The notes under the pieces: model-generated | The model's database searches: none | Seen by the model: the letters and a program-made list of their open reading frames with translations, nothing else | Told to the model about the DNA's origin: nothing | Assembly (NCBI GenBank): GCA_037380845.1 | Contig: JARRRI010000040.1 | Span: 7,779-34,614 of the forward strand | Direction: 5' to 3' | Length of the DNA stretch: 26,836 bases | DNA from: Candidatus Sulfobium sp. | GTDB lineage: Bacteria; Nitrospirota; Thermodesulfovibrionia; Thermodesulfovibrionales; UBA6898 | Part shown: positions 1 to 26,836 of the stretch, one piece after another | How positions within the stretch are numbered: position 1 is the first letter of the stretch | Layout: the number at the start of each line of letters is the position of its first letter | Position numbers and translations under genes: made by a program

Positions 1-502
1 CATCCTTTCTTTCGGAGACCCACGCGACCGACTCCACATGGAGGGGATGAATACCGAATAGCAGGCCTGTTGTGAACGCAGTTACAAGAATACCGCTTTT
101 CGTCAGAAGGCCTGCTTCATTTGTCTTGCCGGCGGCGGCTTCAAGCAGCTTCACGAGGAGAAATACAACGAGAAAGGTATTTACGGAGTGGAGCAGCAAG
201 CTGGTCAAGTGATGCCCCGCTGGATTCAGCCCCCATATGCGGTAATCTACAGCATGCGAAAGCCAGGTCAGGGGATGCCAGTTGGCTGAGGTATGAAAAT
301 CCGTTAAAGCCCATTTGAAAAAACGGCCGTCGAGGGAGCGGATAAAGATATTCTCATAGACGTACAGGTTGTCATCCCAGTTGACAAAACCGTTCTGGAG
401 GGCCTTCAGGAAAATAATAAATGTAATACCCGCCGCCGAGAGGGCGACCAGAAATTCGGGGTTTCTTATCCTTCTTCGGATAGAAAGGAGCGGCGACGTC
501 AA
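1..502 (-). CDS. TMTC-like / TPR-associated membrane glycosyltransferase (GT-C fold), 5' part only; runs off the left edge
   Basis: Not in the ORF track. Manual translation of the minus strand gives an open frame from TTG at 502: ...LKALQNGFVNWDDNLYVYEN...ANWHPLTWLSHAVDYRIWGLNPAGHHLTSLLLHSVNT...LLFGIHPLHVESVAWVSERKD. These are hallmark motifs of bacterial TMTC-like proteins. Start codon uncertain. Confidence 0.85.
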   Translation of the reverse strand, partial: MTSPLLSIRRRIRNPEFLVALSAAGITFIIFLKALQNGFVNWDDNLYVYENIFIRSLDGRFFKWALTDFHTSANWHPLTWLSHAVDYRIWGLNPAGHHLTSLLLHSVNTFLVVFLLVKLLEAAAGKTNEAGLLTKSGILVTAFTTGLLFGIHPLHVESVAWVSERKD

Positions 503-538
503 AAGTCCGTCTCTACGAGTGAGTGTTTCATGGACCGT

Positions 539-964
539 TTAAAAAAACTTTATCCCTTTCAACAGGGATTCCCTGGCAATAACATAGGTGTTCTTTTTTT
601 CTATCCCCTTGAGGCGGATCGGACAGCAGCTGCCTATCCCTTCCTTTAACTCATCCAGGGGGTACTTCGCATTGCAGGAGCGGCACCTCATATCCCCTCC
701 GTCGGGATTAAATCCGAGCTTTCTCGGATAACATCGCGCGCATGCATTAAAGTAGGACTGAATTTCGCCATTTATCCTGACAATAAAAAAGCTCAGCTTC
801 TTGCCGTCGACTACGACCGAGTAGAATTCGGGCTGATTTTCCCTTACGCCGGTGATATCTATGCTTACGCTTTGCCCGTCAAATGGCAGGTCGTGGTAAG
901 GGATGCTCTTCGAGCATGAAAGCAGAAGCGTTGCCAGGACTGCAGGGATGATTAAAAACTTCAT
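539..964 (-). CDS. DUF2318-like Fe-S/metal-binding lipoprotein
   Basis: Lipobox-like LLSC after a hydrophobic N-terminus; FNACARC...MRCRSC...GSCCPIRL cysteine pattern typical of DUF2318. Confidence 0.75.
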   Translation of the reverse strand: MKFLIIPAVLATLLLSCSKSIPYHDLPFDGQSVSIDITGVRENQPEFYSVVVDGKKLSFFIVRINGEIQSYFNACARCYPRKLGFNPDGGDMRCRSCNAKYPLDELKEGIGSCCPIRLKGIEKKNTYVIARESLLKGIKFF

Positions 965-1089
965 TTAAAATTCTAGAATGTTTTGACCCTTTCCATCAAG
1001 CTTTCGAAGGGAATACATTCACAGAAGTTCACGCAAATCAGTAATTTTCGTTTCCGATGATTCTTCCGAACCAGAGTTATAAATTCAGG

Positions 1090-1123
1090 TTGACATCCGA
1101 AGAGACATGGCGCAGTATATAAT
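1090..1123 (+). promoter_or_regulatory. Putative sigma70 promoter for the 1124 ORF, possibly giving a leaderless mRNA
   Basis: TTGACA at 1090-1095; CAGTAT at 1113-1118 (17-nt spacer) and TATAAT at 1118-1123; no Shine-Dalgarno before ATG 1124/1127. Confidence 0.45.
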
Positions 1124-1411
1124 ATGATGAAAGTTGGAGCATTCCTGATTTTCGCTGTACTCGTTCTACCAATGACTTCTCCTTTATCCATATGTCCGCC
1201 TGTTTCATCTGATAGCAATAGCCACATTTTAACGCTCGATGTCTGTAACGCATCGGGTAGTGCGATATCTGTCAACGGCAGTATGCCTGCTATCCATGAA
1301 CGCCAGTGTAAGTCCTGTCTTTTGGAGTTCGACGGGTTTTACAGGATAGCAGACCCTCTCTTCATTCCTTTCTTTATCCCCTTTCAGCAGGACCGGCCTC
1401 CCAGAGTCTGA
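1124..1411 (+). CDS. Small exported/membrane protein with CxxC and C-terminal RPP; DUF2946/CruR/CutF-like leader peptide candidate
   Basis: Hydrophobic N-terminus, LDVC, CKSC, and Pro-rich tail PLFIPFFIPFQQDRPPRV; located directly upstream of the cytochrome operon. Confidence 0.65.
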   Translation: MMKVGAFLIFAVLVLPMTSPLSICPPVSSDSNSHILTLDVCNASGSAISVNGSMPAIHERQCKSCLLEFDGFYRIADPLFIPFFIPFQQDRPPRV

Positions 1412-1523
1412 ACCTCAGTCCCGGAGTTGCGATTCGCTGAGTTACTCTTCTTGATGGAAGGGCAGTCTGCCCGTCTGTTTGAGAAGCATCATTTACTTTA
1501 TTTTACTTTCTCCCCAAATACTC

Positions 1524-1571
1524 AGCTCCGCTTCGGAACACTTGACAAAAGCCGAAGCGGAGCTATTCTTT
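1524..1571 (+). promoter_or_regulatory. 13-bp perfect inverted repeat enclosing a -35 box; candidate promoter/operator and/or intrinsic terminator
   Basis: AGCTCCGCTTCGG (1524-1536) / CCGAAGCGGAGCT (1552-1564); TTGACA (1542-1547) in the loop; TATTCT at 1564-1569 (16-nt spacer); followed by ATTCTTT. Confidence 0.55.
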
Positions 1572-1632
1572 AACTGTATGTACTGCCCTCAGGGGGGATG
1601 TTCCGAGGCAAAAAGAATCTAAAGGAGGAGCA

Positions 1633-2991
1633 ATGAGAACAAAGAGGAGGACCAGATTTACCCTCGCCGTGATCAGCTTTCTCGGCATCGCCTGCGCGTT
1701 CGGCCTGGGTGGCACGCTCTTTGCGGCGGAAGCACCGGCATCCAGCGAGTGCATCAAATGTCATACCGACCTCAAAAAGATGGACCGTTATGGCGCCGCT
1801 TCCGCCGGAGGCGGCGCAGCGATAGCCGGTTGAGGCGTCTCCGCCCCTCAGGTGAGGGGCAGGGACACCTACGGTGTCGATAAGGACTATGTTGATTCCG
1901 TACATGGAAAAGTCGGGTGTATCAACTGCCATAAAGGAAAGAACGTTTCCGACAAGGACAAGGCCCACGAGGGGCTGGTGAAAGACCCGTCTGAAGAAGA
2001 CGGCGGCGGGGTTTGCAGACAGTGTCATGGGGACATAACCTCCACATACAAGAATGCCATGCATTATAACCTTACGGGCATCAAGGACATCGTCGGCACC
2101 CTTATTTCTCCGCATAAGATGAAAGATACCCTTCTGCCGGCTGCCTGGAAGCTGGACTGCGCCAATTGCCACGCCAGTTGCGGCAGCTGCCATGTGGCAT
2201 GGCCCAAGGTGGCCGAGGGCGGACTTCTCAACCGTCACCACTTCGAAAAGAACCCGCCCATGGAGAAAACATGCTATGCCTGCCACGGCTCCCGTTTCGC
2301 CGGTGAATATATGGGACTCCTTGGTCCCAGCCCGGACGTGCATTATGAAAAATACCAGATGGTCTGCACCGACTGCCACAAGGGCTCCGAACTGCATCAC
2401 ACAATGCCGGAAGGCGTCAAGCGTTACTATGCCACGGAGACGCCCCGCTGCGAACAGTGTCATGCGGATGTCGTCTCAGGGAGATCGGAAGTGGCAATGC
2501 ACAATGCGCACAAGAAAAATGAGCTGTCCTGCACTGTCTGCCACGCTACCGAGTACTTCAATTGCACCAACTGTCACGTATCTCTGGACGTCAAGGAGGC
2601 CGGAAACATAAAGGTGATCTTTCCGTCCGACCCTCTTTCAACCTTTAAGATCGGCAGGAATATCGACCGGAGCCCCGGCAATCCCTATGCATACAACCTC
2701 GTCCGTCATACACCGATGAAGAAGGACTCTCTCGCGTCTCTGCGCTATTTTCAAGCCGTTTTGACCGGAAAGCCGGGCCCGGAAGACCTGATTTCCAACT
2801 ATGACGCCCTTCCCACGTGGAATTCTGCTTCAATTCACACGATCCAGCGCAGGACAAAACAGAACAGTTCCTGCAATGCCTGTCACGGACACAGGGGGCT
2901 CTTTCTGACAAAGGATGACCTGGAGCCCGGCGACCCCGAGGCAAACCTCAAGGTAATAGTCAACGAGATTCCGCCGAGGATAAAGAAATGA
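1633..2991 (+). CDS. Exported multiheme cytochrome c with 11 CxxCH motifs; probable selenoprotein (UGA at 1831-1833 = Sec67), 452 aa
   Basis: SD AAGGAGGAG before ATG 1633; signal peptide; ORFs 1633-1833 and 1852-2991 share a frame and are separated only by TGA plus 6 sense codons. Motifs: CIKCH, CINCH, CRQCH, CANCH, CGSCH, CYACH, CTDCH, CEQCH, CTVCH, CTNCH, CNACH. SECIS-like hairpin directly after the TGA. Confidence 0.85.
1834..1869 (+). promoter_or_regulatory. Bacterial SECIS-like element
   Basis: GG-C-GTCTC-C-GCCCCTC-[AGGT]-GAGGGGC-A-GGGAC-A-CC. Perfect 7-bp apical stem plus lower stem; loop starts 16 nt after the UGA, with G at loop position 2. Confidence 0.8.
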
Positions 2992-3029
2992 CCGGGCCCG
3001 TAAAGTCAGATAACCGAAGGAGGAACTTC

Positions 3030-3986
3030 ATGAAAAGGAATTTGATACAGTCCGTTATAATATCGCTGCTTGTAGCGGTGACGGCACTGGTCTCGGCACC
3101 GGCGGCGTCGGCTGCGGGCGTCGACCACCTGGTGAGCACGGAGTGGCTGGCCAAAAATCTGGGTACTCCCGGTATGGTGATCGTCGATGTGAGAACCAAG
3201 GCCAACTACGATTTCGGTCACCTCCCGGGCGCCGTGAGCATGGCATACTCGGGATGGGAGCCTTACAACAAGAAGACACGATGCCAGATGATGCCCTCCG
3301 CGGCCGACATGACGGCCATGCTCAGAAAACTGGGCGTGAACCGGTCGTCCCGTGTCGTTATTTATGATGCGGGGAACACCACCCTTGATGCGACTCAGGG
3401 AGGTGCTGCGGTCTGGATAATGGAGTCCATGGGACATGAAAATGTTTCCTACCTCGACGGCGGGTTTACCAAATGGACATTCGAAGGCCGGATAATAGAC
3501 AAGAAAAAACCGGACATAAAGCCCGGAAATTTCATGGCAAAACTCGACAAAAGCAAGGTGGCCACTCTAAAGGATGTTATTGCCAATCTGAAAACGAAGA
3601 AGGCGATTCTTCTCGATGACAGGAGTGCGGTGCAACATTTCGGCATAGAAAAGCGGCCCGATGTTGTCAGGTACGGACACATTCCGGACTCGCTCAACTT
3701 CCCCATTGATTTCATGACGAATGCCGGGATAAACCGTGCTCCGGCGACCATAAAAAGCAGAAAAGAGCTCGATGCCATGGCGGAGGGAGTGGGCCTTCCA
3801 GCCGACAGGAATACGAAGATCATTGTCTACTGCAACAGCGCCCAGCAGGCGGGAATGGGTTATTTTATCCTCCGTGATATCATGGGGTACAGAAATGTTA
3901 AGGCATATGACGGGTCGATGCTCGAATATGCCCAGGATAAAAAGCTGCCTCTGGTCAGGTTCGCATGGGGTTTCGTTACCAGGTAG
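3030..3986 (+). CDS. Exported tandem-domain rhodanese/sulfurtransferase (SseA-like), catalytic Cys present
   Basis: SD AGGAGG before ATG 3030, preferred over 2988. Signal peptide ending APAASA; LVSTEWL, GHLPGA, LDGGF, GHIPDS, YCNSAQQA active-site loop, YDGSMLEY C-terminal signature. Confidence 0.9.
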   Translation: MKRNLIQSVIISLLVAVTALVSAPAASAAGVDHLVSTEWLAKNLGTPGMVIVDVRTKANYDFGHLPGAVSMAYSGWEPYNKKTRCQMMPSAADMTAMLRKLGVNRSSRVVIYDAGNTTLDATQGGAAVWIMESMGHENVSYLDGGFTKWTFEGRIIDKKKPDIKPGNFMAKLDKSKVATLKDVIANLKTKKAILLDDRSAVQHFGIEKRPDVVRYGHIPDSLNFPIDFMTNAGINRAPATIKSRKELDAMAEGVGLPADRNTKIIVYCNSAQQAGMGYFILRDIMGYRNVKAYDGSMLEYAQDKKLPLVRFAWGFVTR

Positions 3987-4019
3987 AAAGACCATATTTC
4001 CAAATACCATGGAGGAAAC

Positions 4020-4976
4020 ATGATGATGAATACATACAAGGTCAGACTGATTGCCTTTTTTGCCGCCGTGATTTTGGTTGTGAGCGCATCAGGCGCGACG
4101 GCGGCCGGGAAGGCAAAGCTGGTGAGCGTCGATTGGCTTGCCAGGAACCTCAGGACGCCCAATGTTGTGATACTCGATGTCGGGGCGTTTACCCAATATG
4201 AAAGGAGCCATGTGCCGGGCGCCGTTAGGGCCTTCGGCCCCTGGCAGACGATGAACGACCAATTTGTGGGTTTCATGATGCGGGATGTTGAGGACCTCGT
4301 CCGGATGCTTCGGAATTACGGCGTAAACAACAGCTCTTACGTAATTGTCTATGACGAAGGGGTGACGGCCCAGGACACCGCCAAGAGCGCAAGGGTCCTC
4401 TGGACGCTGCATGCCCTGGGGCATGACAGGGTGGCGATACTCGACGGCGGTTTTGCTGCCTGGAAACAGAAAGGCAAGAAAGTCTCCACTAAGGCTACCG
4501 TACCCCGGCCGGGAGATTTCACCGGCAAGCTTATAAAGTCCAAACTGGCCACCATGGACGAAGTTAAAGAAGCGCTGCGTTCGTCGGGAGCGGTTTTTGT
4601 GGATGATCGCCTTCCGGAGGAGGACTTCGGCCACGAAAAGAAAAGCTATATAAAACGGTACGGCCACCTTCCGGGATCAAGGTTGTGGCCGGCGGACTTC
4701 ATGACGAACGCCGGGATCGAGTTTTCCCCCTCCTTTATGAGGGATACGACGGAGCTGAAACAGATGGCGAAGGGGATAGGCATCCCGGCGGACAAGAACG
4801 TCGAGATTATAACCTATAGCACCCGCGGAATTCAGGCCGCCATGGGCTACTACGTTCTGCACGACCTGCTGGGTTATAAGAATGTTAAACTTTTTGACGG
4901 CTCCATCCTCGAAGCAGCGGCAGACAAGAGCGTGCCCATGAATACAAACGGATGGGGATACAAGAAGAAGATGTAG
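4020..4976 (+). CDS. Exported tandem-domain rhodanese paralog with Ser at the catalytic position
   Basis: SD GGAGG; signal peptide; LVSVDWL, HVPGA, LDGGF, GHLPGS, FDGSILE; the active-site loop reads YSTRGIQA. Confidence 0.9.
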   Translation: MMMNTYKVRLIAFFAAVILVVSASGATAAGKAKLVSVDWLARNLRTPNVVILDVGAFTQYERSHVPGAVRAFGPWQTMNDQFVGFMMRDVEDLVRMLRNYGVNNSSYVIVYDEGVTAQDTAKSARVLWTLHALGHDRVAILDGGFAAWKQKGKKVSTKATVPRPGDFTGKLIKSKLATMDEVKEALRSSGAVFVDDRLPEEDFGHEKKSYIKRYGHLPGSRLWPADFMTNAGIEFSPSFMRDTTELKQMAKGIGIPADKNVEIITYSTRGIQAAMGYYVLHDLLGYKNVKLFDGSILEAAADKSVPMNTNGWGYKKKM

Positions 4977-5009
4977 TCCCCGGCGTAGGAAGCAAAAGAA
5001 TTATCTTGG

Positions 5010-5038
5010 GGAAGCCCGCTCCTTTCAGGCGGGCTTCC
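5010..5038 (+). terminator. Hairpin closing the cytochrome-rhodanese operon
   Basis: GGAAGCCCGC (5010-5019) / GCGGGCTTCC (5029-5038), 10-bp stem; no strong U-tract. Confidence 0.5.
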
Positions 5039-5326
5039 TCACTTGGCCGACATTATTCATGGGCTTCAAATTCCATTCTCCGGGCCGGTCTGCTCCGCCG
5101 GGTGGGATGTATTTTGGGAGTCGCTTCGCTCAGACAGCCTGCAATTCCTGATGCGTCCCCTCGGTCACAGATTTGAAATTTAGAAAAGAAGTGAAACCCG
5201 ACCCCGCCAAAAGTCTGCATAGTTGCACCATTTTCATGTGAACTTCCTCCGGACTTAATCACAGACTGAGCTTTTTTTACTTTTTCCGTGCCGATAAGAT
5301 AGAATTCCAGTAAGGAATCTCTCTTA

Positions 5327-7210
5327 ATGGGCCGGAATAAAAGCGTTGAAACTGTTCCCCGCGAAGCAAAGAATGATCGCAATTCGCCGGCAAGCCTGGT
5401 TATCCTCCTGCTCCTTAATACGGGCCTCTCTGTCGCGATCGGCACGGGGTTCCTCCGCTATGGAGGCGACAAGGGGCCACTCGAAATATTGCAGTTTGCC
5501 GCGAACTTCATCGCCCTTAACCTCGCGGTCTCCCTTATTGCATTGATCATCGGTCTTCCATTCGGGCGGTGGAAAAAGTACGCCTGGCTTGCCCTTTTCG
5601 GGCTGCTCCAGGTCTTTCTTTTTGCCGATCTGAAGGTCTACGAGCTTTTCCGTTTTCATATAAACTCCCTGGTCTGGAACATGGTGACGACCGAGGGGGT
5701 GTCGGATTCCGTGATAGTGGGGACGTCCACCTATCTGTATGCCGTGACGGCCATTGCCGTGATTTTTTTCATCGAATGGCTGTTGGTCTATTTTTCGTCG
5801 AGGGCCTCCGGGGCTTTTGGAACAAGGCTGAAGGTGGCTGTAATAATAATATTTGGTCTTTCCATTGTGGCCGACAAAATGGTCTTTGCCTTCGGCGAGT
5901 TGTATAATATCCAGCCCATTACCAGGGCCGAAAGGCTTTATCCCCTTTACCAGCCGCTTAACGCGGAGCGCACGCTCTCACGTCTTCTCCACATCAAAGT
6001 CTCCGAACAGGAAAGGCTGCGGTCGGCTCCCCAGGGACATGGGAACCTTCTCCATTACCCGAAAAAACCTCTCGTGAGGGTGGGCGATAAAAGGGACCTT
6101 CCCAACGTAGTGCTGATCGCGGTGGAAGGTTTCAGGTTTGACATGCTCAACCCGAGCGTTACCCCCAACCTTTGGAAATTCGGCAGGGAGAATGTGATCT
6201 TTACCGACCATTACAGCGGTGGAAACGGTTCGAGGGCCGGGGTGTTCTCTTTACTCTATGGGCTCCAGGCCTCTTACTGGCACGATTTCCTGATTGAAAG
6301 AAGGTCCCCCGTCCTCATAGACTCTCTCATGTCTCTTGGATACCGCTTCAAAATACTTTCTGCCACGCGTCTCACATTCCCGGAATTCCGAAAGACGGCT
6401 TTCGTGAAGATACCGGAAGACATAGAAGACGAGCTGCAGGCAAAAGGCGGGGCCGGCAGGGACAGGGTGCTCGCCGAAAGGTTTATCGATTTCATTTCAA
6501 AGGGGGATGCGTCGAGGCCCTTTTTCTCGTTCATGTTTTTTAATGCATCGCATCAGCCTTACGCCTACCCAAAGGTATTTGAAAAGTTTACACCGGCTGC
6601 CCCCCCGGAGATAAATTATGTCGGTGAGGTGAAGAAGGCCAATGCGGCCCTGCTGAGGAACAGGTACAAGAACGCCCTCCACTATGACGATTCCCTCTTT
6701 GGAAGGATATTTTCGGCCCTTCGTGAGAAAGGCGTGCTTGACAATACGATAGTTATTGTAACGGGGGACCATGGAGAGGAGTTTTTCGAGCAGGGCTATT
6801 TCGGACATACGAGCTCTTTTGACGACTACGAGACAAAGACCGCCTTTGTAGTTCATATGCCGGGTGACAGGTATAAGGGGATGGAAGTGCGTAAACTTAC
6901 CAGTCACCTCGATGTCGTCCCCACCATAATGAAGGCCCTCGGCTATACCAACGATCCCTCGGACTACGCCGATGGCATCCCGCTTTTCGATGAGAGGGAG
7001 CATCCTTATGTATTTTCCGCCGGGTGGGACAGGCTCTGCATGATAGACAAGAACGTCAAGGTGGTCTTCGGCACGCAGACGTACAGAGGCACATTTGATG
7101 TGCTGGACTCAAGGACCTACAAGCCCGAGCCCGATGCGGACAGGATACTTAAGGCGAAAAAGGGCGAGATATCGGACGTCTTGAGAAGAATGTCCGCTTT
7201 CTACAAGTGA
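5327..7210 (+). CDS. Inner-membrane sulfatase-fold protein, YejM/PbgA (DUF3413) family-like
   Basis: About 5 N-terminal TM segments with YELFRFHINSLV and PLYQPL; PNVVLIAVEGFRFD, HYSGGNGSRAGVFSLLYGL, TGDHGEEF, TSHLDVVPT. Confidence 0.85.
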   Translation: MGRNKSVETVPREAKNDRNSPASLVILLLLNTGLSVAIGTGFLRYGGDKGPLEILQFAANFIALNLAVSLIALIIGLPFGRWKKYAWLALFGLLQVFLFADLKVYELFRFHINSLVWNMVTTEGVSDSVIVGTSTYLYAVTAIAVIFFIEWLLVYFSSRASGAFGTRLKVAVIIIFGLSIVADKMVFAFGELYNIQPITRAERLYPLYQPLNAERTLSRLLHIKVSEQERLRSAPQGHGNLLHYPKKPLVRVGDKRDLPNVVLIAVEGFRFDMLNPSVTPNLWKFGRENVIFTDHYSGGNGSRAGVFSLLYGLQASYWHDFLIERRSPVLIDSLMSLGYRFKILSATRLTFPEFRKTAFVKIPEDIEDELQAKGGAGRDRVLAERFIDFISKGDASRPFFSFMFFNASHQPYAYPKVFEKFTPAAPPEINYVGEVKKANAALLRNRYKNALHYDDSLFGRIFSALREKGVLDNTIVIVTGDHGEEFFEQGYFGHTSSFDDYETKTAFVVHMPGDRYKGMEVRKLTSHLDVVPTIMKALGYTNDPSDYADGIPLFDEREHPYVFSAGWDRLCMIDKNVKVVFGTQTYRGTFDVLDSRTYKPEPDADRILKAKKGEISDVLRRMSAFYK

Positions 7211-7243
7211 GGGCCGGAGCGCTTATCTTAAGGATTATTGAAA

Positions 7244-7522
7244 GCGCCGCTTCGATAAGACTGACATTGCGGAACAGCCTGGGAGAGATATCGAAAAAGT
7301 CCTGTAATGACGACATGATTCTATTTATCTTCCACATGAATGAGGATCTGATGTTAGCTGACCTCCAGAAAAGGGATGGCAAGCCACTCTACAGGGCTCT
7401 AAGGTGTGGCTACAGGACATTTTTCGGTGTCTCTTCCGGGTTCTGGAGGATTTTCTTTGCAGTTGTAATGTCAAACTTCCCCGACTTCCCCTGCCGCAAT
7501 GTTTCATCAAGGCCGGCGGCGC
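7244..7522 (+). other. Large intergenic structured element (candidate ncRNA or MITE-like repeat)
   Basis: 31-bp helix 7276-7306 / 7411-7442 with 5 G-U pairs, one bulge and no mismatches; nested outer helices. Confidence 0.55.
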
Positions 7523-7538
7523 AACCCGTCAATATTTA

Positions 7539-7568
7539 TTGAAACAAAAAAATAGTATCATGTATGAT
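7539..7568 (+). promoter_or_regulatory. Putative sigma70 promoter of the thrS operon
   Basis: TTGAAA (7539-7544), 18-nt spacer, TATGAT (7563-7568), in an AT-rich tract; a second TATAAT at 7586-7591. Confidence 0.5.
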
Positions 7569-7626
7569 ATTCAGTACTTTTACGTTATAATCTAATTGCT
7601 GTTTTAAAGAAATTTAACAGGAGGTT

Positions 7627-9528
7627 ACGCAGATCAAGCTCATAATTGAAGAAGGACGGGAACAGGATATCAGCGATATTTCCGAGTTGGAGAAGTCGCT
7701 CAAAAAAGTGAAGGCCATAGCCGTAAAAGTCAACGGGCGGCTCGAAGACCTGACTTCCTTGGGGTCCCTGGGTGAGAAGGACGTTCTTGAAGCGGTCACT
7801 TTTGGTTCCGAAGAGGGCAGGGAGATTTACAGGCACAGCACGTCACATGTCATGGCCCACGCCGTGAAGACTCTATTCCCGGAAGCGAAGGTGGCCATAG
7901 GTCCGGCGATACAGGAAGGCTTCTATTACGACTTCGATATCGAAAAGAACTTTACCCCTGAAGACCTGGCGGCCATTGAAAAGGAGATGGAAAGGATCAT
8001 CAGGAAAAATTCTTCCTTCGTAAGAAAGGAAGTCGGCAGGGAAGAGGCTATACGCATGTTCGAAGAGATGGGCGAGCCCTATAAAGTCGAACTTATCAGG
8101 GACATACCTGATGAAAAAGTGTCCATATATGAAGAGGACGGGTTTGTCGACCTGTGCCGTGGGCCTCACCTTGCGTCAACCGGCAAGGTCGCGGCTTTCA
8201 AGCTCCTCAGCGTAGCCGGGGCCTACTGGAGGGGAGACGAGAAAAACAAGATGCTCCAGCGGATCTACGGGACCGCCTTCAACAATCCGAAGGATCTGAA
8301 AAAGTATCTGGATTTTCTGGAAGAAGTGAAGAAAAGAGACCACAGGAGACTGGGGAAGGAGCTTGACCTTTTCAGTATCAGCGACGATATCGGTTCCGGG
8401 CTCATACTCTGGCATCCGAATGGTGCCCTGATCAGAAAGACGATCGAGGATTTCTGGAGGGACGAGCACCTCAAGGCCGACTACAAAATCCTTTACACCC
8501 CCCACATCGCCAAACTGGATCTATGGAAGAGAAGCGGTCATCTGGATTTCTACAGGGAGAACATGTATTCACCGATGGAGATAGAGGGGATCGATTACGA
8601 AATCAAGCCGATGAACTGTCCCTTTCATCTGGGTGTATACAAGAGTAACTTGAGAAGTTACCGCGATCTTCCATTGCGTTATGCCGAGCTCGGAACGGTT
8701 TACCGGTACGAGCGGTCGGGAGTGCTGCACGGTCTTCTTCGGGTCAGGGGATTTACGCAGGACGATGCTCATATATTCTGCAGGGAGGACCAGATTGAAG
8801 ATGAAATATTGAGGGTTCTCGATTTCACTCTTTTTATACTGAGGACCTTCGGATTCGAGCAATACGACGTTTATCTTTCGACAAGACCCGAAAAATATGT
8901 GGGGAGCCTTGAAAACTGGGAAAGGTCTACGAGTGCGCTCAAACAGGCCCTTGAGAACAAGGGCCTGTCTTTCATGATCGACCCCGGAGAAGGCGTGTTC
9001 TACGGCCCCAAGATCGATATCAAGGTCAAGGATTCGCTGGGAAGACCGTGGCAATGCAGTACTATACAGGTCGATTTCAACAACCCTGAAAGGTTCGACA
9101 TTTCCTACAGGGGGAGCGACGGGAAAGACCATCGACCCATCATGGTGCACAGGGCGCTGATGGGCTCCCTGGAGAGGTTTTTCGGCATCTTGATCGAACA
9201 TTATGCAGGCGCGTTCCCCCTGTGGCTGGCGCCAGTCCAGCTGTCTGTTCTCACTATAGCGGAAAGACATGCCTCATATGCGGAGGAAATGTGCGCTGCT
9301 CTGAAGAGGGGCGGTATAAGGGCCGAACTCGACACCGACAACGAAAAGATCGGCAACAAGATACGGAAGAGCAGTGTCAGGAAGATACCTTATTCGGCAG
9401 TAATAGGAGACAAGGAAGTATCCGAGCGCAGGGTCATGCTCAGGAGGAGGGACGGGCAGAATTCGGGCCCCTTTACGGCAGAGGAATTGACGGCTCTTCT
9501 TCGGGAAGAGGTTAACTCCAGGAGGTGA
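7627..9528 (+). CDS. thrS: Threonine--tRNA ligase (start uncertain: ACG 7627, ATC 7633 or TTG 7687)
   Basis: RHSTSHVMA, DLCRGPH, GAYWRGD, RDHRRLG, KPMNCPFH, RYERSG, FYGPKID, HRALMGSLERF. Confidence 0.97.
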   Translation, partial: TQIKLIIEEGREQDISDISELEKSLKKVKAIAVKVNGRLEDLTSLGSLGEKDVLEAVTFGSEEGREIYRHSTSHVMAHAVKTLFPEAKVAIGPAIQEGFYYDFDIEKNFTPEDLAAIEKEMERIIRKNSSFVRKEVGREEAIRMFEEMGEPYKVELIRDIPDEKVSIYEEDGFVDLCRGPHLASTGKVAAFKLLSVAGAYWRGDEKNKMLQRIYGTAFNNPKDLKKYLDFLEEVKKRDHRRLGKELDLFSISDDIGSGLILWHPNGALIRKTIEDFWRDEHLKADYKILYTPHIAKLDLWKRSGHLDFYRENMYSPMEIEGIDYEIKPMNCPFHLGVYKSNLRSYRDLPLRYAELGTVYRYERSGVLHGLLRVRGFTQDDAHIFCREDQIEDEILRVLDFTLFILRTFGFEQYDVYLSTRPEKYVGSLENWERSTSALKQALENKGLSFMIDPGEGVFYGPKIDIKVKDSLGRPWQCSTIQVDFNNPERFDISYRGSDGKDHRPIMVHRALMGSLERFFGILIEHYAGAFPLWLAPVQLSVLTIAERHASYAEEMCAALKRGGIRAELDTDNEKIGNKIRKSSVRKIPYSAVIGDKEVSERRVMLRRRDGQNSGPFTAEELTALLREEVNSRR

Positions 9529-9532
9529 AAAC

Positions 9533-10042
9533 ATAAGCAGCAGGGATCTCAGCAAGGGTATAAGAGTAAACCAGCAGATCAGGGCGAAAGAGGTGAGGGT
9601 GATTGACAGCAGCGGAGAACAGCTTGGAGTAATGACAGCGAGGGAGGCCCTGAGCCACGCCGCAGCAAAGGAACTGGATCTGGTGGAGGTTTCGCCGAAT
9701 GCGTCCCCGCCGGTCTGCAAGATAATGGACTTCGGCAAATACAAGTATGAGCTGAACAAGAAGCATGCCCAGAAAACGGCCGACATAAAAGAGGTGAAGG
9801 TACGCCCGCGGATAGGCGGGCACGATTTGGAGCTGAAGATAAGGAACATCAACAGGTTCATTGAAGATGGAGACAAGGCCAGGGTGGTGATGTATTTCAG
9901 GGGCAGGGAAATCATCAGGCCTGAACTCGGCATGAAGGTATTCGAAAAGATAACGCAGGCCCTGACGGGGAGATTCCAGATCGAGCAGCAGCCCAGGCTG
10001 GAAGGAAACCACATTACCATGGTGGTTGCCCCGAAGTCATAG
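9533..10042 (+). CDS. infC: Translation initiation factor IF-3, non-canonical ATA start
   Basis: SD AGGAGGTG at 9520-9527, then in-frame ATA 9533 giving ...IRVNQQIRAKEVRVID; LDLVEVSPNASPPVCKIMDFGKYKYE; FRGRE. Confidence 0.95.
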   Translation: MSSRDLSKGIRVNQQIRAKEVRVIDSSGEQLGVMTAREALSHAAAKELDLVEVSPNASPPVCKIMDFGKYKYELNKKHAQKTADIKEVKVRPRIGGHDLELKIRNINRFIEDGDKARVVMYFRGREIIRPELGMKVFEKITQALTGRFQIEQQPRLEGNHITMVVAPKS

Positions 10043-10203
10043 CTGAATGCTTCCATGCAATCCCAATGTTTAAAAACATCCCGGCAGTAACATCCAGAGT
10101 CTTGTAAAGACGACGTGTCTTCTCATGTTTCACATAAATGTAGCCCGTGCCGGAAGATGGCAGGATATGTTTCGTACAACTGTGGGGGCGGATCGGGTGC
10201 GGG

Positions 10204-10404
10204 TTGCCTTCAGGATTGAAAACTCATAGAGGCGCGGCCAAGCGGTTTGAGCTTACCGGGACAGGGAAGATCAAGAGGCGGAAAGGCTATAAAAGCCATA
10301 TCCTTACCGGGAAGCCCCCGAAAAGGACGAGGAAGCTGAGGCAGCCTGCCCTGGTTTCCGACAGTGATTACCCTAACATCAGAAGACTGTTGCCGTATTC
10401 GTAA
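10204..10404 (+). CDS. rpmI: 50S ribosomal protein L35
   Basis: [32 protein letters not shown]; probable TTG start at 10204; lies between infC and rplT. Confidence 0.93.
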
Positions 10405-10471
10405 ATTAGTCGAGAAAATTTGAGAAAGAGGATAAATTTCTCTTATCCGTTTTTCGGTAAAGGAGGAAGAG

Positions 10472-10831
10472 ATGCCGAGGGCGAAGGGTGGTTTCAAGAC
10501 AAGAAGGAGAAGGAAAAAGGTCCTGGAAAGGGCCAAGGGGTACTATGGCGCGAAGAGCCGTCTTTACAGGTCGGCCACGGAGACCGTCGACAAGGCTCTG
10601 CAGTACGCATATAGAGACAGGAAGGCCAGGAAAAGAGAGTTCAGGTCACTCTGGATAACGAGAATAAGTGCCGCTGTCCGCGCCATGGGACTGAATTACA
10701 GCCAGTTTATGGCGGGCGTTAAGAAAGCGGACATCGCTCTCGACAGGAAAGCCCTGGCCGATCTGGCCTATCACGATCCAAAGGCCTTCGGCAAAATCGC
10801 CGAGACGGCGAAGGCGGCTTTGGCTTCCTAG
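10472..10831 (+). CDS. rplT: 50S ribosomal protein L20
   Basis: MPRAKGG...[10 protein letters not shown]...[30 protein letters not shown]. Confidence 0.98.
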
Positions 10832-10834
10832 AAC

Positions 10835-11848
10835 GTGGATGAACTCCCCTCTTTAAAAAAGCAGTTTCTGGAAGAAACCGACAGAATAACAGATCTGGCC
10901 GGTCTTCAGCTGCTAAAGGCGAAATACCTGGGAAAAAAAGGGGTCCTCACGTCACAACTGAAGTCCCTTTCATCCGTTCCCCCCGATAAAAGGCGGGAAT
11001 ACGGCAAGGCCCTCAATGAGATCAAGGGCTTTATCGATGAGACATTAAAGAACCTGGAACTGTCGCTAAAGGAAAGGGAGAAGGCCGCGAGGCTTCTCGC
11101 GGAAAAGACCGACGTCACTCTGCCCGGCAAATTCACCCCGTTCGGCAGAAGACACCCCATAAGTCAGGTCCTTTCGGAGATACAGGATATTTTCGTGTCG
11201 ATGGGGTTTCGTGTCGAGGAGGGTCCCGAGATCGAGCTCGACTATTACAATTTCGAGTCGCTGAATATACCAAGGGAGCACCCTGCCCGCGACATGCAGG
11301 ACACGTTCTACGTATCTGAGGATGTGGTGCTCAGGACCCATACGTCGCCCGTCCAGGTCAGGGTCATGGAGAAGCACAAGCCGCCGCTCAAGATAATAGC
11401 TCCCGGCAAGGTTTACAGGTGTGACGCCGACGTTTCTCATACGGCGATGTTCCATCAGGTCGAAGGGTTGATGGTCGATACCCATATCTCCTTTAGTGAT
11501 CTGAAGGGCGTCCTTGAACTCTTTATCCATACCTTTTTCGGCCGGGATATCCCTGTTCGGTTCAGGCCCAGCTACTTCCCTTTCACCGAGCCCAGCGCAG
11601 AGGTGGACATGGGATGTATCTTCTGTTCCGGCTCAGGGTGCAGAATGTGCAAGGGGACCGGATGGATCGAAATCCTGGGTTCCGGACTCGTCAACCCCAG
11701 GGTATTCGAGATGGCGGGATATGACCCCGATCAATATACCGGCTTTGCCTTCGGAATGGGCGTCGAGAGGATCACACTCCTCAAATACTCTATCGACGAC
11801 ATCCGTCTGTTCTTCGAAAATGATATCCGGTTCCTGAGGCAGTTCTGA
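10835..11848 (+). CDS. pheS: Phenylalanine--tRNA ligase alpha subunit
   Basis: HPARDMQDTF, LRTHTSPVQ, FHQVEGL, YFPFTEPSAE, GFAFGMGVER. Confidence 0.98.
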   Translation: MDELPSLKKQFLEETDRITDLAGLQLLKAKYLGKKGVLTSQLKSLSSVPPDKRREYGKALNEIKGFIDETLKNLELSLKEREKAARLLAEKTDVTLPGKFTPFGRRHPISQVLSEIQDIFVSMGFRVEEGPEIELDYYNFESLNIPREHPARDMQDTFYVSEDVVLRTHTSPVQVRVMEKHKPPLKIIAPGKVYRCDADVSHTAMFHQVEGLMVDTHISFSDLKGVLELFIHTFFGRDIPVRFRPSYFPFTEPSAEVDMGCIFCSGSGCRMCKGTGWIEILGSGLVNPRVFEMAGYDPDQYTGFAFGMGVERITLLKYSIDDIRLFFENDIRFLRQF

Positions 11849-12066
11849 TGTTTGCCAGGCCAGCGAAGCCGGAACCAGGATATTTTCGACGCCGGGACGC
11901 AGAGTTCACAGAGGTTTCATCGCCTTTGTTTTCCGGTGAGATGGCTACAAGCAAAAAAAGACCGGTCACGGCAGTTTATATATTTCTGCCCTCTCTTTTC
12001 TGCGGTGAACTATTGCTTTTTTGTTTTTTTGAACTTTTTTGCATTTCAGGGGACTGACTGCGAACC

Positions 12067-14039
12067 ATGAAAGTTTCGTTTGACTGGCTAAAGGACTTTA
12101 TAGATGTTCAGGCGGCGCCTTCGGAGGTGGCTGACGGCCGGACTGCCTCAGTATGCTGGGCGTTGCCCGCGAAACTGCCGCGGCCCTGGGTCTGCCTCTC
12201 AGGATACCGGTCGACGGCATCGGTGGGAATCTTCCGGCCGCCGGGATAACGGTGGAGATAGCCGATCCCGGGCTGTGTCACAGATACGCGGGGAGACTGA
12301 TAACAGGTGTTACAGTTGCCGATTCGCCCGTCTGGATCATGGACAGGCTCGAAAAATGTGGCATAAGGTCCCTGAACAACAATATCGTCGATGTTACCAA
12401 TTATGTTTTGCTGGAAGTGGGTCATCCGCTCCATGCATTCGATGCCGACAAGCTGGCGGACAGCACGATAAGGGTAGCAGTGGCCGGGGAGAATGCGTCG
12501 ATCACGACCCTGGACGGAGTGGAAAGAAGGCTGCCGGAAGACGCTCTGCTGATATGGGATTCGCGGAGGCCTGTTGCGGTGGCCGGCATCATGGGGGGCG
12601 AGGGATCGGGCGTCAAGTCCGACACCGTTAATATTTTCCTCGAAAGCGCCTACTTCCTGCCGTCCTCCGTACGCAGGACTTCAAAGAAGCTGGGACTTAA
12701 GAGCGAGTCTTCATACAGGTTCGAGAGGGGGACCGATATAGAGTTTCTCGAGAAGGCTCTGGACCGGGCCGCCCTTCTCATACGGGAGACCGGCGGGGGA
12801 GAGATACATGAGATCGTCGACGTCTATCCAAAAAAGTTCGTACGGCCCCGCGTTGAGGCAAATTATGCAAAAATAAACAGCCTTCTTGGCACGGACATCC
12901 TGAAGGATGAAATGCTGAACATGCTCGGCGGCGTGGGCATAAAAACTGAAGACAGGGGAGATGATTTTGCGGCATTCCCGCCGGCTTTCAGGAGAGATGT
13001 GACACGGTATGTGGACCTGGCCGAAGAGGTTGCCCGGATCTACAATTATGGCAATATCCCCGTTACGCTGCCGAAGACCCCCCTTTCCGGCGGAGGCACA
13101 AGCCGGAGAGAGAAAAACCTGAAGAAACTGCACGAGTCGATGAGAAAATGCGGTTTCACCGAGGTGATAAACTACAGCTTCATGAATGCGGCAGATCTTG
13201 ACCTGCTGGACCTGCCTGATGACGATGTCAGGAGAAGACATGTCCGGGTGCTCAATCCCTTAAGGCAGGAGGACTCGCTCATGAGGACGACCCTCGTACC
13301 GTCTCTTATCAATAACTTTATTTACAATGTTTCCAGGGGTGCCGGGGACCTCAGGCTGTATGAGTTGTCGAGGGTGTTTATCGACGGGGGTGACCGGCTC
13401 CCGGATGAAGAATCGAGGCTCGCGGGGATATTTTATAAAGAAAACCTGCCTTCCCTGTGGAGTGAACACACGCCCGCTTTCTTTACCTTGAAAGGGGCCC
13501 TGAGCGGTCTTTTCGGGGAATTGAAGGTAGCCGATGTCCGGTTTATTCCTTCGGAAGAAACTTTCCTGCACAGCGGCAAATCCGCGGACATGGAGAGGGA
13601 AGGACGAAAGGTCGGCTTTATCGGCGAACTCGCGCCGGGCGTTCTGGAACGCCTGAAGCTGAAGATAAGAAAGCCTGAAGTGCTGGTTTTCGAGATAGAC
13701 GTCGATATATTGTTGTCATTTGTTCCCGAGACCGTGAGGTATTCGCCTGTTCCGAAATATCCCACCATAGAAAGAGATCTGGCTCTTGTTCTGGACGAGA
13801 ACGTGACTTGCGCCGAGGTGAGGAACGTTATTGACGAATTCACGTCCGAATATATAGAAGAAGTTGAAGTTTTTGACGCGTATAGCGGAAAGAACATCCC
13901 GGACAAGAAGAAAAGTCTGGCTTTCAGGATAATATATCGCAGTCCCGGGAGGACCCTGACCGACGACGAAGTGGAATCGGTCCACCAGAAGCTCGTTGAA
14001 TTCATCCTGAGGAAGACCGGAGGCGAAATCAGAGGGTAG
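12067..14039 (+). CDS. pheT: Phenylalanine--tRNA ligase beta subunit, disrupted by an N-terminal deletion/frameshift at about 12135
   Basis: MKVSFDWLKDFID...EVAD in one frame joins RPDCLSMLGVARE in another; then NNIVDVTNYV, HAFDADKL, SSYRFERG, DLAEEVARIY, RDLALV, KSLAFRIIYRS. Confidence 0.93.
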
Positions 14040-14066
14040 CCGGGGCAACGGCATGCCCCGGCCTTT
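14039..14066. terminator. Hairpin between convergent pheT and copZ
   Basis: GCCGGGGCA (14039-14047) / TGCCCCGGC (14054-14062), followed by CTTT. Confidence 0.6.
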
Positions 14067-14072
14067 GCCGCT

Positions 14073-14276
14073 TCAATTTTTTATCTTGTAGCCCGCCTTC
14101 ACGATGGCGTCCTCGATCTCTTTTTTCTGCACCTTGGACTCGTCGAAGGTCACCTTGACCTGGCCCACATCTACCGCCAGATCACTGATGCCGGCGAGGC
14201 TTTCCACCGCCTTCTTTACCCTCATGACACAATGCTGACATGACATGCCGTCGACCATTATCGTCGCTTCAGCCAT
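14073..14276 (-). CDS. copZ: CopZ-like copper chaperone (HMA domain)
   Basis: 67 aa; VDGMSCQHCV motif; AIVKAGY end; SD GGAGGAG. Confidence 0.9.
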   Translation of the reverse strand: MAEATIMVDGMSCQHCVMRVKKAVESLAGISDLAVDVGQVKVTFDESKVQKKEIEDAIVKAGYKIKN

Positions 14277-14349
14277 CTTGCTCCTCCTTTCTGCGTGAAG
14301 ATTAAAGGTGAATGCCTTCTCCCAGGAAGATGGAAGACCTCTTCAGACA

Positions 14350-15585
14350 TTACACCTCTACAGTCAATATTTTTCTGGCAATGTCCGGATGGGTGGCCAG
14401 GAAGCGCAGCTCATCGTCGGTCAGAGGCTTTTGAGTGTGCAGGTTTGCATACTGGGCAAGTTCCAGTATCCGTCTTGCCTCGTCATCCGTCTCGAAATGT
14501 ATGCCCAGTTTGTCGTAGACGTGCCTGAAACCTTTGATCCCGCCGTATTCGCCGGTGGTTATGACCCTGCCCGTCTCCAGCAACTCCGGTTCTCCCCTGC
14601 CGACATCTTCGGGGTCGTACAGCTCGTAATTACGCCTGTCCTTGAGTGCGCCGTCCGCATGTATGCCTGACTCGTGTGCAAATGCATTCGATCCAACCCC
14701 CGGCTGGTTTATGGGAATCGGCAACCCGAAGGCGAGAGACGCATACTTCGCTATCTTCCACGATTTCTTCAGGTCCACGTGTTCGTCGAGATGTACTTTC
14801 TGGCTCAGACCGTGTGAAAACTTGAGGGCAAGAATCGTGGCCACGAGGTCGCAGTTCCCGCATCTTTCTCCATATCCGTTTATCGTGGTATTGATGTATG
14901 TATCCACCCCGCCTTCAATAGCCCCCTGGGCACCCGCACATGACACGGCTTCAGCCATGCCCAGGTCGTTGTGGCAGTGCATTTCCAGCGGGAATTTGGT
15001 CGCGAGAGCCAGCGCCTTTATCCTCTCGTATATAGTGATCGGATCATCCGCGCCGAGGGTGTCGCAGTACCGGAAGCGGTCGGCGCCTGCCTCCTTGCCG
15101 GCAAGGGTGAAATCTATAAGCCGGTCCAGTTCGGTACGCGAGGCGTCCTCGGCATTAATACCTACGGTCTCGGCGCCGAGTTCCTTTGCCGTCCTGACGG
15201 CTTCAACCATGGACTTCACTATATCCTTCCACGTCTTTTTCCCCTGGAATTTCCCCTGGATCATGATCTCCGATGTGGACATCGACACGTTCAGGTGCTT
15301 TATCCCGGGGCAGTTCTCGAAGGCGAGTCTCACGTCATCGGGCACGGCCCTGCACCATCCCTCCAGGTGGATCCGCTTCATGGTGCCGACTTTCGCCAGT
15401 TCGAGGTTTCCATTGATATAATTAACTTCGTGCCTGAGTGTAGGAAACCCTATTTCACTCTGATAAACACCCATGTCATCGAGGTAGATGTTGAGCATCG
15501 TCTTCGACAACTTCGGCAGCAGAATGCGCGAGGTCTGAACGCCGTCCCTGTTGGTAACGTCTATAAGATAGACTTTTCCTGTCAT
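14350..15585 (-). CDS. Homocitrate synthase / LeuA-like DRE-TIM metallolyase
   Basis: Likely start ATG 15585 after AAGGAGAG (MTGKVYLIDVTNRDGVQT); NAEDASR, YCDTLG, HCHNDLGMA, NGYGERCGN, FAHESGIHADG. Confidence 0.88.
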   Translation of the reverse strand: MTGKVYLIDVTNRDGVQTSRILLPKLSKTMLNIYLDDMGVYQSEIGFPTLRHEVNYINGNLELAKVGTMKRIHLEGWCRAVPDDVRLAFENCPGIKHLNVSMSTSEIMIQGKFQGKKTWKDIVKSMVEAVRTAKELGAETVGINAEDASRTELDRLIDFTLAGKEAGADRFRYCDTLGADDPITIYERIKALALATKFPLEMHCHNDLGMAEAVSCAGAQGAIEGGVDTYINTTINGYGERCGNCDLVATILALKFSHGLSQKVHLDEHVDLKKSWKIAKYASLAFGLPIPINQPGVGSNAFAHESGIHADGALKDRRNYELYDPEDVGRGEPELLETGRVITTGEYGGIKGFRHVYDKLGIHFETDDEARRILELAQYANLHTQKPLTDDELRFLATHPDIARKILTVEV

Positions 15586-15742
15586 AATTTCTCTCCTTAT
15601 CGGGAAGATATGTTGCCCGGCAAATCGATGCAGAGCCATTATTATACCATAGAAGAGAGCAGAGTCGGGCAACGTCCGACGAAATAACTGGAAAAGATAG
15701 AGCCACTCTGTTAAAATGATAAGCATTTTTAAGGGGGAACAG

Positions 15743-16483
15743 ATGGATATGAAAGGACAGGTCGTTCTGGTAACGGGCGGCGCGAGAGGTATAGGACGGA
15801 CTATTGCGGAGGGCTTTGCCGGGAGGGGGGCCAGTGTGGTCGTGGCCGATATATCCGAAGAAAGCGCAGGAACCGCCGCCGGGGAACTGGCGTCCCTTGG
15901 TGTCAGGACAAAGGCCATAAAACTGGATGTCTCGAAATCCTCAGACGTGGAGAAAGCCTTTGCCGATATCCTGAGTGAATTCGACAGGATCGACGTACTT
16001 ATAAACAACGCAGGGATTACCCGGGACGGGCTTCTGCTGAGGATGAAGGAGGCGGACTGGGACACCGTAATAAACATCAATCTTAAAGGGGTGTTCCTCT
16101 GTTCCAAAGAGGCGGTAAAGTCCATGGTGAAGCAGAGATACGGCAGAATCGTAAACGTAGCCTCCGTTGTCGCCTTTATGGGGAACCCGGGCCAGTCCAA
16201 TTATGGCGCCTCGAAGGCGGGCATCGTAGGGTTGACCAGGACGGTCGCCAAGGAGTATGCGAGCAGGGGCATTACGGCAAACGCAGTGGCGCCGGGGTTT
16301 ATATCCACCGCCATGACGGACGCCCTGACTGAAAATGTGAGACAGGAAATGTTAAAATCTATACCGGCCGGAAAATTCGGCTCCGTCGATGACGTTGCGA
16401 ACGCAGTCATTTTTCTTGCTTCGCCCGACAGCGGATATATAACGGGACAGGTTATCCATGTCAACGGCGGCATGTACATGTGA
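15743..16483 (+). CDS. fabG: 3-oxoacyl-ACP reductase
   Basis: TGGARGIG, NNAGITRD, YGASKAG; directly precedes acpP-fabF. Confidence 0.96.
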   Translation: MDMKGQVVLVTGGARGIGRTIAEGFAGRGASVVVADISEESAGTAAGELASLGVRTKAIKLDVSKSSDVEKAFADILSEFDRIDVLINNAGITRDGLLLRMKEADWDTVININLKGVFLCSKEAVKSMVKQRYGRIVNVASVVAFMGNPGQSNYGASKAGIVGLTRTVAKEYASRGITANAVAPGFISTAMTDALTENVRQEMLKSIPAGKFGSVDDVANAVIFLASPDSGYITGQVIHVNGGMYM

Positions 16484-16562
16484 GGTCTGAAGGGGCGTTA
16501 CACCACATAAATAGCCGTTAAGTATGATATCAATATTTTGAAATGAACGGGAGGTTATTATT

Positions 16563-16790
16563 ATGGAAGAAAAGGTGAAGGAGATAATTGCAAAACAGCT
16601 TGGAGTAAACCCTGCCGATGTAGTTCCCGATGCCTCGTTTGTCGAAGACCTCGGGGCCGATTCGCTCGATACGGTCGAGCTGGTCATGGCCTTCGAAGAA
16701 ACCTTCAACGTAGAAATCCCCGACGAGGATGCCGAGAAGATCGCGAAGGTCAAGGACGCAATAGAGTACATAAAGAACAAGCAATCTTAA
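16563..16790 (+). CDS. acpP: Acyl carrier protein
   Basis: [18 protein letters not shown]. Confidence 0.98.
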
Positions 16791-18034
16791 TGGATCCAAA
16801 GAGGGTTGTCATAACAGGCCTGGGGCTTGTCACGCCTCTGGGGGTCGGTGTCGCGAAAAGCTGGAGCGGAATGACCGAGGGAAGGTCCGGTGTAAGGCGG
16901 ATCACGCGTTTTGACGCCTCGGCTTTTCAAACGCAGATCGCGGGTGAGGTGGACGGCTTTGACCCCGAGGACTATATCGAACCTAAAGAAGTCAAGAAGA
17001 TGGACAGGTTCATCCACTTCGGTCTCGCGGCTTCTGTAATGGCAATGGAAGATTCCGGTCTGAAGATAGATGAACATAACGCGCCCAGGGTCGGGGTGTT
17101 TGTGGGGGCCGGCATGGGAGGGCTGCCCGCCATCGAACACTACCATAAGGTACTGATGGAGAAAGGGCCCAGAAGGATCACCCCTTTTTTCATTCCGATG
17201 CTCATCATCAATCTGGCAGCCGGCCAGATTTCGATAAGGTTCGGCGCCAAGGGGCCCAACTCTGCCGTGGCAACGGCCTGTGCCACCGGCAGTCACGCGA
17301 TAGGCGACGCGTTCAAGGTGATACAGCGGGGCGATGCCGACGCCATGATCGCTGGGGGCACGGAGTCGGTGATCACCACGATGGGCATAGGCGGTTTTAA
17401 TGCCATGAAGGCCCTCTCCACGAGGAACGACGCGCCCCAGAAGGCGAGCAGACCCTTCGACAGCGACAGGGACGGCTTTGTCATGGGTGAGGGCGCCGGT
17501 ATTGTCGTGCTGGAGGAGCGTACCCATGCGTTACAGAGGGGGGCGCGGATTTATGCCGAGATAGTGGGATACGGTCTTACCGGTGACGCCTATCATATAA
17601 CTGCGCCGGCACCGGAAGGTGAAGGCGCCGCGCGCTGCATGGCGATGGCATTGAAAGACGGGGGAGTTGACCCCGCGGAGGTAGGTTATATCAACGCTCA
17701 TGGTACGTCGACGAAGTACGGGGACGAAATCGAGTCCGCGGCGGTCAAGACCGTCTTCGGTGACCATGCCTATAAGGTATCGATCAGTTCCACGAAATCG
17801 ATGACGGGCCATCTACTGGGTGCTGCCGGCGGCGTTGAAGCGGTCGTGTCGGCCCTGAGCATTCACGAAGGGCTGATACCGCCGACGATCAATCTGGACA
17901 ACCCGGATCCGGAGTGCGATCTCGATTATGTCCCGCATACTGCACGCAAGGCGGACGTCCGTTACGCCCTCTCGAATTCTTTCGGTTTCGGCGGCACGAA
18001 CGCCTGCCTGCTCTTCAAGAAATCCGAGAGTTGA
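16790..18034 (+). CDS. fabF: Beta-ketoacyl-ACP synthase II
   Basis: [35 protein letters not shown]. Confidence 0.97.
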
Positions 18035-18753
18035 GCCTTCCAGGACCAGACCACGACCTGACCGGCCTCGAACAGAGTCTCGGCTACTCCTTTAAGGACC
18101 GTGGACTTCTCCTGGAGGCCCTAACGCACAAATCCTTTTATCACGAGCACAGAGACCAGGCATCCTCGTACAACGAACGCCTTGAGTTCCTTGGAGATTC
18201 AGTAATCGGTCTGGTAGTCGTAGAATATCTTTTCCATCTCCGGCAGCGGTACAGTGAATCCATCCTGGCAAAGATGAAGTCCTATCTTGTCTGTGAGTCA
18301 GTCCTCGCGGAAATCGCCGTCTCGGTGTCCCTCCAGGATTATGTTTTTCTTGGAAAGGGGGAGGAGTCCAGCGGCGGGAGGGAAAAGAAGTCCATTCTTT
18401 CCGACGCGCTGGAGGCCGTCGTCGGTGCCGTGTACCTGGACTCAGGGTATGAAAGGACCCGCGGGATGGTTGTGGATTTCTTCAGGGTGAAGATAGAGGA
18501 GGCCGTCGAAACGGGAGAGTTTTACGATTACAAGACGGAACTCCAGGAGAAAACTCAGCTGCTGCACGGCGCTCTGCCCGAATACAGGGTCGTAAAACAG
18601 CAAGGCAAAGAACATAAAAGGGTTTTTACCGTGGCGGTATATCTTGAAGGGAAAGAACTCGGTCTGGCCTCCGGAAGCAGGAAGAAGGTGGCCGAGACCC
18701 TGGCGGCCAAAAAGGCCCTGGAAAAGTTGAGGGTGCAGGCTGAGGAAGGCTGA
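18031..18753 (+). CDS. rnc: Ribonuclease III
   Basis: [40 protein letters not shown] dsRBD; probable TTG start overlapping the fabF stop. Confidence 0.96.
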
Positions 18754-18843
18754 CGATCCCCTCTGCTTCCGACAGTCGAATAACGCGCCGTTGCCGCTAT
18801 CCAGGCTATTTGATTGTCAAGGTAAAAACAAGTCGAACTTCAT

Positions 18844-18872
18844 TTGACAACCCCTGGATTCTGTGATATTTT
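18844..18872 (+). promoter_or_regulatory. Sigma70 promoter upstream of the MscS gene
   Basis: TTGACA (18844-18849), 17-nt spacer, TATTTT (18867-18872), with extended -10 TG at 18864-18865. Confidence 0.65.
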
Positions 18873-18893
18873 GAGTCATCGACACTGGCGATT

Positions 18894-20057
18894 GTGCATG
18901 AGAACAGAATGATCCCTTCCGCTATAAAGGAGTTTTTCCCGCGGGCCGATGTGTACCTGATCTTAGCGGCCCTGATCGTAACTGTCGTCTATCTGGCCGT
19001 AAGGAAAATAATTCCCCGTATCTTGATTCGGATGTCCGATAAACTGCATCTGGACAAGGGCCTTACTTCTAATTTCAGTCATTACGTGCTCCTGTTTTTC
19101 GGTGTCCTTTATATCATATTCATCGCGGACCTGATTCTCTCCATCCCGGTCGTTTCGAAGTATGCCGAGCCGGTACTGGCTTACCCCATCGTGAGTGTCG
19201 AGGCCCTCCGGTTAAGCCTCGCTTCACTCGTAAAAGGTATAGTCGGTTTTTACGTCCTTCTGGTACTGACAAAGATATTGAGGTCGGCCATTCGAATGTA
19301 CCTGTTCTACAGAAGCCACGGGGCGGACGTGGCGAGTACCGTCGACATACTCGTTTACAACACCGCCATGGTAATCATAGTCATGATCGCCCTTTCAATC
19401 ATGGGAATAAGCTGGAAGGTGCTTCTGCCCGTGGCGGGCGCGCTGGGCATAGGGATCGGCTTCGGCGTCAGGGATATCGCCAATAACTTTGTCAGCGGCT
19501 TCGTCATCCTTACCTCCAGGACGATCAAGAGGGGTGATTGGGTCACGATGGGCGACAACGCCGGGAAGATCGTAGACATAGGCATCAGGACGTCTACATT
19601 GCGTACTGTAGACAATATAGACATAATCATTCCCAACGCTCAACTTATATCAAACCAGCTGATAAACTGGTCTTATACGGACAACATCGTCAGGATCCAT
19701 GTGCCGGTGGGCGTCTCCTACGGAAGCGACGTCAGCCTGGTGAAAGAAACACTGCTGGAGGTGGCGAAGGGCTCTTCCGACGTTCTTGACTATCCTCCTT
19801 CGGAAGCCCGCTTCATATCCTTCGGCAACAGTTCTCTCGATTTCGAGCTGCTGGTGTGGATAGACGTAAAGAAGATCAGGATGCCCCTGGTCAAGAGCAG
19901 GATAAACTACCTTATCTGGGACGCCTTCAAGGTAAAAGGTATCCAGATCCCTTTCCCCCAGCGGGACGTCTGGTTCAAGAACGAACTGAGGATAGGCAGA
20001 GAGCCGGTGTCGCCGGACAATCCCGCGAAGGATACGGACGCCGGAGAACCGGGTTAG
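18894..20057 (+). CDS. MscS-family mechanosensitive channel
   Basis: GALGIGIGFGVRDIANNFVSG, GDWV, IGIRTS, IIPNAQL, VGVSYGSD, IPFPQRD. Confidence 0.93.
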   Translation: MHENRMIPSAIKEFFPRADVYLILAALIVTVVYLAVRKIIPRILIRMSDKLHLDKGLTSNFSHYVLLFFGVLYIIFIADLILSIPVVSKYAEPVLAYPIVSVEALRLSLASLVKGIVGFYVLLVLTKILRSAIRMYLFYRSHGADVASTVDILVYNTAMVIIVMIALSIMGISWKVLLPVAGALGIGIGFGVRDIANNFVSGFVILTSRTIKRGDWVTMGDNAGKIVDIGIRTSTLRTVDNIDIIIPNAQLISNQLINWSYTDNIVRIHVPVGVSYGSDVSLVKETLLEVAKGSSDVLDYPPSEARFISFGNSSLDFELLVWIDVKKIRMPLVKSRINYLIWDAFKVKGIQIPFPQRDVWFKNELRIGREPVSPDNPAKDTDAGEPG

Positions 20058-20236
20058 TCGATTCGGGAGGGAATCCAGGTCTTCTGTCCCGGAGACAATG
20101 GATTTACGACTATTACCTCGCGAATGACGACAGCGGATCTTTTGCGTTGGCCGGCACTTTCCTCTCTTAAGCCTTCTGTGTGTCCCTCGGATTCCGATTC
20201 TTTCATGAACGCAATGAATGAGGTAAGATAAACCCC

Positions 20237-21070
20237 ATGATCGAAGTCGCCGGCCTGACAAAGAATTACGGGGAAATCAGGGCGCTCCACAATGTCTCTT
20301 TTTCGATTGCGGACGGGGAGGTCTTCGGCCTACTCGGGCCCAACGGGGCGGGGAAGACCACTACGATCAAGATACTTACCACGCTGAGCAACCCAGATGC
20401 AGGCAGATGTGTGATCGACGGGTACGACATCTCCGGCAGCCCGCACGAGATAAGAAAAAGGATCGGTGTGGTTCCGCAGGAGAACAACCTGGACAGGGAA
20501 CTGTCTGCCTATGAAAACCTTTTGATTTACGGCATGCTCCATTCGGTGAAGGAGAGAGGACGACGGATCAGGGAGGTGCTCGAAACGGTCGGTTTGTGGG
20601 AAAGAAGGGACTCCGTTGTTCAGCATTTTTCCGGCGGTATGCAGAGACGGCTTATCCTGGCGAGGGCACTCCTTCCCGAACCCTCGGCGCTTTTTCTTGA
20701 CGAGCCTTCCGTGGGCCTCGATCCCCAGATAAGGCGCCACATATGGGACGTGATCAGAAAGATCAGAAAGGACAGAAGGACAGTCGTCATTACCACTCAC
20801 TATATTGAGGAAGCGGAAGCCCTCTGCGACCGTGTCGGAATACTTTCAAAGGGCAGAGTGATCGCCCTGGATGCCCCGGGGAGACTCAAGGAACAGGTTG
20901 GCGATTATGTGGTCGAGTTTGTCGATGAGGACGGCCGGCTGGTACAGCATGTCTGCAGAAGCCGGGCTGAAGCGGATGAAAAAGCCCGGTCCATAGAGAA
21001 GGCGGTGACGATAAGGCAGGCGAATCTGGAAGACGTTTTTATAAAGCTTACCGGAGAGCGTATCGAATGA
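20237..21070 (+). CDS. ABC transporter ATP-binding protein (NodI/DrrA-like)
   Basis: GPNGAGKTT, FSGGMQRR, LFLDEP, TTHY. Confidence 0.93.
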   Translation: MIEVAGLTKNYGEIRALHNVSFSIADGEVFGLLGPNGAGKTTTIKILTTLSNPDAGRCVIDGYDISGSPHEIRKRIGVVPQENNLDRELSAYENLLIYGMLHSVKERGRRIREVLETVGLWERRDSVVQHFSGGMQRRLILARALLPEPSALFLDEPSVGLDPQIRRHIWDVIRKIRKDRRTVVITTHYIEEAEALCDRVGILSKGRVIALDAPGRLKEQVGDYVVEFVDEDGRLVQHVCRSRAEADEKARSIEKAVTIRQANLEDVFIKLTGERIE

Positions 21071-21816
21071 AGGCATTGTCAGGCTGGTACCCCGTCTTCC
21101 TGAGGGAGATGCTTCTGTTCAGAAGGAAGCTTCTGAGACTGAGCTATCTTTTTTCAGCCATGATAGTCCCTCTCATCTATCTTGTTGCCTTCGGGTTCGG
21201 CCTTGGCGGGAGCGTAAAGATCCACGGGACCAGCTACCTGGCTTTTCTCATACCGGGCCTTGTGGCGATGAGCTCGATGAACAACTCCTACACATGGGTG
21301 GCAAGTGCCCTTAACCTTAACCGTCTGTATTTCAAGACCTTCCAGATATTCGTCCAGTCGCCGATTTCGCACTCGGCCATTATGGCCGGAGAAGTACTGG
21401 CCGGGATGGTCAAAGGGCTGTTTGCGTCGATGCTCATAATCCTCGTGGGGTTTGCTACCGCCCCGGGATTTACCGTCACCCCGCTCTTCCTTCTTACACT
21501 GCTGCTCAACTGCTTCCTTTTCGCCAGCCTTGGCATTATTACCGGTATGCGGGCCAAATCTCACGAAGACACCGCCACTTATACCAACTTCTTCATTATG
21601 CCGATGGCATTCTTCAGCGGAACATTCTTTCCGTTGGACAAGGTGCCGATCATAATAAAGGCCATCATTTATATTATGCCGCTCACTCATACCAATATCC
21701 TCATAAGGAAAACGTCCCTGGACGCGGAAGGCCTTGTCTCTCTCGGCGTACTGTGCGCTTACGCCGGGGTAATTTTCTTCTACGGATCGAGAATTATCCG
21801 GAGATACAGCGAGTAG
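21067..21816 (+). CDS. ABC-2 type permease (NodJ/DrrB-like)
   Basis: About 6 TM segments; YLAFLIPG, PMAFFSGTFFP, PLTH; ATGA overlap with the ATPase gene. Confidence 0.92.
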   Translation: MKALSGWYPVFLREMLLFRRKLLRLSYLFSAMIVPLIYLVAFGFGLGGSVKIHGTSYLAFLIPGLVAMSSMNNSYTWVASALNLNRLYFKTFQIFVQSPISHSAIMAGEVLAGMVKGLFASMLIILVGFATAPGFTVTPLFLLTLLLNCFLFASLGIITGMRAKSHEDTATYTNFFIMPMAFFSGTFFPLDKVPIIIKAIIYIMPLTHTNILIRKTSLDAEGLVSLGVLCAYAGVIFFYGSRIIRRYSE

Positions 21817-21969
21817 TTATTCTTGCATCCCCTTTCACCCCTCTCGGTCAAGAGATGGGGATATTTCCTGCCGTAAGCTGATTCTATTCGGTGACCCCGT
21901 TAGATTTTTGAGGCTTGCTTATATTCATCTTTCTTTTGAGGTAGAATTTGATCGTATACGGGACTGCAG

Positions 21970-23082
21970 ATGAAAAAAATCAAAATACGCAAGGGAGACC
22001 TGGAGGAGATCTTCGGGAGGCTGGAGGAAACTCACAGAGTGATCGGTCCGAAGGTCGAAAACAGTGCGGTCGTTCTGGCGGAAATCGAATTCGCGGACCT
22101 TCCGGCAGGTGTGAAGGATCTCCAGTCGCCGGGATGCTACAGGCTGGAAAACAACAAAAGAGAGGATGTCATCTTTTCCTTCTCGCAGGGCCCCCGTTCC
22201 TTCAAGAATTTCCTCAGTCCCTCCATCCAGGAGTTGTCCAGGTTCAGCAGGACTAGAAGGGGGATGACGATGCAGGATATCTCCGTAGAAGAGAGGCCTT
22301 TCGCCTTTGTCGGCGTCAGGGCCTGCGACCTGGCGGCGCTGAAGCTGCTCGATCAGGTTTTCCTCGAGGGACCGGTCGGGGACAAGGCCTATTCCCGGAG
22401 GAGAAGGGACATTTTGATAATCGCCGTCAACTGTCTCAATCCGGGCGGAAACTGCTTTTGCGACTCCATGGGGACCGGCCCCGAGGCGACATCCGGTTTC
22501 GACCTGTCGATGACCGAGATCGGCGGGCATTTTCTCATCGAGGCCGGCACGGCCGGGGGAGAGAGGCTCATTGAAGGAATTCCGGGTGCCTGGGTTACGG
22601 ACGGTGACCTTGAGGAGAAGGCGGCAAAAATTCTGGAATGCAGGAAGAACATCGGCAAATCGATGGAAATATCAGACCTTCCAGGGGTGCTTTACAGGAA
22701 CATGGAACATCCCAGATGGACCGAGATAGCCGACAGGGACCTCGAATGCGGGAACTGCACAATGGTCTGCCCCACGTGTTTCTGCAACTCCACTTACGAC
22801 TTTTTGCCCGCCGCGGAGATTTCGGGCAGCCTGAAGGAGTGGGGTGGCGTCCGGATGAGGAAATGGGATTCCTGCTTTTCGAAGAATTTCGCGAGGGTCC
22901 ACGGAGGCAATTTCAGGAGGTCGAGAAGGGCCAGGTACCGCCACTGGATGACTCACAAGCTGGCATACTGGATAGACCAGTTCGGTTCTCCGGGCTGCGT
23001 AGGATGCGGCAGGTGCATAACCTGGTGCCCGGTGGGACTGGACATCAGCCGTGAGCTTGCGGAGATAAGGAATGTACGATAG
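21970..23082 (+). CDS. hydB: Group 3b [NiFe] hydrogenase (sulfhydrogenase) beta subunit, 4Fe-4S dicluster
   Basis: GVRACD, CFCDSMGTGP, CGNCTMVCPTCFC, RKWDSCF, HWMTHKL, GCVGCGRCITWCPVG. Confidence 0.88.
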   Translation: MKKIKIRKGDLEEIFGRLEETHRVIGPKVENSAVVLAEIEFADLPAGVKDLQSPGCYRLENNKREDVIFSFSQGPRSFKNFLSPSIQELSRFSRTRRGMTMQDISVEERPFAFVGVRACDLAALKLLDQVFLEGPVGDKAYSRRRRDILIIAVNCLNPGGNCFCDSMGTGPEATSGFDLSMTEIGGHFLIEAGTAGGERLIEGIPGAWVTDGDLEEKAAKILECRKNIGKSMEISDLPGVLYRNMEHPRWTEIADRDLECGNCTMVCPTCFCNSTYDFLPAAEISGSLKEWGGVRMRKWDSCFSKNFARVHGGNFRRSRRARYRHWMTHKLAYWIDQFGSPGCVGCGRCITWCPVGLDISRELAEIRNVR

Positions 23083-23905
23083 GTCGGTCCCATTTGAGGC
23101 CGTAATAAAATGGATAAAGAAAGAAACAAGAGACACGGCGACCTATGCCCTGAAGATAAGGAACAGCGAGGTCCAGAAGGCTTACAGGTTTGCGCCGGGC
23201 CAGTTCAACATGCTCTCCTTCCCCGGCATCGGGGAATCGGCCATTTCCATAAGCTCGGGGACGTCGGACCATGATCTCCTGCACACCATGAGGGTTGCCG
23301 GGGACGTTACTACCGCCATATCCAGACTCGGCGCGGGAGACGTCATAGGAATCAGAGGACCTTTCGGGAAGGGCTGGCCCATGGAAGAAGCCGAAAACAG
23401 GGACCTGATGATAATTGCAGGGGGGGTGGGCATAGCCCCTCTCAGGTCCGTGATACGCCACTTCTATGCATCCAGAAAGTCCTGTCCGGGCAAGGACATC
23501 ATACTTTACGGTGTCAAGACTCCCAAGGACATCATTTACAGAGACGAGTTCCCGCGCTACCGGGATGTCTTCCAGGTCTTCCTCACCGTTGACAAGGCCG
23601 ACCCCGAGGAGTACTGGAAGGGTGATGTCGGATTTGTGACAAAACTGCTGGACAAGGTCACTTTCAACCCCCTCGGCACGACGGTCTTCATCTGTGGGCC
23701 CGAGATAATGATGCAGGTTACGATCAGGGAACTGCTTCTGAGGGGCGTTCCGGGGGAAAAGATATTCCTCATCATGGAAAGGAACATGAACTGCGGGATG
23801 GGAGTTTGCGGACACTGTATGTTCGGTCCTAAGTTCGTTTGCAGGGACGGGGCCGTTTTCAGATACGCCGACATCGGGGAATTCATGGGGATCAAGGAGG
23901 TCTGA
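23072..23905 (+). CDS. hydG: Group 3b hydrogenase gamma subunit (FAD/NAD(P)-binding, 2Fe-2S)
   Basis: PGQFNML, RGPFG, AGGVGIAPLR, CGPEIMM, ERNMNCGMGVCGHC...VCRDG. Confidence 0.88.
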   Translation: MYDRSVPFEAVIKWIKKETRDTATYALKIRNSEVQKAYRFAPGQFNMLSFPGIGESAISISSGTSDHDLLHTMRVAGDVTTAISRLGAGDVIGIRGPFGKGWPMEEAENRDLMIIAGGVGIAPLRSVIRHFYASRKSCPGKDIILYGVKTPKDIIYRDEFPRYRDVFQVFLTVDKADPEEYWKGDVGFVTKLLDKVTFNPLGTTVFICGPEIMMQVTIRELLLRGVPGEKIFLIMERNMNCGMGVCGHCMFGPKFVCRDGAVFRYADIGEFMGIKEV

Positions 23906-23906
23906 G

Positions 23907-24671
23907 ATGAAAAGACTCCGTATCGGCGTCTTCAAGTTCACCTCCTGCGACGGATGCCAGCTTTCGATCCTGAACCTTGAAGAGCGGCTTCTCCGGCTTC
24001 TTGATTTCTTCGAGATCGCCTACTTCCGTGAGGCGGCTGACCTGCCGCCCAGGAGACAGTACGATGCGGCGATCGTAGAGGGCTCCATATCGACCCAGTG
24101 GCAGAGGAAGGAAATCATGGAAATTCGCGACAAGTCCCGGTTCCTGATAACCATAGGGGCCTGTGCCACGGCGGGAGGACTTCAGGCCCTGAGAGACTGG
24201 GCAAATGTTTCCGACTATAAGAGGAGCGTCTATCCCTCACCCGACCTTATCAGTGTTTTTGCCATGTCAACGCCTGTGTCGGAACATGCATATGTCGATT
24301 ACGAATTGTGGGGGTGTCCGATAGACAAGAACGCCCTGTCGGAGACGCTCGTTTCACTTGTAATCGGAAAGAGGCCGGGAATTCCTGTTTACAGCCTGTG
24401 CATGGACTGCAAGATCAAAGGCATACCGTGCCTCCTCGTCTCGCGGGCCGAACCCTGTCTCGGCCCCGTAACGAGGACCGGCTGCGGAGTGTTATGTCCT
24501 TCCTTTGGCAGACCCTGCTACGGATGTTTCGGGCCGAGGGACGGCGCCAATATCAACTCTCTCCTTGAGCGTTTCAGGAATATAGGGCTCTCCCAGAAAG
24601 AAACCGTCCTTCTGCTGGACAAGATGAATACTTATGCATACAGGAAGGCCCGGATTGAAGAAGCTCATTAA
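23907..24671 (+). CDS. hydD: Group 3b hydrogenase delta (small) subunit
   Basis: KFTSCDGCQL, VEGSI, GACATAGG, GCP, CMDC, CLGPVTRTGC, CYGCFGP. Confidence 0.9.
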   Translation: MKRLRIGVFKFTSCDGCQLSILNLEERLLRLLDFFEIAYFREAADLPPRRQYDAAIVEGSISTQWQRKEIMEIRDKSRFLITIGACATAGGLQALRDWANVSDYKRSVYPSPDLISVFAMSTPVSEHAYVDYELWGCPIDKNALSETLVSLVIGKRPGIPVYSLCMDCKIKGIPCLLVSRAEPCLGPVTRTGCGVLCPSFGRPCYGCFGPRDGANINSLLERFRNIGLSQKETVLLLDKMNTYAYRKARIEEAH

Positions 24672-25932
24672 ATCAGACTATCTGGCCAGGGTGGAGGGTG
24701 AGGGCGGGTTTACCGTGAGGATCGAGGACGGTAAGATAACGGGGCTCAATGTCCGCATCTTCGAGGCCCCCAGATTTTTTGAATCCTTTCTGGAAGGAAG
24801 GCCGTTCGAGGACGTAGTGGACTTTACCGCCAGGATATGCGGCATCTGCCCGGTGGCATATCAGATGACTTCCGCTCATGCCATCGAAAAGATATTCGGA
24901 GTCGAACCGTCTCTTCCCTTGAGGCAGCTCCGGCGGCTGATGTATTGCGGGGAATGGATAGAAAGCCACGCCCTCCACGTTTACCTTCTCCACGGACCGG
25001 ACTTCTTCGGACTGGAGAGCGCCTTTGCCGGAAAGCAGTACCTCGAAACAGCAAAAAGGGGGATGAAGCTCAAACAGGTCGGAAACGACATCCTTGCCCT
25101 GCTGGGCGGAAGGCCGGTCCATCCGGTGTCCGTGAAGGTGGGAGGGTTCTACAAGGTGCCGGAGAAGAAGACTCTTGACGCCCTGATGCCTGAAATCGAG
25201 AGATGTTACGAAGAATCCCTGGAAGGGATCAAATGGGCATCTTCTCTGCCTTTCAGCAACAGGTCGCGGGAGGCGGAGTTTGTCTCACTGGGGCATCCCC
25301 ACGAATATCCATTCAGTGAAGGTGATATCGTATCGACCGGAGGGCTGAAGATGCCTCCCGGTGAATTTCTGGACATCCTCCAGGAATATCAGACTGAGCA
25401 TTCCACCGCCCTCTATTCAGGTATCAAAAGGGAGTCGTCCGTAAGCCCTTATGTGCTCGGGCCCGTGTCCAGACTCAATCTGAACCATGAAAAACTGCCT
25501 TACGAGATCACGGGGGTCATGAAAGACGCCCGAATAGCGCTCCCCATAACTAATAACGAGATGAGCATCATAGCACGTTCGGTCGAGCTTGCTTATTCGT
25601 TTTACGAAGCAATGAGGATCATCAGGGGATATCAAACTCCCGACCGCTCCTGTGAGGAATTCGAACCCCGGGCCGGAACGGCTGTCTGGGCGACGGAGGC
25701 GCCGAGGGGGACGCTGATCCATCGCTACGAGATCGACGAAAAGGGAAACGTAAAGAAATGCTCGATCCTCCCGCCCACTTCCCAGAACCTAAGTCAGATG
25801 GAGAAGGACATTTACGCTTTTGTCGAGGCCAACATAAATAAACCTTCAGGCTTCATCAGGAAGGAAACGGAAAAGATAATGAGGGCCTACGACCCGTGCA
25901 TCTCCTGTTCCGTGCACGTGGTGCAGGTTTAG
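24655..25932 (+). CDS. hydA: Group 3b [NiFe] hydrogenase alpha (large) subunit
   Basis: ARVEGEG, L1 RICGICP, EAPRGTL, L2 YDPCISCSVH plus 4-residue tail VVQV; probable TTG start at 24655 after AGGAAGG. Confidence 0.93.
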   Translation: MKKLIKSDYLARVEGEGGFTVRIEDGKITGLNVRIFEAPRFFESFLEGRPFEDVVDFTARICGICPVAYQMTSAHAIEKIFGVEPSLPLRQLRRLMYCGEWIESHALHVYLLHGPDFFGLESAFAGKQYLETAKRGMKLKQVGNDILALLGGRPVHPVSVKVGGFYKVPEKKTLDALMPEIERCYEESLEGIKWASSLPFSNRSREAEFVSLGHPHEYPFSEGDIVSTGGLKMPPGEFLDILQEYQTEHSTALYSGIKRESSVSPYVLGPVSRLNLNHEKLPYEITGVMKDARIALPITNNEMSIIARSVELAYSFYEAMRIIRGYQTPDRSCEEFEPRAGTAVWATEAPRGTLIHRYEIDEKGNVKKCSILPPTSQNLSQMEKDIYAFVEANINKPSGFIRKETEKIMRAYDPCISCSVHVVQV

Positions 25933-25941
25933 CGCACAGGA

Positions 25942-26157
25942 CTACTTTTCTGAAAGAAGCCTCTCCACTTCCGCTATCTGTGCCTTCAACGCTTCCCGCT
26001 CCTCTTCCGCCCTGGCAACCGAACTGCCGGGTATGTGGGCGGAGGTGTTGGCGAAGTGGAAGGCCACCGTCTCTTCGAGGTCTTCCAGGTCGGACTTAAG
26101 TCTCCTGATCTCAGACTCAAGTTCGCTCCTGGTCAGCGTTTCATAATCCTTTGACAC
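25942..26157 (-). CDS. Small coiled-coil hypothetical protein
   Basis: SD GAAGGAGG then GTG 26157; two amphipathic helices flanking FANTSAHIPG. Confidence 0.7.
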   Translation of the reverse strand: MSKDYETLTRSELESEIRRLKSDLEDLEETVAFHFANTSAHIPGSSVARAEEEREALKAQIAEVERLLSEK

Positions 26158-26475
26158 GATTCCTCCTTCTGTGGTTATCGGCATTTCTTTTATCCTACCA
26201 GACCTGAAGCGGAATGTTCAAAAGCCTTTAGAATAATAATGATTTCTGTATCCCGAAGAAACAAACATGCGCCGGCGTATCCGGCAGAAACACTCACCTA
26301 TCATCCCAAGGTTAAAGAACCGTATATAAAACAAGGCGTTTTGAATCTCTGTTATCTGAAATAAGTTTTGCGAGTCTCAAAGCGAGATGATCAGATCCCG
26401 GGACGTTTTGTTCGGTCTCCTTGAAGACCGGGCTTGAATGGGGGCCGTCATCCGGGAAGAAAAGATAGAAAGATT

Positions 26476-26598
26476 GTGCATATTGAATGGCGGAAGAAAA
26501 TACGGAGACTGACGGACAGGGAGAAGCACCAGGCGATGACCGTCATCGCGATTGACTACATGCTGACGACTTTCATCCTGGGCCATCTGGCTAGATAG
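26476..26598 (+). CDS. Possible 40-aa small protein
   Basis: Manual translation MHIEWRKKIRRLTDREKHQAMTVIAIDYMLTTFILGHLAR; purine-rich upstream sequence but no clear SD; below the ORF-track cutoff. Confidence 0.3.
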   Translation: MHIEWRKKIRRLTDREKHQAMTVIAIDYMLTTFILGHLAR

Positions 26599-26631
26599 GC
26601 AGTGACGTAGTCCTCTGAGCGCGTGCACTAA

Positions 26632-26760
26632 CCTGGCTGGCGGTTCGGGTATCTTTTTCTGAGCGTGATCCTTCACCAGACAAAAAAGTCCAGCGAGGAA
26701 TAAAAGCCCTGCCGGGGCCTATAGAAAAAGAGCCGACCTAATCCAGGCGCGGGCAAAATT
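26632..26760 (-). ncRNA. Candidate structured small RNA (three-way junction), unassigned
   Basis: Helices close with G-U pairs only on the minus strand; an extended -10 TGTTATACT (26773-26765) lies just upstream. Confidence 0.4.
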
Positions 26761-26783
26761 AAATAGTATAACAAATCATGTAC

Positions 26784-26820
26784 AAAAAAGAACCTGTCAG
26801 AAATGACAGGTTCTTTTTTT
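26784..26820. terminator. Bidirectional intrinsic terminator
   Basis: AAAAAAGAACCTGTCA-GAAA-TGACAGGTTCTTTTTTT: perfect stem, GNRA loop, A- and T-tracts on both sides. Confidence 0.9.
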
Positions 26821-26836
26821 GTTTCTGATAGTGTAT

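Follow-up and report, generated by a model that had tools for sequence, protein, structure and literature searches.

An eleven-heme cytochrome with a very probable selenocysteine, encoded beside a rhodanese pair: a candidate periplasmic sulfur oxidoreductase

We analysed a window of 26,836 nucleotides, the whole stretch of DNA considered here, from Candidatus Sulfobium sp. The window encodes an exported cytochrome c with eleven hemes and, very probably, one selenocysteine. Two genes for exported rhodaneses, rhd1 and rhd2, follow. The cytochrome–rhodanese unit is probably an undescribed enzyme that reduces or oxidises sulfur compounds outside the cytoplasm. More specifically, on balance we favour a molybdenum-independent periplasmic sulfane-sulfur oxidoreductase, with polysulfide, thiosulfate or tetrathionate as substrate. 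A first reading made from the sequence alone had called the system a candidate undescribed one; we found no description of this cytochrome–rhodanese family in the literature. Features of the locus are listed in Table 1.

Table 1. Features of the locus, with positions in the window and the basis of each assignment
Feature	Position	Strand	Basis
Small exported Cys-containing ORF, 95 aa	1124-1411	+	tblastn; no family match
Inverted repeat and promoter-like site of the operon	1524-1569	+	promoter scan, fold, conservation
Gene for exported 11-heme cytochrome c, very probable selenoprotein, 452 aa	1633-2991	+	translation with TGA read as U
In-frame TGA, very probably read as selenocysteine (U67)	1831-1833	+	conservation, hairpin, Sec machinery
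SECIS-like hairpin, 4 nt 3' of the TGA	1837-1866	+	fold, compensatory pairs in a distant clade
rhd1, exported two-domain rhodanese, 318 aa; loop C268-N-S-A-Q-Q, second conserved Cys85	3030-3986	+	Pfam, orthologs
rhd2, exported two-domain rhodanese paralog, 318 aa; Ser267 for the catalytic Cys	4020-4976	+	Pfam, orthologs
Closing stem-loop, no T run after it	5007-5041	+	14 pairs, -26.7 kcal/mol, z -3.76

Layout of the locus

The locus contains four open reading frames on the same strand. By eye, each translation starts with an export signal-like N-terminus: a basic n-region and then a hydrophobic stretch. The cytochrome stop codon and the rhd1 start are 38 nt apart, and 33 nt separate rhd1 from rhd2. 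Ribosome-binding sites (GGAGG at 1624-1628, AAGGAGG at 3017-3023 and GGAGG at 4011-4015) are each positioned 4-6 nt upstream of an ATG. The co-oriented arrangement of four genes noted in the sequence-only reading, with tight spacing and Shine-Dalgarno sites for the last three, is present as given. The hairpin that it placed at 5010-5038 corresponds to the closing stem-loop in Table 1, which only 1 of 200 shuffles folds as well as. A terminator scan did not list this stem-loop because no T run follows it.

The unit is three genes (cytochrome, rhd1 and rhd2), not four. By tblastn, 5 of 52 loci (L001, L002, L004, L005 and L006; 27-73% identity) have the 95-aa ORF ahead of the cytochrome, and all five are from Nitrospirota. 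It belongs to no Pfam or NCBIfam family and precedes the promoter-like site of the operon itself. The ORF is probably a lineage-restricted neighbour that does not belong to the unit. Its earlier standing as a shared part of the system is not sustained by this distribution, nor by its place upstream of the conserved hairpin and promoter-like site. "Leader peptide", the name first given to it, is a label rather than an observation.

The inverted repeat occupies 1524-1564, has TTGACA in its loop and is followed by TATTCT. The promoter-like site (1542-1569) has 10 of 12 matches in a promoter scan. Folding of the repeat gives -25.7 kcal/mol (z -6.83), and none of 200 shuffles is as good. Of six aligned Nitrospirota loci, five keep the repeat and promoter-like site; among these are L003 and L008, where the 95-aa ORF is missing. 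In L008, both arms of the repeat have changed and pairing is retained. The repeat may also be the terminator of the upstream ORF, or an operator.

Pfam searches of the six ORFs nearest the locus, and of 16 further large ORFs in the window, detected no molybdopterin, porin or quinol-oxidising subunit. The absence of these components, remarked on from the sequence, is thus upheld; none travels with the cassette in the flanks of 12 loci. Neighbouring genes encode an FtrD-like lipoprotein, a YejM-like protein, thrS/infC/rplT/pheST and other housekeeping functions. A NiFe-hydrogenase-like cluster is ~17 kb from the locus.

Selenocysteine recoding and predicted fold of the cytochrome

Reading through the TGA gives a single 452-aa frame. 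Briefly, this consists of a signal peptide, heme 1 (C40xxCH), a Gly/Ala-rich arm, the motif G-U67-G and hemes 2-11. Of 52 related loci, 46 have a TGA within the same G-x-G motif and one (L037) has TGG; in the other five, the motif was not found. The SECIS-like hairpin has an upper stem pairing 1843-1849 with 1854-1860 and an AGGU loop. Folding of region 1825-1900 gives -36.9 kcal/mol (z -3.52), which none of 200 shuffles equals. A hairpin at the same place in a distant clade has eight pairs, two with both sides changed: pair 16-28 is GC in nine sequences and CG in three, while pair 20-24 is CG in 11 and AU in one. In a mixed alignment of 26 rows, where the shuffle control is weak, only 8 of 500 shuffles attain the same paired percentage, but the covariation score does not exceed theirs. 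The organism's own genome encodes selB (331.6 bits, over the cut-off), selD (over the cut-off, neighbours in frame, with one in-frame TGA of its own) and tRNA-Sec (C31:4083-4180). We conclude that the TGA very probably specifies selenocysteine, in agreement with the sequence-only reading.

Public gene callers annotate only a 379-aa piece of the cytochrome, as expected if the TGA were a true stop. The locus would then hold either a pseudogene or two genes, one for a heme peptide of 66 aa and one for a ten-heme cytochrome of 379 aa. This is barely credible. The 379-aa piece has no signal peptide, though export is needed for heme attachment. Furthermore, across phyla, those 46 loci preserve the reading frame, the TGA and the hairpin that follows it, and the genome has Sec machinery.

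The residue at the selenocysteine site varies between homologs. Among 24 unfused full-length aligned rows, 23 have TGA, one (L051) has Glu and none has Cys. In 24 homologs fused to a rhodanese, described below, Cys occurs in two, which also speaks for selenocysteine at this site, and Tyr in six. Exchange of Sec, Cys and Tyr at residue 67 would fit a putative role as heme ligand. Because six of the 24 fused homologs have Tyr, a purely nucleophilic role is a poor fit.

Pfam identifies cytochrome c7/c3 domains in the protein. Each of the 11 CxxCH motifs is retained without exception in the 48 aligned homologs, and the alignment contains no conserved Cys outside them. No PDB sequence matches the cytochrome below E 0.02. 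We used AlphaFold2 to model the protein (pLDDT 85.4, pTM 0.81); the selenocysteine arm, residues 61-66, is the least confident stretch. A single clear fold match, also the highest-scoring, was to the octaheme tetrathionate reductase (OTR) from Shewanella oneidensis (PDB 1SP3). VIA-align superimposed 278 residues of the model (from residues 88-452) with Z 9.6 and an rmsd of 4.9 A, spanning the whole 1SP3 chain at 18% sequence identity. The next match has Z 4.8. Foldseek returned E 2.6e-3 and TM 0.38 for the same pair. Hence, the predicted fold of the cytochrome is OTR-like. The OTR family model TIGR04315 (cut-off 375 bits) did not match the cytochrome at E up to 10, in a search where HMMER filters drop most hits above ~0.1. 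It found no match in the organism's own genome and was silent in control genomes too. Selenoprotein forms of TIGR04315 are listed in PMC13188914.

The rhodanese pair and its linkage to the cytochrome

Among 37 close loci, the cytochrome, rhd1 and rhd2 occur in the same order in 33; the remaining four are truncated, with the contig edge at the cytochrome or rhd1 or immediately after it. In a sister clade, all 24 loci fetched encode one polypeptide of ~700 aa, joining the 11-heme cytochrome to a tandem rhodanese with an active Cys. In distant loci, from Chloroflexota, Calditrichota and others, a rhodanese ORF directly adjoins the cytochrome on the same strand in 10 of 15. The co-occurrence of cytochrome and rhodanese, on which the sequence-only reading had built, is borne out by these counts. 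Linkage this strong points to functional coupling of the two. The flanks of 12 loci vary and have nothing in common besides the cassette.

These observations bear on a possible role in nitrogen metabolism. The cytochrome could be a nitrite or hydroxylamine reductase, like OTR, NrfA and relatives of HAO, with rhodaneses for maturation or protection only. In favour of this, the modelled fold also resembles HAO, octaheme nitrite reductase and NrfA, though less closely (Z 2.6-4.8). In addition, PMC13510729 describes OTR as promiscuous, reducing nitrite as well. Hence, the fold match leaves the substrate unfixed. However, the cytochrome is joined to an active-Cys rhodanese in every sister-clade locus, which favours a sulfur substrate, and the 12 flanks contain no linked nitrogen-cycle gene. 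We consider a nitrogen-oxide reductase highly improbable.

Rhd1 matches Pfam Rhodanese (PF00581) over two stretches (113.5 bits) and solved sulfurtransferases over its full length (best 8k55, 117.7 bits). C268 is invariant in 33 of 33 Rhd1 orthologs, and C85 is present in at least 90%. Rhd2 is 43% identical to Rhd1 and also has two PF00581 stretches (90.6 bits). The Rhd2 copy in the window has no Cys anywhere in its translation, and Ser267 is invariant in 32 of 32 orthologs. The earlier description of two exported rhodaneses is right with respect to fold; of the two, only Rhd1 is the putative persulfide carrier. Neither protein reaches the 250-bit cut-off of the SseA/3-MST model NF008557 (Rhd1 114.2 bits, Rhd2 86.4 bits).

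Rhd2 is predicted to be the partner of Rhd1 in a heterodimer. The modelled complex has an ipSAE of 0.91, compared with 0.01 for the best of three controls. At least 96% of contacts are shared between runs, and partner pLDDT is at least 92. Of 157 solved complexes, 116 attain this mark, as do 2 of 215 mismatched pairs; the calibration is rough, since our own alignments were used here. Because the predicted interface is nearly symmetric and the proteins are paralogous, the prediction may reflect a homodimer interface of the family.

Fold and rhodanese together raise the possibility of a dedicated thiosulfate/tetrathionate enzyme. The cytochrome would interconvert the two compounds or cleave thiosulfate reductively, like OTR or TsdA, and the rhodanese pair would bind or split thiosulfate. 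This reading overlaps our main one; the substrate is the sole difference. Thiosulfate-specific rhodaneses typically have Arg or Lys in the active-site loop, and the CNSAQQ loop of Rhd1 has neither. The silence of TIGR04315 also counts against such an enzyme. Conversely, the OTR fold match and the full-length likeness of Rhd1 to thiosulfate sulfurtransferases speak for it. According to PMC13510729, TsdA and SoxAX also employ an anionic chalcogen ligand on a c-type heme for S-S bond chemistry. We regard restriction to thiosulfate and tetrathionate as unlikely, though a serious candidate.

The cassette is carried by Thermodesulfovibrionales and Desulfobulbia-type bacteria. In the host's own order it is sparse, occurring in 6 of 151 sampled genomes, G000 included. 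In the order of genome G151, which holds Desulfobulbaceae and Desulfurivibrionaceae, the family is frequent (44 of 151 sampled genomes). Both families are groups known for disproportionation and sulfide oxidation, according to PMC12545173. Hence, the module could be oxidative, feeding electrons from periplasmic sulfide, polysulfide or S0 into the cytochrome pool, for example in sulfide oxidation or disproportionation of the Desulfobulbia type. A long heme chain would also suit electron export. However, the one characterised selenocysteine multiheme enzyme is a reductase. The host genome carries dsrA, but the presence of this gene does not fix a direction. We consider an oxidative module distinctly unlikely.

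Proposed mechanism and comparison with known systems

Our preferred reading is a sulfane-sulfur oxidoreductase. The sulfur-cycling carriers and the dsrA gene of the host are in line with it. For this, we infer the substrate, the direction and a hand-over from Cys268 to Sec67. Rhd1 and the Cys-less Rhd2 would form a heterodimer to which polysulfide, S0-derived species or thiosulfate donates sulfane sulfur, and persulfide would be held on Cys268 of Rhd1. Sec67 would sit on the Gly/Ala-rich arm, a flexible link from heme 1 to the ten-heme body with its OTR-like predicted fold. From there it could attack the Rhd1 persulfide, or free substrate, to give a Se-S adduct next to a heme. The eleven-heme chain would move electrons between the Sec site and periplasmic carriers encoded elsewhere, with sulfide as the released product. 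This chemistry could also proceed in the opposite sense. Since the cassette brings no gene for an electron donor or acceptor, gene content does not fix the direction.

MccSep (ExtKL, GSU2937-2936) of Geobacter sulfurreducens, a selenocysteine multiheme cytochrome unrelated in sequence, offers a precedent: it is a shown polysulfide reductase whose Sec attacks the substrate next to a heme (PMC13510729). As in the ext cluster, which encodes MccSep and ExtH, the locus here combines an exported multiheme cytochrome c bearing one Sec with a nearby rhodanese-like gene and no molybdenum. However, MccSep has an Ig-like stem and five hemes, of which heme 2 has a conserved Cys ligand, and its Sec325 lies in a D-G-U-P loop. 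In the cytochrome described here, which has 11 hemes, Sec67 forms part of a G-U-G motif near the N-terminus, and the only conserved Cys residues are those of the CxxCH motifs. The MccSep/ExtKL model NF040886 (cut-off 250 bits) gave no match to it at E up to 10, with HMMER filters dropping most hits above E ~0.1. Against the ExtH model NF040901 (cut-off 200 bits), Rhd1 and Rhd2 scored 48.7 and 60.9 bits. Judged by these models, neither the cytochrome nor the rhodaneses belong to the ExtKL or ExtH families. Genome G151 has both MccSep and the 11-heme cytochrome, at different sites.

The same comparison bears on reduction or detoxification of selenite or tellurite, with the rhodanese carrying selenium instead of sulfur. 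MccSep reduces selenite too, less well than polysulfide (PMC13510729). ExtH, named for a selenite/tellurite operon, matches both rhodaneses weakly, and one locus (L032) has a TPMT/TehB-like methyltransferase nearby. However, the ExtH scores are far below the cut-off, no conserved selenium-specific gene adjoins the cassette in the 12 flanks and the carriers are sulfur-cycling anaerobes. A selenium or tellurium substrate is therefore improbable, and we retain the sulfane-sulfur oxidoreductase.

Like OTR, this would be a periplasmic multiheme enzyme of sulfur or nitrogen oxyanion chemistry, with a shared predicted fold. Unlike OTR, which has eight hemes, the cytochrome has 11, including an extra N-terminal heme, and a Sec arm. 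The active heme of OTR is reportedly lysine-ligated, a finding attributed to Mowat et al. in 2004. TsdA and SoxAX differ in being diheme proteins with neither a rhodanese partner nor Sec. In Wolinella succinogenes, Sud is a periplasmic rhodanese-type polysulfide-sulfur transferase that feeds the polysulfide reductase Psr. We propose a similar arrangement, in which a periplasmic rhodanese would pass sulfane sulfur to a respiratory reductase. However, Psr contains molybdopterin and is bound to the membrane, and Sud is a homodimer of single-domain subunits. In our proposal, a Sec-heme protein would be the partner, and the rhodanese would be a predicted two-domain heterodimer with one dead subunit.

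Organisation and linkage of the cassette

The cassette consists of a multiheme cytochrome gene followed by rhd1 and rhd2, which encode the rhodaneses Rhd1 and Rhd2. A small open reading frame (ORF) lies upstream. With an in-frame TGA read through, translation of the cytochrome gene yields 11 CxxCH motifs. Gaps of 38 and 33 nt separate the last three genes, each of which has GGAGG 4–6 nt 5' of its ATG. All four products have, as judged by eye, a signal-peptide-like N-terminus. A 14-bp stem-loop that lacks a T run follows rhd2. These features agree with the sequence-only reading, which described four co-oriented genes, tight spacing of the last three, Shine–Dalgarno sequences and a closing hairpin. 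That reading saw no molybdopterin, porin or quinol-oxidising subunit; Pfam searches of 22 ORFs in the window likewise found none. Rfam gave no match within the locus.

Features of the locus and its surroundings (window positions)
Feature	Position	Strand	Remark
FtrD-like gene (PF10080)	539-964	-	lipoprotein-type signal (LLSC); two CxxC pairs
Small ORF	1124-1411	+	95 aa
13-bp inverted repeat	1524-1564	+	z -6.83; between small ORF and cytochrome gene
Cytochrome gene	1633-2991	+	452 codons, open only with TGA 1831-1833 read through
Hairpin 3' of TGA	1837-1866		loop AGGU; z -3.52
rhd1	3030-3986	+
rhd2	4020-4976	+
Stem-loop after rhd2	5007-5041		-26.7 kcal/mol; z -3.76
NiFe hydrogenase-like genes	21970-25932	+	four genes; about 17 kb from the cassette

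An rhd1 start at ATG 2988 was rejected since orthologs align from the start listed in the table. For the cytochrome, a Tat signal (RR in the n-region) and a lipoprotein anchor (GIAC) were discarded; the RR is absent from orthologs and the Cys is unconserved. Elsewhere in the window, genes for 4Fe-4S dicluster, NAD-binding/Fe-S, Oxidored_q6 small subunit and NiFe large subunit proteins resemble a cytoplasmic group-3-type NiFe hydrogenase.

We examined 37 loci encoding close orthologs of the cytochrome (at least 60% identity). The expected co-occurrence with rhodaneses was confirmed. The order cytochrome-rhd1-rhd2 is found in 33 of these loci, with fragmented copies in L007, L035 and L052. In the remaining four the contig breaks off within or directly after the cytochrome gene (L012, L033) or within or directly after rhd1 (L026, L031). 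Hence, none of the 37 loci with room for rhodaneses lacks them. Flanking genes differ across 12 loci and include SecDF, TPR proteins, CopCD, a P-type ATPase and YcaO among others; sensor kinases adjoin three of the 12.

Some relatives combine both proteins in one polypeptide. In the order of another genome, G151, 44 of 151 sampled genomes encode a homolog; 18 are unfused and 26 have an open frame of ~700 aa. These ~700-aa forms were found by whole-genome search, and no fused forms were found among proteins of 794–2265 aa. In all 24 fused loci fetched, a single polypeptide starts with the 11-heme cytochrome and continues into a tandem rhodanese that has an active Cys (T-[TS]-C-N-T); in L063 the fused gene spans 2331–4466. 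For two of the 24, Pfam searches bore out the fusion. A more distant unfused clade occurs in Chloroflexota, Calditrichota and Desulfobacterales. Here, a local rhodanese HMM was applied to 15 loci, and in 10 of them the cytochrome gene has an adjoining rhodanese ORF on its own strand. For a functional pair of cytochrome and rhodanese, gene-context evidence could hardly be stronger.

In one fused locus (L064), a membrane-anchored NapC/NirT-family multiheme protein (4260–5702, - strand) adjoins the Sec-type fusion gene on the opposite strand, and is a possible quinol link. The same query found no such neighbour in the other 23 fused loci.

The small ORF encodes a real conserved exported protein with several Cys and the motifs TLDVC-x-ASGSALSVNG and, at the C-terminus, DRPPR[VA]. 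It has no family in Pfam or NCBIfam. Proposed as a leader peptide belonging to the unit, it probably does not form part of it. The ORF lies upstream of the cytochrome in only 5 of 52 related loci (L001, L002, L004, L005 and L006), all Nitrospirota, and it precedes a promoter-like element. In this element TTGACA, resembling a -35 site, falls exactly in the loop of the inverted repeat, and TATTCT follows 16 nt later. The element, which runs to 1569, is conserved in five of six aligned loci, including L003 and L008, both without the small ORF; in L008 both arms of the repeat are altered in step. The repeat may terminate the small ORF, act as an operator, or do both. Since repeat and promoter-like site are kept without the small ORF, the operon most likely starts downstream of it. 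The FtrD-like gene accompanies the cassette in four loci only: it is adjacent in the window, L001 and L005, and downstream of the cassette in L006. Its product could be a lineage-specific electron carrier.

Probable selenocysteine and predicted fold of the cytochrome

The in-frame TGA of the cytochrome gene very probably encodes selenocysteine (Sec67). The 52 related loci were taken from one-genome-per-species contigs. In 46 of them a TGA stands at the equivalent G-x-G motif that follows heme 1, and in one a TGG. The motif was not found in the remaining five: two lack the N-terminus, one is frameshifted, one is fragmentary and one has other residues. In the window, a hairpin begins 4 nt 3' of the TGA. 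The sequence at this site differs in the distant clade, yet an 8-pair hairpin is formed. Both partners change in two of its pairs: 16-28 has GC in nine sequences and CG in three, and 20-24 has CG in 11 and AU in one. The change in pair 16-28 swaps Pro and Ala between two codons. The shuffle control for a mixed hairpin alignment of 26 rows was unimpressive, since the pairing register differs between the two clades. The genome encodes selB, selD and tRNA-Sec. Public annotation calls a 379-aa piece of the cytochrome, which would be without a signal peptide.

The selD gene of this genome (G000:C20:72213-73058) contains one in-frame TGA; hence, it is probably itself a selenoprotein gene. The ortholog in L006 (1064; G042:C160:674-2032) has an in-frame TAA besides the Sec TGA, and may be a pseudogene or an assembly error. 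The TGG (Trp) is found in L037 (6094), from Anaerolineae. The frame there extends upstream into another multiheme ORF, giving 24 CxxCH motifs by crude ORF extension.

No NCBIfam model describes the cytochrome; searches at E up to 10 returned only a DmsE-type decaheme model (29.9 bits versus a cut-off of 192) and noise. A 2026 review of prokaryotic selenoproteins names as cytochrome-type families ExtKL (NF040886), the GSU2204 family (NF041027) and octaheme cytochromes of the octaheme tetrathionate reductase (OTR) family (TIGR04315) (PMC13188914). None of these three models matches the window cytochrome at E up to 10. The TIGR04315 profile had no match in the window's own genome, nor in any control genome. 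Among PDB sequences there was no match below E 0.02. In several matches (P0008, P0043, P0048, P0061 and others), one source labels cytochrome fragments 'thiosulfate/3-mercaptopyruvate sulfurtransferase', a label probably transferred from fused relatives.

A first structure model from 24 sequences was too poor for use (pLDDT 47.4). An AlphaFold2 model from a 121-row alignment reached pLDDT 85.4 and pTM 0.81, and is weak only in the signal peptide and residues 61–66, directly before Sec. Foldseek alone gave no match to it at E up to 0.001. Residues 88–452 of the model superpose on Shewanella OTR (1sp3) with Z 9.6 and an rmsd of 4.9 Å over 278 residues at 18% identity; the next structural entry has Z 4.8. 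The superposition therefore suggests an OTR-like body with extra hemes. Heme 1 and the Sec arm would be an N-terminal addition to this body.

Rhodaneses and residue 67

Pfam identifies both Rhd1 and Rhd2 as two-domain rhodaneses, and Rhd1 gives a full-length match to solved sulfurtransferases. Both fall under the SseA and ExtH cut-offs. The active-site Cys268 of Rhd1 (loop CNSAQQ) is kept in 33 of 33 orthologs, and a second Cys, C85, in at least 90%. Rhd2 has Ser at the catalytic position in 32 of 32 orthologs, and the window copy contains no Cys at all. Thus, the earlier description of two exported rhodaneses stands for the fold of both proteins but, for the second, not for the cysteine.

Complex prediction supports a Rhd1-Rhd2 heterodimer. 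The ipSAE was 0.91 in all three runs, and 0.01 for the best of three controls. Contacts agree in at least 96%, with partner pLDDT of at least 92, and are predicted between the C-terminal domains and conserved C-terminal Trp tails. Of 157 solved complexes, 116 reach the mark for such predictions, as do 2 of 215 mismatched pairs; with our own alignments these counts apply only roughly. Alternatively, the prediction may echo a homodimer interface, because Rhd1 and Rhd2 are paralogs and the predicted interface is nearly symmetric.

Residue 67 varies among the 24 fused homologs: 16 have Sec, six Tyr and two Cys. The eight non-Sec rows also lack His359 (replaced by E, Q or K) and Arg221 (replaced by P). 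Because these rows form one clade, the losses count as one evolutionary event, not eight. The corresponding loci are L063, L065 and L080–L085 (genomes G218, G162, G246, G289, G181, G177, G284 and G186). A DUF3373 protein is adjacent in all eight, and a diheme cytochrome c in seven; the fetched contig of L082 ends first.

Each of Sec, Cys and Tyr can serve as an anionic heme ligand, so Sec67 might ligate heme. One of the eleven hemes would then have Sec67 as its distal axial ligand and receive sulfane sulfur straight from the dedicated rhodanese heterodimer. Such a His/selenolate heme c would correspond, with selenium in place of sulfur, to the His/Cys hemes of TsdA, SoxAX and MccSep, the Geobacter protein also called ExtKL. 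We consider this arrangement unlikely. Nine His outside the motifs are each kept in 47 or more of the 48 rows; His359 is kept in 39 and Met243 in 46. Hence, all eleven hemes could find ligands without Sec. Counting of distal His was rejected as proof of Sec ligation, since Met243 and His359 can fill the count.

Distribution, proposed function and comparison with known systems

Cassette carriers include Desulfobulbia-type bacteria, some Thermodesulfovibrionales, Chloroflexota and others. Within the host's own order the cytochrome occurs in 6 of 151 sampled genomes, the window's genome included, and in none of 15 other genomes of the host's family. We built a quick tree of 62 rows (SH-aLRT only, midpoint root). 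Seven Nitrospirota rows form one clade (99), nested in a 30-row clade (100) that is otherwise Desulfobulbia-type. This fits, but does not prove, a single transfer into Nitrospirota. A search of 1.84 billion cluster representatives gave 443 matches at an E threshold of 0.001, and 96 when this was tightened to 1e-30.

The extracytoplasmic reduction, oxidation or disproportionation of zero-valent sulfur by anaerobes is still poorly understood. By analogy with MccSep, we read the cassette as a molybdenum-independent periplasmic enzyme of S-S bond chemistry. Its inventory is a sulfur carrier with one live cysteine, a Sec on a flexible Gly/Ala arm and no other conserved gene. In the proposed mechanism, Rhd1-Rhd2 would load sulfane sulfur onto Cys268, from which Sec67 would take it over, and the hemes would supply or withdraw electrons. 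As modelled, the OTR-like heme body would be long enough to connect the catalytic site with external partners. The substrate may be polysulfide, thiosulfate/tetrathionate or selenite, and the reaction could run in either direction. The natural fusions and the predicted heterodimer with its dead subunit offer direct handles for biochemistry. Similarly, the Sec/Cys/Tyr series is a ready set of natural active-site variants. Public annotation splits the cytochrome gene at the TGA and labels the piece hypothetical; hence, genome-based surveys of the sulfur cycle have missed the family.

MccSep, published in August 2026, is the first Sec-heme polysulfide reductase, an activity that was shown (PMC13510729). 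Its five hemes are accompanied by an Ig-like stem, and its Sec325 lies next to a His/Cys heme. The authors relate MccSep to thioredoxin reductase, as well as to TsdA and SoxAX in reverse (PMC13510729). The window cytochrome is a distinct protein. G151 holds both a true ExtKL member (444.8 bits, one TGA) and the cassette, at different sites. In the window's genome the ExtKL model scores at best 22 bits, below its cut-off. In the full-text literature, with few subscription journals covered, we found neither an 11-heme selenocytochrome nor the rhodanese cassette described, only MccSep, a selenoproteome review and unrelated papers. Sec-heme enzymes with a rhodanese have been known as a kind of system since 2026, but the family and architecture here have not. 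The cassette would solve the same problem as MccSep a second time and independently, pairing Sec on a heme wire with a sulfur carrier in a different fold.

Follow-up and report, generated by a model that had tools for sequence, protein, structure and literature searches.

The question raised by this locus is whether a TGA codon inside a multihaem cytochrome reading frame ends one protein or is read as an amino acid within a longer one. The codon lies in a 26,836-nucleotide stretch of DNA from Candidatus Sulfobium sp. (contig JARRRI010000040.1, positions 7,779 to 34,614 of the forward strand), which was analyzed as a whole and is called the window here. In the public records the gene is split, and what appears is a haem protein of about 379 amino acids without a signal peptide, or an entry that is even named a sulfurtransferase. 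We conclude that the apparent stop codon of this split cytochrome gene almost certainly encodes selenocysteine (Sec). Judged from the sequence, positions 1633–2991 very probably form one gene for an exported, 452-residue c-type cytochrome with eleven haems, in which UGA 1831–1833 is decoded as Sec. The features of the predicted gene are the following.

1623..1628, + strand: Shine–Dalgarno sequence AGGAGG, read from the sequence, 4 nt 5′ of ATG 1633
1633..2991, + strand: predicted selenocytochrome gene, 452 residues, 11 haems, Sec67; true stop TGA 2989–2991
1633..1728, + strand: predicted signal peptide, about residues 1–32, judged by eye
1750..1764, + strand: haem motif 1 (C40-I-K-C-H44), invariant in 51/51 aligned Sec forms
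1831..1833, + strand: UGA codon, predicted Sec67, context G66-U67-G68
1833..1870, + strand: SECIS-like hairpin; lower stems 1833–1841/1862–1870, upper stem 1843–1849/1854–1860, apical loop AGGU 1850–1853

The original prediction had described ORF 1633–1833 as carrying a Shine–Dalgarno sequence, a signal peptide, one CxxCH motif and a terminal TGA, and all four elements are present there; the N-terminus, MRTKRRTRFTLAVISFLGIACAFGLGGTLFAA, was judged by eye to be signal-peptide-like. The same frame stays open past TGA 1831–1833 as far as TGA 2989–2991. As had been claimed, this continuation up to 2991 contributes ten CxxCH motifs and has neither a Shine–Dalgarno sequence nor a signal peptide of its own. 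Together with the single motif upstream of the TGA this gives eleven, at residues 40, 96, 128, 176, 183, 214, 245, 273, 300, 311 and 414 of the read-through protein. The mature chain had also been said to lack any Cys beyond these motifs. Indeed, the only Cys outside CxxCH is C21, which lies within the predicted signal peptide. The annotated downstream ORF of 379 amino acids starts at GTG 1852, within the apical loop of the hairpin, and has no Shine–Dalgarno sequence. The loop that would hold Sec67, AIAG-U-GVSAP, is rich in Gly and Ala and separates haem motif 1 from haem motif 2; the single 452-residue protein with Sec67 in this linker, as originally proposed, is supported by the conservation of the TGA, the Cys forms, the hairpin and the Sec machinery.

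The conservation of the codon was followed at three depths. When 41 genomes (the window's own and 40 relatives) were searched in six frames, full-length matches with exactly one internal TGA each turned up in the window's genome and in every one of the three genomes of its genus, one of which has two copies of the gene. In G014, a further copy is split into two pieces and contains a TGA as well as a TAA, and the peptide AAIAG*GVSAP is retained in every close-relative match of this search. The wider survey of species-representative genomes yielded at least 542 confirmed related stretches, the best 80 of which were inspected. Here, 77 of the 80 loci, from Nitrospirota, Desulfobacterota and Chloroflexota, have TGA at codon 67, with a long frame for 10–12 haems 3′ of it and an open upstream frame that carries a CxxCH about 25 residues earlier. 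Of the remaining three, L068 and L104 run into a contig end, and L036 shares the in-frame stop and has a further TAA after it. With the window's own locus included, TGA stands at this codon in 78 of 78 scored loci, and the terminal stops of these 78 genes are TAA in 41, TAG in 18 and TGA in 17, two being open. G66, U67 and G68 are invariant in all sequences of a 51-sequence alignment. The sequences fall into two clades: clade A, with 36 sequences from Nitrospirota and Desulfobacterota including the window, has the context AIAG-U-GVSAPQVRGRD, and clade B, with 42 sequences from Chloroflexota, has SKGVG-U-GGEVAPLEPWEK. The clade B N-termini are lipoprotein-like, with ...AGC or SSC motifs, and those of the other homologues are comparable to the window's.

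At the third depth, a profile was run against 1.84 billion cluster representatives; 1354 matched at E ≤ 1e-3, 206 of them at E ≤ 1e-30. Among the 150 matches listed, 40 representatives (of 50%-identity clusters) span the site. The residue in the Sec column is Cys in 10 of them, Cys beside an alignment gap in 5, Trp in 3 and another residue in 22, and the context of the Cys forms is mostly G-C-G-G. Alternation with Cys is a hallmark of Sec sites. The original prediction had reasoned that a coding TGA should show itself across codon 67 by a conserved TGA, or by alternation of TGA with Cys, between conserved flanks. We found both: TGA with conserved flanks in 77 of the 80 related loci, and the alternation among more distant relatives (10–15 of the 40 spanning representatives). 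Within the near family, Sec and Cys thus appear to alternate, and neither is present in the more distant branches; with another residue in 22 and Trp in 3 of the 40 representatives, Sec/Cys is not universal across the wider superfamily.

A hairpin with a lower stem had been predicted directly 3′ of the TGA, and it is present at 1833–1870. Its upper stem is formed by GCCCCTC (1843–1849) and GAGGGGC (1854–1860) around AGGT (1850–1853), and the fold, at −31.1 kcal/mol (z = −3.0), is equalled by only 1 of 200 shuffles. The upper stem starts 9 nt past the UGA in clade A (GCCCCUC-AGGU-GAGGGGC) as well as in clade B (GUGGCUCC-GUU-GGAGCCAU), so that unlike sequences keep the same register, and the small apical loops (AGGU and GUU) both contain G/U. 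Pairing is found in 91.4% of cells in clade A (35 distinct sequences) versus 46–65% with slid partners, and in 94.7% versus 37–50% in clade B. Double-sided changes were sought in the clade A hairpin and none was found, and the two compensatory pairs of clade B both come from a single sequence, L100. Because covariation is this thin, the support for the hairpin is mostly conservation, part of which is possibly due to the conserved peptide. The mean codon entropy of codons +1 to +12 is 0.64 versus 1.22 elsewhere in clade B and 0.88 versus 1.24 in clade A, and codons +4 to +8 of clade B (V-A-P-L-E) use one codon each in 40–41 of 41 sequences. This suppression is moderate, since 7 of 219 windows elsewhere in the gene in clade A and 7 of 153 in clade B are equally low in entropy. 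Metagenome contig depth rises two- to four-fold exactly across 1835–1881, where contigs with unlike upstream sequence join, which fits a segment that is near-identical among co-occurring relatives. The G-U of the hairpin loop lies 21–23 nt from the U of the UGA, a distance that we take to be near that of the E. coli fdhF SECIS. No Rfam family matched the window at gathering thresholds. UGA 1831–1833 is very probably decoded as Sec by SelB and tRNA-Sec, with the hairpin 9 nt downstream as the guide.

The machinery for this, whose presence the original prediction had made a test of the idea, is found in the window's genome, which is 100% complete by marker genes. selA (620 bits) and selB (332 bits) adjoin each other, selD itself carries one in-frame TGA, and tRNA-Sec scores 73 bits; all four matches exceed their curated cut-offs. 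A sequencing error at the codon, the other possibility raised at the outset, is ruled against by contigs from three other sequencing runs (X5, X8 and X9). They span 1831–1833, reaching 31 letters or more beyond it in both directions, and keep the TGA with no alternative letter; a contig from X1, which ends 18 letters past the codon, was left out.

Two other readings of the codon have to be weighed against these data. If the TGA were a real stop, the locus would encode a 66-residue monohaem peptide and a ten-haem protein that starts at GTG 1852 or nearby, or it would be a pseudogene. This agrees with the annotation of the gene callers and with the database homologues, which are mostly about 379 amino acids long at 81–85% query coverage, and the extra TAA in G014 and L036 means that some copies are possibly broken. 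However, c-type haem attachment requires export, and the downstream part would have neither a Shine–Dalgarno sequence nor a signal peptide. Moreover, TGA occupies the codon in 77 of 80 loci from three phyla while the terminal stops vary, conservation extends to the upstream frame and the G-U-G context, and the Cys forms are single polypeptides; we consider a real stop highly improbable. We see just as little chance for the UGA being read as a standard amino acid (Trp, Cys, Gly or Arg) through near-cognate decoding or an altered code. Here, TGA also serves as the terminal stop in this same gene and in 16 homologues, the genome holds a complete Sec machinery with a Sec-type selD, the conserved hairpin lies at SECIS distance, and the alternation partner is Cys, as is typical of Sec sites. 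What speaks for an ordinary residue is the Trp at this column in the three spanning representatives and in P0058, which may be a real Trp or a TGA translated under another table.

With Sec as the preferred reading of the codon, the protein can be compared with the families already described. A 2026 review (PMC13188914) lists as cytochrome selenoproteins ExtKL (NF040886), GSU2204 (NF041027) and the Sec form of the OTR family (TIGR04315). The first of these, MccSep/ExtKL (GSU2937-2936) of Geobacter sulfurreducens, is a multihaem selenoprotein and polysulfide reductase; PMC13510729 describes five haems, a haem-ligating Cys239, and a C-terminal Ig-like domain whose D-G-U-P loop carries Sec325. The likeness to the window's protein is considerable. 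Both are periplasmic multihaem c-type cytochromes whose annotation is split at an in-frame UGA with a SECIS-like hairpin behind it, both belong to Sec/Cys families found in Desulfobacterota and Nitrospirota, both have a rhodanese gene in the cluster (ExtH in the case of MccSep), and both place Sec in a Gly-containing loop, D-G-U-P in MccSep and G-U-G here. They differ in that MccSep has 5 haems rather than 11, carries its Sec325 C-terminally in the Ig-like domain rather than just past haem motif 1, and needs a conserved haem-ligating Cys, while the 11-haem family has no Cys outside CxxCH. Identity with MccSep/ExtKL is rejected, as NF040886 gives no match to the read-through protein at E ≤ 0.01. 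Genome-wide, the model scores at most 22.1 bits (cut-off 250), on contig C51 rather than in the window; the window's genome is therefore without an MccSep match above the cut-off, and the presence of one family does not simply go with that of the other. The rhodaneses of the window score 48–61 bits on the ExtH model, whose cut-off is 200. The original prediction had described ExtKL as having fewer haems and a different layout. Both points hold (five haems; PMC13510729), and the failure of NF040886 to find the gene fits the separate family that was suggested.

The other candidates were rejected as well. The OTR family (TIGR04315) gave no match at E ≤ 0.01, the GSU2204 family (NF041027) did not match the read-through protein and has its sole match in the genome on contig C1 with 76.5 bits against a cut-off of 350, and the only NCBIfam match, the decahaem DmsE (TIGR03508), reaches 29.9 bits against a cut-off of 192.2 and covers residues 160–306 only. 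The octahaem enzymes (OTR, octahaem nitrite reductase, HAO and IhOCC) are likewise catalytic multihaem cytochromes of nitrogen and sulfur metabolism, but they differ in haem number, Sec position and rhodanese linkage. TsdA and SoxXA share with the protein that they are c-type cytochromes acting on thiosulfate or sulfane sulfur with a chalcogen nucleophile beside a haem (PMC13510729), but they are dihaem proteins with Cys instead of Sec, and sequence and profile searches of the PDB showed no sequence relation between them and the 11-haem protein. Our search of the openly accessible literature found no account of an 11-haem, rhodanese-linked selenocytochrome. Multihaem selenoproteins are already known; the 11-haem family stands apart from them in architecture and has rhodanese partners of its own.

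All eleven CxxCH motifs are invariant in the 51 aligned sequences. Ten His, M210 and M243 are invariant too, and an eleventh His is shifted by two positions between the clades (PHK in clade A, PExH in clade B). The original prediction had suggested that Sec might act as a haem ligand or as a swinging S/Se carrier; the conserved His are enough for eleven bis-His haems, so that Sec is not required as a haem ligand. An AlphaFold2 model built from the 51-sequence alignment is poor (mean pLDDT 59.7, pTM 0.48, Sec loop below 50) and does not allow Sec67 to be placed near any haem. With this model, Foldseek found nothing in the PDB at E ≤ 0.001. The top four VIA-align hits are all octahaem enzymes with Z below the trust level: 4qo5 (IhOCC; Z 5.3, 198 aligned, rmsd 4.9), 8rv0 (Z 4.2), 1sp3 (OTR; Z 3.9, 236 aligned, rmsd 5.2) and 6m0p (Z 3.7), all obtained with the low-confidence model. 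By sequence and profile, the PDB held no full-length relative and gave local haem-motif matches only, among them 28pb_A (6.8e-6 over about 100 residues) and NrfA (3e-4).

More can be learned from the genes next to the cytochrome. In the window it is followed by two genes on the same strand.

3030..3986, + strand: exported double-rhodanese protein 1, with the catalytic Cys (VYCNSAQQAG); likely start ATG 3030 behind GGAGG, the program-made ORF running from 2988
4020..4976, + strand: exported double-rhodanese protein 2, whose catalytic Cys is replaced by Ser (TYSTRGIQAA); the window's copy is without any Cys

Both double-rhodanese genes occur in all 34 clade A loci that have downstream DNA, L062 and L069 ending too early. 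At the catalytic position, rhodanese 1 has Cys in 33 of 33 clade A orthologues and rhodanese 2 has Ser in 33 of 33; L038 was excluded from this count because its first rhodanese is in two pieces. Beyond these genes the flanks are not conserved in the five clade A loci examined. These loci directly support a conserved three-gene cassette of cytochrome, Cys-rhodanese and a Ser-rhodanese paralogue. In clade B, a rhodanese protein lies directly downstream in 8 of the 9 loci examined (in L075 the frame was dropped by the ORF filter), and it has four domains in seven of those eight and two in L073. The eight include L094, where rhodanese and cytochrome are fused in a single 1018-aa frame, a natural fusion that argues for an association of the two proteins. 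The nine clade B loci further contain a LysR-type regulator (9), a second multihaem cytochrome (6) and a 4Fe-4S dicluster protein (4), and L084 alone has an NrfD-like membrane protein next to the second cytochrome and 4Fe-4S genes. As far as gene order tells, the genomic partnership of the selenocytochrome with rhodaneses appears obligatory, and we regard this as strongly supported.

Sulfur compounds are probably what the family handles. By analogy with MccSep, and in view of the gene neighbourhood, the protein may be an extracytoplasmic sulfane-sulfur reductase for polysulfide, thiosulfate or a rhodanese persulfide, a proposal that we regard as evenly balanced. In such a reductase, sulfane sulfur would be picked up by the Cys-rhodanese, the selenolate of Sec67 would attack this sulfur (as rhodanese persulfide or polysulfide) to give an Se–S intermediate, and electrons arriving through the haem chain would reduce the Se–S adduct with release of sulfide. 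In Chloroflexota, quinol electrons may be supplied by the neighbouring multihaem, 4Fe-4S and NrfD genes, which would form an NrfCD-like module. The proposed mechanism resembles the working model for MccSep, on an unrelated scaffold without a haem-ligating Cys.

The protein could also be a true selenoprotein and yet not a sulfur reductase. It might oxidize thiosulfate or sulfide (compare TsdA/SoxXA), detoxify selenite or tellurite, or act as an electron wire with Sec as a ligand or redox switch; taken together, we consider these roles rather unlikely, though they carry real weight. MccSep turns over selenite too, as stated in PMC13510729, and the carriers among the best 80 of the at least 542 stretches include MAGs of Desulfobulbaceae and Desulfurivibrionaceae, two groups for which PMC13047784 reports sulfide oxidation and disproportionation. 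Eleven haems exceed what a simple reductase needs, and the Chloroflexota forms resemble surface lipoproteins. Against this, the strict rhodanese linkage points to sulfane sulfur and not to metals, and a Sec ligand is unneeded where the conserved His suffice for 11 bis-His haems. Beyond the sulfane-sulfur reductase itself, which remains our preferred function, we tentatively entertain a broader reading, at somewhat less than even confidence. The family may constitute a second, independently evolved class of multihaem selenoenzymes, present in hundreds of species, in which Sec is borne by a flexible loop near the N-terminus of an 11-haem scaffold without a haem-ligating Cys, the rhodanese pair feeds sulfane sulfur for reduction or oxidation, and Sec is perhaps a sixth haem ligand. 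We know of no description of a natural His/selenocysteinate c-haem.

In summary, the family is widespread, with at least 542 confirmed stretches in species-representative genomes and 206 cluster representatives at E ≤ 1e-30. Because the gene is cut in two in the records, the family has been invisible to selenoproteome and cytochrome surveys. Multihaem selenoenzymes have been experimentally established only since MccSep, in 2026, and the 11-haem family reaches into Chloroflexota, a phylum that the accessible text of PMC13510729 does not name among the main phyla of MccSep. For sulfate reducers, sulfur disproportionators and Anaerolineae, it offers a directly testable candidate for extracytoplasmic chemistry of sulfur or polysulfide. 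If the proposed function is true, hundreds of species of Desulfobacterota, Nitrospirota and Chloroflexota would possess a so far unrecognised enzyme of the sulfur cycle.

The two rhodaneses encoded behind the cytochrome in the cassette have different fates at their active sites. Rhodanese 1 has kept its catalytic Cys in 33 of 33 clade-A loci (Nitrospirota/Desulfobacterota), and in rhodanese 2 (window 4020-4976; loci L033-L067) this residue is replaced by Ser, again in 33 of 33; the window's own rhodanese 2 is Cys-free throughout. Judged by these residues, rhodanese 1 and rhodanese 2 are a fixed pair in clade A, one predicted to be active and the other inactive. In clade B, one Chloroflexota genome holds the post-TGA cytochrome and a four-domain rhodanese in a single frame of 1018 aa (L094:4103-7156), which on sequence grounds is a natural fusion of the cytochrome with its rhodanese partner. 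The Chloroflexota loci L070, L075, L084, L100, L094 and L073 carry upstream a divergent LysR regulator on the opposite strand, followed by a multihaem cytochrome and a 4Fe-4S dicluster protein. The upstream set of L084 includes an NrfD-like membrane protein in addition, and together these three proteins, the multihaem cytochrome, the dicluster protein and the NrfD-like protein, could constitute a quinol-oxidising module.

In the window itself, the cassette is flanked by the following genes, which have no evident link to it:

539-964, - strand, FtrD-like membrane iron-sulfur protein
5327-7210, + strand, YejM/LapC-like sulfatase-family protein
7687-9528, + strand, threonine-tRNA ligase

Upstream of the cytochrome gene we found by eye a perfect 13-bp inverted repeat (window 1524-1564; AGCTCCGCTTCGG ... 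CCGAAGCGGAGCT), whose 15-nt spacer contains TTGACA (1542-1547). The repeat ends about 70 nt before the cytochrome start codon and could serve as an operator or as a terminator. When the whole genome of the window, G000, was searched with the model for MccSep/ExtKL, the Geobacter multihaem selenoprotein, nothing scored over the cut-off, the best match reaching 22 bits. Yet Desulfobacterota and Nitrospirota are the phyla in which this family is mainly reported (PMC13510729).

The hairpin segment (window 1835-1881) stands out in the contigs of sequencing runs X1, X5 and X8 as a two- to four-fold peak in summed depth, and it is also the point at which contigs with unlike upstream sequence meet. 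The segment seems to be common to several related strains within the same samples. A genome of the same genus, G001, harbours two cytochrome copies, on contigs C38 and C114, which share 94% and 80% identity with the protein encoded in the window and have one TGA each. The copy of another relative (G014:C199) is split into two pieces with an extra TAA, and is possibly a pseudogene or the product of an assembly break.

Among the database proteins that span the site, P0058, P0124, P0146 and P0233 have Trp at the alignment position of Sec67. These residues may reflect translation of TGA under another table by the gene caller, or they may be true Trp forms. The Cys forms P0145, P0152, P0153, P0155 and P0172 possess a second Cys beside or near the Sec-equivalent one, as CC or CxxC, and in these proteins a dithiol may do the work of the replaced Sec.
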